A DNA stretch of 64,000 nucleotides. Origin: Bacteriovoracia bacterium (GTDB taxonomy: Bacteria > Bdellovibrionota > Bacteriovoracia > Bacteriovoracales > Bacteriovoracaceae). The stretch spans positions 1 through 64,000 of the forward strand of contig JBKHVI010000010.1 of NCBI GenBank assembly GCA_046570105.1. The letters are read 5' to 3'. The notes beneath the pieces are model-generated. The model searched no databases. It was not told where the DNA came from and saw only the letters and a list, made by a program, of their open reading frames with translations. Both the position numbers and the translations under genes were made by a program. Below, piece after piece: positions 1 through 64,000 of this stretch (within the stretch, counting starts at the first letter, position 1; every line of letters starts with the position of its first letter).

Positions 1-10
1 GGCCAATAAC

Positions 11-985
11 GTGAGCGAGCTGCGCCGCCAGCTCAAAAGTTTTCAAACGCAAAGACTCTGGGGGCTTCATGCTCTTGATGCCGCTGGAGTTATGTTGGTG
101 ATGGATATCGCTGGTCCTCAACTGGATGTCGTTACTGCTAATATGCGAGATGCCAAAACGCTCGTCTTTAACAACTCTCCTCTGGTCAAAAATAAAGAAA
201 GACCTTCTATGGAGCCACCAGGCTTTGTTGAATACTGCCGTCTTCGTCGCGAATGGTGCTTGGAGCGTCTACAAAAAGCCTCTACTGAACCAGCGCTTAT
301 CAATCTGACTCGTGCGCAAAAATTGCATCGTGCTGCTTCGCCGGTTATTTCTCTATCCACCATTCATGCCTTAAGCTTTTCACCCGCTCATCAGGCGCTA
401 GACTTACTCTGTGGCGATGCTCCCATGTGGCAACAAGGCAAGATGATACGCTGGACAAATCTCTTTCAAACTAGCATGCGAAACCCAGAAAATTTAGAGT
501 TCTCTTTTCCCAAAGAAGAACGTCATGAATGGAGCGTGAGACATCATTTCGCTCTGGCACAGAAATTTATGGATCTCAAAGATATCACGGCGGCCTTCCA
601 CTATATGCAGATGTCACTGGCCCAAGCGGAGGGCGAGCTACGCTCCCAATGCCTATGGGTTTGGAGTTTCTGGCAATGGCAACAACTTAAAACCAAACGT
701 GAACGCTTAGTGGTCTACCAACAATCGACAGAAGTTTTGCGTCGTACCTCAGTCACGCATCGTCAGCATGTGCTGTTTTTACGATTGATGTTAGAAGTCG
801 ACCTCGCGCTTTCGCCAACCGTCACGCTGGCCGAACTCTCAGGAGTTATTCAACAATGGGCGGAGCAATACTTGCGTAGCAGTGCTCAGATTCGTGAGGA
901 ATGGGCACAAAAACTTGATATTCGCTTGGATATCAAAGACATCATCGCCCCACAATCCTGGACGAATACCACTGATTTGCGGTAA
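11..985 (+). CDS. Hypothetical protein (helical, possibly TPR-like C-terminal half)
   Basis: 324-aa ORF from a GTG at the window edge, followed 8 nt later by the next + gene; no recognised motif; start uncertain. Confidence 0.6.
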   Translation: MSELRRQLKSFQTQRLWGLHALDAAGVMLVMDIAGPQLDVVTANMRDAKTLVFNNSPLVKNKERPSMEPPGFVEYCRLRREWCLERLQKASTEPALINLTRAQKLHRAASPVISLSTIHALSFSPAHQALDLLCGDAPMWQQGKMIRWTNLFQTSMRNPENLEFSFPKEERHEWSVRHHFALAQKFMDLKDITAAFHYMQMSLAQAEGELRSQCLWVWSFWQWQQLKTKRERLVVYQQSTEVLRRTSVTHRQHVLFLRLMLEVDLALSPTVTLAELSGVIQQWAEQYLRSSAQIREEWAQKLDIRLDIKDIIAPQSWTNTTDLR

Positions 986-993
986 ATAGAGGC

Positions 994-1584
994 ATGGGCC
1001 TTTTATATCCATTTCCTGTTTCTACCTCAGAATCTGACTTCGTAAGTCTTACCCAGAACGAGCAAGGTGTGCGCGTTCAAGTCAAAACCTACGGTCTCCC
1101 CTATATTTTTTGGGGCTATGCTCTCGCCTCACTTTCAGTACTCTTCTTTCTCTGGCTCGCGGTGAGAGCACCACTCAACAAACTAAGAACTTTAGGTGAC
1201 AGCTTGGATCTCGTTTTAATTCATGGTCTCGAGACTATGTTGATTTTAACTCCGCTGACTGTGCTGGCCTTTTTCTTTTATGAGAAACGCTTAATCAAAA
1301 ATGGAGCTGTGTTGATTGTTCAGCATCGACTCTTTGGTCTGCCTTGCTATAAGCGCACAATAAACTTAGCGACCCCTGCTTTCCAAGTGCAACACCATAT
1401 GGACGCACCGAATGTGGCACGTCTTAAAGGCGGCGAAGCGGCCGTCGGTTTTCAGAATAAAGGTTATTTCGTTTTGTGGGCAAATCAGTCTGCAGAGAAA
1501 TCTATTGCGATCGATCGTCACTCTCGTAAAGCTGATCTGGAGGCCTTGAAAACGCTCTTAGAATCGGCCAGTCAGTCCAATTGA
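994..1584 (+). CDS. Hypothetical membrane protein (2 TM segments)
   Basis: SD-like AGAGG before the ATG; two hydrophobic stretches (YIFWGYALASLSVLFFLWLAV; MLILTPLTVLAFFFY). Confidence 0.75.
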   Translation: MGLLYPFPVSTSESDFVSLTQNEQGVRVQVKTYGLPYIFWGYALASLSVLFFLWLAVRAPLNKLRTLGDSLDLVLIHGLETMLILTPLTVLAFFFYEKRLIKNGAVLIVQHRLFGLPCYKRTINLATPAFQVQHHMDAPNVARLKGGEAAVGFQNKGYFVLWANQSAEKSIAIDRHSRKADLEALKTLLESASQSN

Positions 1585-2457
1585 GAGTCTAGGCCCCATA
1601 AACATCGGACTGAATTCTTGGAAGGGACTAGGACGTTTAATACCGAAAAGTTTCACCGCCTGAATGCCACCGGCCACTTCAAGTCCCCAGGTCTCATTAA
1701 AATAATAGTTCGCACTTAATTGTCCGATCGCTCCTAGCCCGTAGCCATTGAGAGTAAATAATGGGGCCGCTTCATACTGCGCCCATGGCACCAACAGGCC
1801 CATCGCCTCAGCACGAATTTTAAAATTACGCGTGTTCACCATCGCCCAACTCACACCCATACCAAGTTCGAAAATTCGGAAGGCCTCCTGTTGAGATTCT
1901 CCATAGAGATACTCAAACATAAAGCCCACATTAAGGCGTTCACTCGTTGTGCGAATCTCACCTTTTAATTGTCCGCCTTGGAAATTCCATTCTTTCTCTA
2001 AACGTCCAGCTGCTGTATCGGCCGATTCTGTGGCATTGAATTTCACAACAGCAAAAACCATTTGATCGCGGTAGCGTGGTTTAGTGGCTTCTTGAAAGCG
2101 TGTGAGAGTGACTTCTTCGATATCGATTTTTTTACGATCTTCATCAATCGAAATATCTTCCACCGAAATGTAGGCGACTTTTCCAGACACGATAACCGAA
2201 ACCACCTGTCCTTTTTCGCGTTCTTTATCTCCCACTCTCAACGTGCGCCCTCGACGGGCATACCCCAAAGGTGCACTTCTCTGAGCATCGGCCCATATAA
2301 CGGCACGCTCTTTTATGACAACGGCATCCCTCGCCGCCCACAAGCTCAGAGGAGAAAACATGAGTAAAATGCCCAAGAAATAGGGCAAGCCATCTAGCAG
2401 GGTCTTATGACAGGCCTTAAAAGACCCCTGTAAATTCTGAATCTTATGGAACATCAC
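1558..2457 (-). CDS. Exported protein: SH3-like N-terminal domain plus outer-membrane beta-barrel
   Basis: Signal-like segment ending SLWA; a short beta-rich domain (AVIWAD...PLGYARRG...VAYIS); alternating beta-strands; ends LSIGLTGRF with terminal Phe. Confidence 0.6.
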   Translation of the reverse strand: MMFHKIQNLQGSFKACHKTLLDGLPYFLGILLMFSPLSLWAARDAVVIKERAVIWADAQRSAPLGYARRGRTLRVGDKEREKGQVVSVIVSGKVAYISVEDISIDEDRKKIDIEEVTLTRFQEATKPRYRDQMVFAVVKFNATESADTAAGRLEKEWNFQGGQLKGEIRTTSERLNVGFMFEYLYGESQQEAFRIFELGMGVSWAMVNTRNFKIRAEAMGLLVPWAQYEAAPLFTLNGYGLGAIGQLSANYYFNETWGLEVAGGIQAVKLFGIKRPSPFQEFSPMFMGPRLSIGLTGRF

Positions 2458-2543
2458 CCGACTATCCTTGTCTGGTCTTACAATAAAATCAAAGCCTCTC
2501 TTATCAGTCTAACTGGTTTAGTAAAAAAGGAAAGTGTGACCCT

Positions 2544-2570
2544 TAAACTCTCGCCAGTTTACGCCGATAG
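2544..2570 (+). promoter_or_regulatory. Sigma-28 (FliA)-type promoter
   Basis: TAAA (2544-2547)-N15-GCCGATAG (2563-2570) versus consensus TAAA-N15-GCCGATAA; 32 nt upstream of the ATG at 2603. Confidence 0.7.
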
Positions 2571-2602
2571 GCAATTGAAGAAGTTGGTGAAAGGACGCCT
2601 AT

Positions 2603-4294
2603 ATGAAAAAAACATGGATGCTTAAATTTGGTGGACTCCTCTTAATATTCGCAATGATTAGCGGATGTCAGGAGAAAATTGCACCGGAACTCTCTACCCC
2701 TGCCTCGACCACGACTGGTGGTGGAACCACAACTACAACTTCCACCAATCGCTTTTATGTGACTCTAACTGATACACCAGCAGAAGGCGTACCCGCTGAA
2801 GATTTAGGTTATGTTCTGCATAAAGCAAATTTCGGTAGCGGCATCAGCTGTCAGGCCGATGATGTGGTCGATACTCCAGAGACACTCGATTCAACTCGCG
2901 ATATTAGCTGTTTCGTGGAAGCAGAAGAGTTTGCTCTTTACTATCATGGTTTAGAAATGCAAGCGCAGTCTGATGGCAGCACCTGCGAATATATTGCTAA
3001 GGCCCCATTTAGTTACTGGAACTATAACCCAGGTCTCTCACTTCGAATCAATGGTCAACCTCGTCAAGTGGTGCGCTTTAACTGCGATGATTCGGTTGTG
3101 GAGCATCTCTCTGGCAACGACATACCAGCATTATACGGTAACCCATCACCTACCTACACAACAGTGGCACAACTTTGTAATCGCTTCTTCAATCTTAACG
3201 ATAGCGGACTAACTCTGCCTTTGAGCTTTGGACAACTACACTTAGATGTGGCACCAGACTTAGCAGGGGCCGATATTGATGAAGAAAATCTTTGTACTTA
3301 TAACTACGGCGAAACCATGTGTGATGAGGGTCGAATCCAAATCCATGATGTAACCGTTACGGGAACTGATACTTCAGATCCACCAGATAATATTCCTGAT
3401 GTGATCTCGGTCACAGGCTCAACCCCTCGAACCAGAGAATGTGGTGGTAGCGTTTACAATTGTATCGGTGGCGCCATCAGAGATGTCATCCCTACTGCAA
3501 ACAAAGGTTTCACTTCGGTTGTTACAAGCCTTGAGGAAAATGAAGGCAAAGTAACAATGACTATCAATCAATCGATTGAAAAGCGCGGAACAAATCTGCA
3601 TGCCGCAAACTTTATGCGCCAGTGCTCGGGTGTCGCAAACTACAATGCCGCCAATAGCTTCACTCCACTGCCAGGAGTTGAGTTTGATCCCAATGTCTTG
3701 GCTTCTTATTCGAAACTTGGTGTATCAACCACCGGTACACAAGAGAAAGATACCAATAATCTAGATGTGATTCCATTAGCAGATCACCCCTTTAGAGCAG
3801 GCATTCCTGGAAACGTGGTGGCCACCTTCGCCCCAAACAGTCCTTTGAGAAAATTTAGTGCCGCCAATATGAGCAATCAACCTTTCTATACTTTCTCCTG
3901 TCTCGACCATGCCTATGATGTGAAAGCACGCATTAGAGTTGCTGTTAGAGAATGGAATAGAAACTTCTCGCCAACGACACAAAACTTTCAATTCGTCTCA
4001 GACGTTTATAACCGCGCGCTTCCTTACGCCACTCGTACAAAGATGGACGCAGGCTCTGCCGTGACATTGCTGGAATATCCCACCATTTATGATGATGATT
4101 CGAGTAACGATATCATTGACCTCGGCTTCAATAATTTTGAGGACTGGGATGATCGTTTAACCTTTAGCAACTCTGCGACCGGCACTTGTGGATCGGCGAT
4201 CAACGTCGACGGAAACTGGGTCTTAACTCTTGACCCAACTGCTGAGATTGCGCCGAAAAAGAATTATTGGTTCCCAGGCGAAAGTACAGAATAA
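2603..4294 (+). CDS. Large Cys-containing lipoprotein, function unknown
   Basis: Lipoprotein signal MKKTWMLKFGGLLLIFAMISG-C; Thr/Gly linker; scattered Cys; SD AAGGA. Confidence 0.8.
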   Translation: MKKTWMLKFGGLLLIFAMISGCQEKIAPELSTPASTTTGGGTTTTTSTNRFYVTLTDTPAEGVPAEDLGYVLHKANFGSGISCQADDVVDTPETLDSTRDISCFVEAEEFALYYHGLEMQAQSDGSTCEYIAKAPFSYWNYNPGLSLRINGQPRQVVRFNCDDSVVEHLSGNDIPALYGNPSPTYTTVAQLCNRFFNLNDSGLTLPLSFGQLHLDVAPDLAGADIDEENLCTYNYGETMCDEGRIQIHDVTVTGTDTSDPPDNIPDVISVTGSTPRTRECGGSVYNCIGGAIRDVIPTANKGFTSVVTSLEENEGKVTMTINQSIEKRGTNLHAANFMRQCSGVANYNAANSFTPLPGVEFDPNVLASYSKLGVSTTGTQEKDTNNLDVIPLADHPFRAGIPGNVVATFAPNSPLRKFSAANMSNQPFYTFSCLDHAYDVKARIRVAVREWNRNFSPTTQNFQFVSDVYNRALPYATRTKMDAGSAVTLLEYPTIYDDDSSNDIIDLGFNNFEDWDDRLTFSNSATGTCGSAINVDGNWVLTLDPTAEIAPKKNYWFPGESTE

Positions 4295-4322
4295 AAAAAG
4301 GCCCGCGAAAGCGGGCCTTTTT
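4295..4322. terminator. Bidirectional intrinsic terminator
   Basis: AAAAAGGCCCGC-GAAA-GCGGGCCTTTTT between convergent genes. Confidence 0.9.
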
Positions 4323-4325
4323 CGT

Positions 4326-5708
4326 TTAGGCTTGCATGTAATTTTTTTCTTTATAACGACTCGCCATGAAAGCGAAGATAAAGGCGAATACTCCCATCGC
4401 TCCTGCGAAGAACCAGAAGTAGCCTGAGCTGGCCACCGGATAGAGTTCGATCTTAGTAATAAACGACACCAACATATTTCCAAAGAACACCGTCAAAAGC
4501 CACATCGACATGATCGATGACTTCATCTTGCGAGGTGCTTGGGTATAAGCGAACTCAAGGCCTGTGATTGAGATCATCACTTCAGCGACCGTAATAACTA
4601 AATATGGGAAGAACTGCCACATCACATTGAGCTGATTGCCGCCATCAAGTTGCGTTTGAATCATGCCCGCCATCATAAAGGAGAACGCTGCCACGAACAT
4701 CCCCACTGTCATACGACGAAGTGGAGTCATTCTAAATCCTAGCTTCTCACACAGCGGATAAATGCCAAAAGTGAAGAGCGGGATAAGCCCCATCACCATA
4801 ATAGGATTCCAAGCTGAAATTTGAGAGGCTTCAAATTGAATCCCCATAAACATGAGATCCATTTTAGTCGCTTGAATCACCCAGCTTGAACCGTGCTGAT
4901 CAAAGAGCGCCCAGAAAACCGAGACGGCGGCAAAGACTTTGGTAATATCCCAAACTGCTTTCGCCCCTTCAGCGGCTTCCGCACCGTGCTTCGCTGTTGA
5001 GCGATCCCAAAAACTTTTGCCCGATGAAGCTGACGTAAGATTGGTCCACATCACATTTAAAAAACCGTGACCGTCAGCTTTCGCTGGTGGCACGTGAACG
5101 TATTGCTTGCGGCCCAACCAGAAGATGAAAGTGGCGATAAACATCAAGACACCTGGAATACCAAACGCGACAGAAGCGCCGTAATGCTTCAAAGTCCAAG
5201 GCGTAATCATCGTCGAGAAGAAAGAGCCGAAGTTGATCATGAAATAGAACAAGTTAAAAATCTTTGCGAGCAAGGCTTCTTGGCCTTTTTTGAACTGATC
5301 ACCGACGTGGGCCGAAACACAGGGCTTAATACCCCCTGCTCCTAGAGCGATTAAAAACAAACCAACATAAAGGCCGGTCATGTTTTCCCAAATCGAGAGC
5401 ACCGCATGGCCGGCGCAGTAAACGAGCGAGAGATAAAGAATAGTTTTGTATTTCCCTAAGATACGATCGGAAATGAAAGCACCCAAAAGAGGAAACAAAT
5501 AACTTAGGGCAGAGAACTGGTGATAGATCGAAGTGGCTTCTGCTTCATGCACCAACAATTGTTGAATCATGAAGATGACCAAAATCGATTTCATGCCATA
5601 GAAGCTATAGCGCTCACAGGCCTCATTTCCGACGATAAATTTAATTTGTGGGGGATACTTGGTACTATCAATTGATGGACTGGAACCAGCGACCGTAGCT
5701 GTGGACAT
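4326..5708 (-). CDS. POT/PTR family proton-dependent oligopeptide transporter (MFS)
   Basis: ExxERxxxY motif (EACERYSFYGM), GAFISDRILGK, GGIKPCVSAHVGDQF, FYFMINFGS, LEFAYTQAP; about 12 TM segments. Confidence 0.95.
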   Translation of the reverse strand: MSTATVAGSSPSIDSTKYPPQIKFIVGNEACERYSFYGMKSILVIFMIQQLLVHEAEATSIYHQFSALSYLFPLLGAFISDRILGKYKTILYLSLVYCAGHAVLSIWENMTGLYVGLFLIALGAGGIKPCVSAHVGDQFKKGQEALLAKIFNLFYFMINFGSFFSTMITPWTLKHYGASVAFGIPGVLMFIATFIFWLGRKQYVHVPPAKADGHGFLNVMWTNLTSASSGKSFWDRSTAKHGAEAAEGAKAVWDITKVFAAVSVFWALFDQHGSSWVIQATKMDLMFMGIQFEASQISAWNPIMVMGLIPLFTFGIYPLCEKLGFRMTPLRRMTVGMFVAAFSFMMAGMIQTQLDGGNQLNVMWQFFPYLVITVAEVMISITGLEFAYTQAPRKMKSSIMSMWLLTVFFGNMLVSFITKIELYPVASSGYFWFFAGAMGVFAFIFAFMASRYKEKNYMQA

Positions 5709-5716
5709 GCACTCTC

Positions 5717-6271
5717 CTATTCTTCATCCTCCCGGTCTGTGGAAGGATCTTTGATGGTAAAAGGCTTCGGACGTTTGTTACCACCTAAGTGCTTAGGGCG
5801 CTCAGAGGCTTCTTTGTCATTGGGCTTTTCCCAATGACGGTACCAAGCGTCTTGCTGTTTTGCTCCCTCTTTTTCCTGACTTTTTACCTGCTTTTCTTGC
5901 ACTTCTTCTTTCTTTCTAACGACGACTGATGGATTTTTTGACACCACCTTGGGCGCATCTTTAGAAAGTGAGATGGTTTTCTCATGGGCACTGATATCGA
6001 TGACGGCATCACCGGTGAGCTTCGTCTGACAAGACAGGCGCTCTTTGGTGATATGAAAGACGTTTCCAAGCAAACGCAGTTCTTCAAAAGTCGGCGGAGT
6101 GAGACTCGTTTCGCCACCTTTCACCACGATCACACAATCCGAGCAAGTGGCACAACCACCACAGCTCGACTTAATCGCCTTACCGGCCTTTTTAAGCTGA
6201 GTTAAGAGTGGTTCAGTGCTGTTGACTTCGAGCACTTCACCCGATGGCCATAGTGTAAGCTTGTGGGACAC
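5717..6271 (-). CDS. 2Fe-2S ferredoxin domain protein with charged C-terminal tail
   Basis: CGGCATCSDC...RLSCQ; GTG start with SD GGAG. Confidence 0.85.
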   Translation of the reverse strand: MSHKLTLWPSGEVLEVNSTEPLLTQLKKAGKAIKSSCGGCATCSDCVIVVKGGETSLTPPTFEELRLLGNVFHITKERLSCQTKLTGDAVIDISAHEKTISLSKDAPKVVSKNPSVVVRKKEEVQEKQVKSQEKEGAKQQDAWYRHWEKPNDKEASERPKHLGGNKRPKPFTIKDPSTDREDEE

Positions 6272-6279
6272 GAGAACTC

Positions 6280-6561
6280 CTAAACGACTTTTTTAATTTG
6301 GCGCTCGAGGGCTTCTAGCACTTTGCCTTTCAAAGGGCGAAGTAAAAAACCCAGATCAACAGTGACATGGGCCTCACCATCTACGAAATGAATCTGTGCC
6401 TCAAAACCACTGCCTTTAGCAACTAACTTTGAGATGGCATCGTCTTGTTTTACATCGGCCTTCACACCAAATTTGGCGAGGGCCTCAGGCACTAGTTTCT
6501 TGGCCGCTTCATAGGCCTGTTTCTTATCAGTCACATTGGCGTAAGGAACTTTTAAATCCAT
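6280..6561 (-). CDS. Small protein resembling the polyhydroxyalkanoic acid system (PHA_gran_rgn) family
   Basis: 93 aa; pattern KGSGFEAQIHF...VTVDLGFLLRPLKGKVLEALERQI; start overlaps the dut stop. Confidence 0.6.
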   Translation of the reverse strand: MDLKVPYANVTDKKQAYEAAKKLVPEALAKFGVKADVKQDDAISKLVAKGSGFEAQIHFVDGEAHVTVDLGFLLRPLKGKVLEALERQIKKVV

Positions 6562-7025
6562 TATTTCACCCCCGTTGAGCCGAAACCACCGCTTCCACGA
6601 GTAGTCTCAGTGAGATTTTCCGTCGCCACATACTTGGCCTGCCAAACCGGGGCAAAAACCAACTGAGCAATACGCAGACCATGTTCAATGACAAAGGGTT
6701 CAGTCCCAAAATTACCAATGATAATTTGCACTTCCCCACGATAATCAGCATCGATCGTGCCAGGAGCATTCACGACAAGAAGAGGCGTTTTTAGCGAGAG
6801 GCCAGAACGAGGACGAACTTGGATTTCATGACGGGCCGGGATTTCAAAAGAAAGCCCAGTCGGAATGAGTACTCGTGCCCCTGGTGCAACCACGACACTG
6901 TCTCTATTAGGGAGACAGGCCTTGATATCGGCACCGGCGGCATCACTCGTGGCATAAAAAGGCAGCTCAAGCTTTTCGTCAAAGTGAGGAAGCTTCCTCA
7001 CTTTGACTTCAAACGTCTGACTCAT
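6561..7025 (-). CDS. dut: dUTP diphosphatase
   Basis: Motifs AGADI, RPRSGL, GTIDADYRGE, RIAQLV, RGSGGFGSTG. Confidence 0.97.
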   Translation of the reverse strand: MSQTFEVKVRKLPHFDEKLELPFYATSDAAGADIKACLPNRDSVVVAPGARVLIPTGLSFEIPARHEIQVRPRSGLSLKTPLLVVNAPGTIDADYRGEVQIIIGNFGTEPFVIEHGLRIAQLVFAPVWQAKYVATENLTETTRGSGGFGSTGVK

Positions 7026-7028
7026 GAA

Positions 7029-9152
7029 TTAACCTTTCTTGGCCAGGGGAGCGATCGCCTTGATCGACAAACGAATCTTGCCGAAACGGTCGACTTCCAT
7101 GACTTTCACTTTTACTTGCTCGCCTTCTTTCAAATACTGAGTCACATCTTGAATGCGCTCATCAGCAATTTCAGAAACGTGCACAAGTCCAGAGATACCA
7201 GGAGCGATATCAATAAACGCTCCGTATTCTTTAACGGTAGCAACAGTACCTAGGTACTCAGTGCCAGGTTTTGGACCTGAAAGTTGCAGCTCAATAAGGC
7301 TGACAACTTCATCAAGAACTTTAACGTCAGTACCAAGAACTTTAACGGTTCCGTCTTCTTCCACTTCAATAGAAACTTTGAAGCCTTCTTGAATACCTTT
7401 GATGTTCTTGCCACCAGGACCGATCAAGGCGCCGATCTTGTCTGGAGCAATCTTCGTCATCTTAATTTGTGGCACACCTTCTTTGAAGGCCTTGCGTTCA
7501 GTTGAGATCGTTTTCGCCATTTCACTCAAGATATGCAAGCGGCCTTCTTTCGCCTGAGTCATCGCCTTTTGCATAATTTCAGGAGTGATACCGGTGATCT
7601 TGATGTCCATCTGAATGGCCGTGATACCTTTTGAAGTACCAGCTACTTTGAAGTCCATATCGCCCAAATGATCTTCATCACCCAAGATATCAGTCAAAAT
7701 TTTAAACTTTTCGCCTTCTTTGATAAGTCCCATCGCCACACCAGCGACAGGTCCCTTCAAAGGAACGCCCGCATCCATCAGTGCCATAGAGCCTGAACAG
7801 ACTGAACCCATTGAAGATGAACCGTTTGATTCCAAAACTTCACAGGCTACACGCACGGTATATGGGAAAGTAGCGAGATCAGGCATAACTTTTTTAACAG
7901 CGCGTTCAGCCAGATTTCCGTGACCGATTTCACGACGGCCTACACCGCGGTAACCGCGTGCTTCACCGACAGAGAATGGTGCCATGGTGTAATGAAGGTA
8001 GAATTTATCGTAAGAAAGACCAGTGATCCCGTCTTTCATTTGCTCGCCTTCTTTACCACCGATAGTCACAGTGGCCAGAACTTGCGTTTCACCGCGAGTG
8101 AAAAGAGATGAACCGTGCACGTTATTCAAAACGCTCGTTTCAGTTTCAATCGGACGAACCACAGTCAAACCACGGCCAGCAATACGCTGCTCTTTCTCGA
8201 TGATATCTGTGCGCATGAGCTTGTAGAGAATTTCATCAGAGGCCTTGGCGGCCCACTTACCAAACTCAGCACCGGCCTCAAGGCCGTACTTCGAAGGATC
8301 GGCCTTCAAGGCTTCTTTGATTTTCTTGGTGAAATTATGAGTAGCACGCATACGATCAGTTTTTACTAATACATTCAAAACACCACGAGCATCAGTCGTG
8401 AAGTCCTTATGAATTTGATTCATAAGTGTGGTGTTAGGAGCAGCTGATTCGAAAGCACGCTTCGGCTTGCCCACTTCTTTCGTCATCGTATCGAGAAGAG
8501 CACAGAACTTTTTGATTTGCTCATGACCGTAATTAAGAGCGCCCAACATATCCGCTTCAGAAACTTCGTTCGCCTCACCTTCCACCATCATGATGGCGTC
8601 TTTAGTAGCGGCAATCAAAACTTCTAGTTCACTTTCATGGAATTCTGCTGCGGTTGGATTCAAGACAAACTGACCGTTAATTTTACCAACTTTCGCAAAA
8701 CCCAATGGACCTGCGAATGGCACATCAGAGATCGCCAAACAAGCAGCAGCACCAAGGCCCGTCAAAATTTCTGGATCACCTTTTTCTGAGTAGCTCAACA
8801 CTTGAGCGGTGATGATGGTTTCGAACATGAAACCCTCAGGGAATAAAGGGCGCAATGGACGGTCAATCAAACGCATAGTGAGAATCTCACCGTTTGATGG
8901 GCGTGATTCACGCTTCATGAAGCCACCGAGGAACTTACCAGCGGCGTAGAATTTTTCTTTGTAATCCACCAAAAGTGGGAAGAAGTCTTGGCCGTCTTTG
9001 ACTTCCAAAGCACATACCAAGTTAACGAGAACTTGTGTGCCTTCGCAGCTGACGAGAACAGAGGCGTCAGCTTGCTTAGCAAGACGGCCTGTCTCGATGA
9101 CGATATCTTTACCGCCAAAATTAATCTTAAATTCTTTTTTATTGTTGATCAT
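7029..9152 (-). CDS. pnp: Polyribonucleotide nucleotidyltransferase (PNPase)
   Basis: DFFPLLVDY, RLIDRPLRPLFP, FTRGETQ, RREIGHG, ESNGSSSM, GDMDFKVAG; KH and S1 domains; lies after rpsO. Confidence 0.98.
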   Translation of the reverse strand: MINNKKEFKINFGGKDIVIETGRLAKQADASVLVSCEGTQVLVNLVCALEVKDGQDFFPLLVDYKEKFYAAGKFLGGFMKRESRPSNGEILTMRLIDRPLRPLFPEGFMFETIITAQVLSYSEKGDPEILTGLGAAACLAISDVPFAGPLGFAKVGKINGQFVLNPTAAEFHESELEVLIAATKDAIMMVEGEANEVSEADMLGALNYGHEQIKKFCALLDTMTKEVGKPKRAFESAAPNTTLMNQIHKDFTTDARGVLNVLVKTDRMRATHNFTKKIKEALKADPSKYGLEAGAEFGKWAAKASDEILYKLMRTDIIEKEQRIAGRGLTVVRPIETETSVLNNVHGSSLFTRGETQVLATVTIGGKEGEQMKDGITGLSYDKFYLHYTMAPFSVGEARGYRGVGRREIGHGNLAERAVKKVMPDLATFPYTVRVACEVLESNGSSSMGSVCSGSMALMDAGVPLKGPVAGVAMGLIKEGEKFKILTDILGDEDHLGDMDFKVAGTSKGITAIQMDIKITGITPEIMQKAMTQAKEGRLHILSEMAKTISTERKAFKEGVPQIKMTKIAPDKIGALIGPGGKNIKGIQEGFKVSIEVEEDGTVKVLGTDVKVLDEVVSLIELQLSGPKPGTEYLGTVATVKEYGAFIDIAPGISGLVHVSEIADERIQDVTQYLKEGEQVKVKVMEVDRFGKIRLSIKAIAPLAKKG

Positions 9153-9206
9153 TGATCACTCCAAAATATGTGAACCTTCGGTGAGAAGCTCACGTCATTA
9201 AATTTT

Positions 9207-9331
9207 GGGGAGGAAGAGAGGGAACTTTGAGTGGTAGAGTTTTTAGAGATATATCAAAATGTCACTCGCGTGCTCACTCTCATATATCCCTATTCTCTTG
9301 CCCACCGTGGCCCTTCTACCTACACCGCCCC
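9207..9331 (-). promoter_or_regulatory. Long imperfect hairpin in the pnp leader (probable RNase III processing stem)
   Basis: Minus-strand arms GGGG/CCCC, GTGGGCAAGAG/CTCTACCAC and TAGGGATATAT/ATATATCTCTA nest into a ~125-nt stem between the rpsO terminator and pnp. Confidence 0.6.
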
Positions 9332-9336
9332 TATAG

Positions 9337-9365
9337 AAAAAAACAAAGGGGCCAAAAGGCCCCTT
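9337..9365 (-). terminator. Intrinsic terminator after rpsO
   Basis: Minus strand AAGGGGCC-TTTT-GGCCCCTT followed by TGTTTTTTT. Confidence 0.85.
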
Positions 9366-9370
9366 CATCA

Positions 9371-9637
9371 TTACTTACGTAATCCGAGCTCAGTAATTAC
9401 TTTTTGGTACTCAGTCTCGCTACGCTTGCCGAGGTACTTCAAAAGTGTACGACGCTTACCAATCATCTTCATCAAACCACGCTTTCCAGAGTGATCTTTT
9501 GAGTGTGCAGTGAAGTGCGAAGAGAGCTCGTTGATACGCTCTGTTAGCACTGCGATTTGCACGGCAGTTGATCCGCTATCGTTACTGCTTTTACCAAACT
9601 TACTGATAAGTTCAGCGTTCTTTGCTGCTGTGGCCAT
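9371..9637 (-). CDS. rpsO: 30S ribosomal protein S15
   Basis: DSGSTAVQIAVLTERI...HSKDHSGKRGLMKMIGKRRTLLKYL...LGLRK. Confidence 0.98.
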   Translation of the reverse strand: MATAAKNAELISKFGKSSNDSGSTAVQIAVLTERINELSSHFTAHSKDHSGKRGLMKMIGKRRTLLKYLGKRSETEYQKVITELGLRK

Positions 9638-9743
9638 AATGTCTCCTTACTCCGAGTACTGATTCAGCGATCAGAACCAAGATGTAGGTCTTAGCGGGTC
9701 ATCCGCGTAAGCCTGTTCATGTTATTGAAACTACGGGATAGTT

Positions 9744-10685
9744 TTAGCGAATGTGCTCAGACATGTAAATCTTTAATTGGTTAATCAGACGCTCTTCCAC
9801 TTGGCGAATGCGCTCGCGAGAGACCCCGTATTGATCAGCAATCTCCTGAAGGCTTGGTGGAATCTCACTAAGAAGGCGTTTTTTAAAGATTTCTTGGTCA
9901 CGGGGCTTAAGACCTTTTAAGAAATCAGCGAGATTTTCTTGCAGAATTTCTAAGCTCTGCAGGTGCGCAAGAGTCTCTTCAGGGCCATCCGCCGTGTCTT
10001 TTAACAGATCTCCCAAGACTCCCTTACCCTCTGCGTTATCGAGTGGGATATCCAGGCTGACCTCTTGTCCTGAACCGGAGAGACGTAAATCCATCTCTTC
10101 TACCGCTTTCTCAGAGACACCTAAGTTTTCCGATAAAAGTTTTACGCCTGGCTCGATACCTAAAGATAAGAGGCGCTCTTTTTCGCGCATCAAATTATAG
10201 AAAAGTTTTTTCTGATCTTGCGTGGTGCCGATTTTAATCAAGCGGAAATTATCTAAAATGTATTTCAAGATATAAGAGCGAATCCACCAACTGGCATAAT
10301 AAGAAAGCTTCGCGCCTTTAGACGGATCGTATTTCGAAACCGCCTTCATCAAACCGATATTTCCCTCTTGAATGAGGTCCATAAGATTTTGCCAAGCGTG
10401 ACGATACTCCATGGCAATTTTGACCACCAAACGAAGATTAGCGACCACCAACTTTTTGGCCACATCGATATCACCAGTCTCTGCGAGTGCTTTGGTTAAC
10501 TCTTGTTCTTCCTCAGGTGAGAGCAGTTCATAACGTGCAATCTCTTTTAAATAGATCGCCAAATTATCCTGGGCGCCACTCACACTGGGGCGAGATTCAC
10601 CTCTGAGAGTTGGAACGGCGGCTGAATTCGAGGTATTTACCTCGACTACATCCGGTCTCGTTTTAGGAGGAATTTTAGTTTTCAT
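9744..10685 (-). CDS. rpoH: RNA polymerase sigma-70 family factor, RpoH (sigma-32)-like
   Basis: Region 2 (NLRLVVKIA, DLIQEGNIGLMKAV, YASWWIR), RpoH-box-like QKKLFYNL, region 4 (SLQEIADQYGVSRERIRQVE); no region 1.1. Confidence 0.8.
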   Translation of the reverse strand: MKTKIPPKTRPDVVEVNTSNSAAVPTLRGESRPSVSGAQDNLAIYLKEIARYELLSPEEEQELTKALAETGDIDVAKKLVVANLRLVVKIAMEYRHAWQNLMDLIQEGNIGLMKAVSKYDPSKGAKLSYYASWWIRSYILKYILDNFRLIKIGTTQDQKKLFYNLMREKERLLSLGIEPGVKLLSENLGVSEKAVEEMDLRLSGSGQEVSLDIPLDNAEGKGVLGDLLKDTADGPEETLAHLQSLEILQENLADFLKGLKPRDQEIFKKRLLSEIPPSLQEIADQYGVSRERIRQVEERLINQLKIYMSEHIR

Positions 10686-10709
10686 GGGTCTTAAGATGGA
10701 CTCAGAAAT

Positions 10710-12359
10710 TTATAAGTCAAGGGTCTTATGTTTTCCCTTAATAACGGCCTTGTAACGCATGTAGCTTAGAGCAAACATCCCATATTGCAGGCGTACCGGC
10801 ACTTCGAGCATTTTGTCTTCATAAGAATCAAACAAGGGTCCTTGATAGAGCAGCACCTGCTCAATCAACTCACCTGCCAATATCTGCTCAAGCCCCTCGC
10901 CAAACAATGGCGTTGGGAAATATTTTTGCTTTCCATCAACTTGCGGCTTCAACCTCATGGCAATCTCATCAATGAAAGCTTCGCGCGCTTCTGGATCAGG
11001 GCGCTTATTTAAAACAGACCACTGCACCCTTAGCCAACGCAGCCAACTGCGAGAGAGCTTAAGATTCATGGTCAAACCGAGTTTATCATCATTTTCAATC
11101 ACGCGATCGAGTTCACCTAATGTGACAGACATCTCTATAGCAAAAAGACGATCTTTAATAAGCGCGGGATCTCGACGAGGGCGAACTTTTATCTCGAGTG
11201 ATTCTTCATACAACATATCTTTAGAGAAAACTGCCAATGATTTTTGTGCCCATTGATCCCAGCGCTCATCAATTCCAGCGCGCAGATCTTCTTTTAATTC
11301 AACATATGTTTTATTTGTCACCAGCAAATCAGACACATTGGTAACAAGTGAGACCAATTGACTGGCCATTTGTCTCTCATGCTCGGGATCAATTTTTTTG
11401 ATCCAATCACGCACCAAAGGATGCTGATCTTTGGTTCCAGAAAGATCCTGATAACGGAAATGATGACACCACAAACGCTGAAGATCTTGCTTCAGTCCAG
11501 TCGATCCAACAGTGCGCGGAAATTTTTTATTAAATTCATGATTAGGGACTTGTCGACATAAATAATCCTGACAACTCACTTGTACAGCTCCCACTCCATC
11601 TACTAACTTAACCTCATTAGTCTTTTCATCCCAACTCAACGATTGGTTTACCAAATGACGATAGAGCCAGCTCATGACGGCCGGATTCTTCAACAAGGGA
11701 GGAAGTAATCGATAATTATTGGTATCCCCACCCCATGAACAAAAGGCCCTGAAAAGTTGGGTGGTGTGATGGAATTCATTTTCTTTGGCCGTTAACGAAC
11801 TCACCTTTTCACTTAATCGTTTGGCATTGAAAGGCTGACCAGGTAATTGCGGCAAAGGAATCGTCGAAGATTGATAGGCGGCCACCAAATTTTGCTTAAT
11901 GAGCTTAATTCCATAGACACTTAAATTTGGGGAACAGCTCGACTTAACTAAGTTCTCAGTCATCTTTTGGTATTCAGCGTCTTCCATTTGCAGAGTACGG
12001 GCGTAATGGCCAATCGCCTTAACTGTCAAATCTAGTCCGATATACTGAAAAGTGGCCACCACAGAACGGCGGGCGAGCGTTTCCTGTGAAGGAACAGCGT
12101 AGTTGGCAGTCGCTACATGGTCACAGCTATTCTTGAGTCTCTGAGCGTCTTCCAGAAAGGCCAAATAGCGCTTATGAAGGAGACGCTGGCCTTCAGCAGA
12201 CGACTGAGGGATTTCGAATACGAGTGACATAGGATCAAACTGAATATCTTCTTTAACGTCACCCTTTAAAAGACCTTCCAGTGGAACAAGGGCAAATGAA
12301 TTTTCGACACTCCAAAGAGCGCTGATTGCGAGCAAATAGCTGATCGTTTTGGTCTTCAT
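10710..12359 (-). CDS. Secreted hypothetical protein
   Basis: The ORF-track start (12626) overlaps the divergent gene; ATG at 12359 gives signal peptide MKTKTISYLLAISALWSVENSFA. Confidence 0.75.
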   Translation of the reverse strand: MKTKTISYLLAISALWSVENSFALVPLEGLLKGDVKEDIQFDPMSLVFEIPQSSAEGQRLLHKRYLAFLEDAQRLKNSCDHVATANYAVPSQETLARRSVVATFQYIGLDLTVKAIGHYARTLQMEDAEYQKMTENLVKSSCSPNLSVYGIKLIKQNLVAAYQSSTIPLPQLPGQPFNAKRLSEKVSSLTAKENEFHHTTQLFRAFCSWGGDTNNYRLLPPLLKNPAVMSWLYRHLVNQSLSWDEKTNEVKLVDGVGAVQVSCQDYLCRQVPNHEFNKKFPRTVGSTGLKQDLQRLWCHHFRYQDLSGTKDQHPLVRDWIKKIDPEHERQMASQLVSLVTNVSDLLVTNKTYVELKEDLRAGIDERWDQWAQKSLAVFSKDMLYEESLEIKVRPRRDPALIKDRLFAIEMSVTLGELDRVIENDDKLGLTMNLKLSRSWLRWLRVQWSVLNKRPDPEAREAFIDEIAMRLKPQVDGKQKYFPTPLFGEGLEQILAGELIEQVLLYQGPLFDSYEDKMLEVPVRLQYGMFALSYMRYKAVIKGKHKTLDL

Positions 12360-12378
12360 AAAATTATCTTCTATAACC

Positions 12379-12405
12379 TTCTCGGCGATAAATGCCGAAG
12401 ATTGA
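12379..12405 (-). promoter_or_regulatory. Sigma-28-type promoter candidate
   Basis: Minus strand TCAA-N15-GCCGAGAA, 19 nt upstream of ATG 12359. Confidence 0.5.
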
Positions 12406-12408
12406 GAC

Positions 12409-13812
12409 ATGAAATATCTAGCGGTCATTTTCAGCATATTGCTGCTATCCCATGAGGGATGGTCGATGCCGCCTGTTACCCCCCAAAACCATGAGATGCG
12501 AGACCTTCGAGGCAGCATTAAAGCGCGCGATTTTGGCCTGGAGTATATTCTGATCGGTCGCATGCTCGAAGAGAATGTCACCAGTGAAAAAAAATCTCTG
12601 CGAGACGCCAAGTTCTTATTGCTCAATGGAGAAACCGAACTGGCCCGTCAGACGCTGAACAATCTTTTAAAAAACGATAAAAGCAAACTGCGTGGCATGC
12701 TCAACCGCTATATGGCGATCGCCTATTTTCAAGAGGCCCGCTGGAAAGAGGCGCTGGCGGCACTTTCAACACAAGAACTCAGTGTCTACCCACAGTATGG
12801 AAAAATTTGTCCGCTGAAAATCATCACACGTATCGCAGTAAGAGATACTCGCGGGCTAATGCAAGAATGGCTGAAGTGTAAAAATGAAAACGCCAAAGAC
12901 GTTATAAAAAATGATGTCGTTTGGATGGAGATTTTAGTGCGACTTGCCTCTGATGCCCCAAAAGGTACCGCCGCAAAAGCGATTCGAACTACCTATCTGC
13001 GCAACATGAGTAATGAGCAAATGCGCTCCATGCTCAAGCTCGCTCTCTTTCTTAATTTAGAAACCATGCTCATCGATCAACTCGAACTCTTAGACTATGA
13101 AGCGATTCAAGATGAAGAACTACGAGGACTCGTGGCGCATATCTATTTCAGACAAGGCCGCTTGGCCGAGGCCTGGCGTTATATGCAGGATATTGCCCAT
13201 CCCAATGTTGAAAACATGAAAGGCAATCTTTGGCTTTTGCGTGGTAATCAAGAGCTCGCTTACGCGCAATTCAAACTTGCTCTCAAGCAAAAATCAAATT
13301 CTCATAATGCTGTCGAACGCGCGCTCCCCTTGGCGTGGAGTTTGAAGCAATGGAAAGAAGGCGCAAAACTCTCCGAGCGCATTTACACCCATGAAAAAAA
13401 TCGCCTCCAACGCCTCACGACCACGGCGGCTTTTGCTGTGGCCCAAGAAGAATGGAGTGAAGCGCTCACCAGACTTGAAATCGTTCATCAGCAATCAGGT
13501 GTCGGTACCGCCCAAGAAGTCAGCCAACTTTCTACCTATGTGGCCCTTCGCCAAAATGATGCTAAACGCTTGTATCGCTACAGTCTCTTGTCCTGCGAAG
13601 CGGGAGACCTGATGAGTTGCTGGATACAGATGTCTAAACTGACCTGGGATGATTTACCGAGTATGCTCAAACGCGACGACCCCTCAGCACCGGCCGAACC
13701 CATTTGGCGCGCTCTCGCGTCTCAAGAAGTCGAAGAATTCAAAGAAGAAACTTTTGTTGATCAGCGTGACATTGATGAACTTGATGATGCACTTATTAAA
13801 TTAACTAAGTAA
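12409..13812 (+). CDS. Exported TPR-like repeat protein
   Basis: Signal peptide; TPR-like helices (MAIAYFQEARWKEAL; KGNLWLLRGNQELAYAQFKLALKQ). Confidence 0.75.
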   Translation: MKYLAVIFSILLLSHEGWSMPPVTPQNHEMRDLRGSIKARDFGLEYILIGRMLEENVTSEKKSLRDAKFLLLNGETELARQTLNNLLKNDKSKLRGMLNRYMAIAYFQEARWKEALAALSTQELSVYPQYGKICPLKIITRIAVRDTRGLMQEWLKCKNENAKDVIKNDVVWMEILVRLASDAPKGTAAKAIRTTYLRNMSNEQMRSMLKLALFLNLETMLIDQLELLDYEAIQDEELRGLVAHIYFRQGRLAEAWRYMQDIAHPNVENMKGNLWLLRGNQELAYAQFKLALKQKSNSHNAVERALPLAWSLKQWKEGAKLSERIYTHEKNRLQRLTTTAAFAVAQEEWSEALTRLEIVHQQSGVGTAQEVSQLSTYVALRQNDAKRLYRYSLLSCEAGDLMSCWIQMSKLTWDDLPSMLKRDDPSAPAEPIWRALASQEVEEFKEETFVDQRDIDELDDALIKLTK

Positions 13813-15310
13813 GCGGCTTCATCTCTTTTCCATCGAAATGGAAAATGACTTCTTTCTCTTCGCTAATCGTGGCCAAATTCACCGGACGACGCCATATACC
13901 GTAGAGATTTTTGAGTGTTTCATTGGCATATTGCATGTCCAGATCAACGCCATAATGGATATGACGAAGCAATAATTCACGACGATTTTTAAAATTACCG
14001 TCTTCGACTTGAATGACAGGCTGACCGAAATTCGTCAGCTGCATCAGAAGCTTCTGCTTAATCGCTTGAAAATCGCGCTTATCAATTTCAAATCGACCAG
14101 TGCGAGGATTATGCTTATAGGTAAAGAGCTGTTGACGCTCACAGAACTCGGGCGTTAAAAACTCATCAATAAAGGAAATATCATTGTGGCTTTTACGAAT
14201 TTCAAAAATTTTCTCTTTGCCAAGTCCTAGGCGCTTATCCCAAGCGGCTTTCTCGCGCATATCCGTACAGTCGTTATACTCTTTGCCAAATTTGCCAGTA
14301 TTCCAGCGATACTCAATATCTCTGAAAAGCTCGATCCCGACTTTGTAGGGATTAATATTCTGCTTACTCATCACCATCACACCGGCATGTTTGTCGGCAA
14401 ACTCGATGATCTCAGAAGAATCAAGAGCACGTTCGGTCATAATTTTAGAGTGCCAGTAACTCGCCCATCCTTCGTTCATGATTTTTGTCATTCGCTGAGG
14501 GAGGAAATAATAAGCTTCCTCGCGTAAGCACGCGATGATATCGCTTTGCCATTCTTCACAAGGAGCATGCTCCATCAAAAAACCCAAGACATCTCGCTGA
14601 GGACGGTGAAGTGGTTTTTCTGGTGAATCATCATGAGTGGTGACTTCTTGCGATTTATCACGCTTTTCGGCGCGCGTTTTGGTGCGCATAAAAGCTTTCA
14701 ATGCTTGTGAGCGATCATCGATGGTAAACTCACCTTCTTCGGTGGTTGAATCGCCCTCATTCCCCTGACGACGTTTGCGTCTCAGTTCGGGTGTCTCAAA
14801 GAGCTCGTTCATGTCCAAGAGATTTTCGAGCGAAAGCACGCGATCGATGAAAGTTTCCACCGCATCTTGCCCGTAGCGCTCCATATAGCGACGAATCTTA
14901 GTGCCATGATTGGCCATGACATCCATCATTTTGCGATTGGTGCCAGAGAACCAAGCATTATTTTTAAAGAAGTCATTGTGGCCATAAACGTGGGCCATCA
15001 CGATTTTTTGATCAACCCAGTTGTTCGCCTGTAAGAGGTAGGCATAACAAGGGTCAGTATTGATCACCATTTCATAAATTTTTTGCAGGCCGTAGGCATA
15101 GCCTTTAGAGAGTTGATCGTAGTCCATGCCAAAGCGCCAGTGCGGGTAGCGCGAAGGAAAGCCGCCTTGGGCAGCTAGAATATTAACAGTGTCGTAGTCA
15201 CAGACTTCAAAGATTTGTGGAAAAAAATCTAATCCATACTCAATCGCATAGCCCTCAATCTCATTCTTCAAATCAAGGAGCTTTCCACTAATGGGTTTGG
15301 TGCGATTCAT
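13805..15310 (-). CDS. spoVR: SpoVR/YcgB family protein
   Basis: GFPSRYPHWRFG, IYEMVINTDPCYAYL, AHVYGHNDFFKNN, TKIMNEGWASYWH, NPYKVG. Confidence 0.95.
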   Translation of the reverse strand: MNRTKPISGKLLDLKNEIEGYAIEYGLDFFPQIFEVCDYDTVNILAAQGGFPSRYPHWRFGMDYDQLSKGYAYGLQKIYEMVINTDPCYAYLLQANNWVDQKIVMAHVYGHNDFFKNNAWFSGTNRKMMDVMANHGTKIRRYMERYGQDAVETFIDRVLSLENLLDMNELFETPELRRKRRQGNEGDSTTEEGEFTIDDRSQALKAFMRTKTRAEKRDKSQEVTTHDDSPEKPLHRPQRDVLGFLMEHAPCEEWQSDIIACLREEAYYFLPQRMTKIMNEGWASYWHSKIMTERALDSSEIIEFADKHAGVMVMSKQNINPYKVGIELFRDIEYRWNTGKFGKEYNDCTDMREKAAWDKRLGLGKEKIFEIRKSHNDISFIDEFLTPEFCERQQLFTYKHNPRTGRFEIDKRDFQAIKQKLLMQLTNFGQPVIQVEDGNFKNRRELLLRHIHYGVDLDMQYANETLKNLYGIWRRPVNLATISEEKEVIFHFDGKEMKPLT

Positions 15311-15311
15311 C

Positions 15312-16430
15312 TCACTTACCTTTTCCTAGAAACTCTTTAATCGAGTCGAGGATCCCTTCTTTGTTTTTTATCTTGCTCAAGGTGAGCTTGTCGTGGGCCT
15401 GTCCATAGCGCGCCATCAAATCTTTCAAGAATTGACCAGAGCCGTAGCGACTTTCTACTTGGCCGTAACAGAACTGGTTAGAGGCCGGGAGGATATGGTT
15501 ATCTAATAGATCCAAACAAAGCTTGGTATCATCGGCGCTCCAGTTATCACCGTCAGAGAAATGGAAAGGATAGATATTCCATTCTGTTGGAGGATAGTCT
15601 GCATCGATAATTTGCTTACACAAAGTAAAAGCAGATGAAATGAGCGTGCCACCTGATTCACGTGTTCTAAAGAAGGTTTGCTCATCGACTTCTTTCGCAG
15701 TGGCATCATGAATGATGTAACGGATCTCAATATCTTTGTATTGAGATTTAAGCCACAAGTTAATCCAGAAGCTCTCGGTACGAACAATTTCTTTTTGTTC
15801 ATCACCCATCGAACCGGAAACATCCATCATGTAAATGACGACTGCTGCGTTTTCATTTTCAACTTTGGTTTGCCAAGACTTGTAACGGAAATCGCGACGA
15901 ATAGGAACCACGGTTGGATTTTCAGGATTATATGAATCAGAAGCAATCTGACGCTTTAAGGCCTGCTTGTAAGTGCGACGCAAGTGGCGAAGTGAATCAG
16001 GACCTGAGGTGCCAATATTAGTGTATTTATCGACAGTACTTTTGAGACTTTTTTTACCTTTGGGCTCGATATTGGGAAGCTCTAATTCCTCTCCCAAAAT
16101 ACGCGCCAACTCTTCTAGCGAGAGTTCAACTTCAAGTTCCTTATTCCCTTCCCCTTCACCGGCCTCGCCTTGTCCAGGCTGGCCATTAGGATCCGGCTGA
16201 CCTTGTACCGGATCTCCCGCCTGGCCATCACCTTGACCAGTTCCGCCTTGTTGCTTGTCACCAAACTTAAAGCGCGGAATATCAATTGAAGGCATGGGCA
16301 CAGTGAATTTATCTGTGCCTTTAGGAATAATCTGTTGGCCTTGAGAAACATAACGGCGAAGATTATCCCGGATCTTACCCTTGATAATCTTCCTAAACCG
16401 CGCGTGATCTCGCTTAATCGGGTGGTCCAA
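15312..16430 (-). CDS. yeaH: YeaH/YhbH (DUF444) family protein with vWA-like MIDAS motif
   Basis: [32 protein letters not shown]; lies between prkA and spoVR. Confidence 0.93.
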
Positions 16431-16439
16431 TCGTGCTCC

Positions 16440-18494
16440 TTAGGCCTTAATTGAATCGCCCTTGGCGAAAATTGAGGCCACAAAGTTCAAGGCATCAGTG
16501 GCACACACTTCACAGTAACCGAAGTTTTTGATGAGGCGGGTCTTAACCACTTCAATCTTCTCTTGGGTCTGCTTATCAACAACGTTAGAAATAATCGTCG
16601 TTAATTTAATAGTGTCTTTCTGATCTTCAAACAATTTCAATTCAAGAGCACGGTGCAAACGCTCATTCATTTTGAAATCGAACTGTTTGCCTTCAATTGC
16701 AAGAGCTCCGATGTAATTCATGAGTTCGCGACGGAAATCATCCTTGCGAGACTCCGGAATATCAATTTTCTCTTCAATTGAACGCATGAAACGCTCATCC
16801 GCTTCCTCGAGCTTATTCGAGTATTTATTACGAATTTTTTCTTTCTGCGTGTAGGCCTTAACGTTATCAACGTAATTAGCACAAAGAGTTTGAATAGCAC
16901 TCTCATCTACTGAGATCGCCTTCTGAACGTCATTTTTGACAATGTCTTCATACTCTTGACGAGTGATCGCCAACACTTCTTTGTAATGCTCGAGTTGATC
17001 TGGAGAATTGATCAAAGCATGGTGCTTTAGGCCTGACTCAAGTTCATTGAACACCATAAATGGGTTCAAACAACCTACATGACCATTTTTTACCAAAGCA
17101 TTGGAAATTTTATCTTGAATATAACGAGGAGAAATCCCCTCGAGACCTTCACGAATCGCTTCCTTACGAAGCTCTTTCACGTTGTCTTCGTTGTAACCAG
17201 GAAGAGTCTTGCCGTTATAAAGCTTGAGCTTTTGCAGCTTGGTGAGATCAGATTTTTTGGGCTCTTCCAAACGAGTCATGATCGCCCACATCGACGCCAT
17301 TTCGAGCGTGTGAGGGGCAATATGAATATTCGGAATAGTGTCTTTATTATAATCCTTTTTATAGATACGTGCTTCTTGATCGAGACGCGTAATATAAGGA
17401 ACATCGATTTTCACCGTACGGTCACGGAGAGCTTCCATAAATTCGTTCGACTGGAGCTTGCGGTATTCTGGCTCGTTGGTGTGGCCCAAAATAACCAAAT
17501 CAATATGCGTCTGAGCGAATTTTTTTGGCTTAATTGATTGCTCTTGAGAAGCACCCAAAAGGTCATACAAGAACGCCACATCAAGCTTGAGCATTTCGAT
17601 AAATTCAACCACACCGCGGTTAGCAATATTGAATTCACCATCAAAGTTAAAGGCACGTGGATCCGAATCTGAACCGTAGATGGCAATTTTGCGATAATTA
17701 ATGTCGCCTGTGAGTTCAGTCGAGTCTTGATTTTTTTCATCTTTCGGCTGGAATGTACCAATACCGCGACGATCTTTTTCCGAGAGTAGCAAGCGCTTGA
17801 CTCGAACGTGCTTCATCACACGTGTCCAATCACCACCATACTTCAACATGTATTCGTTAAGGATATAACGACAGGCAGGATTAACCTCGCCCTTGATTTT
17901 TACTTTGTAGCCTTCTTTGCGACCCTTATTGAGTTCCGCTAAGAATTTCTCGCGCACTTCATGAGGGAGAAGCTTCAACGGCTCTTCGTGCATCGGACTA
18001 GCAAAGATTTTCTGACCACCTAAGATGGGTGAGCCATCATCATCCACCCATTCATACGTATAGAGAGCGCCTTCATCGGTGCGCGAGTAATGCTCAATGC
18101 CCTTCTTTAACAAACGAGCAATCGAAGACTTTGCCGATCCCACTGGACCGTGCAACAGGAGAACACGTTTTTCTGTCCCGTAGCCCAAGGCGGCAGACTT
18201 GAAAAAGTTTACCATCTTCATCAAATGCACATCGATACCAAAGATGGCATCTTTGCCGTTTTCAATTGGATCGTCGAAGAAGTGATAACGAACCACATCT
18301 TTTTTGTACTCAGTGTATTGAGATGTTCCGTAGGACATCATCATGTCGTAGATACGTTGAAATGAATTGCGCGCGACATTGGGTCGCTTCATCACAAGTT
18401 CAACGTAATCTTGGAATGTCCCGCTCCAGTGGAGATGAGAAAAATCCTTAGGGTTGTAGTTCTGAGTAATAAATTGCTGAATGTCGAAGGCCAT
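16440..18494 (-). CDS. prkA: PrkA/YeaG family AAA+ serine protein kinase
   Basis: Walker A-like [45 protein letters not shown] 18494 has SD GGAGG (ORF track starts at 18539). Confidence 0.95.
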
Positions 18495-18619
18495 CCTTCC
18501 TCCCTGGACGTGGTGGGGCGAAGCCCCGAATAGTTTCATTTTACACCCGAAACACTAGGAGTCCCAAAGCCTTTATTACGAGAATCTTTTATGTTTAATT
18601 CCTGAGCAAAACCGTTCTT

Positions 18620-18647
18620 TTGACTTTGATAACAGCTCGCTTACAAT
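18620..18647 (+). promoter_or_regulatory. Sigma-70-type promoter candidate for the PP2C gene
   Basis: TTGACT-N16-TACAAT. Confidence 0.5.
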
Positions 18648-18682
18648 AGTGAGTAATAATTGTGCACAAGGACAGTGACAGT

Positions 18683-19432
18683 ATGGGTATTATTCATGCC
18701 GGTGATAGTGATATCGGTCGTAAAAGAAAAACTAATCAGGACTCCATCTGCATGGATCCTGAACATCTTTTCTTTGCCGTTGCTGATGGCATGGGTGGCC
18801 ATAATGGTGGTGATATCGCTTCTCAAATGACAGTGGCACTGATGCCCCCTTTCATCAAAAAACACAAAGATCAAATTGAACCTAAAGACCTTGTGGCGAA
18901 GTGCATTCAGTTTGTTAATAATGAAATTCACGCCAAATCTGAGATACAGCCTGAGTTGAAAGGTATGGGAACAACTGTCTCGGCGGTCATGTTTCGAGGC
19001 AACAAACTCCTTATCGGAAACGTCGGAGACTCACGTGTATACATGATTCATGACGGACAAGTTTTCCAAATGACGCGTGACCATTCTTTCGTGCAAGAAA
19101 AACTCAATATGGGTCTCTATGGCCGTGCTGAAGCAGCGATGGATAAACAAAAAAACGTTCTCGTGCGCTCAGTCGGATTTGAACCTGACGTTCAAGTCGA
19201 CGTCTTCACCTATCAAATTTGCAAAAATGATCTGTTCTTAATCTGCTCTGATGGACTTCACGGAAAAGTCAGTGATCGTGACATTCTTTACATTGTGCAA
19301 AAGAATGTCCCGCAGCCCAACAAGGCCACTGTGCAAGATCTGCAACGTGCTGTGAAAGAATTGATCGCCCAGGCCAATGCCAACGGTGGTCAGGATAATA
19401 TTTCGGTCATTCTTTCAGTCGCCCAAGAATAA
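18683..19432 (+). CDS. PP2C/PPM-family Ser/Thr protein phosphatase
   Basis: DIGRKRKTNQD, VADGMGGH, GMGTT, NVGDSR, TRDHS, CSDGL, GGQDNIS. Confidence 0.95.
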   Translation: MGIIHAGDSDIGRKRKTNQDSICMDPEHLFFAVADGMGGHNGGDIASQMTVALMPPFIKKHKDQIEPKDLVAKCIQFVNNEIHAKSEIQPELKGMGTTVSAVMFRGNKLLIGNVGDSRVYMIHDGQVFQMTRDHSFVQEKLNMGLYGRAEAAMDKQKNVLVRSVGFEPDVQVDVFTYQICKNDLFLICSDGLHGKVSDRDILYIVQKNVPQPNKATVQDLQRAVKELIAQANANGGQDNISVILSVAQE

Positions 19433-19508
19433 TTCTTATTCCCAAGGCTTCACTGCGCGATTACACTTATTTATGTCATTTTTCTCTCTACCCTTGAGGT
19501 AAGAAGCC

Positions 19509-20576
19509 ATGAACAACTATTACACGTTGATGATTATTCCTGAGAAAGAAAAGGGTGTTAAATCCTTTAAGATTCCTGCGCTTTTTTTTCGCTCACTCGC
19601 GTTCTTCGTTGTCATGCTTATGTTGCTCTTAGGAATCCTGGCCTACGACTACTGGAAAATTCTTCAGCAAGTTTATGAGAACAAACATTTGGGGCTTGAA
19701 AATCGTCAGCTCAAAGAACAAGTGCAATTGTTTCAGATGAAAATGAATGCTTTGGCCGATGATCTTAAGCGTATCAACACTTTCGAGCGAAAACTGCGAG
19801 TCATCACGGGCCTTGAAGAATCCACAGGCACCACCCCGCTGTACAATCCTTTAGTTCCTACTGAGGATGGCGCTGACCCACGTCAAACCAACAACTCAAT
19901 TCAATCACTCGAAAATGAATTGAACTTTTCTGATATTGAAGACCGACCAGAGTTCATCAATCTAAAAAAAGCCTACGATCAAAAAATCGCCACGACGCTC
20001 GGATTAGAAAAAAGCTACAACATCACCAAACAATGGTCGGAGCTTGCTCGACGAAGTTTTGGACTCTCTGGTGACTACGCTCGTTTTGATTATCAATACG
20101 CTCGTATCAAAGATGTTGTTTCAACCCTTGAACAAAATATTCATCACCTTGACCAACATCTGCTGGATAAAGAATCTTATCTCTCTTCGACTCCAACACT
20201 CCTTCCTGCGCAAGGTTGGATCACGAGTTATTTTGGCCAACGTATTTCTCCGCACTCAGGCAAACTAAAAATGCACGAGGGCATCGATGTAGGTGCTCCT
20301 TACGGTACGGCCATCGTTGCTCCGGCGGATGGAATTATTACCTTCTCGGGAGAGAAGGCGGGGTTTGGCAAATTCGTGCAAGTCGATCATGGTTTTGGAG
20401 TCGAAACGATCTACGCCCACAATCAATCGCTTCACGTTCGCAATGGACAAAAAATTAAACGCGGCACTCTCTTGGCCGCAGTTGGTAATACCGGACACTC
20501 AACCGGGCCTCACCTTCATTACGAAGTACGAGTCAATGGTATTGCAGTTGATCCACTATATTTCATTCTTGAATAA
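19509..20576 (+). CDS. Membrane-anchored M23 family metallopeptidase with coiled coil
   Basis: N-terminal TM, coiled coil, HEGID, YAH, STGPHLHYEV. Confidence 0.93.
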   Translation: MNNYYTLMIIPEKEKGVKSFKIPALFFRSLAFFVVMLMLLLGILAYDYWKILQQVYENKHLGLENRQLKEQVQLFQMKMNALADDLKRINTFERKLRVITGLEESTGTTPLYNPLVPTEDGADPRQTNNSIQSLENELNFSDIEDRPEFINLKKAYDQKIATTLGLEKSYNITKQWSELARRSFGLSGDYARFDYQYARIKDVVSTLEQNIHHLDQHLLDKESYLSSTPTLLPAQGWITSYFGQRISPHSGKLKMHEGIDVGAPYGTAIVAPADGIITFSGEKAGFGKFVQVDHGFGVETIYAHNQSLHVRNGQKIKRGTLLAAVGNTGHSTGPHLHYEVRVNGIAVDPLYFILE

Positions 20577-20591
20577 GCTTTTGGAGTTACT

Positions 20592-23165
20592 ATGTTAGAT
20601 AAAGCACTGAAACTTTTTTTTGGTACGAAACAAGATCGAGATCTTCGTGCCCTCAAACCCATGCTCGAGCAGGTCAATGCACTCGAAGCAAAGTTTAAGG
20701 CGATGAGTGATAGCGAACTTCAAGGCCAAACTCCTCTATTCCGTGCTCGCTTAGAAAAGGGTGAAACCACCGATCAATTATTGCCGGAAGCTTTTGCTTG
20801 TATCCGTGAGGCCAGTCGCCGTGTGATGAACATGCGCCACTTCGATGTGCAAATCATCGGAGGTGTGGTTCTGCACCAAGGAAAAATCGCCGAAATGAAA
20901 ACCGGTGAAGGTAAAACCCTGACTGCAACTCTCCCCATGTATCTCAATGGTCTTACTGGTCGTGGTTGCCACCTCGTTACGGTTAACGATTACCTCGCCC
21001 AACGTGACTCTCAGGAAATGGGTAAACTCTATAACTGGATGGGACTCTCAGTAGGCGTGATCCTCGCCAACATGAACGATGATGAACGCCAAAAGGCCTA
21101 TGCTTGCGACATCACCTACGGAACGAATAACGAATTCGCCTTTGATTATCTTCGCGACAATATGAAGTTTGATTTGGCCGACTATGTTCAGCGCGACCAT
21201 CATTTCTGTATCGTCGATGAAGTCGACTCTATTCTCATTGATGAAGCCAGAACTCCCCTCTTAATTTCTGGCCCCTCAGAAGGCAACACTCAGCTTTATG
21301 CTGTGGTCGACAAAGTGATTCCGCAACTCACTAAAGACAAGCACTATACGGTAGATGAAAAAAGTCGCACGGCCGTCTTAACTGACGATGGGATTGTACG
21401 TGTCCAAGACATGCTTAAAATTCCTAACCTGTTCGACATTCGCCATATCGAAACACTTCACCATTTGAACCAGGCGCTGAAAGCACATACCCTATTCCAC
21501 CGTGACCAAGAGTACGTCGTTAAAGACGGCAAAGTAATCATCGTTGATGAATTCACAGGCCGCATGAAAGAAGGCTCACGTTGGAGTGATGGTCTCCACC
21601 AAGCCGTTGAAGCTAAAGAAGGTGTGGAGGTTCGCTCAGAGAACCAAACCCTTGCCAGCATTACGTTCCAAAACTACTTCCGTCTCTACTCAAAACTATC
21701 AGGTATGACAGGTACGGCCGACACGGAAGCCGAAGAATTTCAAAAAATCTACAGCCTCGAAGTGGTCGTGATGCCCACCAACCTTCCGATGGTGCGTGAA
21801 GATATGCCCGATGTGGTTTATGCTTCAAAAGCTGCCAAGTATCAGGCAGTCGCAAACTTAATTGAAGAATGTAATAAAAAAGGCCAACCGGTTCTAGTCG
21901 GTACCATTACGGTTGAATCTTCAGAAATCATTTCAAATGTTTTGAATCAGAAAGGCATTAAGCATGAAGTCTTGAATGCTAAAAACCATGCTCGTGAAGC
22001 TGAAATTGTAGCGAATGCTGGACAAAAAGGTGGCGTGACAATTGCTACCAACATGGCCGGTCGAGGCACGGATATTAAACTTGTCACTGAAACGAAAACC
22101 GCCGGTGGTCTCTTTATTATCGGCACTGAGCGCCATGAATCTCGCCGGATTGATAACCAGCTCCGTGGTCGCTCGGGTCGCCAAGGCGATCCAGGTAAAT
22201 CGAAATTCTTCCTCTCGCTAGAGGACGATTTGATGCGCATTTTCGGCTCCGACCGTATCCGCGGCATCATGGTGAAGTTGGGTATGAAAGATGATGAGCC
22301 TATCGAGCATGGCATGGTTTCTAATGCCATTGCTAAGGCACAGAAAAAAGTTGAAACCCATAACTTTGATATTCGTAAGCATCTACTCGATTTTGATAAC
22401 GTCATGAATGAGCAGCGTAAGGTAATCTATAAACTTCGTCGTGAAATTCTCAACGATGAAGGCAATCATGAACTCCTTATGGAAATGATTGAGGACACCG
22501 CTTATCAGCTTGAAGACCAGTATCGTCCTGACAAGAAAGTCACTCTTTATGAGTGGCCTTGGAAAGACATCAATCAAGGTTTCCATAATATTTACAACAC
22601 CAGTATGGAGCTTACTCCTAAAGAATGTGCCGAAAAATGTAACAGTGAGATCGCTCGCTACTTTAAAGAGAAAGGCCAAGAAATCTTCGATAAAAAAATG
22701 GCGGAGTACGACGCGGAACAGGTCAAACTGACTCTTCGTGAAGTTCTCCTTTCGACCTTTGATTCATTCTGGAAAGATCATCTCTTGGCGATGGACCATT
22801 TAAAGGAAGGTATTAACCTTCGCTCTTATGGCCAGAAAGACCCATTAGTTGAGTATAAGCGTGAGGCATTTACTCTCTATGAAGAAATGAAGAGCACCAT
22901 TAAGCGCACGGCCGTTGAGCGTTTGTTCCATATGAAGCTCTACACAGCAGCTGAGATCGAAGAGATTAAAAAGCAGCAACAGGCGCTCCTGGAGCAACAA
23001 CTCGAAGCTCATCGCCGTGCTCAAGAAGCAGCTGCTAAAGCTGAGTCGGAGAGCGCAGCGACAGGTGCAGCACAACGCCCACAACGTGGTACAATTAAAG
23101 TAGGACGTAACGATCCCTGTCCATGTGGTTCAGGGAAAAAATTTAAGGCCTGTCACGGAGCTTAA
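20592..23165 (+). CDS. secA: Preprotein translocase ATPase SecA
   Basis: [48 protein letters not shown]-terminal [18 protein letters not shown]. Confidence 0.99.
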
Positions 23166-23173
23166 AAGTCGCC

Positions 23174-24448
23174 ATGAGTGATCAGAAAAAAGATCTCACT
23201 CGGATAGAAGATCTAGGTGAGTTTCTGCATGAGTTGGATGAAACCGAGAATTATCTCGATCTCCCTGCTTTGCCTGATGACGAAGAATCACCTCCCGATC
23301 TTTTGCCTGAACTACCGAGCGAAGACTTCGCGATGGACGCACCTCCTGAACTGAGTGATGTACCAGAAGAGGTTCCACTCGAAGAAGAAGTGGTCAGCGA
23401 AGAAGCACTCTTTTCAAATGACTTCTCAACCGAAGAGACGCCAACAGAAACCGAAGCCTTTGAACTCTCGGCTGAAGAACCCCAAACTGAACCCTTTGAA
23501 CTCAGTCCATCAAATGAAACTGAACCCGAAGAACAGCCAATTGAATTTGAGACAGTGGCCGAAGAACAAACTGTCACAGAAGAATTAGAAATTCAGCGCC
23601 CTGAACCAGTACAGGAATCACTTTCCAGTATTTCCTTGGTGCATGATTTTGAAAATTTCAGCAAAGATGTTGAACCTACTGAAGAAGAAGAAAAAGTAGA
23701 GGAACCTGCGGAAGTCTTTACGCCTAAGGAAGACTTTGCAGAAACACGCCGCTTTGCTGAAAGCGCAGTTATCAACGATGCCAGTGCAGAGTGCAATCCG
23801 GCCTATAGTGTGATGGCAAAAAACATCCGCTTCTTAGAAGACTCAGAAGAAATTCTATCGCTCTTGAAAGAAGCAGGCTTTCCCGATGACATGCGCGCTC
23901 AATTCCAGCGCCAAATTGAGAGAGGCACACTGCTTGTTCCACGAGTCTCTGAATTTACCGCCGTCTATCTTTGTCATAAATTGCGCCGCTTTCGCTTAGA
24001 ACTCACCATGGCCTTGTCAGATCTCATGCATCCTCCGAAAAAAGCCCAAGACATTGATAGAGGACTTGTATCAAGAAAATCCTTGGGTCAAAATTCGCAA
24101 CATCAATTCCAATTTAAAGGGGATGCTGATTCTGCTCGCAGTATTATCCTCTCCACACTCCCCCATCTAGATGGCCATGCAGTTGATCGCTATTTAGGCG
24201 TCGCCAGCGAACATACTTTCCTTGATTCGCAGATTGTCGAAAACGAAACGGCCGAAGCGATACACAAAAGCTATGACGAGTTGGCGCTAAAACTCAAAGG
24301 CCATGCTCTTCATAATAAGGCCAATGCCATTCTTGGCATTAACTACCAGCTGACTCCCATGCCGACCGATATGGGTTCTATGGGGCATTACCGCTACAAA
24401 CTCACCTGCACAGGCAATCTCGTCTGGCTCCATAAACTGACAAACTAA
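23174..24448 (+). CDS. Hypothetical protein: acidic disordered N-terminus plus C-terminal YbjQ/UPF0145-like domain
   Basis: About 180 aa rich in Glu/Pro; C-terminus IILSTLPHLDGHAVDRYLGVAS...ANAILGINY...TGNLV resembles YbjQ. Confidence 0.65.
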   Translation: MSDQKKDLTRIEDLGEFLHELDETENYLDLPALPDDEESPPDLLPELPSEDFAMDAPPELSDVPEEVPLEEEVVSEEALFSNDFSTEETPTETEAFELSAEEPQTEPFELSPSNETEPEEQPIEFETVAEEQTVTEELEIQRPEPVQESLSSISLVHDFENFSKDVEPTEEEEKVEEPAEVFTPKEDFAETRRFAESAVINDASAECNPAYSVMAKNIRFLEDSEEILSLLKEAGFPDDMRAQFQRQIERGTLLVPRVSEFTAVYLCHKLRRFRLELTMALSDLMHPPKKAQDIDRGLVSRKSLGQNSQHQFQFKGDADSARSIILSTLPHLDGHAVDRYLGVASEHTFLDSQIVENETAEAIHKSYDELALKLKGHALHNKANAILGINYQLTPMPTDMGSMGHYRYKLTCTGNLVWLHKLTN

Positions 24449-24451
24449 TCT

Positions 24452-25810
24452 ATGCATCACGACGTCGTTATTATTGGCGGTGGGATTAACGGGGCCGGAC
24501 TATTCCGCGACCTCGCTCTCCATGGCATCAATGTTCTACTCCTTGAGAAAGGTGACTTCGCGGCGCAAACCTCGCAAGGCAGCTCTAAGATGCTCCATGG
24601 TGGGATTCGTTACCTAGAAAACTTTGATTTCGGATTGGTGCAAGAAGCATTAGAAGAAAAGAACTTGTGGCTTAAACTCGCTCCCCACCTCTGTGTTGAG
24701 CGCCAGTTTCACTTGCCCGTCTATCGCGGTGGAAAGTGGCCGCTCCCTTTTGTTCGCATGGGACTGTTTCTCTACGATTTGTTGTCTCACTTTCAAAATA
24801 AACCTGCTGGTCACGCTAACCGTGAAACGCTCTTAGAGCGCTACCCCCAATTAAAACCCGAGGGACTCACAGGTGCAGGTACTTACTACGATGGCATTGT
24901 TGATGATCACAAATTGGCGCTTGAATGTATTTGGGATGGTGAAGTCGAACCCAATGCCCGTTCTCTGAATTATCAAGAAGTCATCTCTATAGAGAAAGGT
25001 TCTATTGTCAAAATCACCTATCGTGATCTCATGACAAAAAAAATCAGTGAAGTAACTGCTTCATATGTCATCTTTGCGACTGGCCCCTTTACTGATGAAT
25101 TAATGAAACAGTGGAAGATTCCTTGGGAGCCGGCACTACTTCCTTCAAAAGGAATTCATCTTTGGTTGAAGGCCGACGCGCTTAAACTTCACGGCCCGAT
25201 GGTTCTACCTTCAAGTGATGGTCGAGTTATTTTTGTTATTCCCCAGCGTGAATCAATTCTTGTTGGCACCACTGAAACGCCGGTCAATGAAGAAATGTTT
25301 AATATTAAAGCGACAGAAGCTGATGTGGTCTATTTACTGAAAGTGCTCAACGACTACTTTCCTACCGCCGCCATTACACATTCACAAATCATCAATACCT
25401 TTGCTGCGATCCGCCCGCTCGTACGCGAGGCAGGCTCAAGTGATCGCGGTAAAACGAGCCGATTCCATCGCATCTTTAGGCCCGCCCCCAACATGTATGC
25501 ACTCTTAGGTGGCAAATACACCACCTTTAGACGTATGGCCCAAGATGTATGTCGAGAATTAGTGCCTCGCTTAGGAGTGGCCTATAATCCCAATAGAACA
25601 CTCGAGCCACTACGGCGCACCAGTATTGTTGGAACTTTTGAAAACAATCAAGTCAGCGCCGAAAAACTCCATCAAGTTATTCGTTTGGAAAAAGTACGCA
25701 CCTTCGATGATCTCGTTCATCGACGTCTTTCCTGGCTCACACCAACTGAAGACATGAAGGAATTGGCCGGAAAATCTAAAGATTATTGGGAAAAAGAAAT
25801 TCTGAAATAA
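24452..25810 (+). CDS. glpD: FAD-dependent glycerol-3-phosphate dehydrogenase/oxidase
   Basis: IIGGGING, TSQGSSKMLHGGIRYLE, SKGIHL, GTTE, IRPL, GGKYTTFR. Confidence 0.9.
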   Translation: MHHDVVIIGGGINGAGLFRDLALHGINVLLLEKGDFAAQTSQGSSKMLHGGIRYLENFDFGLVQEALEEKNLWLKLAPHLCVERQFHLPVYRGGKWPLPFVRMGLFLYDLLSHFQNKPAGHANRETLLERYPQLKPEGLTGAGTYYDGIVDDHKLALECIWDGEVEPNARSLNYQEVISIEKGSIVKITYRDLMTKKISEVTASYVIFATGPFTDELMKQWKIPWEPALLPSKGIHLWLKADALKLHGPMVLPSSDGRVIFVIPQRESILVGTTETPVNEEMFNIKATEADVVYLLKVLNDYFPTAAITHSQIINTFAAIRPLVREAGSSDRGKTSRFHRIFRPAPNMYALLGGKYTTFRRMAQDVCRELVPRLGVAYNPNRTLEPLRRTSIVGTFENNQVSAEKLHQVIRLEKVRTFDDLVHRRLSWLTPTEDMKELAGKSKDYWEKEILK

Positions 25811-25835
25811 AAAAGGCCCCTTGAAGGGGCCTTTT
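25811..25835. terminator. Bidirectional intrinsic terminator
   Basis: AAAAGGCCCCT-TGA-AGGGGCCTTTT between convergent genes. Confidence 0.85.
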
Positions 25836-25838
25836 AAA

Positions 25839-26282
25839 TTAGATTCTGCGTTCAGATGTAAAACAATTCTCAGCTTTGATTTCATCAATCTTACAGAAGA
25901 TACCGCCGCCGCGACGTTTACACTCATTAAGGGTATTCATCTGAGCTTCTCCCAGAGATCTTCCTTCTGCTTCAACATTTCCAACACTGAAGAACTTCAC
26001 ACGACAGGTTGTGATGGTTTCAAGACGAGGACCTTCTTCTAACTGATACACTTTATTTTGCAGTTCACGAACCGCCTGTTCTAGGCGACGGAGACGGCGA
26101 AGCATATCGCGGTCATCACGATCATCTCCAACTTCGATGCGAATAATTGAGGGGCCATCATGCAAACGGCCAGAGCCACCGCGGGTTCTGTCGTCTCGGT
26201 CATCAAGATCACGGGCATTTGCTTGAGTCATAGCACCCATCAATGTCCCAACTGCCAGCAAAAGAGCGATAAGCTTTTTCAT
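25839..26282 (-). CDS. Small secreted protein with coiled coil and 4-Cys C-terminal domain
   Basis: Signal peptide ending ANA; LRRLRRLEQAVRELQNKVYQLE; four Cys; SD AGGAG. Confidence 0.75.
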   Translation of the reverse strand: MKKLIALLLAVGTLMGAMTQANARDLDDRDDRTRGGSGRLHDGPSIIRIEVGDDRDDRDMLRRLRRLEQAVRELQNKVYQLEEGPRLETITTCRVKFFSVGNVEAEGRSLGEAQMNTLNECKRRGGGIFCKIDEIKAENCFTSERRI

Positions 26283-26366
26283 GAAATTCTCCTAAGTAAT
26301 TAACTTAGGAAAATTCTAGAAGGAGAACTGATACCAAAGGATAAAATGCTGCAAATCGTGAAAAAC

Positions 26367-27464
26367 TTACCAGCGATAACCCAGCCCCACCCAAAGACGA
26401 GGTCCAGAAACAATCCGTGTCCAGGTAGAAGCGGTATTAGAATCCGTGAGCTTATCAGAGCGCTGATAGTAATCGAGGATGGCACGGGCACCCCATCCTT
26501 TAGCGGTATAGAACTTAAAACCGCCCCCAAAACTATAACCAAAAGTCGAGCCCTGCGCCTCTTCGGCCGGGGCCCCGGCAGCTTCATCACCCGGCTCGTA
26601 AGTACTAGTGACATTACCCATCGCCATTGAAAAGGTGAAAAAGGGGATGAAATCGTTAACTACACTGGGCATCGACCATGGATGCCAGTTCACGCCGCCT
26701 CCAAATTCTGTCATGGCTTCAGTCTGTTTCGATCCCTGATAGACAATGCTTGAGCGACCTTGAATATTAATAAACGCCATAGGTGAGAAGCGCGACCACC
26801 AACGTTTTTCATCTGTAAAATAATACTCACCGTTCAAGGCCAACTGTGTGCGTGAATCGTTGCCGGTAAATTCGGTAGCACCGGCCTGATCGCTGGTCGT
26901 CTTAGCACCCAGACTAGAGATACTTAAGGCCGTCCAAAGCTCCAAATTTTTCTCACGAATATTTCCTGGCCCCATCATTTTTAAAGCTTCGAGTTCTGCG
27001 CGAGACGATGCTTCCATACTATTGGGATCTACACCCTGTGGTAAATCATTGGCCCCGTCTGCCAGCGGAATTCCTACGGCATTGGGATCACCTACTGCCA
27101 CATTGGTAGGAACATCTTCTTCAACGATCATTTTAGATTCATCTTGAGTGACTTTCACTGCTGGTGTGATTTTAAGACTCATCACCGCATCGGCGACGAC
27201 AAAATCTGCGTTTACTAAACGATAAATTGACCAGACTGAGCGCGAAGGTGAAACTTTTACTACGACACCACGAGCAACCACACCTGCTGAAACGTAAAAC
27301 TTAGCGTGATCTCCTTCCGCCAGCCCATCTTCTGTGCCCCGATTCACCAACATCGTTTTGCGAGTATCAGACAATTTGAGAACTCGCATGGTGAGTTTTT
27401 CATCAACTTCCAAGGCCCATGCATTGAAAGTAAAAATCAAAACAAGAAGAGCTAATTTTTTCAT
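26367..27464 (-). CDS. Outer-membrane beta-barrel protein with N-terminal periplasmic domain
   Basis: Signal ending AWA; C-terminal amphipathic strands ending VGLGYRW. Confidence 0.75.
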   Translation of the reverse strand: MKKLALLVLIFTFNAWALEVDEKLTMRVLKLSDTRKTMLVNRGTEDGLAEGDHAKFYVSAGVVARGVVVKVSPSRSVWSIYRLVNADFVVADAVMSLKITPAVKVTQDESKMIVEEDVPTNVAVGDPNAVGIPLADGANDLPQGVDPNSMEASSRAELEALKMMGPGNIREKNLELWTALSISSLGAKTTSDQAGATEFTGNDSRTQLALNGEYYFTDEKRWWSRFSPMAFINIQGRSSIVYQGSKQTEAMTEFGGGVNWHPWSMPSVVNDFIPFFTFSMAMGNVTSTYEPGDEAAGAPAEEAQGSTFGYSFGGGFKFYTAKGWGARAILDYYQRSDKLTDSNTASTWTRIVSGPRLWVGLGYRW

Positions 27465-27473
27465 CTCATCATC

Positions 27474-28982
27474 CTAGTAAAATTTGGTCAAACCAAAGCT
27501 TAACCGTCCATCAAGTATTTCAGATCGTGCCGGTAAATTTCCGCCCGGACGATTCGCAGACGTTTGCTCCAACATTAATTTCTCAAAACTGAGTGCCGCT
27601 CTAAAACCCATACCAGATCGAAGATTATACTTCACTCCCCCGGCAACTTGAGGAAAGGCCACCACAGAATAATTTCCCTTCTCACCCACACTCGGAATAG
27701 TCAGGCGAGCAATACCACTTCTCACACCTAATGAAAGAAAGGGAATGTTACGTCCAATGGCAAAGGGAGAATGCAAGAGATGCCACGTCCCACCCACTCC
27801 AAAACTGTACTCTTCCGTTTGAGCGTTTAAGTTTCCAATTGAGACACCATCGATCACATAACGAAGAGTTGAGAATAGCGCCAACTGACGAAGTGTTTCC
27901 CCGCGAGGAACTGGAAACCAATCAACTCCGCCTTCTAGGCTCCATTTGGCCTTGCGAGCATTTTCCGCATCAGCACGGTTTTCATTATCAAGGGCATTCA
28001 GACCCAATCCACCAGAGAATTGCACATCATAACTCTTATAAGTGGCATTACGTCGACGATCTTGCTCGTAACTTACGCCCACCTTATTTAGCATCGTTTG
28101 GAGTTGTTCGTCAGAATAGTCATCTGACCACCCCTGCCCTTTTTCAATTATTTTCCGGTGAGCAACAATCTCTTCTTCGTTGGCCTTCTTTTCTTCTTCA
28201 CGCATTTCATCGGCAATAGATAACGATGTTGTTTTTAAGCGAAACTCTCCACCAGCATCTTTATTTTGTTCCCAATAAAAATCACCGTAATTAAAAGCGG
28301 GATCATTGATTCTACGGAGGTAATTCACAACCACTTTCTCAAACGTCTCGAGACGTTTTTTGATGGCAAAATCATCTTCATGAGGTGAACGCCAAAGAGC
28401 ACGGGCATATTTTTGTTTGCCCTCGCGATCAACAGTGACCCACTCATCGACATCATAAAGAACGCCATCTTTATCCCAGTCTTCACCGATCTTATGTTGT
28501 TTACGATAGAGTTCGTATTCGGCCTTACGAAGCGCCAACAAATCTTTGTCGCCCGATCTTCTTGCTGGAAGTGCAAGAGGAAGATTCTTTTTTTCATCCA
28601 CCACACGCAGACGATCATTCTCTAGAAGTCTGCGACCTGAAAGCATCAGTCCTTCAGTCGTCACCACATATTTCTCACGCATGATGAGAGAGACAGGGTC
28701 GGAAATTTCGTAGAGATACCAAAGAGAGCGAGTTGGACCAGTTTTGACGACACGACCCTTGGCGATGGGAATCATGCGAAGAGCGTTGGCGTCTTGTTCT
28801 TTTAATCGGCGCATGATCACTCCGTGATCACCGACTTTAATTTTTTCTAAATCACCCACATTAAAGAGTGCCGTTTTACCGGAAGTGGATTTAGAAATAA
28901 GACGCGCCTCAGCAATGCCCCCGCTTTGCGCGAGTGCTACGCCTCCCATGGCGAGCCAAAAACTCATGATGATGACCAGCAT
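27474..28982 (-). CDS. Outer-membrane beta-barrel protein, paralog of 26367-27464
   Basis: ATG 28982 with SD GAGGA gives a signal ending ALA; shares its N-domain with the downstream gene; ends FGLTKFY. Confidence 0.72.
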   Translation of the reverse strand: MLVIIMSFWLAMGGVALAQSGGIAEARLISKSTSGKTALFNVGDLEKIKVGDHGVIMRRLKEQDANALRMIPIAKGRVVKTGPTRSLWYLYEISDPVSLIMREKYVVTTEGLMLSGRRLLENDRLRVVDEKKNLPLALPARRSGDKDLLALRKAEYELYRKQHKIGEDWDKDGVLYDVDEWVTVDREGKQKYARALWRSPHEDDFAIKKRLETFEKVVVNYLRRINDPAFNYGDFYWEQNKDAGGEFRLKTTSLSIADEMREEEKKANEEEIVAHRKIIEKGQGWSDDYSDEQLQTMLNKVGVSYEQDRRRNATYKSYDVQFSGGLGLNALDNENRADAENARKAKWSLEGGVDWFPVPRGETLRQLALFSTLRYVIDGVSIGNLNAQTEEYSFGVGGTWHLLHSPFAIGRNIPFLSLGVRSGIARLTIPSVGEKGNYSVVAFPQVAGGVKYNLRSGMGFRAALSFEKLMLEQTSANRPGGNLPARSEILDGRLSFGLTKFY

Positions 28983-29070
28983 CCGTGCGATCCTCTTTAA
29001 TTCAGGGTGACATAGGTTTATGGCCTTGAAAAGACGTGATAACGCAAATAACAAGAAAAATTGCAAGTTC

Positions 29071-29099
29071 TTGAAAAGTCGAAGCAGAAAAGGCATACT
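29071..29099 (+). promoter_or_regulatory. Sigma-70-type promoter candidate
   Basis: TTGAAA-N17-CATACT upstream of the small gene and trxB. Confidence 0.5.
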
Positions 29100-29133
29100 C
29101 TCGACCTATCGAAACATACGCGAAGGACACATT

Positions 29134-29343
29134 GTGAGACGTAAAAGAGAACGCATAACTTATGACTACGAATGCTCACTCACTGGTGAACAGTTTGTTC
29201 GCACAGAAAAAGCACAAAACCCAAAAGAACTTCTTTCAGTTAAAGCTTGGTATGAGATGAATCCTGATAAGGATGATCGTCCAGCGGTAATTAAAAAGAA
29301 ATTGGGCTTTATTAAAGACGAGCCCGTCGAACCACAACAATAA
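29134..29343 (+). CDS. Small hypothetical protein (69 aa)
   Basis: GTG at 29134 preceded by AAGGA, in frame with ORF 29020-29343: MRRKRERITYDYECSLTGEQFVRTEK... Confidence 0.7.
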   Translation: MRRKRERITYDYECSLTGEQFVRTEKAQNPKELLSVKAWYEMNPDKDDRPAVIKKKLGFIKDEPVEPQQ

Positions 29344-29364
29344 TTCTATTTAAGGAGTGCGACC

Positions 29365-30297
29365 ATGGACGTCCGCCCTGTCATTATCATTGGAACTGGC
29401 CCTGCCGGTTTAACTGCTGCCATTTACACTGCTCGTGCCACCATGAAACCTCTCGTTCTTGAAGGCCATGAACCTGGTGGTCAACTCACACTCACGACTG
29501 AAGTCGAAAACTTTCCTGGTTTCGCTGATGGTGTGATGGGCCCTGAGTTAATGAGCACCATGAAAAAACAGGCCGCCCGCTTTGGTGCTGAATTTCATCC
29601 AGTACTCGCCACTGAAGTGGATCTTTCCAAGCGTCCTTTCAAAGTTGTGACTGACAAAGGTGTCACTCACTATGCGCAGACTTTGATCATCTCAACTGGC
29701 GCCTCAGCTAAATTCATGGGTCTGCCGAAAGAAAAAGAACTCACCGGCCGCGGCGTTTCGACCTGTGCGACTTGTGATGGTTTTTTCTATCGCAATAAAA
29801 TTGTTCACGTCGTAGGGGGTGGTGACACTGCTATGGAAGACGCGACATTCTTAACTAAGTTTGCCGAAAAAGTTTATATTGTTCATCGCCGCGACACGCT
29901 TCGTGCTTCAAAGCCGATGCAAGAGCGCGCTTTCAAAAATCCTAAGATTGAATTCGTGTGGGATTCTGAAGTTGTGGAAATTCTCGATGATCAATCAGGT
30001 GTTACTGGCATCAAAGTAAAAAATCTTAAAACTGGTGCAGTCACGGAGAGAAAAACCGACGGTCTCTTCTACGGCATCGGCCATACGCCCAACACCGGTT
30101 TCCTTAAAGGCCAATTGAAAGTTGATGAACACGGATTTATTCAAACTCATGACGGCCCAGAAACGAATGTGCCTGGCGTGTTTGCCTGTGGTGACGTGCA
30201 AGATTCCTACTATCGCCAGGCGATCACAGCAGCAGGTTCTGGTTGCCAAGCAGCGATCAAAGCGGAACGTTGGTTAGAGAGTAACGGCGGCCATTAA
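29365..30297 (+). CDS. trxB: Thioredoxin-disulfide reductase
   Basis: GTGPAGLTAA, GGQLTLTTEVENFPG, CATCDG, VGGGDTA, HRRD, ACGDV...QAITAAGSG; SD AAGGAG. Confidence 0.97.
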   Translation: MDVRPVIIIGTGPAGLTAAIYTARATMKPLVLEGHEPGGQLTLTTEVENFPGFADGVMGPELMSTMKKQAARFGAEFHPVLATEVDLSKRPFKVVTDKGVTHYAQTLIISTGASAKFMGLPKEKELTGRGVSTCATCDGFFYRNKIVHVVGGGDTAMEDATFLTKFAEKVYIVHRRDTLRASKPMQERAFKNPKIEFVWDSEVVEILDDQSGVTGIKVKNLKTGAVTERKTDGLFYGIGHTPNTGFLKGQLKVDEHGFIQTHDGPETNVPGVFACGDVQDSYYRQAITAAGSGCQAAIKAERWLESNGGH

Positions 30298-30318
30298 GTT
30301 ACGGGTTTTGTACAAAAC

Positions 30319-30347
30319 TTGCTTCGCATTTGAAAAACTGTTAGCCT
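30319..30347 (+). promoter_or_regulatory. Promoter candidate for an antisense RNA to the small peptide ORF
   Basis: TTGCTT-N17-TAGCCT with extended -10 TG (30339-30340); no convincing + strand gene downstream. Confidence 0.4.
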
Positions 30348-30350
30348 TTA

Positions 30351-30390
30351 AAAAGTCAAAGGGTGGGAGTGTGCTCGATACACACCCCCC
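30351..30390 (-). terminator. Terminator-like hairpin 3' of the small peptide ORF
   Basis: Minus strand GGGGGGTGTG-TATCGAG-CACACTCCCACCC followed by TTTGACTTTT. Confidence 0.55.
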
Positions 30391-30395
30391 AAAGC

Positions 30396-30476
30396 CTATT
30401 TGGTGAGATCAAGTATGACAGCTAAAAGCTGCAAGACTAATCCCACCAGGGTCAGCACCCCAATGACGTCATCCAT
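30396..30476 (-). CDS. 26-aa hydrophobic peptide, TisB-like candidate type I toxin
   Basis: Hand translation MDDVIGVLTLVGLVLQLLAVILDLTK; AAGG 7 nt upstream of the ATG; below the ORF-track cutoff; hairpin downstream. Confidence 0.65.
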   Translation of the reverse strand: MDDVIGVLTLVGLVLQLLAVILDLTK

Positions 30477-30566
30477 AACATTGCCTTTGTTACAAGGCCT
30501 CCCTTCATTGGGAGGTCATGGATGATTATTGGTGGTGTATCTTGCAGGAGTAATTGTTGGCGGAAA

Positions 30567-30723
30567 TCAAATTCGCCCGTCTCATCCTGGCGCATAGACC
30601 AGTTGAAACCTAAATACTTATGCCAGGATGAATCAACTCACAAAAATAGAAAGCTTAAGGCGTCCTCAAAACGTTTTATAATTAAAGTAAAATTTAAGCT
30701 TCGGACTTCACGGGCGAATTTGA
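30567..30723. ncRNA. Structured element closed by a perfect 14-bp inverted repeat (candidate toxin 5' UTR domain or sRNA)
   Basis: TCAAATTCGCCCGT (30567-30580) / ACGGGCGAATTTGA (30710-30723) enclose the stems TCATCCTGGC/GCCAGGATGA and AAGCTTAA/TTAAGCTT. Confidence 0.5.
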
Positions 30724-30727
30724 ATCT

Positions 30728-31294
30728 CTATTTGCAAGTCTTTTTCAAAACATCATGTGCTTTTTGAATCAGAAGATAATTTTCATGAATGCGCTTCTCT
30801 AAGCGCTTTTTCGTTTTTGCATCAAAATCATTTAATTGAAAACTATCCGGATGCATCTCTTTGGCGCGTGTTTTAAATGCTTTCTTTAAATCTTCAGCAT
30901 TGATCACATTTTTAAGACCAAGAATTCTTAAGTAAAACTGCTCTTCTGTTTCTTGTCCCAAACGTTTTGGATCGAACAGATAAACACGCTGAAGGATTTT
31001 TTTCTTCTCAAGTTCTTTGGGATCAGTTGTTTCTGCTAAAAGCCCTGCGGTTTTGTCCTCGGATTTTTCTTTGAAATCTTTGGGAGCCATGGCCTTCCCA
31101 CTGGCCCTCCCCTTACCTTGAGTCATCAAGCGTTCTTCTTTTTCGATCAGCTCATCGAGAGTTAAATCACGCTCACGTTTGCGACCGAACAGGTACTGCT
31201 CAAGCCAAGCGAAAAGAGATTTGGCCATAATGGCCCCGGCCAGCACAACCGCCAGGCTAATCGCCGCATAGATGATGATTTGCTTTTTATCCAT
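30728..31294 (-). CDS. Membrane-anchored J-domain (DnaJ-like) protein
   Basis: N-terminal TM; C-terminal YLRILGL...LKKAFKTRAKEMHPD...IQKAHDVL. Confidence 0.85.
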   Translation of the reverse strand: MDKKQIIIYAAISLAVVLAGAIMAKSLFAWLEQYLFGRKRERDLTLDELIEKEERLMTQGKGRASGKAMAPKDFKEKSEDKTAGLLAETTDPKELEKKKILQRVYLFDPKRLGQETEEQFYLRILGLKNVINAEDLKKAFKTRAKEMHPDSFQLNDFDAKTKKRLEKRIHENYLLIQKAHDVLKKTCK

Positions 31295-31493
31295 GAAATG
31301 AGTTTACCTGATCGAGCATTTTAGTACCCCTCTTTTCCCATTTTCACTCGTTTACCTCTGCTATGGGGGCAAAAACCTGACGGCAACGCTTTCCCCTTTG
31401 ACGAGGCTTCGCAAGGTTTGAAACAATCTTCTTCGAGACGAAATCCATGGATTGGATTTTGTAACACTTAAGCTTACCAAGGATGGAAGGCCT

Positions 31494-32351
31494 ATGTTTC
31501 CGCTATTCAATTATTCGACGCTCGCTACTCGTCTTGAAAAAGGCACCCGCACATTATTCGTCACGTTGAATCGACCTGATCGTGGGAATGCTCTTCATCA
31601 AGAGATGCTTTTTGAGCTTGAATCACTCATGGCATGGTGTACGACTCGTGTTGAAATCAACACCATCTGCATCGACTCTTGTACTCCTTATTTCTCAACC
31701 GGCGTTGAACTCGCCCGTCTTCCAGAAGCAAGTGCCGCTCAATTAGAAAAACTCACCGCTCGCCTTCATAAAATTATTTTCTCACTCATGCAAATGCCAC
31801 AAACTGTCGTTGTTGATTTAGGCGATGGCGCCGCCAATTGGGCGATGGAATTAGCACTCGGTGCTGATATACGTATTTGTTCGGTGAATGCTGAAATGAA
31901 ATTTGATCATGCGCGCTTGGGCCTTGTCCCTGCTGCCGGTGGAATGACTTTTCTCACTCATTTGATTGGAGCTACCTACGCTCGTCAATGGCTTGCGACT
32001 TCGGAAAATATCGCCATGGAGCAGGCCCGGGCCTCTGGATTGATTCATAAGACTTATGACTCAACTTCACGTCAGGATAGTCTTCACGAAGTGTTAAAGG
32101 CTGTCGCCCTTCAAGCACCGGTTCAACGTATCCAGACTAAGCTTGGGCTATTTGAAGCGCAGCGCCCGCAAATTGAAGCTTCTCTCACCGCCGATCTTAA
32201 AATCGCTAAGGCCGCACGTGTCTCTGAGGATTGGAAAAATCGCCCACAAGACAACGTCACGGAATTTATGCCAGCAAAAAGCATGTCTTATTCGGTGAAA
32301 TTGAGTTTGGTTAAATCAGACGAGTCGCCTAGACCTGAACTCGATCACTAA
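31494..32351 (+). CDS. Enoyl-CoA hydratase/isomerase (crotonase) family protein, divergent
   Basis: VTLNRPDRGNAL, MELALGADIR, RLGLVPAAGG; ATG 31494 preferred over TTG 31452. Confidence 0.85.
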   Translation: MFPLFNYSTLATRLEKGTRTLFVTLNRPDRGNALHQEMLFELESLMAWCTTRVEINTICIDSCTPYFSTGVELARLPEASAAQLEKLTARLHKIIFSLMQMPQTVVVDLGDGAANWAMELALGADIRICSVNAEMKFDHARLGLVPAAGGMTFLTHLIGATYARQWLATSENIAMEQARASGLIHKTYDSTSRQDSLHEVLKAVALQAPVQRIQTKLGLFEAQRPQIEASLTADLKIAKAARVSEDWKNRPQDNVTEFMPAKSMSYSVKLSLVKSDESPRPELDH

Positions 32352-32948
32352 TTACTGGCCGGAAGCTCCTGAGCTAGGAATGACTTCAATCGCAGGAGCT
32401 CTAACGTCTTTTACTTCACGAGTTGAATCATCGAGCACAGCTAGGCCCTGGCATTGCGCCTGGAATTGACCTTTGATGACTGCGTCTTTGACTACTTTGC
32501 GGAAATTCTTCCAGCGTGAAAATAGCGGACGTTCGAGAGATTTATTTTCAGGACAAAATGATCCGTCATCCATCAACTCAGTGAGTATGGCGCGGAACGT
32601 ATCAAACTTTTCGTTTTTATCTTCAAGCGGACAAATCTTTTTAATGTCTTTGTAGAGGGCCTTGAGCGTATCAAGGCGTGGATCAGGCTTTGATGAGAAC
32701 ATGATCATCGGACCATATTTGATAGCGTATACAAAGTCCTCGGCCCAATTATCAATATCGGCAGCGACCTTGATACCTGGCCAATAACCAAGGCTACCTT
32801 GGTGCACATAAATCTGCCCACCCACATGAGTGCTATAGCCATCTTCTTTATTAATCTTATCAGCTTCATCTTGATAAAGTTTCCAGCAAGATTCGGCCGA
32901 AACTTGGGTAGATAGTAGTAGTGTGGTGAGTAGAATAAGTGTTTTCAT
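32352..32948 (-). CDS. Secreted hypothetical protein
   Basis: Signal MKTLILLTTLLLSTQVSA; four Cys. Confidence 0.75.
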   Translation of the reverse strand: MKTLILLTTLLLSTQVSAESCWKLYQDEADKINKEDGYSTHVGGQIYVHQGSLGYWPGIKVAADIDNWAEDFVYAIKYGPMIMFSSKPDPRLDTLKALYKDIKKICPLEDKNEKFDTFRAILTELMDDGSFCPENKSLERPLFSRWKNFRKVVKDAVIKGQFQAQCQGLAVLDDSTREVKDVRAPAIEVIPSSGASGQ

Positions 32949-32955
32949 GGCCATC

Positions 32956-32983
32956 TTATCGGCGGCCCTTGGCTAAAACTTGA
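32956..32983 (-). promoter_or_regulatory. Sigma-28-type promoter candidate
   Basis: Minus strand TCAAG-N15-GCCGATAA (perfect -10), 7 nt before ATG 32948. Confidence 0.55.
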
Positions 32984-33809
32984 GCACTCCGCTCGGAACG
33001 TTTTTTAAGCGGTATCCTAGGAAATAACCCCCTCCACCCGCACCACAGAGCTTTAAAGCAAACTCGCCGCTTGCTAGCCCCTGCTGCCAGACCGTCTTCA
33101 CGCTGGCAGGAATCATCTCATCAAAGGCCTTCAGTTCTAAGGTCGAGAGCGCTCGCATCGTTTGCCCCATCAGAGCTTCATCCAAATGCTCGTAGCATTC
33201 AATGGCTTCGCTTACCAGGGCATCGAGATACTCCATGGTGGCGGCAAATTCAGGATCTTCGGTTTTCTTTTTATAAAGCGCCACGAGCGGTGCTGAGTAG
33301 CGGGCGACACCAGAATCATAGAGAAACCAGCGATCGAGTTTCTGCCACGTTTCTACCGGCATCACGGCGACTTCAGGATCATGGGCCCCTTTAAGCAGCA
33401 AAGGCTTCCCGACCCAAGAAACCAAAGGATCCACACCTGAGCTCTGGCCGTGGTAACAAGATTCCAGGGCAGCTAAGCGTGCGCGCACTTCAGTTAGACT
33501 CCAATCTCTTACGGGTCCATAACTTGCCAAGAGTCCGGCCACCAGAGCGCCCGAACTTCCCAGTCCCTTTCCTTGAGGGATGGTGGAAACAAATCCACCA
33601 CCGTTTTGCAGATCATGCTGCAAGCGTTGAATATCAATTTCAAGTTCCGGATGAGCACCTAAAAAACGCAACAGTGGATTCCAGTCTATCGCCGGTGCTC
33701 CTCTGCCCCAATGTCCTTTGAAATTATCAAAAGGGATAGCGAGTGCCTGTCCGCCGCGAATGACAGTGTATTCACCGAAGAGAAGAATTTTGGCGCTAAA
33801 AGTTTTCAA
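32973..33809 (-). CDS. mvk: Mevalonate kinase (GHMP family)
   Basis: AKILLFGEY, IPQGKGLGSSGA, HGQSSGVD, KLCGAGGGG; in the mevalonate cluster. Confidence 0.8.
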   Translation of the reverse strand: MKTFSAKILLFGEYTVIRGGQALAIPFDNFKGHWGRGAPAIDWNPLLRFLGAHPELEIDIQRLQHDLQNGGGFVSTIPQGKGLGSSGALVAGLLASYGPVRDWSLTEVRARLAALESCYHGQSSGVDPLVSWVGKPLLLKGAHDPEVAVMPVETWQKLDRWFLYDSGVARYSAPLVALYKKKTEDPEFAATMEYLDALVSEAIECYEHLDEALMGQTMRALSTLELKAFDEMIPASVKTVWQQGLASGEFALKLCGAGGGGYFLGYRLKNVPSGVLKF

Positions 33810-34852
33810 ACCGGCCCCGTTCCGAGGCGATCCCAGATGACACCGGCACCCTTCTCGGTCAGACGAAGAAGCTCGTGCCTAACGAAGGCCTCGACTTTAA
33901 CGTGGGCCTCTTCAGGATAGATCAAATGAATATTTGGACCAGCATCGATGGTGAAATAAACCGGCACCTTCGAAGCTTCACGGAAAAGTCGAACCAGACG
34001 GATAATTTCAAGAGATCCTGGTTCAAGCAAAATAAATCCAGGATGGCCCGTCATCATGAGAGCATGAAGAGCTAAGGCATCGGCCTCCATAATGTCGCCG
34101 GCCTTCTGCCAATCACCTGCTTTAAGTGCAGAGAGTGTTTCATTGTAATGAAGATTCGCTTGCTGAGTGCGAGCGGCGGCATAAGGATGGGCCAACATGT
34201 GTGAGTGACCCTGACGAGAAGAGACTTCTTTCTCTTTTGACGACACAATTAAAATACAGTCACGGGTTTGTTTAAAGTTGTTGTGAATCTCGACGACTTC
34301 AGTGGCGTAAAGATCAGACGCTTCGGCCAATCTTCCCGTCTCACCCCAGCTAACAAATCCACCCATTAAAGAGCGGCAAGCTGAACCTGAACCTAAGCGA
34401 GCAAGACTTCCCACCGCTTTCATATCCAGTTCACTGTGACTGGCCTGTGAGAGCAAGCGGCCAAGTAACATCGCTAAAGCCGCTTGCGATGAAGCACTTG
34501 AGGCAATGCCTGAAGAGTGAGGAAAAGTATTTCGTGATTCAATCTTGTAATGATAGCGGCCTAGCAGGGGCAGATCTTTTGCCAGAGAAGCTAAGTAGCT
34601 TTCAATCTTTTTACCAAAGGCCTCACTGGCATTGCCTTCAAATATCAGCTCCACTTTCAAGTGGTCTGCAGGTGTAGCGATTAATTTTGTATGAGTGACG
34701 CTTTCTTTGAGAGTCAGACTCAATGAGGGATTGGCCGGTAATTGATGGCCTTTCTTTCCCCAATATTTTACCCAGGCGATATTGGCGGGAGCGGAAATTT
34801 CTGATTGAAATTCGATTGCGTGAGTGGCGGCAATCCAACTTTTAGGGAACAT
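33806..34852 (-). CDS. mvaD: Diphosphomevalonate decarboxylase
   Basis: APANIAWVKYWGK, NTFPHSSGIASSAS, ARLGSGSACRS, TIDAGPNIH; start at ATG 34852. Confidence 0.92.
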   Translation of the reverse strand: MFPKSWIAATHAIEFQSEISAPANIAWVKYWGKKGHQLPANPSLSLTLKESVTHTKLIATPADHLKVELIFEGNASEAFGKKIESYLASLAKDLPLLGRYHYKIESRNTFPHSSGIASSASSQAALAMLLGRLLSQASHSELDMKAVGSLARLGSGSACRSLMGGFVSWGETGRLAEASDLYATEVVEIHNNFKQTRDCILIVSSKEKEVSSRQGHSHMLAHPYAAARTQQANLHYNETLSALKAGDWQKAGDIMEADALALHALMMTGHPGFILLEPGSLEIIRLVRLFREASKVPVYFTIDAGPNIHLIYPEEAHVKVEAFVRHELLRLTEKGAGVIWDRLGTGPV

Positions 34853-35801
34853 AGCGAAGGTCCTCGTGAGGAGCACAGATGATTTCCTTAAAGGCAATCA
34901 TGGTCGAGAGTCCCTTCGATTGGAAATATTCTCGGGTATCATCCATTGAGCGCTCAGATGTGACCAAGGCAAAATCGCCTCCCCAGGCACCCAGAGATTT
35001 CACGCTTCCCCAGTAATCACTAAAGAGCTCTTCTTTAACGGTCGCAAGCTTCAAGGCCTTACCCACCAATGCTTCATGTTCATTGATGACTCTTTCAAAA
35101 TGACGAAGATCACTCGCCACTGTCATTTCGCGAGTCAGAGATGTGATCATCTCTACTGGAGCTTTCCGCTCTTCCGGAGTGAGTGCTTTAAATTCTTTAA
35201 TGGCCTGTCGCGTATCACGCTTGTGACCGAGATAAACGAGGAATAACTGGTCTTGGCAGCGAGGCGCAAATGAGACGGGTTGCCAACGTGGGAGATGATC
35301 GACGAGTTGATAATGAATCGGCCCCATGGATTGAGCACAGGCAATATCATAGCCCGAGCCACCAAAGCTCTTCATCGCCAATTCAAAGGGAGAAACATAG
35401 GCCCATTGAGCGATATTATATAGCAGCGATGAAGAAGAGCCCAATCCCCATTCACGAGGAAACTCGAGTTTTGTCTCAACCGTAATATCCATCTCATCAC
35501 GCAAGAAATGCGGATTTTGACGACGCACTTGCTGAAGAATTTTTTTGAGATCTTCTGCGACTGTAGGATTATTTGTACTGAGCGCATCGAAATGCCAAAA
35601 ATCCATTTCAGCTTCAAACCAGCTGGCACCCTTATGATCCAATGCATGCCACTTCATTGTTGGCTGGTGAGAGTGACGATGTTTTACTTTTAAACTTTGT
35701 CCCACCGTCGTAGGAAGCGCGAGCGCCTGCGCTCCTTCAAGCACGAAGTATTCACCGGTCAGAAGAATCTTGCCATGGCCATAATACTGCTGATCGCGCA
35801 C
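34842..35801 (-). CDS. GYDIA-family GHMP kinase (probable phosphomevalonate kinase role)
   Basis: GKILLTGEY, WGLGSSS, GSGYDIACA, KSLGAWGGDF. Confidence 0.85.
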   Translation of the reverse strand: MRDQQYYGHGKILLTGEYFVLEGAQALALPTTVGQSLKVKHRHSHQPTMKWHALDHKGASWFEAEMDFWHFDALSTNNPTVAEDLKKILQQVRRQNPHFLRDEMDITVETKLEFPREWGLGSSSSLLYNIAQWAYVSPFELAMKSFGGSGYDIACAQSMGPIHYQLVDHLPRWQPVSFAPRCQDQLFLVYLGHKRDTRQAIKEFKALTPEERKAPVEMITSLTREMTVASDLRHFERVINEHEALVGKALKLATVKEELFSDYWGSVKSLGAWGGDFALVTSERSMDDTREYFQSKGLSTMIAFKEIICAPHEDLRYVP

Positions 35802-35809
35802 ATTGCTTC

Positions 35810-37126
35810 CTAGAGTGATGGGTTCGACTCAACCAGACTTCTTACCGCTGAGTAGGAAACCACTTTATCGGCGAAGTAAACTTGCGCCGATTGTTTTTGG
35901 GCCTCTGTTGCTCCTAACTGCTGCAAGATATTCAAAAGATGCAACTTCATATGCCCTTTTTGAATACCAGTTGTCACCAAAGATCGCACTGCGCCAAAGT
36001 TTTGCGCAAGTCCCACTGCCGCCGCTACTTGCATGAGCTCAGGAGCGCTTGGGCGACCGAGAATATCGAGAGAAATATTGGCGAGCGGGTGAAGATTCGT
36101 GAGCCCTCCCACCGTCCCTAGCGCCATAGGAAGCGTGAGTGAGAACTTAAAGCGCTCACGCTCAAGCGTACATGTTGAGAGCGAGCGATACTGGCCATCG
36201 TTGGCGGCCCAAGCATGGGCACAGGCCTCAATGGCACGGAAGTCATTACCGGTCGCTAGAATCACCGAATCAATGCCATTCATGATGCCTTTATTATGAG
36301 TCACGGCACGTGAACGGTCCACGCGAGCAATCTCTACTCCAGTATGAAAACGACGCGCAAAAGTTTGTGCATCCATGCCTCCAGCAAAAACACCCAAATC
36401 TTCAATTGGACATTCCACTGATACTTCAACCGCACAGTCGGGCGTGAAGTTGGAGAGAATGCACATAATCACTTCAGCAATGCGCTCATCGGCCGGAAGA
36501 TTTGATGCTTCAAGCTTCGCCTGAAACTGGCGCGCCATCTCTTCTAAAATTGAATTGATAAAATTGGCACCCATAGCATCACAGGTTTCAAATTCCATCT
36601 TAAGCTGCCAGTAATCGGCCAGCTCACTGGTGCGATCAACCAGCTCCATTCCGAGAATACCACCGCCACGTTTTTGCATGTTAACGGCAAGACTGGCGAC
36701 ACTTTCTAAAAGTGCCGGACGGGCATCATTGAAGAATTTTACTAAGCGAGACTTATCTCCACGCCACATAAAATGAACTTGGCCCACTTTTTTAGTTGAG
36801 AGAACGCGGGCCTTAAAACCACCACGCTCAGACCAAAATTTTGCTGATAAAGAAGCTGCTGCGACAACAGAGCTCTCTTCAATCACCATCGGCACGCAAT
36901 AAGTTTTGCCGTTGATAAGAAAGTTAGGAGCGACGCCAAAAGGCAGATAGTAGTTCGTCAGAGTATTTTCAGCAAACTCATCAAAACGCGCCTGAATCTT
37001 TTCACTTGGATTCCAAAAGCGTGTCATCTCAGTAATTTCCTGAGCGGTCTTTCCTTCAAACTGACTGCTAAGCCAATTGATCTTTTCAGTTTTACTCATT
37101 TTAGAAAAACCAGAAACCGTTTTCAT
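35810..37126 (-). CDS. mvaA: Class II HMG-CoA reductase
   Basis: PMVIEESSVVAA, TCDAMGANFIN, THNKGIMNG, GNDFRAIEA, GIQKGHM. Confidence 0.93.
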   Translation of the reverse strand: MKTVSGFSKMSKTEKINWLSSQFEGKTAQEITEMTRFWNPSEKIQARFDEFAENTLTNYYLPFGVAPNFLINGKTYCVPMVIEESSVVAAASLSAKFWSERGGFKARVLSTKKVGQVHFMWRGDKSRLVKFFNDARPALLESVASLAVNMQKRGGGILGMELVDRTSELADYWQLKMEFETCDAMGANFINSILEEMARQFQAKLEASNLPADERIAEVIMCILSNFTPDCAVEVSVECPIEDLGVFAGGMDAQTFARRFHTGVEIARVDRSRAVTHNKGIMNGIDSVILATGNDFRAIEACAHAWAANDGQYRSLSTCTLERERFKFSLTLPMALGTVGGLTNLHPLANISLDILGRPSAPELMQVAAAVGLAQNFGAVRSLVTTGIQKGHMKLHLLNILQQLGATEAQKQSAQVYFADKVVSYSAVRSLVESNPSL

Positions 37127-37134
37127 ATCGACTC

Positions 37135-38142
37135 CTATCGCAGGCGCAAGTAAGCTTGCGCCATTGAGAACTGATTCATTTCATTTTTTAAATAACTTCT
37201 TAAGGCCTCTTCACCATTTTGAGCGTGCTTCAACACTCCATTGGCCATACCAAAGAGCGAGCCAGGTAAGCTTTGCGTGAGAGCAAATCCTTGCAGCGAA
37301 TCTTGTACGCCACCAGAAATAATAAAACGCTCACAGCGGAATTTCTCACCTGATTTTTTTAGCTCATTCACAAACCCCACCATCTCTTGAGCGCTATGGC
37401 CGACATTAATGAGTCCGGCGGGCAATGCTTCATTGTTTCGGCGAGCTTCGAGCAAAGAGAAATTGGTGCCACCAAAAGCTGCAAACTCGATCGCCCACAA
37501 AGGCAGCTGCATAAGGGCCTTAAGAGATGCGGGTCCTATGCCATGGCCAACTTCTTTGACGATCACGGGATAGGGAGCAAGACTCACAAATTGAGTGATA
37601 GTTTCAAGCGGAGATGCTTTCAAAAGATCCCCACCAGGCTGATACCATTCTTGTAAGGGATTAATGTGAATGATAAGTCCTGTTGCTTTGAGCTCTTCCA
37701 CCATGGAATGGATGCGACCCAATTCTTTCGTTGCCAACATTTTTTCAATTTGAGCAATTCCCAAATTAGCAAAGAGGGGTCGATGGGGCATATGTTTGCG
37801 CATATCAAAATCTGCGCGCGATTGACGATCTTCCAACAGAGGCCTGCATGAACCTAGTCCCATTCCTAATTCAAACTCATGACAAGCTTTCGCAAGTAAT
37901 GTGTTCAAACCTTGCGCGTGTTTCGCTCCACCAGTCATGCTGGAAATCCACAACGGCATAGTGAATTTAAATTCAGCAAATTGTGTTTCTTGAACAGTAC
38001 TTGGATGAGCAGCTAATAGTGGTTCGTAGAAAAAACGAGTGTCACGAGTTGAGCTCGCAGTTTGAGAACCCTGGGCCATGCTCAGGTGATCCTCTTTACG
38101 GAGGCTTAATGCTGTTTCGCTTCGCGTTATATCGCTACTCAT
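37135..38142 (-). CDS. fni: Type 2 isopentenyl-diphosphate delta-isomerase (FMN-dependent)
   Basis: RKEDHL, ISSMTGG, IHINPLQE, KEVGHG, GGTNF; start at 38142 or 38160. Confidence 0.9.
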   Translation of the reverse strand: MSSDITRSETALSLRKEDHLSMAQGSQTASSTRDTRFFYEPLLAAHPSTVQETQFAEFKFTMPLWISSMTGGAKHAQGLNTLLAKACHEFELGMGLGSCRPLLEDRQSRADFDMRKHMPHRPLFANLGIAQIEKMLATKELGRIHSMVEELKATGLIIHINPLQEWYQPGGDLLKASPLETITQFVSLAPYPVIVKEVGHGIGPASLKALMQLPLWAIEFAAFGGTNFSLLEARRNNEALPAGLINVGHSAQEMVGFVNELKKSGEKFRCERFIISGGVQDSLQGFALTQSLPGSLFGMANGVLKHAQNGEEALRSYLKNEMNQFSMAQAYLRLR

Positions 38143-38271
38143 AAGTGTAGTTTTTACCATGAATCTGGGAGGTGGTTAAGCAATGAGGCGAAGATTTCAG
38201 GGTTTATCTCACGTCTGTTAAAGCCTTCTTCTTAGACATTTTCCTATCTAAGCTAAGTGCTTGAATAGACA

Positions 38272-38805
38272 TTAGTCTAAGCGCAAAAATAGCTCGGGCC
38301 GATGAAAGTCAGGACGCTCTTCAGGGTTGGGATTTAAAGCATAGTACTCGCGGGGTGCTTCCCCTAAGCAAGAAAACAGTCCGCCCCATAACTCTTCCCC
38401 AACAAAATCTGCAGGCAGCTCGACTTCAACGTGACTCGCTAGCCCACCCTCAAATAATTCCACGGAACACTTTATGGGGAGTTCTAAGGGAGTATAAAAC
38501 GCTTCGCGAGGACGTAGAATGACCAAGCAAAGCGCTTGTCCTCGAGGAGAAATTTGCAACTCGAGATAGGGAGCTTTTGTGTCGGCCGCATGAGAGCGCA
38601 GTTGCAGAAAAGCTTCCACCACATCCCAATTCCACAGCTCCCAATTTTTTCGTGGATCCTCACCAAATTGAGGATTCACATACCACGCTCGCACTGGAGT
38701 GAGATTCATCTTCCAGATGATCTTTTGGCCCAGGCGCTGAATTTCCCCACAAATTTGTGTCTCATTAATTGGACTGGAGGCATGAGGTTTAAGGACAAGC
38801 TTCAT
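38272..38805 (-). CDS. DOMON/CBM9-like beta-sandwich hypothetical protein
   Basis: LWNWDVVEAFL, YLELQISPRG, PDFHRPELF. Confidence 0.6.
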   Translation of the reverse strand: MKLVLKPHASSPINETQICGEIQRLGQKIIWKMNLTPVRAWYVNPQFGEDPRKNWELWNWDVVEAFLQLRSHAADTKAPYLELQISPRGQALCLVILRPREAFYTPLELPIKCSVELFEGGLASHVEVELPADFVGEELWGGLFSCLGEAPREYYALNPNPEERPDFHRPELFLRLD

Positions 38806-38830
38806 ACACTCATGATAACCTCGCTGCATC

Positions 38831-39961
38831 ATGCGCGCATCTCAAGAATGGACATTTTTTTGTGTTATCACTCCAGGGCTCGAAGCTTTGGCGTTGCAGG
38901 AATTGCATGAGAAAAAAGCTGCCTTGGGCCTTAGCACGGAAGAAATTAAAAGCTTACCTGGTGGTATTGAGCTCACTCTCCCGTGGAACAAGGGCATAGG
39001 CCTTGTGCATCTTTTAAAAATTCCTACTCGTGTGATTGTGCGATTAACCACCATTACCGCGCGAGATTTTCCCAAGCTTCACCAAAAAGCTCTCAATCTG
39101 CCATGGACGAAGTGGCTTGCTCACCCTACTCCCAACTGGAAAATCACGGCTCATCAATGTCGTCTTATGCACACCGGCCGCCTGGAAGAGACTTTGTGTG
39201 AAGCGCTCAAAAAATCTCATATCAAAAGTCCGTTCTCAACTCGTTGGCAAAAAGAAAATATTGCTCCAGAAACTCTCTATGTTCGGGGAGTGGATGACGA
39301 GTGGACAATCTCCCTCGATATCACTGGCGATGCTCTCTACAAACGCGGTCTCTCTATTGTGAAAGGTGAAGCTCCTTTGCGCGAAACACTGGCACAGGCC
39401 TGCTTAAAATTTCTATTCACTGATTCTCCGCAAGAGGCGGTGACTTTATGGGATCCGATGTGTGGCTCGGGAACATTTTTATTTGAGGCCCTCACCGCTC
39501 ATTTGCCGAGTGATCGCTCCTTTAGTTATCTTGCAGGTGAACTCAATCGTGGAGTTGCTCCGTGGAAACCCTTTGCTGCTCCTCCTGCGTTTCCGATTGC
39601 TCTGGCCCATGGCTCTGATTTAAATCGAGAGCTGATTGCCAAACTTGTTCCCTTAGAAAAAATGAGTTTTTCGTGCGCGGATTTGTTTGGCCATCAACAG
39701 CAAAAATTTACCGCACCACTTTGGATTATCTCCAATCCGCCCTATGGTGAAAGGATAGAAATTAGCGAAGGTATTTCGGAATTCGTCAAAAAGCTGAGCC
39801 ATTCTCTCGGAGAAGCCCATCCTGAAAAAGTTCTTCTCTTGGTGCCTTCTTCATGGCCACATTTCAAAATTAAGGGTCAGAAATTTAATACTTATTTACG
39901 TTTTCTTAATGGAGGGCTCTCAGTGGAGGCCCGTCTCTGGGACTTTTCAGGTCTCACTTGA
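38831..39961 (+). CDS. THUMP-domain RNA methyltransferase (RlmL-like m2G)
   Basis: PGLEALALQEL, SLDITGDALYKRG, APLRETLA, DPMCGSGT, NPPYG. Confidence 0.88.
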   Translation: MRASQEWTFFCVITPGLEALALQELHEKKAALGLSTEEIKSLPGGIELTLPWNKGIGLVHLLKIPTRVIVRLTTITARDFPKLHQKALNLPWTKWLAHPTPNWKITAHQCRLMHTGRLEETLCEALKKSHIKSPFSTRWQKENIAPETLYVRGVDDEWTISLDITGDALYKRGLSIVKGEAPLRETLAQACLKFLFTDSPQEAVTLWDPMCGSGTFLFEALTAHLPSDRSFSYLAGELNRGVAPWKPFAAPPAFPIALAHGSDLNRELIAKLVPLEKMSFSCADLFGHQQQKFTAPLWIISNPPYGERIEISEGISEFVKKLSHSLGEAHPEKVLLLVPSSWPHFKIKGQKFNTYLRFLNGGLSVEARLWDFSGLT

Positions 39962-40015
39962 AGTAAATTCATTTTATGTGACCATAGAGATATCTACTTG
40001 AACCAAGGTAACTCG

Positions 40016-40363
40016 ATGGCGAACAAAATGACTGTAAACGCCGGCGATTGTCTCCTCTATGAAGGGGCCACCAGCAATACCATGTACTGGTTGCAGGCCG
40101 GACAACTGCTCGTCACGAAACGTAAAGGCTCAGGTGATATTGAACTTGGTCATATCTTTACTGGTGAGCTTGTCGGTGAAATGAATTTTCTCGATGGAAA
40201 ACCTCGAAGTGCTACCGTGAAAGCGGTGACTGATTGTGAATTAATTGAAATTCCGCGCGAAGCATTTGAGAAAGTTTTTGATGGTCAGCCGCAATGGTTC
40301 CAAGGATTGGTTAAAACTTTGACTGATCGCTTGAGAAAGACCAACGCAAAAGTGCGAATCTAA
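40016..40363 (+). CDS. Stand-alone cyclic nucleotide-binding domain protein
   Basis: GELVGEMNFLDGKPRSATVKA; no HTH. Confidence 0.88.
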   Translation: MANKMTVNAGDCLLYEGATSNTMYWLQAGQLLVTKRKGSGDIELGHIFTGELVGEMNFLDGKPRSATVKAVTDCELIEIPREAFEKVFDGQPQWFQGLVKTLTDRLRKTNAKVRI

Positions 40364-41502
40364 TCCACCAGGTGTAACTGACTTTTAGCGGGTGCTCCTG
40401 AACTCCAAGGAACAAATCCGACTTGTCCTTCGGCTAATTCAGCAACAGCTTCAAAGGCATCATCCTTTAACCAAGCAAGTTTTAATCGACGTACCTTACC
40501 AAGCGGACTGGTGACATCAAACTCCGCACCCACCTTGATGCCTTTGCCTATCACTCGAACCGCTAGCCATGCTTCTTTCTTCCCTTCCAGGACTTCGGCA
40601 CTGGCACTAGCGCGCTCTGATAAATGTTGATTCGTGAGTTTATCAAACAACACATTTGATTTGTTCACATCCCAATAGCCACGCATCCAAGCGCGACTCC
40701 AACTTTCTTGAATCATCTGCAAATTCGCCTCAGTCGGCCGAGTCAAGAACTCTGTCAGACGAGAAAAAGTCGCTGGATCAGTTTCATGACGATGATCAAT
40801 TCTAAGCCAATCGACTCCCACCTCTTGGATCTCGTTATAGCGCTCGAGGATAGAGAGATCTTTAGGATGAAACATCAAAGTTCCATGTTGATTTTCAAAC
40901 AGTGGAAAACCTTTATGTGGAGATTCTTCGCTCGCTCCTTCGGCCATCCATTCATCACCATGAGGAGCAGTCTCGAGACTTGAGAGCAGCGCCCTCGGTG
41001 AATGAAAGAGCAACAAAGGACCAAGCCCTAAAACTTCCATTTCAAGTTTGAGTTCTTGACGCCAAAGCTTAATGGTTTTTGCCGGCAACTCGGGAGACAA
41101 AACAATGCGCTTTAAGCGAGCGCCAAGTCGCTCACTCCAAGACTTGAGGGCCATAATATTGTGATGGCCTGCCTCGAGTAAGAGATGAATCGGCTCTTGC
41201 ATGTGATCTCGAACCCACAACACGGCCCCTGCATCACGCACTCGGATAGCATCAAATTTAAAATCGAGCGTCATCAAAAGAGTGATCAGTTTTTTAAAGC
41301 GAGGCTCTTCCATCAGAGCATCCCACTCCAGAACAACACTCAACTTATGTTCACGTGCTCTTTTGGCCAATTCAACTCCATCGCGCAACTCCAACGTGCC
41401 TCGACGAGAAAATTCTTTGATCCCGATGATCACCTCTGGTGTCTGAGATTCAACAAGTGCCTCAAGCTCGCGCGGATGAGTGAGATAGAGTGTCGTTTTC
41501 AT
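40360..41502 (-). CDS. Peptidase U32 family protein (TrhP1/YrrN-like, lacking the Fe-S Cys)
   Basis: RIVLSPEL, LLFHSPRALLS, ENQHGTLMFHPKDL, WLRID; ATGA overlap with the upstream U32 gene. Confidence 0.75.
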   Translation of the reverse strand: MKTTLYLTHPRELEALVESQTPEVIIGIKEFSRRGTLELRDGVELAKRAREHKLSVVLEWDALMEEPRFKKLITLLMTLDFKFDAIRVRDAGAVLWVRDHMQEPIHLLLEAGHHNIMALKSWSERLGARLKRIVLSPELPAKTIKLWRQELKLEMEVLGLGPLLLFHSPRALLSSLETAPHGDEWMAEGASEESPHKGFPLFENQHGTLMFHPKDLSILERYNEIQEVGVDWLRIDHRHETDPATFSRLTEFLTRPTEANLQMIQESWSRAWMRGYWDVNKSNVLFDKLTNQHLSERASASAEVLEGKKEAWLAVRVIGKGIKVGAEFDVTSPLGKVRRLKLAWLKDDAFEAVAELAEGQVGFVPWSSGAPAKSQLHLVD

Positions 41503-42689
41503 GGCTGCCACACTCGTACCACTTGGCCAGCAGCGGCTCCCTCGACCCACGGCAAACGTGCAAGGCCCGAAGGTCTGGTACGCAACAGAGGTGAAAAATC
41601 CGGGCCCATCATTTCATGAGTGGCAAGCGGAGTGATTTTTCCAGCAAACGTAAGTGCCTCTAGTTTTGCCGAGACATCAAATGATTGTCGGCACTCTATG
41701 AGGATACCGCGTTTTTCGCTGGCACTTAAAATAACTCCGGCCATTCCCCAGGCATGCTCCACATGGTCACGTTCATCGTAGATGGAACTCTTATCCGCCG
41801 GGGCTTCAAGACTTGCTAGAGTGGCATCGCGATGAGGAAGTTTGCGCAGCTCCTGGGTCCACATCTCCCAAGGAGCGCTATCCCATGAGCCGTGTTCTTT
41901 CCAAAAATCCAAGGCCAAACGATAAACTCGTGTTGTGGTGGCGGCATAGAGCGGACTCTTCATGCGGCCTTCAATTTTCAAAGAGACGATCCCCTCTTGC
42001 ACAAAGCGCGGCAGGGCCATCAATCCTTCTAAATCTTTTGAACTCATAAAATAGGAGCTTTCACGCTCAGTCTCAGAGAATTTAATATCGTAACTAAAAC
42101 GACAACTGTGAGCGCAACCACCACGATTTGAATCACGGCCTTGGGTAAAATTGGAAATCACACAATGGCCTGAATAGGCCATGCACATGGCCCCGTGGAC
42201 AAACATTTCCATTTCAACACCGCTCAAGCGTTGCAGCTCTCCCGCATCGTGAACCGTTACTTCACGGCCCAAGACAACACGGGTAGCACCCAATTCTTTC
42301 CAGGCCATTACACCCGAATGATTGAGCACGGAGGCCTGAGTAGAAACGTGCAGCGGAATGGGCCCATGCTCACGCACCAACAAGGCCACACCAGGATCAG
42401 AGACAATCACTGCATCAACAGCAATTGATTTTAGAAAACGGATGAAGTCAGGCAATTCGATTAAGTCTTGGTCGTGCAAAAAACCATTCAACACCACATA
42501 GACTTTGGCGTGGCGTTCATGAGCAAACGAGACCCCTACCGCTAACTCATCACGCGTGAAATTATCCGCTGCGGCCCTGAGGCCATAGTCTTGTCCGGCA
42601 CAGTAAACAGCATCTGCTCCGTAGAGCACAGCGGTTTTAAGCTTGTCTAAATTGCCGGCCGGGGCCAGGAGTTCTGGAGTAAATCGCAT
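41499..42689 (-). CDS. Peptidase U32 family protein (TrhP/YrrO-like tRNA hydroxylation protein)
   Basis: ELLAPAG, GADAVY, HVSTQ, HGAMCMAYSGHC, NRGGCAHSCR, SLKIEGRMKS. Confidence 0.88.
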   Translation of the reverse strand: MRFTPELLAPAGNLDKLKTAVLYGADAVYCAGQDYGLRAAADNFTRDELAVGVSFAHERHAKVYVVLNGFLHDQDLIELPDFIRFLKSIAVDAVIVSDPGVALLVREHGPIPLHVSTQASVLNHSGVMAWKELGATRVVLGREVTVHDAGELQRLSGVEMEMFVHGAMCMAYSGHCVISNFTQGRDSNRGGCAHSCRFSYDIKFSETERESSYFMSSKDLEGLMALPRFVQEGIVSLKIEGRMKSPLYAATTTRVYRLALDFWKEHGSWDSAPWEMWTQELRKLPHRDATLASLEAPADKSSIYDERDHVEHAWGMAGVILSASEKRGILIECRQSFDVSAKLEALTFAGKITPLATHEMMGPDFSPLLRTRPSGLARLPWVEGAAAGQVVRVWQP

Positions 42690-42743
42690 CGTCATAACGT
42701 CAACGTTTACCAAAATGGATGCGTTTGTTAAACTCATTCCAAG

Positions 42744-43859
42744 ATGTTGAAAAAACTCCTTATTGTGCTCCCCCTAGGGTTTCTCGTTCTCCTTGGAATG
42801 TCGTTTTTCCAGCGGATTGAAAAAAACCCTCACGGGGTGATCCCTGCTCCCTATAAATTTGCTGAATTGGGTGAAAAAATCCAAGTCGACGCCCCGTTAC
42901 TCATTGCTGGCGATCGAATGGCCCAACGATTTGGGCTGTTTAAGGAAACCCTTTCTCTAGAAATCTCTCAAGGATTGAGTAAAGCGCTTAAAGTCGGTGT
43001 TTTGGCCAAAGAGAATCAAGGCATGCATCGGACACTCAACCAAATGGAAAATCTCGCACAATGGCCAAAAGTTGTCATTTATACTGGTGGCTCAGAAGAA
43101 ATGGTGGAAGATAAATTTTTAATTCAACAGATTCCCATCATCCGCACTAATTTTGAACGCTACCAAGACGACCGTTGGCGCACACTGATGATGCTCATGC
43201 CAGAAAGTGCTCGCCTGATTTATGAGCCACTGGAACGAATTATTTTGGCAGATTCTCCTAAAATTGCTGACGAAAAAGGCGAAGAAGAATTTCAAAGAGG
43301 GCTAGAAATCAGTTTACGACTTTATGAGATTGAACTTTTAAGATTTATCGAAGAAGCACGATCACACGATACACTCTTAATTCTTATGACAGTGCCAGTT
43401 AACTTAGATATTGCTCCTAAAAAAACTTGTGAAATAACTCGCACACCGGAAGCTGTGAGTGAGATGGAAGCGATTCGCACTCTTTTGAAACAACAAGATT
43501 ATAAGGCGGCCTATCCTCGCTCCAAGACACTCATGGAAACCAGCCTGGCCAATGCCGAAGTTCACTATCTATTCGGTCAAATTGCCCATCGAGTAGGTCA
43601 GCACGAAGAATCAAAAATAGCTCTGAAAAAAGCCGCCGCTTATGATTGTAAATCTTGGCGTGCCAATGAAATGACTAATAATATTATTAGAAAAGTCGCC
43701 GATTCTGAACGAGTGACGTTGTTTGATTTCTCTGCTTTGGTAGAAGAAGATTGGAATCGAAACACCACATTTTTCGATGAGATTTATCCCCAAGACCTCT
43801 ATTACGAGAGGGCGAATAAGGCCTTGGCGGTGGTTTTGAAGCGCTTACTTAAAATTTAA
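42744..43859 (+). CDS. Membrane-anchored SGNH-like/TPR protein
   Basis: N-terminal TM; IAGDR; TPR-like AEVHYLFGQIA; FFDEIYP. Confidence 0.6.
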   Translation: MLKKLLIVLPLGFLVLLGMSFFQRIEKNPHGVIPAPYKFAELGEKIQVDAPLLIAGDRMAQRFGLFKETLSLEISQGLSKALKVGVLAKENQGMHRTLNQMENLAQWPKVVIYTGGSEEMVEDKFLIQQIPIIRTNFERYQDDRWRTLMMLMPESARLIYEPLERIILADSPKIADEKGEEEFQRGLEISLRLYEIELLRFIEEARSHDTLLILMTVPVNLDIAPKKTCEITRTPEAVSEMEAIRTLLKQQDYKAAYPRSKTLMETSLANAEVHYLFGQIAHRVGQHEESKIALKKAAAYDCKSWRANEMTNNIIRKVADSERVTLFDFSALVEEDWNRNTTFFDEIYPQDLYYERANKALAVVLKRLLKI

Positions 43860-43871
43860 CAAGGATCCCCT

Positions 43872-44297
43872 ATGAAGACATTTACCATTCATCTCGAAAA
43901 AGACGATGTCCTCTGCCATGAAGGCGATCAAGAAACAGATCTCTACTTGGTTATCAAGGGAGAGCTGTTAGTGTGTGTGCGCAAAGAAAGCCAAGTCACA
44001 GCTGTCGCTCGTCTGGGTGCGGGCGAATATATTGGCGAGTTGTCATTTTTTGATAATGAACCTCGCGGCGCCGATATTATTGCCCTTGAATCGTGTCAGT
44101 TAGTTAAAATTCCCGCCGAGGAGATCCGCGCCAACTTCCCCCACTGGATCACCACCTTAGGCCAAACCCTGGCACAGAAACTTAGACTGCATGATGATGT
44201 CATTCGCCAGCGAGGCATCAAGAAATCAAAAGTCGAAACCATCAAACCTTTGTCGATGGACGAACAACGACACTACTTCCAGCTTTTGAGTAAATAA
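43872..44297 (+). CDS. Stand-alone cyclic nucleotide-binding domain protein
   Basis: GEYIGELSFFDNEPRGADIIA. Confidence 0.88.
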   Translation: MKTFTIHLEKDDVLCHEGDQETDLYLVIKGELLVCVRKESQVTAVARLGAGEYIGELSFFDNEPRGADIIALESCQLVKIPAEEIRANFPHWITTLGQTLAQKLRLHDDVIRQRGIKKSKVETIKPLSMDEQRHYFQLLSK

Positions 44298-44394
44298 ATC
44301 CGCTTTTATCCCCTTTTGGCCCCATGCGTCCCGAAAAGGCACCGCTTTTCGGCGCCAAGCTGTCTCCGGCCTGGCAAATTTAGGCCTTAAAACT

Positions 44395-44410
44395 TGGCAC
44401 GAGACTTGAA
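44395..44410 (+). promoter_or_regulatory. Sigma-54-type promoter candidate
   Basis: TGGCACG-N4-TTGA versus consensus TGGCACG-N4-TTGC. Confidence 0.4.
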
Positions 44411-44484
44411 ACACCTTTGTTGAGGATGAGGCCATGAAGGCCCTCCTAAGGCCATCTGGCCTATAACCAACACGGAGGTTCCTT

Positions 44485-44646
44485 ATGAAAATCACAATGC
44501 TTATTTTGGTCGCTTTTTTTACTGTCGCTTGTGCCTCACCTTCTCGCGGTATTAACTCGCAGGAAGAAGGACACGCGTCTAACGAACCTCAGGGTCTTTC
44601 ACCCCGTGATCATGCCAATTTTTACACGGCCGGTATGAGATACTAA
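44485..44646 (+). CDS. Small lipoprotein (53 aa), not in the ORF track
   Basis: SD GGAGG; MKITMLILVAFFTVA-CASPSRGINSQEEGHASNEPQGLSPRDHANFYTAGMRY. Confidence 0.75.
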   Translation: MKITMLILVAFFTVACASPSRGINSQEEGHASNEPQGLSPRDHANFYTAGMRY

Positions 44647-44705
44647 CGGCCCTTGTCAGACACGTAAGTCCCACTTATAAATTCATCATAATAAATTGAT
44701 GATCG

Positions 44706-44732
44706 CCGCCCCCCTTAGGGGGCGGTTTTTTT
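44706..44732 (+). terminator. Intrinsic terminator directly upstream of speA
   Basis: CCGCCCCC-CTTA-GGGGGCGG-TTTTTTT. Confidence 0.85.
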
Positions 44733-44752
44733 ATGAGCTTTGGGGGACACCG

Positions 44753-46696
44753 GTGAAGCAATCTTACTCACAGTCGGCCACTCGTTTTCAAAATGTTGAT
44801 GCATTTAAAGAGTGGACTGTTGAAGCGGCGGATGAAACCTATCAAATCTCGCGTTGGGGTGAAGGCTACTTTGCCATTAACAGCATAGGCGATCTTTGTG
44901 TTCTACCAAAGAAAGACCCGCAGGGTCCGCGTATCAACATGATGGAAGTTCTTGAGGAAATGAAACTTAAGAAATTAGCGTTCCCAGCGGTGATTCGTTT
45001 TCACGACATTCTAAGATCTCAAGTCGCCAACATCAACAAAACATTCCGCGCTACTATTGAAGAAGCACGCTACAACGGCCAGTACATGGGTGTTTATCCC
45101 ATTAAGGTGAATCAGATGCGTGAAGTCGTCGATGAAATCGTCGATGCCGGCGCACCTTATAACTACGGTCTAGAGGCCGGTTCTAAACCTGAGCTCATCG
45201 CAGCTCTGGCGATGAATACTAATCAAAACTCACTGACTATTTTGAATGGCTACAAAGACGAAGACTTCTTGCGCCTGGCCCTCTTGGGTAACCAGCTCGG
45301 TCGCAAAGTTATTGTTGTTATCGAAAAATATTCTGAACTCACTCAGCTCTTGGCCCTTTCTGAAAAAGTGGGAGTTGAGCCTATCATCGGTATTCGCGCC
45401 AAGCTTGCCACTAAGTCGACGGGTAAATGGGCCGGCTCTTCTGGTGATTATGCCAAATTTGGTCTGACTATTCCTGAAGTGCTCCAGGCCGTGCGTCACA
45501 TGAAAAAGATTGGCAAAGAACATTGCCTTAAACTTTTCCACTTCCATATCGGTTCTCAGATTCCAGATATCCGCACAATCAAAGACTCAATCACCGAAGG
45601 TGCTCGCATCTTCTGTAAATTAGTTAAAGAAGGCGCCAAGCTTGAGTACTTCGATGTCGGCGGTGGCGTAGGTGTTAACTACGACGGTACTGGTTCAATT
45701 AACTACACTCTTAAAGATTATGTTGGTGACGTCGTTTATATCTTAAAACAAACCTGTGACCTAGAAGATGTCCCCCATCCTAATATTGTTTCTGAGTCTG
45801 GTCGCTTGGTGACAGCTCACCACTCTTGCGTTGTTACCAATGTTTTCGGTGCCATCGAAATTGGAAAATCAGAACTTCCGACCGAGAAGGCCATGAATGA
45901 GCACGTCCTAGTCACAAACATCCGCGATATCTCTGGTGACCTTACCGAGAAAAACTACAAAGATGTCTACGCCGATGCTTTGAAAATTAAAGAAGATACT
46001 GAAAGTGCATTTAAGCTCGGGGTACTCTCACTTGAAGAGCGCACTAAAGTTGAAACGCTCTTCTGGAAGATTACTCGTTCCGTAGTTGAAGTATCAAAAA
46101 AAGATGAATACGCACCTGATGAAATTTTGATGCTCAGAAATCAAATGGCATCACAATACCTCTCCAATCTTTCTATCTTCCAATCTGCTCCAGATACTTG
46201 GGGGATTGGCCAGATCCTACCGGTAGTACCAATACATCGCTTAAATCAAAAGCCAGAGGTATTGGCGAGTATTGCTGATATAACTTGTGACTCTGACGGC
46301 AAGATTGATTGCTTCCTCTCCCCCGATGGTCCATCTAACACTGTGCCATTACATAAACTAACCGAAGGTGAAGACTACTACCTCGGGCTCTTTATGACGG
46401 GTGCTTACCAAGACATCATGGGTGATATGCATAACTGCTTTGGTCGCTTGAATGAAGTGCATGTGTTCTGCGACGATGATGATCCAACTGACTTCTATAT
46501 TGAAGAAATCATTCCTGGCAATCGTTCCGACCAAGTACTGAAGACGCTTCAGTATAATCCTGAAACGATGGCACAAACCATGAAGGCGAATATCGATCTA
46601 CAGGTTAAACGCGGTAAGATTCGTCCGCGTGAAGGTGTGGATCTGACAGACTTCTATGAGAATTGTCTCGGCAGCTATACTTATTTGCGTAAGTAA
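44753..46696 (+). CDS. speA: Biosynthetic arginine decarboxylase
   Basis: WGEGYF, YPIKVNQ (PLP Lys), GLEAGSKPEL, HFHIGSQ, ESGR, DITCDSDG, GAYQDIMG; GTG 44753 has SD GGGGGA. Confidence 0.96.
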   Translation: MKQSYSQSATRFQNVDAFKEWTVEAADETYQISRWGEGYFAINSIGDLCVLPKKDPQGPRINMMEVLEEMKLKKLAFPAVIRFHDILRSQVANINKTFRATIEEARYNGQYMGVYPIKVNQMREVVDEIVDAGAPYNYGLEAGSKPELIAALAMNTNQNSLTILNGYKDEDFLRLALLGNQLGRKVIVVIEKYSELTQLLALSEKVGVEPIIGIRAKLATKSTGKWAGSSGDYAKFGLTIPEVLQAVRHMKKIGKEHCLKLFHFHIGSQIPDIRTIKDSITEGARIFCKLVKEGAKLEYFDVGGGVGVNYDGTGSINYTLKDYVGDVVYILKQTCDLEDVPHPNIVSESGRLVTAHHSCVVTNVFGAIEIGKSELPTEKAMNEHVLVTNIRDISGDLTEKNYKDVYADALKIKEDTESAFKLGVLSLEERTKVETLFWKITRSVVEVSKKDEYAPDEILMLRNQMASQYLSNLSIFQSAPDTWGIGQILPVVPIHRLNQKPEVLASIADITCDSDGKIDCFLSPDGPSNTVPLHKLTEGEDYYLGLFMTGAYQDIMGDMHNCFGRLNEVHVFCDDDDPTDFYIEEIIPGNRSDQVLKTLQYNPETMAQTMKANIDLQVKRGKIRPREGVDLTDFYENCLGSYTYLRK

Positions 46697-47704
46697 CTAC
46701 TGCTTCACACATAGAACCATAAGAAGCTGTAACACTTTCGTTTCAACAGTTGATCCTGAACCACTCTCGACATCACTTAATAGGCCAGAGTGAGTAAGGG
46801 CACGATACCCATCGGGACATGTCTGTCCCTCTAGGCGAAAACCTCTAAATGCGTCGATGAAAACACATTTCGGCTGGGTCATCACATGTCCCTCACAAAA
46901 TGTTCCATCCGTCTGTAATGCCGGATGAGTTGCAATATATGGAGTGTGACCTACAAAAGATCCGCTGCATTCGTAGTTGACCACACCGCATACGCTTCCA
47001 ACTGTAATTTCTTTAACAATCGTTTGAGTAAGCGGTTTTTCTTGGGGTGGCTTCTCGGCAACAGCAATAGGTTGAGGCAAAATGACCGGCGCAGCAGCGA
47101 AAGTATCATTTTGATAGCAATCCTGAATCAACTGCCCCGTGCTTTCAACGACTAATTGGAGTGGAATTGGTTTGGCGAGAACGGGTTCACCCCCATTAAT
47201 TGGCTGCCAGACGATTTGTAAGCCTGCTTCCATCACATTTGAACTTCCCAAATTTTTAATGGGAGTTTTATGCTCAGATGTAAAATAGATATCTTGAACC
47301 TTTTGACCACTGATCTCTTTATCGATCTCCAGTACTACTTCATTTTTTAACATCACTTTTACAATATCTTCGGCGGGTGGAATCTCTTCCGTATTCAAAA
47401 ACTTTGCCAGCTTTCCTTCTCGATTTATAAAAGCGGATTGGCAAACACCAGGCTTTTTTAACTCTTCAGCAAGCTGCACGAGCCATTCCTCATGTGAGAG
47501 GCCAACAGTCCCACCCTTAGCGGAGTCGGGTCTTGGTGCAGGCGAATTAGTCGCCGAAGGTTCGTTCGCTTTAGCTTTGTTGTTAACTGGGATCGTTTGG
47601 ATTTTTTTTATATCATTGAGGATGTAATACGTAAGACTGGCCAAAATCACTAACATGACTGCTACCGGCTTCAAACTCATGCCATTTTGATTAAGGAGTT
47701 TCAT
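46697..47704 (-). CDS. Pilin-like/exported hypothetical protein with Cys-rich C-terminal domain
   Basis: N-terminus MKLLNQNG|MSLKPVAVMLVILASLTYYIL; eight Cys. Confidence 0.6.
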   Translation of the reverse strand: MKLLNQNGMSLKPVAVMLVILASLTYYILNDIKKIQTIPVNNKAKANEPSATNSPAPRPDSAKGGTVGLSHEEWLVQLAEELKKPGVCQSAFINREGKLAKFLNTEEIPPAEDIVKVMLKNEVVLEIDKEISGQKVQDIYFTSEHKTPIKNLGSSNVMEAGLQIVWQPINGGEPVLAKPIPLQLVVESTGQLIQDCYQNDTFAAAPVILPQPIAVAEKPPQEKPLTQTIVKEITVGSVCGVVNYECSGSFVGHTPYIATHPALQTDGTFCEGHVMTQPKCVFIDAFRGFRLEGQTCPDGYRALTHSGLLSDVESGSGSTVETKVLQLLMVLCVKQ

Positions 47705-48215
47705 TCAACATTGCCAAATATTGGTCTTTGTAATTGAGATAAGATTTATAGTGATTTCCATAACGCTCTTTTTCTATTTCTGTCAGCTCTCGCTGAATGC
47801 TCGCAGGCCTTCCCATGATCATGCTCCCTGGAGGAAACACTTTTCCGGGAGGAACTAATGTGCCAGCAGCGACTACAGAATTTTCACCAATCATCGCCCC
47901 ATCTAAAATAATGGCACCCATTCCAATCAAACAACTATCCCCAATAGTACAGCCATGCATAACCACACTATGTCCGATGCTGACATTTTTTCCAATGGTC
48001 AGATCATTCTTCTCGGTCACATGGAGCATACTCAAATCTTGTACATTGGTATTATCTCCAATCCTGATAAAATTAACATCCGCTCGCACTACGGCGTTGT
48101 GCCAAATAGAAACATGATTTCCAAATATGGCACGGCCGACAATTTGTGCGCCGGGAGCGATATAAACCTGTGCGCCAAACTGATGTGTCCAATGTAAGTA
48201 ACGATGAATGGGCAT
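47691..48215 (-). CDS. Gamma-carbonic anhydrase family hexapeptide-repeat protein
   Basis: IWHNAVVRADVN, NVQD..LH, IGHSVVMHGC; ATG 48215 with SD GGAG. Confidence 0.92.
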   Translation of the reverse strand: MPIHRYLHWTHQFGAQVYIAPGAQIVGRAIFGNHVSIWHNAVVRADVNFIRIGDNTNVQDLSMLHVTEKNDLTIGKNVSIGHSVVMHGCTIGDSCLIGMGAIILDGAMIGENSVVAAGTLVPPGKVFPPGSMIMGRPASIQRELTEIEKERYGNHYKSYLNYKDQYLAMLNETP

Positions 48216-48268
48216 GACGACTCTCCGTAGTCTCGACAATATCTCTATTCTAGCGCAAGCTGGATTCT

Positions 48269-48628
48269 GTGGGGAAACAGATTACCCTTCCTCATCTCTC
48301 AAGTATGTCACTCGCGAACCCAAATATTCCAAACGACTGGGGACTAGATCCCTCATCGCCGCATAGTAAAAGACTCAATGAACAATTGGGAGCACTCGCC
48401 CGTCGTCTTGTAAAAAGTTATCATGAAACAGCTGGCGATAAATCAGCGCGACAAGAAGTTATTTATCGGTTTTATCGTAAATTCTATACTATGACGCTCT
48501 GTAAATCGTGCCAGGAAGCAGGTGTGAATCGCACACCTGCACGTGATCGAATTCTTGATTTCCCATGGTGGGAATTAGAGGAAAATAGATTTATGTGTCT
48601 TAAAATCTGGGAAAAGATTAACAAATGA
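48269..48628 (+). CDS. Hypothetical protein
   Basis: Stop overlaps the maf ATG (ATGA); one CxxC; start uncertain (48269 or 48305). Confidence 0.55.
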   Translation: MGKQITLPHLSSMSLANPNIPNDWGLDPSSPHSKRLNEQLGALARRLVKSYHETAGDKSARQEVIYRFYRKFYTMTLCKSCQEAGVNRTPARDRILDFPWWELEENRFMCLKIWEKINK

Positions 48629-49212
48629 AATTATCTATCGTTCTTGCCAGTACCTCTCCTTATCGACGCGCATTACTTGAGCGTCTCGGCTATCACTTTG
48701 AAGTCGAAAAACCGCTGGTTGATGAAGAGAGCTTTAAAAAACTTAAACTCTCTCCTGTTCAACTGGCAACACGTTTAGCACGCGAAAAAGCTCTTGAAGT
48801 GGCCAAGCGTTGTCCCGGAAAACTTATTATTGGAGGCGATCAAGTAGCGGCTATCAACACTGATATTTTGGGTAAACCGGGTAATATCGAAAATGCGGTG
48901 GCGCAACTCTTAAAGCTACAAGGACAAACCCACCAGCTCTTTACGGCTCTTCATCTAATGGGTCCTGGTATCGATATCGCTCTCTTGGAAACAACTCATT
49001 TAACAATGAGGCGGCTCGATTTTCAGGCGATCAAAACTTATGTTGAGCTCGATCGACCACTCGATTGTGCGGGAGCCTACAAACTCGAATCAAGAGGAAT
49101 AAAGTTATTTAATAAAATTGAAGGTGGTGATCACGATGCCATCGTCGGACTACCATTGATGCAATTACAGAACAAACTTATCGAATTAGGTTTTAACCTT
49201 TTTGATAAGTGA
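48625..49212 (+). CDS. maf: Maf family nucleotide pyrophosphatase (YceF-like)
   Basis: LASTSPYR, KA, IGGDQV, LGKP, CAGAYKLE, IVGLP. Confidence 0.93.
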   Translation: MKLSIVLASTSPYRRALLERLGYHFEVEKPLVDEESFKKLKLSPVQLATRLAREKALEVAKRCPGKLIIGGDQVAAINTDILGKPGNIENAVAQLLKLQGQTHQLFTALHLMGPGIDIALLETTHLTMRRLDFQAIKTYVELDRPLDCAGAYKLESRGIKLFNKIEGGDHDAIVGLPLMQLQNKLIELGFNLFDK

Positions 49213-49875
49213 AGCCAGTTCAATGATTTGTCTGTTCTCACGAACAAACATTCCTTCATCACCTTTGATAGCATCTGTCAGCATCGCTCGAGCGACTTGT
49301 TCGGCATCGACTGGGGCCCTTTTAGGAAAATAGCGCTGAAGAAAGCCGGCCACTGGGGCAAGAGTTTTTTGGGCAACCAATTCACCGAGACGTAATTCAG
49401 GACGAGGCGCTAATAACAAGGAAGGACGGTAGATAAAAAACGCTTGAAAGAAATGATCCTTTAAAACTTTTTCCACTTCGGCTTTAACTTTTAAATACTT
49501 TACCCAAGCATGAGGATCAACGCCTTGAGCACTGACTAAATAGAAGCGTCGCACACCTGTTTGTTTTGCAACAACTAAAGCTTCGTGGGCCACGCGCAAT
49601 TCAAGTTCACGGAATTTATCTTGGTCACCGGCTTTTTTTAAAGTACTGCCGAAGCAATAGAAAAAATCTGTTAATTGAGCGTCCAATTTCCAAGGGCGAT
49701 AAAACTCGGCAAAATCGTAAGTGACAATTTTTTTATGCTCAATAGACAATTTACGACGTGTTGGCACGTGCACTTTAGAAAATTTGTCTGAATCTACTAA
49801 ATGGCGCAAAAGCTGTTGTCCGACTGCGCCCGTGGCACCTAGAATAAATGCATGACGCTTATTTGCTGCTGACAT
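49186..49875 (-). CDS. NAD(P)-binding Rossmann protein (YraR/HTATIP2-like)
   Basis: GATGAVG, CFGSTLKKAG, YLKVKAEVE, RPSLL. Confidence 0.85.
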   Translation of the reverse strand: MSAANKRHAFILGATGAVGQQLLRHLVDSDKFSKVHVPTRRKLSIEHKKIVTYDFAEFYRPWKLDAQLTDFFYCFGSTLKKAGDQDKFRELELRVAHEALVVAKQTGVRRFYLVSAQGVDPHAWVKYLKVKAEVEKVLKDHFFQAFFIYRPSLLLAPRPELRLGELVAQKTLAPVAGFLQRYFPKRAPVDAEQVARAMLTDAIKGDEGMFVRENRQIIELASLIKKVKT

Positions 49876-49905
49876 TTTCCATCCTCCAAGCTTCAGGACT
49901 ATTGT

Positions 49906-50988
49906 ATGACGAGATTTTTTAAAAGATTACTAATTGTTTTCATCTTTATAGGGGCACCGCTCTTTTCTGCCACCGCAGCCTTTACCCCAAAGGTTCCAGC
50001 CGGCTATAAAGTTTCGCTCTACGCCACAAGTCCTAATGCCCGACAAATGGCGCTCTCTCCTACTGGCCTCTTGTATGTCGGTAGTATGGCAGCGGGGACT
50101 GTAAATGTTGTAGAAAATGGCAAACACCGCACTTTGCTAGAAAAACTCTCTCACCCTAGCGGGATTGTTTGGCACAAAGGCGATCTCTACATTGCAGAAA
50201 TCTCCCGCCTATCAGTTATTCGCCAAATTGATGAAGTCGTGAAGAAAAAACAAAAACCGACACTAATTGCTTTAAAAACTGACTTTCCCAGTGACTATCA
50301 TCATGGCTGGAAATATTTGGCAATCGGACCAGATGAAAAAATTTATATTCCGGTTGGGGCGCCCTGTAATGTCTGTCCAGCAGAAGATCCTTATGCTGCC
50401 CTTCATCGACTCACATTAGACGGAAAAAAGATGGAGACGGTAGCACGTGGAATACGCAACACCGTTGGATTCAGTTTTCATCCTGTGACGAAGCAACTGT
50501 GGTTCACCGAAATGGGCCGAGACATGATGGGTGACAATATTCCGCCTGATGAGATTAATATTCTTACTGAGGGTGGGCATTATGGTTTTCCCTACCTTCA
50601 CGCCAAAACAGTCAAAGACCCCTATTACTTCGGACAACTGCCCCCCAGCTTAAAACCCATCACACCAGTGGCAGAAATAGCCGCGCACTCTGCTCCTATT
50701 GGTTTGCGCTTCACTCATAACTCTCAATTTACCAAACAATTCCCTGGCTGTTTTTTCGTTGCACTCCATGGTTCATGGAACCGTTCTAAAAAAGTAGGTT
50801 ATGAAGTTGCAGTGGGCTGCCCAGACAAAACCAATAACGTTGCTAGTTTGACACCTTTCATGACAGGCCTATTTGAAGGACAAACTGTTCATGCACGCCC
50901 CGTTGATTTAGTTTATTTAAAAGACGGAAGTCTACTCGTCTCGGACGATCATGGCGGTAAAATCTGGCGCGTGGAGAAAGTGAAATGA
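49906..50988 (+). CDS. PQQ-dependent sugar/sorbosone dehydrogenase family beta-propeller
   Basis: GAPCNVC, ARGIRNTVG, DEIN, HYGFPY, AHSAPIG, HGSWNRS, RPVD, SDD. Confidence 0.9.
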   Translation: MTRFFKRLLIVFIFIGAPLFSATAAFTPKVPAGYKVSLYATSPNARQMALSPTGLLYVGSMAAGTVNVVENGKHRTLLEKLSHPSGIVWHKGDLYIAEISRLSVIRQIDEVVKKKQKPTLIALKTDFPSDYHHGWKYLAIGPDEKIYIPVGAPCNVCPAEDPYAALHRLTLDGKKMETVARGIRNTVGFSFHPVTKQLWFTEMGRDMMGDNIPPDEINILTEGGHYGFPYLHAKTVKDPYYFGQLPPSLKPITPVAEIAAHSAPIGLRFTHNSQFTKQFPGCFFVALHGSWNRSKKVGYEVAVGCPDKTNNVASLTPFMTGLFEGQTVHARPVDLVYLKDGSLLVSDDHGGKIWRVEKVK

Positions 50989-52328
50989 GATATCTCGTAC
51001 TCCTTCTCCTCTTTGCTTGCGCTCATGGGCCAACACTGCATCAGACAGGCGCCAGTATCCTGCAACTGGGAACCACTGAAAACTCTAGCGAGTTTAACAT
51101 TCTGGCTAAAAAAAATGAAAAGCTAGAAACTTTAGTCGTGACAGCTGAAGGGGAAAACATCGCTCCTACCGCACATGAAATAGTTTCTCGCGCAGATTCG
51201 GAATGGGTCATTCATCAGTTTCAATTTGCGGGTCTTAAAGCAACAAGCGAATATTTACAATTAATAGTAAAAGCCGACAACAAGCTCATCGATCAACGCC
51301 AATTTAAACTTTTCTCCAATCAAGGAGAAGGCCTTAAGTTTATTGTCGGTTCATGCTCTGATCATAGGATGCATGAAAATCAGGCCCAAATGTGGCAAAC
51401 GGTAGCGGCCCAGAAACCAGAGTGGTTATTCTTAATTGGTGACAACCTCTATGCTGTTTATAAAGAAAGTGAAGTCAAAGATGAGCGCACACTATGGGAG
51501 CGCTATGTTGAGAGCAGGCGAAGTCTCGAACTCTATCGCCTTAAAGATCTCATCCCTGTGCATGCGACCTGGGATGATAATGATTATGGCCAAAAAGATG
51601 GTGGACAAAACTTTGCCTTAAAAGAGGCATCCCAAAAAACTTTCAAAACTTTTTTTTCACCGCGGTTTACCGTTGAATCCATGGAGCAAGGCCCCGGCAT
51701 CGCCACTCGACTTAATCTGCGAGGGATGCACTTCACTTTCTTAGATAACCGCAGCTTTCGTGATAATGAATCAATCGACGGTGAGCACTTTGGCAAAGAT
51801 CAAGAGACTTGGCTCTTCAATGATCTCAAAACGGCCCAATTACCCACCTGGATTATTTCCGGGGATCAGTTCTTTGGAGGTTATCAAAAATTTGAATCTT
51901 TTGAAGGACGACATCCTCGAGCTTTTGAGAGTTTTCTCACCCGTCTTAAAGATGTCTCAACGCCGTTTGTATTCGTTTCAGGCGATCGTCATATGACAGA
52001 GATCATGCAGTTTCCCAAGGCCCTGTTTGGTCAGCTAAGCTTCGAATTCACCTCGAGTCCCTTTCACGGCAAGCTCTATCCAGGGCCCGGTGTCGCCAGT
52101 AATAATCCATGGCGAGTGGTGGCGCGAGATGATCAGCTGAATTTCATGTTGATACAAACCACGCTTGAAGAAACCAGCTGGAATATTGATATTCGCTCAA
52201 TGAATCATGAGGGAAAGGAGCTTTTCCGTCGTGATCTCTCACTCACAACTGAAGCACTAAAAGACTTTACAATTGAGAAGCGTCAGAAAAGAAGACGTTA
52301 CCGACGGGCCCGCTGGCGCCGCCGGTAA
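50985..52328 (+). CDS. phoD: PhoD-family alkaline phosphatase/phosphodiesterase lipoprotein
   Basis: Lipobox LFA-C; GSC, GDNLY, TWDDND, LDNRSFR, SGDRH. Confidence 0.85.
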   Translation: MRYLVLLLLFACAHGPTLHQTGASILQLGTTENSSEFNILAKKNEKLETLVVTAEGENIAPTAHEIVSRADSEWVIHQFQFAGLKATSEYLQLIVKADNKLIDQRQFKLFSNQGEGLKFIVGSCSDHRMHENQAQMWQTVAAQKPEWLFLIGDNLYAVYKESEVKDERTLWERYVESRRSLELYRLKDLIPVHATWDDNDYGQKDGGQNFALKEASQKTFKTFFSPRFTVESMEQGPGIATRLNLRGMHFTFLDNRSFRDNESIDGEHFGKDQETWLFNDLKTAQLPTWIISGDQFFGGYQKFESFEGRHPRAFESFLTRLKDVSTPFVFVSGDRHMTEIMQFPKALFGQLSFEFTSSPFHGKLYPGPGVASNNPWRVVARDDQLNFMLIQTTLEETSWNIDIRSMNHEGKELFRRDLSLTTEALKDFTIEKRQKRRRYRRARWRRR

Positions 52329-52336
52329 ATCTTTTA

Positions 52337-55300
52337 TTATTGAGCAAAGATTTTCTTTAAGGCCTCTTTCTCAGGATCAGTGGCTTCTTTTTTGCCATCT
52401 TTCTTAACTGGCTGAGTGCCGGCTTTTCTGACCAACACTCGATCAAGATTTCGGAAATAGGCCTTAGAAACTTTTTGGAATAGTGAATCGTCTTCTCCAC
52501 TTGAGAGTTTATTACGATCACGCTGCGCACTCTCTAGCATATTCTTGAGTTCACCCTCTTTCATGCCAGTCATTCGTGCCCCATCAGCCAGGCTGCTAGT
52601 ACCCTCACTGCCCGCACCATCACTCGCACCTAAACTTAAATCACTCCCACTTGAACTTCCAAAGCTTGAGTCACCAAAACCCATGTCTCCTGAGCCTAGT
52701 GAACCGTTGCCATAACTTCCTGCGCTGCCTGCTGCACCCTTATTATCGACGGCACCATATTTTTGGTCGCCTGAGTTTCCATCCTTACCATTTCCTGCGA
52801 CGCCGCTATTAGCGCTGCCGCTGAGAGTCCCCATCTGTCCGCCAATACCAGAGTATGAAGAATTATCCCCGGGCTTAGCAAGTCCAGGAACGGCCGACAG
52901 TGGTGAGTTCAAACCACCAAAAAACTTTGTGGCATTTTTGAGACGATTAGCAGCTGCTGCATCACCTTTAGTTTGTTCTTTAAAGTTTTTCCATTTGGCG
53001 TTGTCTTTAGCTACACGCTCGGCGGTACGACGAGCAGCCGCGAGAGCATTACTTTCAAAGCTTGAGAGCGAAGTTCCTTTCGCTGTTCCACTACCTGTTG
53101 CTGGCAAACCCCCGCCAGCAGGTAGCCCCGCAAATTCAGCAGAGAGTGGGAATCCAAGCGCTCTGAAATTTCTGAATACACTGCTCGTGGTGTCAGCACC
53201 ACGCGTACGTCCATCATCACCCATCTCAAGACTGTATTGATCACCATTTAACTGATAGCGAGAACGACGAATAGCAAGGTCCTCTGCGTACTTGTTATAG
53301 GCATCGTCTAGTTCAAGACCGCGACGAATAGAAAGTGTGGTCAACAATCGTACATTGTGTAAAAGAGCAAGATAGTAGTTTTCTAAATAGGCAAGTGGAT
53401 ACCCAATACCGGCCTGACCGGACATATGTCTCCACTTGAAGTGAATCTGGTAAACGTAATTTGAGAATAATTCAGCGTTCTCTTCACCTTCAACAATATC
53501 TGCGAAACCAATTGGGTTAGGATGTTTACCGTCATAGTTTTTTTGACCGCAGGCGGAAAGACGATCACATTTGGTATATTTCTTCACCGCTTGTTTATAG
53601 GCATCAATACGATTCTGGCTAAACTGGAATTCCGGTTTGAAGTTAAATGATCTATCAAGATATTTATCAAAGTCAGGAAAGAAATTTTTCTTATCGGCCG
53701 CTTTAGGCTTTGCTTTCCCGATGCCTTTAACCCACTGACACCCCTTCTGGAAACCTTGATGAAGAGCTGGAACCCAACCGTTATTTAAGTTTACTTCTTG
53801 GGCAAAGAACTCAGGAAGCACTGGATCCATGAGCATCTTATCTTTCATTAACTCTTTCCAAGGCGCAAACTCACCCTTATTAGCAATGGCTTGATCTGGC
53901 ATTGGACGGAAGAAGCTGCGTGCGCACATCGTGCTCTTGAATGGACCTGAGCAAGGATTTGGATCCTTACCAAGATAACTCACCGCTGTTTGATAAGTCA
54001 TATCACAAGTACGCTCTTCTCTTTTTTTCCAAGGGAATGAATTCTGAATTCCAGGGTTATTACTGGTCGCTGGCCAGTGCAGAATTCGATAAAACGTTTT
54101 GCAATAAAAGAGTTTTAAGAAGCCACATGATTTCTTTTTAACCAAACGGTCTTCAATAATTACATTGGGAAAATCTTTAGAGAAGCTATCTATCACTGAA
54201 TAGCCAGAACTGTCTCCACTTCCACCTGTCATCATTATCCCTACCGCAAGAATACCCGCAGCAAGTAGAGCTGCACCCATAGTGACAACTGCCAAGATGG
54301 CCAAAATGATAAAGAGTAAAAACTTGAGAGATTTCTTAGTCCAAGAATGCACCTTACTCTCAGTGTGAACATATCCACGATACCAAGTATCTTTATGTGG
54401 ATCGTTACGGAAGATGTTAACGATTCCCGCACTCACTCCTCCGCCGGACATTTGACTCAGGCGAGAATTCCAATATGAAGTTAATTGTGGGTTTGGCTTT
54501 CTAGCGCGGTTCAAGTCTTCAGCAATTGTCTGCAACTCACCTTCAACTTTCTCTGTATCCATGAAAACGTCAACTTGGTTACATGAGCGCAAACGTAACC
54601 AACGAACTAAGACCTCTTCATGGTTAATCCCGGCCGCCCCAGCATCGATATTATCAATATCATCTTTGCCTTTGACCGCTTGCCCCGCCATTTTTTCTAG
54701 TTTTTGCAAATAGAGTTCAACGTAATTAGGAAACTCCTGACCATCTCGAAACGGAGCTTCTTGAGAGTCTGGAAGCGCTAGGCTGTTGCGCATTTCTCCA
54801 TCACGACAGATTTTATTTTCTGGTTGACCAGTACACTGGCTATAGAAGAAGGCCTGCTTTTCAGCATCAAACTTCTCTGGCCCAAAGGCATACATACACT
54901 GGCACGCCATGAGTAGATCGAGATACTTAAGCTGATCGCGTTGCATATTGCGATTGTCACGAATTTCAGACATCAAATATTTTGTGCGAGTATAAAGATT
55001 ATCTTTGTTAGGCTTGCCACTTTTATCAAGCAGGTGCCACATATCTTGAGTACCCTGGCCAGAATAACTCACCTCAAAGGCACGCAAGAAAAGCTCAGCA
55101 TTTCGTAATAAGTTCGAAGAATCAATCCAGTTGTCTTTACCTGTATTAAACTCACAGCGCTCTACATTCGAACGCTCTTTAGGAGTAATTGATGGAATAT
55201 TATAAGTCGCAACATACTCTTCTTGAGTAAATGTTTTTCCAATTTTTTGCCCTGCTTTAATGGCAGCGGCATTAGCGGAAGTCATCTCTTTTCGTTTCGC

Positions 55301-56521
55301 ATAAACAGAAAGTAGGCGCTGCTTACGTTGGGCCTTGTCTTTGATTTTGAGAACTTCTTTGATCTCGGCCTCAATCATGCTTAATTGCTCTGGCGTGAGA
55401 GCATCATCATTAACCCAAGTGCCTTGAGAGGTATTAGATTCTTTGGTGGTTGTCGACGTGGCAGTTGGATTGGAATTTTGTGTCGGTGTGGTTGGAGCTT
55501 GAATCTCAGTCGCATGGACAGAACCAATTAAACTAAAAGCAGCCGCTAGATTGCGCCAGAAATTTCTTTTAACCGAGGTTGAAGAAGGCAAAATGAAAGG
55601 TGGCATTTCACGAGAACACTGACCATCGAGATCTTGAATCAGCCCACGACAGCACTGCTGCTTGCCAGTTGGCTTAACCCCTTCTGGGATACAGTTTTCA
55701 CATACAAATTTTTCAGAACATTTTCCACTGGCACATTTTCCTGAACAACATTCCACATCTGTAGAACAAACGGCTGCATAGACCTTACACTCAACGCCTG
55801 GAGTTCCTAATTCTTGCATACGGCAAACTCCGGTTTGGCAGTTAGGGTTCTCTGGTGAACATTCTGCTCCAACTGCATTGTTGGTAAAACATGTGATCAA
55901 TGGTGAGCACATACCACTGACAGCTCCGTCGTCTTTTAAACAGTTCTGAGATGCACATTCTTGGTGAGAATTACAAACTTCGTTGATTTTTTTACCAGTA
56001 GTTGTTTTTTCTATAGAAGGTGAAACACCTGGAATAAGTCCACTGCAGCATTCTCCACCGGCCAACGGTTTATTAGCTTGAATACAGGCTGGAGGTGAGC
56101 TTTTTAGTGAATTAAAATCAATTGCTGCATTACATTTGGTGTCGCGCTGCTGGCGGAGATACTGGTGATAATGCCAAACTCGCATATGGTCTTCGTAGCC
56201 TTGATATTCTGTCTCATTCATTGGAGGTGGGTTACGAACATTTTTCTCGGCTTCAATACAACTCTCTACTTGAGCTAACTTCGTATTAAGCTGTGCCAAA
56301 CTAATAAAGCCTTGTTGATATAAATTCTCACTTGTGGTGGTGAGAAATTCTGAGAATTCTTCGATCGCCATCTCTCTGGATTTCATGCCGACGAGCAGAC
56401 TTCCCCCAGAACTTACAACACTATCAAATGCTTGATTGCGAGTGAGTACTTTATCCTCCTGTGCTCTCAGCTGCGGAGAAAGTAGCAATAGAACTAAGCT
56501 CGCAAAAATAATGGACTTCAT
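52337..56521 (-). CDS. Very large secreted Cys-rich protein with internal hydrophobic segment
   Basis: Signal MKSIIFASLVLLLLSPQLRA (SD GAGG; alternative start 56545); 22-Cys region; hydrophobic stretch; Gly/Ser-rich tail. Confidence 0.85.
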   Translation of the reverse strand: MKSIIFASLVLLLLSPQLRAQEDKVLTRNQAFDSVVSSGGSLLVGMKSREMAIEEFSEFLTTTSENLYQQGFISLAQLNTKLAQVESCIEAEKNVRNPPPMNETEYQGYEDHMRVWHYHQYLRQQRDTKCNAAIDFNSLKSSPPACIQANKPLAGGECCSGLIPGVSPSIEKTTTGKKINEVCNSHQECASQNCLKDDGAVSGMCSPLITCFTNNAVGAECSPENPNCQTGVCRMQELGTPGVECKVYAAVCSTDVECCSGKCASGKCSEKFVCENCIPEGVKPTGKQQCCRGLIQDLDGQCSREMPPFILPSSTSVKRNFWRNLAAAFSLIGSVHATEIQAPTTPTQNSNPTATSTTTKESNTSQGTWVNDDALTPEQLSMIEAEIKEVLKIKDKAQRKQRLLSVYAKRKEMTSANAAAIKAGQKIGKTFTQEEYVATYNIPSITPKERSNVERCEFNTGKDNWIDSSNLLRNAELFLRAFEVSYSGQGTQDMWHLLDKSGKPNKDNLYTRTKYLMSEIRDNRNMQRDQLKYLDLLMACQCMYAFGPEKFDAEKQAFFYSQCTGQPENKICRDGEMRNSLALPDSQEAPFRDGQEFPNYVELYLQKLEKMAGQAVKGKDDIDNIDAGAAGINHEEVLVRWLRLRSCNQVDVFMDTEKVEGELQTIAEDLNRARKPNPQLTSYWNSRLSQMSGGGVSAGIVNIFRNDPHKDTWYRGYVHTESKVHSWTKKSLKFLLFIILAILAVVTMGAALLAAGILAVGIMMTGGSGDSSGYSVIDSFSKDFPNVIIEDRLVKKKSCGFLKLFYCKTFYRILHWPATSNNPGIQNSFPWKKREERTCDMTYQTAVSYLGKDPNPCSGPFKSTMCARSFFRPMPDQAIANKGEFAPWKELMKDKMLMDPVLPEFFAQEVNLNNGWVPALHQGFQKGCQWVKGIGKAKPKAADKKNFFPDFDKYLDRSFNFKPEFQFSQNRIDAYKQAVKKYTKCDRLSACGQKNYDGKHPNPIGFADIVEGEENAELFSNYVYQIHFKWRHMSGQAGIGYPLAYLENYYLALLHNVRLLTTLSIRRGLELDDAYNKYAEDLAIRRSRYQLNGDQYSLEMGDDGRTRGADTTSSVFRNFRALGFPLSAEFAGLPAGGGLPATGSGTAKGTSLSSFESNALAAARRTAERVAKDNAKWKNFKEQTKGDAAAANRLKNATKFFGGLNSPLSAVPGLAKPGDNSSYSGIGGQMGTLSGSANSGVAGNGKDGNSGDQKYGAVDNKGAAGSAGSYGNGSLGSGDMGFGDSSFGSSSGSDLSLGASDGAGSEGTSSLADGARMTGMKEGELKNMLESAQRDRNKLSSGEDDSLFQKVSKAYFRNLDRVLVRKAGTQPVKKDGKKEATDPEKEALKKIFAQ

Positions 56522-56666
56522 AATGGCAACCTCGTGATTATTCATCTACCATTATAAGTCTTTGATGTTCTTGCGAACAAGTAAACTGCCACAACTTAAA
56601 GGATTTAGGTGTTTTCTCAGGATTAGGGGCGCCCAATATCTCTGGCAGAAGGCCTAAGGAAGACCA

Positions 56667-57713
56667 ATGAACGACGCGCAAACCCCTTGGGGCGGTCCCA
56701 CCCAGTTCTTTTACTCACTTACGCCCGACGTGATCGATCAGGCAATGCGTGATCATGGCCTGCGCCCTTTGGGCCGAGTCATGGCGCTCAACAGTCTTGA
56801 AAACCGTGTTTACGATGTAGAAGTGGCACCCATTGCCATACCAGAAGGGCCATTTTCACCTGATGCCGTTGTCGTCAAATTTTATCGTCCAGGCAGATGG
56901 AGTGAGGAAACGCTGCTCGAAGAGCATCGCTTTTTAAATGAACTCTCCCAATATGAAATGCCGGTCGTGTATCCTCTCGAACGCGACGGAAAAACACTTT
57001 TTAAGCATGAAGCTTCGGGACTTCTCTACACCGTATTTCCTAAAGTCCGCGGAAGACTCAAAGATGAGCTTAATATTGATGAATCAAAACAGATCGGCAG
57101 ACTCATCGGCCGTCTCCACAACATCGGAACTCTGACTTCATTTAAGGCCCGCCCTACGCTCAAAGCAGAGCTTTGGCTGAGTGGTAATTTACCAGCAGTG
57201 CAATCTTTAGAATTTGTGCCAGATGATTTGAAGGCCAGCTACGCTTTTATGGTTCAGCAACTAGAAGGCCTTATTAAACCATTGCTCAACTCGCTGCCTA
57301 TTCAGCGTGTTCATGGTGATTTTCACCGTGGCAATATTCTCTGGACGATTGATGGGCCTTGGATCACAGATTTAGATGACTGTGTCATGGGCCCACGACA
57401 ACAAGACCTTTGGTTACTTTTCTCAGGTCGAGACGAGTGGTCACTCTCCATGCGCGCTGAATTCATTGCGGGCTATCACGAAATGAGCCGCGAACCGATT
57501 TCTCTCACTCCCCTTTTAGTAGAAGCCTTAAGAACTCTTCGTCTCGTTCACTTTAACGGCTGGATCGCCAAGCGCTGGGCCGATCCCGTCTTTCAACATA
57601 TGTTTCACACCTTCCCAACAAGGGCCTACTGGGAACAACAGGTTCTCGATCTCAAAGAACAGATGGGACTTTTGCAAGACCATCTCAATTCTGGCACGGG
57701 ATTTGGATATTAA
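56667..57713 (+). CDS. srkA: SrkA/RdoA (YihE) family Ser/Thr protein kinase
   Basis: LNSLENRVY, KFYRPGRWS, EEHRFL, HGDFHRGN, DLDD, QDLW, WIAKRWADP. Confidence 0.92.
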   Translation: MNDAQTPWGGPTQFFYSLTPDVIDQAMRDHGLRPLGRVMALNSLENRVYDVEVAPIAIPEGPFSPDAVVVKFYRPGRWSEETLLEEHRFLNELSQYEMPVVYPLERDGKTLFKHEASGLLYTVFPKVRGRLKDELNIDESKQIGRLIGRLHNIGTLTSFKARPTLKAELWLSGNLPAVQSLEFVPDDLKASYAFMVQQLEGLIKPLLNSLPIQRVHGDFHRGNILWTIDGPWITDLDDCVMGPRQQDLWLLFSGRDEWSLSMRAEFIAGYHEMSREPISLTPLLVEALRTLRLVHFNGWIAKRWADPVFQHMFHTFPTRAYWEQQVLDLKEQMGLLQDHLNSGTGFGY

Positions 57714-57802
57714 TAACCTGTAACCCATGACTTTAACCAATTGTTCGCAGCTTATCTCGCTGTGAGTGTTCAAGGTTTAGTCAGTTGAGGTGGAGGTTTG
57801 AC

Positions 57803-58276
57803 ATGAATCGATTAGGATTGGCCTTAATCTTAGTGATGCTTTCAATTTCGATTGCTCGTGCATCAGTGGGGAATAACAAAAAACAAGAAATGCTCAAACG
57901 AGCTGACCACTTAAGAGTCATCTCTTTATCAGGTGAAGAATTCTTTGATGAACATTTATTAGCAGATGGCTGTGGGATGGTAGAAGAACTCTTCCGTGGG
58001 ATGCCTCATCATTTAACAGACGTCATGTCTCGTATGGACGCATTTGATAGAAAAGTCATTCTGATGAAAAATGAATCACTTGAAATGCTCAAGGAAACTC
58101 ATCGACTAAGTAATCGTTGTAAAAATGGCGTTGATCATGAGTTTGTTGATGCCAGCAAAGCTGAAAGTCATATGAAAAAAGCTGCACGCATGATGAAGAA
58201 ACATATTGGACTCATAGAAGATCGATCTACTGATTATAGTAATAGTTATTACTATCACTACGATTTTGATAACTAA
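57803..58276 (+). CDS. Secreted helical hypothetical protein
   Basis: SD GGAGG; signal ending ARA. Confidence 0.75.
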   Translation: MNRLGLALILVMLSISIARASVGNNKKQEMLKRADHLRVISLSGEEFFDEHLLADGCGMVEELFRGMPHHLTDVMSRMDAFDRKVILMKNESLEMLKETHRLSNRCKNGVDHEFVDASKAESHMKKAARMMKKHIGLIEDRSTDYSNSYYYHYDFDN

Positions 58277-59064
58277 CCTTGATTGCTACTGGGAACTTCG
58301 TCGATAAACTTGATTCCCACTTTCCAACCGACATCTTCGGGCGCCAGAGATCGTACTGACATAACCTCACCTATAAATGGTTCATCTAGATCCTGACCTT
58401 CCATCGCCGTGACTTCTACGTGCTGACCTTTTTTAAAAGTGTCCTCAATCAATATCAATAGACCTAGCCCTCCTCGTGAGAGGTCAAAGAGCTTGAAGTT
58501 CTGCGAAGTTTGAGGTTGCTGGGCCAGCTGACAGGTGACGATCTTATCCACTTTTGGCTTAGCACGTGGAGCTTCACGCTTATCAGCAAAAAGTTTCTCC
58601 TCTTCACTCAAACTGATACTATCTAATTGTTCATTAAAGATGGCCTCATCACGCTCAGAGCGTCCGAGACGTTTTACTTTCCAAGGAGCATTGGATAAAT
58701 CAATGCCAACAGCTCCCTTTATTCTAAAAATGTCGCTCTCATCTAAAAAAAGCAGCTCGTCAGGTATTTTGAGTTGCGCTAAACCACCACTTAAGGCCAG
58801 CGCCTTTGACTTAAAAATCGCGCCACTCTTCTCAGAGTAGCAGTAAAGCAAATTTCCGGATGAAAACTGATAATCAACTTCTTGAATTGAGGAAACTTGA
58901 AAGAAGCCTTCGTCCACTACAATTTCTTTAATCTGGGAGCTGTGAATAATGCGCTGTCCGCTAGCTGATAGCTGCCAGACGACAAGTGGTGCCTGGAATT
59001 TAACCAGATCAGTAAAAAATTTCTGAAAAACTTGTGAGCCTTCACGTGCCGTGACGTTTTTCAT
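58273..59064 (-). CDS. PilZ domain protein (c-di-GMP receptor candidate)
   Basis: RxxxR (REAPR) and DxSxxG (DLSRGG) motifs; ends KVGIKF. Confidence 0.85.
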   Translation of the reverse strand: MKNVTAREGSQVFQKFFTDLVKFQAPLVVWQLSASGQRIIHSSQIKEIVVDEGFFQVSSIQEVDYQFSSGNLLYCYSEKSGAIFKSKALALSGGLAQLKIPDELLFLDESDIFRIKGAVGIDLSNAPWKVKRLGRSERDEAIFNEQLDSISLSEEEKLFADKREAPRAKPKVDKIVTCQLAQQPQTSQNFKLFDLSRGGLGLLILIEDTFKKGQHVEVTAMEGQDLDEPFIGEVMSVRSLAPEDVGWKVGIKFIDEVPSSNQG

Positions 59065-59127
59065 CGCTCACCCATCGACAAATTCATGAATAAAATTCTA
59101 GCATAGACTCATCAAGGATGATGTCAT

Positions 59128-59922
59128 TTGTCTAAAAATCACCCGACCACTTTGCGCGGTTTATTTGTTTTCATACTTTTCTTTGTCTGCCTGGGCAAGG
59201 CCTGGTCTCATCAAATAGCACTTCGCCATCAGTACTGGTGGCTCAAAGGCCCAGAAGTAAAATCTTGGCGCCAAGATCTTTTGACTGAGTGGAATCTCAA
59301 CCAGAAAAACACATTGCTTGCAGATACCTCACATTTTGAACGTTTTAAATTTGAAGAAAGAGTTATCCGAATAGGTTGGCGCCAACAAACGGCAATAGGC
59401 TACTGGGAACTCACCCATGCCGACGGCGGAGCGAATAGAATCTTAGCGATTCGTGACTCTCAAATAACCTATGGCCAGGCTCTCACCAGAGGACTCTCAG
59501 GCTGGTTAAATCTCAAAGCGCAAGGCTACTCGACTAACGATCTACATATGCTCACCATGGGACTTGAAAAAGAATGGCAAGGCGGATTTTTTGTCGTCCC
59601 CTTTCTCAGTTTAGGACGGGCCAGTTTCTCAAGGCCCGCTGACACCCGAGATGTGTGGGCGGCACAAATAAAAGTAGGAACATATCGAGAAGGCCGCTGG
59701 AAATTGGCGCCGTTTCTTGCCCAAGGTGAAGAGTACCAGGCCTTGATCGCTCTTAATCAAACAACAGCACTTAAAGCGACAACTTATGGCATGAGTGGAG
59801 ACTATTACCTCACTCCATTCCTAAAAGCTGGAATACTACTTGAACGCAATTATTATCCTGCCATCAATACACGGTTTGAGTCGGCCCAACTCTTACTTAC
59901 ATATGACTGGGGCCGACCATGA
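59128..59922 (+). CDS. YaiO-like outer-membrane beta-barrel protein
   Basis: Signal ending AWS; amphipathic strands; AQGEE motif; ATGA-coupled to the GT2 gene; start uncertain. Confidence 0.6.
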   Translation: MSKNHPTTLRGLFVFILFFVCLGKAWSHQIALRHQYWWLKGPEVKSWRQDLLTEWNLNQKNTLLADTSHFERFKFEERVIRIGWRQQTAIGYWELTHADGGANRILAIRDSQITYGQALTRGLSGWLNLKAQGYSTNDLHMLTMGLEKEWQGGFFVVPFLSLGRASFSRPADTRDVWAAQIKVGTYREGRWKLAPFLAQGEEYQALIALNQTTALKATTYGMSGDYYLTPFLKAGILLERNYYPAINTRFESAQLLLTYDWGRP

Positions 59923-61217
59923 CAATTGACAAAGATCTTATACTGCTCACTCTTGGACTACTGGGCGGCTATTTCTTAGTTATGACTTTAATGCAGATTT
60001 TGCTTCAGGCACTTTCATACCTACGCTTTCAAAGACAGTCTAAAACGCCCTCCCACAAAATCCCTTCACTGACCTTGATTATTCCAGCACGCAATGAAGC
60101 GGAAGTTGTCGTCGAGGCGATTAATCGCGCCCTGCAAATTCCTCTGGAAGCTTTTGAAGTATTAGTTGTCGAAAATGCCTCTACTGATAAGACCTTTCAT
60201 TTGTTAAGTGAGATGTTTCAATTAAGAGTTAACGGAGAGCCTCATGTTTTTCGCTCAGTGCTTTTCCCTAAATTGAAAATATTAAGAAGTCCGCTTCCAG
60301 GAAAAACCAATGCGCTCAATTTGGGACTCGCCCACGTCACCACAGATATTGTCGCCACTCTTGATGCAGATACATTGCCGCAAAGTGAGGGGCTAGTTAA
60401 ACTTTTGTCTGAATTTGCCTTAAAGCCAGAACTCCATGCCATCGGTGGAGTAGTTCGAGTGATGAATAGAAGTACAACATCTGCCATGGCACAAGGTTTT
60501 TTACCCTCACTTCAATCACTGGAGTATCTGCGGGCCTTTAGTGGTGAAAGACTTGGATGGGGATTACTTAAAGCTAATATCTATATGGCCGGGGCCTGTG
60601 CTTTATTTAGAACTCATTCACTCAAAGAGCGAGGAGGTTTTCAAGGTGACACCGTCACGGAAGATCTCGAAACATCGCTAGATTTTGTGAAATTTTATTC
60701 TCACCCCTCTCACCCGATTGAAATTCTTCCCGTCTTAGTCGCATCCACGCAAGTGCCTCACAGTCTTGGTAGTTTGATTCGTCAACGCCGACGCTGGCAA
60801 GCAGGCCTATGGCAATGCTTGTGGAAATATCGATCACTCTTTTTAACCGGACGAGGCCTAGTGGGAACTCTTACACTGCCTTATATGCTGTTGACTGAAG
60901 CCCTCGGACCATTTTTTGAATTGATGGCGATTGCGACATTAGCGCATGCCCTTTTTTACAATCTGATCGAGTTTCAACCTGTTTTGATTATAGCAGCGAT
61001 GGGTCTAGTTATGTCGGCAATCCTGGTAAGCTGGACTGCGATGGTTGAGAACCGCTATTTAAAAGGCACAGGCAAATGGCCTATTGGAGCCGTTTTTTTC
61101 CTCAGTTTCATATTGAATATAATTGTTAGACCGTTGATCAATCTCGTTCGTATTGATGCGAGCTTACGCTTTCCTTGGATCAGGAATTGGGGAAAAGTGA
61201 GACGAGGTATGCTTTAA
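59919..61217 (+). CDS. Processive family 2 glycosyltransferase (PgaC/cellulose-synthase-like)
   Basis: IPARNE, GKTNALN, LDAD, TED, QRRRW; N- and C-terminal TM segments. Confidence 0.92.
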   Translation: MTIDKDLILLTLGLLGGYFLVMTLMQILLQALSYLRFQRQSKTPSHKIPSLTLIIPARNEAEVVVEAINRALQIPLEAFEVLVVENASTDKTFHLLSEMFQLRVNGEPHVFRSVLFPKLKILRSPLPGKTNALNLGLAHVTTDIVATLDADTLPQSEGLVKLLSEFALKPELHAIGGVVRVMNRSTTSAMAQGFLPSLQSLEYLRAFSGERLGWGLLKANIYMAGACALFRTHSLKERGGFQGDTVTEDLETSLDFVKFYSHPSHPIEILPVLVASTQVPHSLGSLIRQRRRWQAGLWQCLWKYRSLFLTGRGLVGTLTLPYMLLTEALGPFFELMAIATLAHALFYNLIEFQPVLIIAAMGLVMSAILVSWTAMVENRYLKGTGKWPIGAVFFLSFILNIIVRPLINLVRIDASLRFPWIRNWGKVRRGML

Positions 61218-62641
61218 AAGCGAAATTCGTAACCTACAGCAAGATGATGTTGAAAATCAAAACGGCCGTGGCGCTGATACTCTTCTTGCCCGTAAATACG
61301 GGAATAGCGATCGTCTTCATGGGCAATCCCCATCCGCATATAGAGAAAGCCATTTTTTGAAACTTGCACACGTCCAGTAATTTCAGCTCCAAACATACGA
61401 TCAACTTCACGATCTCTGTGGGCCTTCACTCCAGCATAAACCCTTGCTTCGAGACCGGGATAACGATTGTCCTTATCAGACCCATCGAAAGATTGAATGC
61501 GAATATCCATCGCCGTACTGACATTGGAAAAATTACGATGAGTGGAGAGACCAAGACCTAGACTGGCATCCGACCTCACCATGTAGCCATCACCTTCCAC
61601 AACGATAAAATCTCGTCCAAGTGCTACACCCGCTTCGTAGTGTGTTTCTTTACGCGTGTGATTCAAATAATGATACTGAACAGTTCCATGCTTCTCTTGC
61701 ATGGCATGCCACTTCTCCTGCAGAACCTTCGATAGGCCACTTTGATCATTGGTGGTTTCATACTTACCTGAAACTCGAACATAAACATCCTTGTATCCGA
61801 GTTCTTTTCTGATCTCGAGTTCAAGGCCATCGACACTCATAAATTCTTGATATGTTTTGCCGTCAGCATCCTTCTTATAAAATGTCTCGTACTCTTTGCC
61901 ATTCAAAATGTATTTGGAACCTTGCGGTTTTAATTTACCAAATCCTGTAGAAGTTCTACGGATAACAAGCTCACCTTCCTCAAACTCAAACTCTAACTCT
62001 CCACCGATACCAAATGTTTTACCTCGATCATCTCCATCGATACCTTCGTTATATTTGGTTAGACCAAGAGCGAGTGTTCCACCATGCAATGGATTGTCAT
62101 TGCTACTTGTAATCTCAACCTTCATTCCCGTAAGTTTTCCTAGTGGGAAAAAACCATCTTCCGCGAGATCTTGCTCAATAATTTGATGCGAGAGCTGCAA
62201 ACTTTTTTGAGGAGCGAGAAACAAGCTGTAGCGACTCGGTCCCTTAAGCTCTCTTCCTTCTCCACCACAGGGAGCGGTACTTAAACTCATAATGTCCAAG
62301 GCCAGGCTTTGAGCTTTAAAACCCTGATCTAGTATTTCTTCACTCGTGGGAGCTTCCAATCTTTTCAATAACGCATGATTGGTAAGGCTTTGCTCCAGAT
62401 CTACATCGTTAATGGCAAATAGGCTTTGTAAATCAGTGATGAGCTGAGTGTAGCGATGACGAGGATAAACTCTTTTCTCACCAGCGACGGTATCTAAATG
62501 ATATTCGGCCAGCTTTTCATTATAAGAAATGGTCAGCGATTTCGCTTTCCAAGCTAGAGCTGTGGCAGCCTCTTGAGTAAAACTCGTGAGAGGTAGCAAC
62601 ATTAGACATAAAATAAGAACCAATATCTGGCGCAAATTCAT
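61214..62641 (-). CDS. Exported protein with probable C-terminal beta-barrel
   Basis: Signal peptide; amphipathic strands; ends AVGYEFRF. Confidence 0.7.
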   Translation of the reverse strand: MNLRQILVLILCLMLLPLTSFTQEAATALAWKAKSLTISYNEKLAEYHLDTVAGEKRVYPRHRYTQLITDLQSLFAINDVDLEQSLTNHALLKRLEAPTSEEILDQGFKAQSLALDIMSLSTAPCGGEGRELKGPSRYSLFLAPQKSLQLSHQIIEQDLAEDGFFPLGKLTGMKVEITSSNDNPLHGGTLALGLTKYNEGIDGDDRGKTFGIGGELEFEFEEGELVIRRTSTGFGKLKPQGSKYILNGKEYETFYKKDADGKTYQEFMSVDGLELEIRKELGYKDVYVRVSGKYETTNDQSGLSKVLQEKWHAMQEKHGTVQYHYLNHTRKETHYEAGVALGRDFIVVEGDGYMVRSDASLGLGLSTHRNFSNVSTAMDIRIQSFDGSDKDNRYPGLEARVYAGVKAHRDREVDRMFGAEITGRVQVSKNGFLYMRMGIAHEDDRYSRIYGQEEYQRHGRFDFQHHLAVGYEFRF

Positions 62642-62705
62642 GTCTTCTTGTCGGATAAATTAAGGAGAAGATGAAAACTTTAAATTCCTGCCAAAAGCGG
62701 TCGGG

Positions 62706-63059
62706 TTACCCGCCGGCCAGCTTCACTTTGAAGCCGAGCTTTTCTAGAAAGGCTTTCATTTTATCCCGGTGATCACCTTGAATCTCAATGGTACTTTGTT
62801 TAAAAGCACCACCAGATCCGCAGTGTGTTTTCAACTTGCTTGTCAGTTCTTTGAAATAGGCCTCGTTATCAGGCAATTCAAACACAACTGTTACAGCTTT
62901 GCCGCCCCGACCATTGGTCTCGCGGCGAATTTTAAGCGTGTAATCACTTGGCAATAATGCGCCGGCCTTGGGACATTTGCAGGGATGCTGCCCACACTTT
63001 GCGCACTGAAGTTTGTGTGATCCATCACTGGAGTAGAGGATGCGAGGCTTGTCCGTCAT
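62706..63059 (-). CDS. yciH: Translation initiation factor SUI1/YciH
   Basis: RRETNGRGGKAVT, LKTHCGSGG, IEIQGDHR, KLAGG; N-terminal CxxC-x4-CxC. Confidence 0.92.
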   Translation of the reverse strand: MTDKPRILYSSDGSHKLQCAKCGQHPCKCPKAGALLPSDYTLKIRRETNGRGGKAVTVVFELPDNEAYFKELTSKLKTHCGSGGAFKQSTIEIQGDHRDKMKAFLEKLGFKVKLAGG

Positions 63060-63075
63060 ATGATACAATCCTAAC

Positions 63076-63654
63076 GTGAAAGAAACTTCCAAGTCAGGCC
63101 CTCTTCGTTATGTTCTCTTTAACAAACCCTATGGGGTTTTGAGTCAATTCACCCCAGAAGATGGGGCCCGCTCACTCGCTGAATTCAATCTGCCAAAAGA
63201 ACTCTACCCTGCTGGACGCTTAGACAAAGACTCCGAAGGACTGCTCTTACTCACGAATGATGGACCACTCATTCATCGCTTGTTAGAGCCTAAATACGAT
63301 AAAGAAAAAATTTATTGGGTTCAAATTGAACGTATTCCAACTATAGAAGCGCTCCAGACGTTGGCGCGTGGAGTGAAAATTCAAGACTACCAAACGCTTC
63401 CCTGTGAAGCTCGCTTAATTGATGATCCCCAATTCCCACCTAGAGATCCACCCATTCGCGTTCGACTGACAGTTCCTGATTGCTGGATTGAGATAAAACT
63501 GAAAGAAGGCAAAAACCGTCAGGTGAGAAAAATGACAGCAGCGATTGGCCATCCCACTTTGCGCTTAGTGCGCGTGGCGATTGGCAAATTACTTCTTGAG
63601 AATCTCGCTCCCGGTGAATGGCGCGAGATAGAGAAACCCTCTTTAAGTGAATGA
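63076..63654 (+). CDS. rluE: rRNA pseudouridine synthase, RluE-like
   Basis: FNKPYGVLSQF, AGRLDKDSEGLLLLT, PPIRVR, EGKNRQVRKMTAAIGHPTLRLVR. Confidence 0.88.
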   Translation: MKETSKSGPLRYVLFNKPYGVLSQFTPEDGARSLAEFNLPKELYPAGRLDKDSEGLLLLTNDGPLIHRLLEPKYDKEKIYWVQIERIPTIEALQTLARGVKIQDYQTLPCEARLIDDPQFPPRDPPIRVRLTVPDCWIEIKLKEGKNRQVRKMTAAIGHPTLRLVRVAIGKLLLENLAPGEWREIEKPSLSE

Positions 63655-64000
63655 AGCTAGGTAAAAACCTAAGTTAAAACCAAAGTGTAAAAGTATCGCA
63701 CTTGTTACTGACTTTGAATAATGTCGGCGATAGCCGATGACAATACTAAGTGGAATTACGTAGAGCGATTGATAAATGACAAAGGGTGCAATCGAACTAG
63801 GTACCACCAGATAGGCCACCAAGTGACCCAAACTGAAAAGCAAGGTACTCGCAACGATGGCAAAAAGAGCTTCGTCACGCATCGCTTTTAAACTCTCCCA
63901 AAGAGCAAGTCTAAAAATAAGCTCTTCAAGAATAGGAGCAACCACCAACAAAAAAATCACTGTCTCAATGGCAGATAAATTATAAGGAACACCCATTCCT
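63643..64000 (-). CDS. CPBP (CAAX/Abi) intramembrane protease, 5'-truncated by the window edge
   Basis: APILEELIFR, LFSLGH, AILLHFGFN. Confidence 0.85.
   Translation of the reverse strand, partial: GMGVPYNLSAIETVIFLLVVAPILEELIFRLALWESLKAMRDEALFAIVASTLLFSLGHLVAYLVVPSSIAPFVIYQSLYVIPLSIVIGYRRHYSKSVTSAILLHFGFNLGFYLASFT

Follow-up and report, generated by a model that had tools for sequence, protein, structure and literature searches.

A peptide family of Bacteriovoracaceae with the gene and RNA anatomy of a putative type I toxin-antitoxin module

Does a short, unannotated reading frame in an intergenic gap of a Bacteriovoracia bacterium represent a real gene, and if so, is its product a type I toxin? 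The question was raised by an earlier note on the window, i.e., the whole stretch of 64,000 nt that was analyzed, in which a 26-codon reading frame was proposed to encode a TisB-like membrane peptide. The results described here give good support to the gene and to its RNA anatomy, whereas the toxin function is putative.

The reading frame (30396–30476, minus strand), an AAGG Shine-Dalgarno (SD) motif 7 nt before the ATG (30484–30487, minus strand) and a GC-rich hairpin after the TAG stop (30364–30391) were read here from the sequence just as the earlier note had described them. They lie in a 430-bp gap between trxB, which encodes a thioredoxin reductase-type oxidoreductase (29365–30297, plus strand, stop at 30297), and a gene for a J-domain protein (30728–31294, minus strand, stop at 30728). 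The latter has the same strand as the peptide gene and is a possible source of read-through transcription. The reading frame had been taken to be alone in the gap, but it shares this space with a structured leader, a predicted promoter for antisense transcription and one copy of a 160-bp repeat.

The peptide gene and its family

In a BLAST search of the gap against the host genome (G000), the 3′ hairpin had a weak match on contig C61, and from there three paralogues were found in the same genome, on contigs C61, C15 and C1. A peptide of similar appearance on contig C76 was rejected as a further paralogue, as it overlaps a long gene and has no match to the DNA model. With a profile of six sequences (E ≤ 0.05), homologues were found in 66 of 237 genomes of Bacteriovoracaceae, comprising 12 of 69 genera and 37 of 145 high-quality genomes. 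Carrier genomes have one to nine matches with this profile, and up to ten overall, often in tandem, with a unit spacing of 315–362 bp in most arrays. A profile of 49 sequences was applied to 400 genomes of the phylum and matched 18 of 100 in the same family and none of 300 in other families. The earlier note had called for such a search across Bdellovibrionota and had named a lack of conservation in relatives among the results that would speak against its proposal; the reading frame turned out to be conserved. The three paralogues and the homologues across the family show that the reading frame is more than a chance occurrence. The family members are 24–27 aa long, and the overlooked 26-aa gene at 30396–30476 is real. 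A lineage-restricted family with tandem or multiple copies is one of the traits by which the type I class is recognized, and tandem arrays are described as a type I hallmark in the available part of PMC2887945.

A scan for the leader and start pattern covered 33 of the 64 parts of the GTDB species set, i.e., about half of it, and gave 119 loci, 42 of which were confirmed by the DNA model. The titles of 38 of these 42 loci read Bacteriovoracaceae, Halobacteriovoraceae, Bacteriovoracales, Bacteriovoracia or (Halo)bacteriovorax, and the remaining titles were "Proteobacteria bacterium" (three) and "Oligoflexia" (one). For the statistics, part of the matches was fetched, which resulted in 101 nhmmer hits. 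Removal of one duplicate, two intact copies with a mis-picked start, three opposite-strand echoes, one copy at a contig end, two halves of one copy whose leader is split by an IS481 element and four broken copies, with a frameshift, a lost stop, a changed ATG or a truncation, left 88 loci. Four more broken copies were found among the pattern loci.

The window peptide had no match to any model of Pfam and NCBIfam. When 49 members were used, nothing above threshold was found in Pfam, NCBIfam and PHROGs, and the same was true for the family in PDB sequences and for the 430-bp gap and 18 member loci in Rfam. Exact look-up of 10 family peptides among 15 billion catalogued proteins retrieved none of the 10, and plasmid and phage collections, for which one member served as query, gave no match. 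A pattern scan of IMG/VR led to six viral loci, none of which was a true member by the DNA model. As far as these sequence searches reach, the peptide family is restricted to the Bacteriovoracaceae, a single family of predators.

The variation of 85 unique ORFs was used to characterize selection. The codon-position entropy was 1.05, 0.54 and 1.52 bits, all 85 ORFs start with ATG, and indels comprise whole codons. The pooled pN/pS was 0.35, and pN was smaller than pS in 1099 of 1105 pairs with a divergence of at most 35%; these values are descriptive and not p-values, and, like the covariation figures below, they are inflated because the members were selected with a profile and the pairs are related. 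The shifted sense frames had pN/pS values of 0.71 (+1) and 2.34 (+2), and the +1 frame contains stops in 85 of 85 ORFs. For the three antisense frames, values of 1.00, 0.53 (the shadow frame, which has the wobble position in common) and 1.98 were obtained. The codon variation points to selection at the protein level; part of the conservation of the Q-L-A-V codons may be driven by the RNA (helix 3, see below). A conserved antisense protein was rejected, as an ATG-led ORF of at least 20 aa is present in only 32 of 86 loci. Only one antisense frame is mostly open, and this is the shadow that N-T-N codons are expected to cast.

The family consensus pattern is M-E-[ED]-x-I-R-V-L-x-L-x-I-L-x-L-Q-L. 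The GRAVY of the family peptides is 1.64 and the hydrophobic moment is 0.40, compared with 1.62 and 0.50 for TisB and a moment of 0.24 for transmembrane (TM) segments of the host. One helical face carries an acidic residue 2, R6 (65 of 71 peptides), T9 and Q16 (61 of 71), and the net charge is mostly 0 or negative. The window peptide has a net charge of −2 and a G in place of the usual R6, which is the case in 3 of 71 peptides. A small hydrophobic protein (20–60 aa) under coding selection, another trait of the type I class, is thus found here.

Next to no credence is given to a chance ORF or to the view that the ORF serves a gene downstream of it as a leader peptide or an attenuator. A short ORF that is followed by a GC-rich hairpin would be in agreement with such a role, but the conservation across 12 genera argues against chance. 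In addition, the orientation of the downstream gene is random (same strand at 34 loci, opposite strand at 47, none at 7), so that 47 of 81 loci with a neighbor have it on the opposite strand, and the neighbors are unrelated.

Predicted mRNA fold, antisense promoter and upstream box

The region of the window folds with a z-score of −6.0, and both the SD motif and the AUG are paired. All elements of the fold are given here on the minus strand. The SD motif is predicted to be sequestered in hairpin H3 (30483–30498; CCTT...AAGG, a motif that is found across members). Hairpin H2 (30498–30515) has a conserved AATGAA loop (55 of 88 loci) and a covarying stem, in which 350 of 355 cells are Watson-Crick pairs. 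The anti-AUG arm H1 (30515–30526) is predicted to pair with 30469–30479 over the start codon, and the 5′ end of the sense mRNA is probably located a few nucleotides upstream of H1. A long-range helix (helix 2) would pair codons 4–6 of the window copy (30459–30467) with the 3′ tail (30355–30363), and 8 of its 9 pairs are doubly changed among members. The same holds true for 5 of 5 pairs of a small hairpin within the ORF, over the Q-L-L-A codons (helix 3, 30419–30431), and for 7 of 7 pairs of the 3′ hairpin after the stop (H4, helix 4, 30364–30391). An upstream overlapping ORF that would start from the ATG in the H2 loop was rejected, as the loop varies to non-ATG and the frame varies.

RNAalifold was applied to a sequence-only alignment of 49 members and predicted the H2 leader hairpin, the Q-L-A-V codon hairpin, the 3′ hairpin and the helix between codons 4–7 and the tail. 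H1 and H3 stem from single folds and inspection by eye and are outside the covariation count. For the 26 pairs that were counted, 92.8% of the cells were paired, with 222 double changes and 24 doubly changed pairs; none of 500 shuffles was as high, and slid controls reached 40–56%. Opening of the region from −15 to +8 was calculated to cost 15.6 ± 4.3 kcal/mol (86 members) and 17.6 kcal/mol for the window copy, compared with 9.0 ± 3.6 kcal/mol for host starts (n = 300), 16 of which reach the family median. The available parts of PMC6733600 and PMC8594479 name occlusion of the SD motif and 5′-3′ pairing as characteristic of the mRNAs of type I toxins, and a covarying fold of this kind, with an occluded SD and AUG and 5′-3′ pairing, is predicted for the family.

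On the opposite strand, directly 3′ of the tail, the members share the motif TTGnnn-16/18-(TG)TAnAAT, which resembles a sigma70-type promoter. Its score, which is based on a hand-set consensus, was at least 7.5 in 61 of 85 loci, in contrast to 2 of 85 for the other strand and 2 of 85 for the upstream region. The hold-out set comprised 26 previously unused ORFs, 9 of which were retrieved from metagenomes with a coding-only pattern and some of which are close kin of training members; here, the antisense promoter was found in 21 of 24 cases, versus 1 of 24 for the other strand. In the window, the predicted promoter is TTGCTT-17-TAGCCT with a TG before the −10 element (30319–30347, plus strand), and its score of 7.2 is just below the 7.5 that most members reach. 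A strict promoter scanner gave no site in the 430-bp gap, and it was the looser consensus scoring that yielded 30319–30347. The predicted cis-antisense RNA would cover the whole ORF and the leader (30354–30540, plus strand), with its start placed from the promoter; no terminator was found for it.

A sigma70-type promoter for the sense RNA was not found (3.45 bits versus 4.19 bits for shuffles), and intrinsic terminators were scarce, both for the antisense RNA (9 of 84 loci) and the sense RNA (8 of 84). We therefore infer both RNA ends.

As the only clear promoter drives the opposite strand, and as this strand also folds well (z = −6.8), the selected product could be a structured RNA of the opposite strand, with the ORF as a by-product. 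This is judged to be very improbable. The three-base periodicity, the low pN/pS, the invariant ATG and the whole-codon indels argue against it, and folding favors the sense strand (the leader in 67 of 86 and the 3′ hairpin in 69 of 86 cases). Moreover, genera g4 and g15 show an overlap between the tail arm of the long-range helix and the predicted antisense −10 element and start, which suggests that this helix belongs to the sense RNA, on which alone it could form.

An unbiased search for gapped words revealed TTC-N6-GAA upstream of the modules in 33 of 67 cases, versus 7.5 expected (z = 8.7; null maximum 5.5). The word is part of a palindromic TTTCA-N5-GAAA box at −120 to −140. A box score above 10 was found for 48 of 87 loci and 6 of 892 host genes, with a matrix that was trained on these loci, and 17 of 26 hold-outs had a score above 7. 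Many loci have a degenerate TA 13–15 nt before H1, and thus the box may serve as an activator site that lies some 70 nt ahead of the transcription start.

The same box was also observed elsewhere in the host genome, about 80–100 nt before 7 of 8 genes for Y1 (IS200/RAYT-like) transposases, with scores of 5.5–18 (C72:5544, C33:17133, and on contigs C59, C14, C2, C8 and C62). In addition, a candidate LexA box of the family was found, a direct repeat TTACG(G/C)A-N4-TTACG(G/C)A that is located upstream of lexA and recA genes in 12 of 12 cases tested (G000:C3:17050–17110; C18 upstream of recA; L267–L271 and L276–L280). SOS control of the peptide was rejected, as a TTACGGA-type repeat is present at only 2 of 88 peptide loci, at the loosest setting of 3 mismatches.

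Genomic context and the state of the window copy

The neighboring genes differ from locus to locus, and no conserved partner gene is located nearby. Surface-polysaccharide genes account for about 16 of 102 scanned neighbors (142 found; own count), many of them from one genus. Modules lie in or beside surface-polysaccharide clusters, with glycosyltransferases, nucleotide-sugar epimerases and dehydrogenases, at L033, L035, L038, L043, L054, L057, L059, L066, L070, L076 and L099; these loci belong largely to one genus and are hence not independent.

Many small membrane peptides are regulators and not toxins. The peptide could accordingly be a real, antisense-controlled but non-toxic small membrane protein that regulates a membrane partner, e.g., a transporter, a kinase or a protease. 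The N-terminal M-E-[ED]-x-x-R-V-L and Q16 show more conservation than would be required for a simple leak, the common upstream box suggests programmed expression, and the net charge of mostly 0 or below would also fit. However, the lack of a conserved partner gene nearby speaks against a regulator, and up to 10 matches per genome, the tandem arrays, the patchy occurrence (66 of 237 genomes) and the multi-layer occlusion of SD and AUG fit a harmful product better. Therefore, we regard a regulatory role as unlikely.

In the nearest relative, G007, trxB and the J-domain gene are about 70 bp apart, without the module. Four other sequencing runs from two studies contain contigs that join 30297 to 30739, and the same four also contain contigs with the module. 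The occurrence of contigs with and without the module side by side indicates that it is a recent, polymorphic insert. An assembly chimera was rejected, as in one of these other runs, X2, a single contig spans the end of trxB, the module, the repeat and the end of the J-domain gene. Run X1 matches the window fully, but it may be the source of the window. The trxB alleles were compared over 30033–30297 of the window: the module-bearing contigs of X2 and X5 have an allele that is about 10% diverged, whereas the allele identical to that of the window joins a short module-free spacer in X2 and X4, which suggests recombination at the locus.

The copy of the 160-bp dispersed repeat was detected by BLAST of the gap (30567–30724, no strand assigned) and has terminal arms of 14 bp (30567–30580 and 30710–30723). 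The genome contains 35 copies, 32 of which are full (e.g., C8:67342, C44:11598 and C9:61689). The terminal stems of 5–19 bp differ among copies and remain complementary. Of the 31 copies with a known neighbor, 28 lie 3′ of a gene, on one fixed strand, and 23 are within 70 bp of the stop. The inner motif was found in 11 of 237 genomes of the family, and six repeat loci had no match in Rfam. In G000, only the window's copy touches a peptide module, and a partial copy lies beside only 1 of the 8 Y1 transposase genes. We read the repeat as a REPIN/MITE-like element that landed at the module by chance; alternatively, it may be a structured 3′-UTR RNA.

Several further observations concern repeats. 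The interior of the 160-bp repeat has a conserved inverted pair, AT-rich spacers of fixed length and a 4-bp GTCC/GGAC pair; by eye only, a crossing AAGC/GCTT pair (possible pseudoknot) and, at several copies, flanking direct repeats of 10–14 bp were seen. At L042:218–1481 (G007:C170), the SD hairpin of a module is interrupted by an IS481-family transposase (247 bits, cut-off 224) with a duplication of 6–7 bp, and the ends of the element carry the motif GGCGTCCTCA, which is also present in the 160-bp repeat. Short palindromes (AGGTGCCAGGT, AAAAGGTAC...GTACCTTTT) lie beside modules of other genera (L050, L053, L055, L058, L076, L077 and L097); they are absent from G000 and are possibly a lineage-specific REP. 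G000 contains nine copies of an exact repeat of at least 30 bp, with a word beginning GGTGGTGTAAGAAATC, likely ends of insertion sequences or an array. Also in the window, an apparent cluster of the mevalonate pathway (kinases, diphosphomevalonate decarboxylase and HMG-CoA reductase) was noticed at 32973–37126 (minus strand), by sequence appearance only.

The repeat begins 91 nt upstream of the ATG, and for this reason the window copy is devoid of the TTTCA-N5-GAAA box (score 0.5). Because the repeat occupies the place of the relatives' box, the window copy may be mis-regulated or silent. The family could thus be as described, and the window copy could be a decayed or silenced passenger with a displaced box and a drifted peptide. 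In agreement with this, the peptide has lost R6, and in a rough tree it has no close sister and a long terminal branch of 0.73. On the other hand, the ORF, the SD motif, the antisense promoter and each of the four helices have been preserved, and the upstream J-domain gene could supply read-through. The ORF did not differ among the matches listed for module-bearing contigs of the other runs, which may reflect recent spread only. A passenger is possible, but doubtful.

Putative function and comparison with known systems

The locus has the anatomy seen in toxin-antitoxin systems of type I, as judged from sequence features, with a layout like that of Ibs/Sib and a peptide like TisB or ZorO. The module probably works as a type I toxin-antitoxin pair that is conserved in Bacteriovoracaceae. 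The earlier view of a type I toxin-like membrane peptide is well supported by the coding signal, the SD/AUG fold, the 5′-3′ helix, the antisense promoter, the tandem and multiple copies and the patchiness, whereas its "TisB-like" holds as an analogy only.

The following mechanism is proposed. The peptide is predicted to be a single amphipathic membrane helix that would insert into the inner membrane and dissipate the membrane potential, and its E2/R6/T9/Q16 face may form dimers or narrow pores. For the toxin mRNA, a fold is predicted that covers the SD and the AUG of the same molecule. This mRNA would be made conditionally, from a weak promoter that is aided by a dimeric factor bound to the upstream box. 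The fully overlapping antisense RNA, from the predicted sigma70-type promoter 3′ of the stop, would be made constitutively and likely silences the toxin mRNA by driving duplex decay or by a translation block. Trimming of the 3′ end or refolding might free the ribosome binding site, as in aapA and hok. The payoff would probably be addiction or the stabilization of variable DNA, or growth arrest under stress. For the window copy, in which the repeat has replaced the box, transcripts would probably be read through from the J-domain gene, or the copy would be silent.

A more far-reaching version of this reading can also be formulated. It is a hybrid design of a TisB/ZorO-like helix, a Sib-like overlapping antitoxin and a codon/3′-tail lock, with transcription switched by a putative dimeric regulator. 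The peptides would then be effectors of a non-SOS stress or life-cycle program that depolarizes prey-starved attack-phase cells into dormancy while mobilizing transposases. This version is speculative, and we consider it improbable.

In full-text searches of the literature, no description of the peptide family was found at the level of the listings. In the available part of a 2025 article (PMC12390103), the type I systems listed come only from Proteobacteria, Firmicutes, Tenericutes and, newly, Cyanobacteria, with no Bdellovibrionota among them. In the available part of a genome survey from 2010 (PMC2887945), Bdellovibrio bacteriovorus HD100 is given zero known type I loci, and there is no entry for Bacteriovorax. 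If the toxin reading is true, the family would represent a new type I family in obligate predators that has been missed by gene callers, with more than 100 natural variants. It would be a ready means to test whether membrane toxins help predators to survive between prey or to retain variable DNA, such as surface-polysaccharide loci. In addition, a candidate regulon box (TTTCA-N5-GAAA) and a candidate LexA box for Bacteriovoracaceae have come to light.

The gap-free alignment to TisB that the earlier note had given for part of the peptide was found, with the TisB record, to hold over all 26 residues with 10 identities. The pairwise score of 37 is reached by shuffled TisB in 3 of 300 cases and by TM segments of the host in 3 of 534. 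The two ZorO-like peptides, i.e., Z3289/Z3290, which were identified by position in the O157:H7 record and are unannotated there, align to the window peptide as well as TisB does, with scores of 39 and 38, and the likeness is therefore not specific for TisB. TisB has a strip of alternating D5/K12/D22/K26 with Q19 (PMC8309996, available part). In the family, the position of D5 is acidic in 71 of 71 peptides and that of Q19 is Q in 61 of 71, whereas the K12 position is mostly T or I and the D22 position V or A. The earlier statement that the charges of TisB are not kept in position was therefore correct for K12, D22 and K26, but D5, Q19 and K29 have matches in a +3 register.

TisB was the most frequent match of the 49 members in both model libraries, Pfam and NCBIfam. 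Five of the 49 match TisB models, with 10.8–20 bits (best E 4e-4) versus a cut-off of 38 bits. When scored with the family HMM, both TisB and the ZorO-like peptides reach 5.8 bits, which is exceeded by 1 of 534 host TM segments, followed by ShoB (5.3), IbsC (3.2) and DinQ (−1.0), and the family minimum is 32.5 bits. Together with the matched D5 and Q19, the model matches could point to true but remote homology with TisB, ZorO or ShoB, in which case the peptide was acquired from gammaproteobacteria and rewired to another antitoxin layout. This appears decidedly unlikely, as the bit scores are far apart on both sides, the register of the model matches is 7 residues off the pairwise one, as helical periodicity would give, the E. 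coli type I loci have no DNA likeness to the family loci (best E 0.054), and a LexA box is lacking. The peptide is, on these scores, not a member of the TisB family, but by analogy it may work like TisB.

Compared with TisB/IstR-1 (PF13939, TIGR04459), the module shares the size, the hydrophobicity, the amphipathic helix, the N-terminal acidic residue and the mid-helix Gln of the peptide. It differs in the scores below the TIGR04459/PF13939 cut-off, the missing K12 and D22 and the lack of a LexA (SOS) box at the peptide loci. IstR-1 is encoded 5′ of tisB and does not overlap it (PMC8594479, available part), whereas here the predicted antisense promoter is located 3′ and its RNA would overlap the gene. 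Tandem units of 315–362 bp leave little room for a 5′ antitoxin gene, and IstR of Rfam had no match.

ZorO/OrzO, ShoB/OhsC and DinQ/AgrB also comprise Leu/Ile-rich helices of 26–29 aa and tandem copies. Their antitoxins are 5′ and non-overlapping, and they have long 5′ UTRs (PMC8594479, available part). That layout is not found here, the sequence likeness is faint, and DinQ does no better on the family HMM than its own shuffles (151 of 300).

AapA/IsoA of Helicobacter and hok/Sok combine local anti-SD hairpins with a long-distance helix that involves the 3′ end (PMC6733600, available part), and the same combination is predicted here. They were compared by mRNA folding; no Pfam or NCBIfam model for their peptides was matched by the 49 members. 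In contrast to these systems, the covarying helix of the family pairs the 3′ tail with codons 4–7 and not with the SD directly, and the predicted antisense RNA starts 3′ of the stop and not in the 5′ part.

The layout resembles that of Ibs/Sib (E. coli ibsC/SibC). IbsC differs with its 19 aa, the absence of a polar strip (moment 0.18) and a score on the family HMM that is not above its shuffles (47 of 300), and no Rfam match, no DNA likeness and no peptide homology were found. However, both have tandem or multi-copy loci and a small hydrophobic peptide, and the antisense RNA of Ibs/Sib covers the whole ORF, as is predicted for that of the present family. The start of SibC lies 3′ of the ibsC stop at a distance of about 39 nt, and for the antisense RNA predicted here the corresponding distance is about 42 nt.
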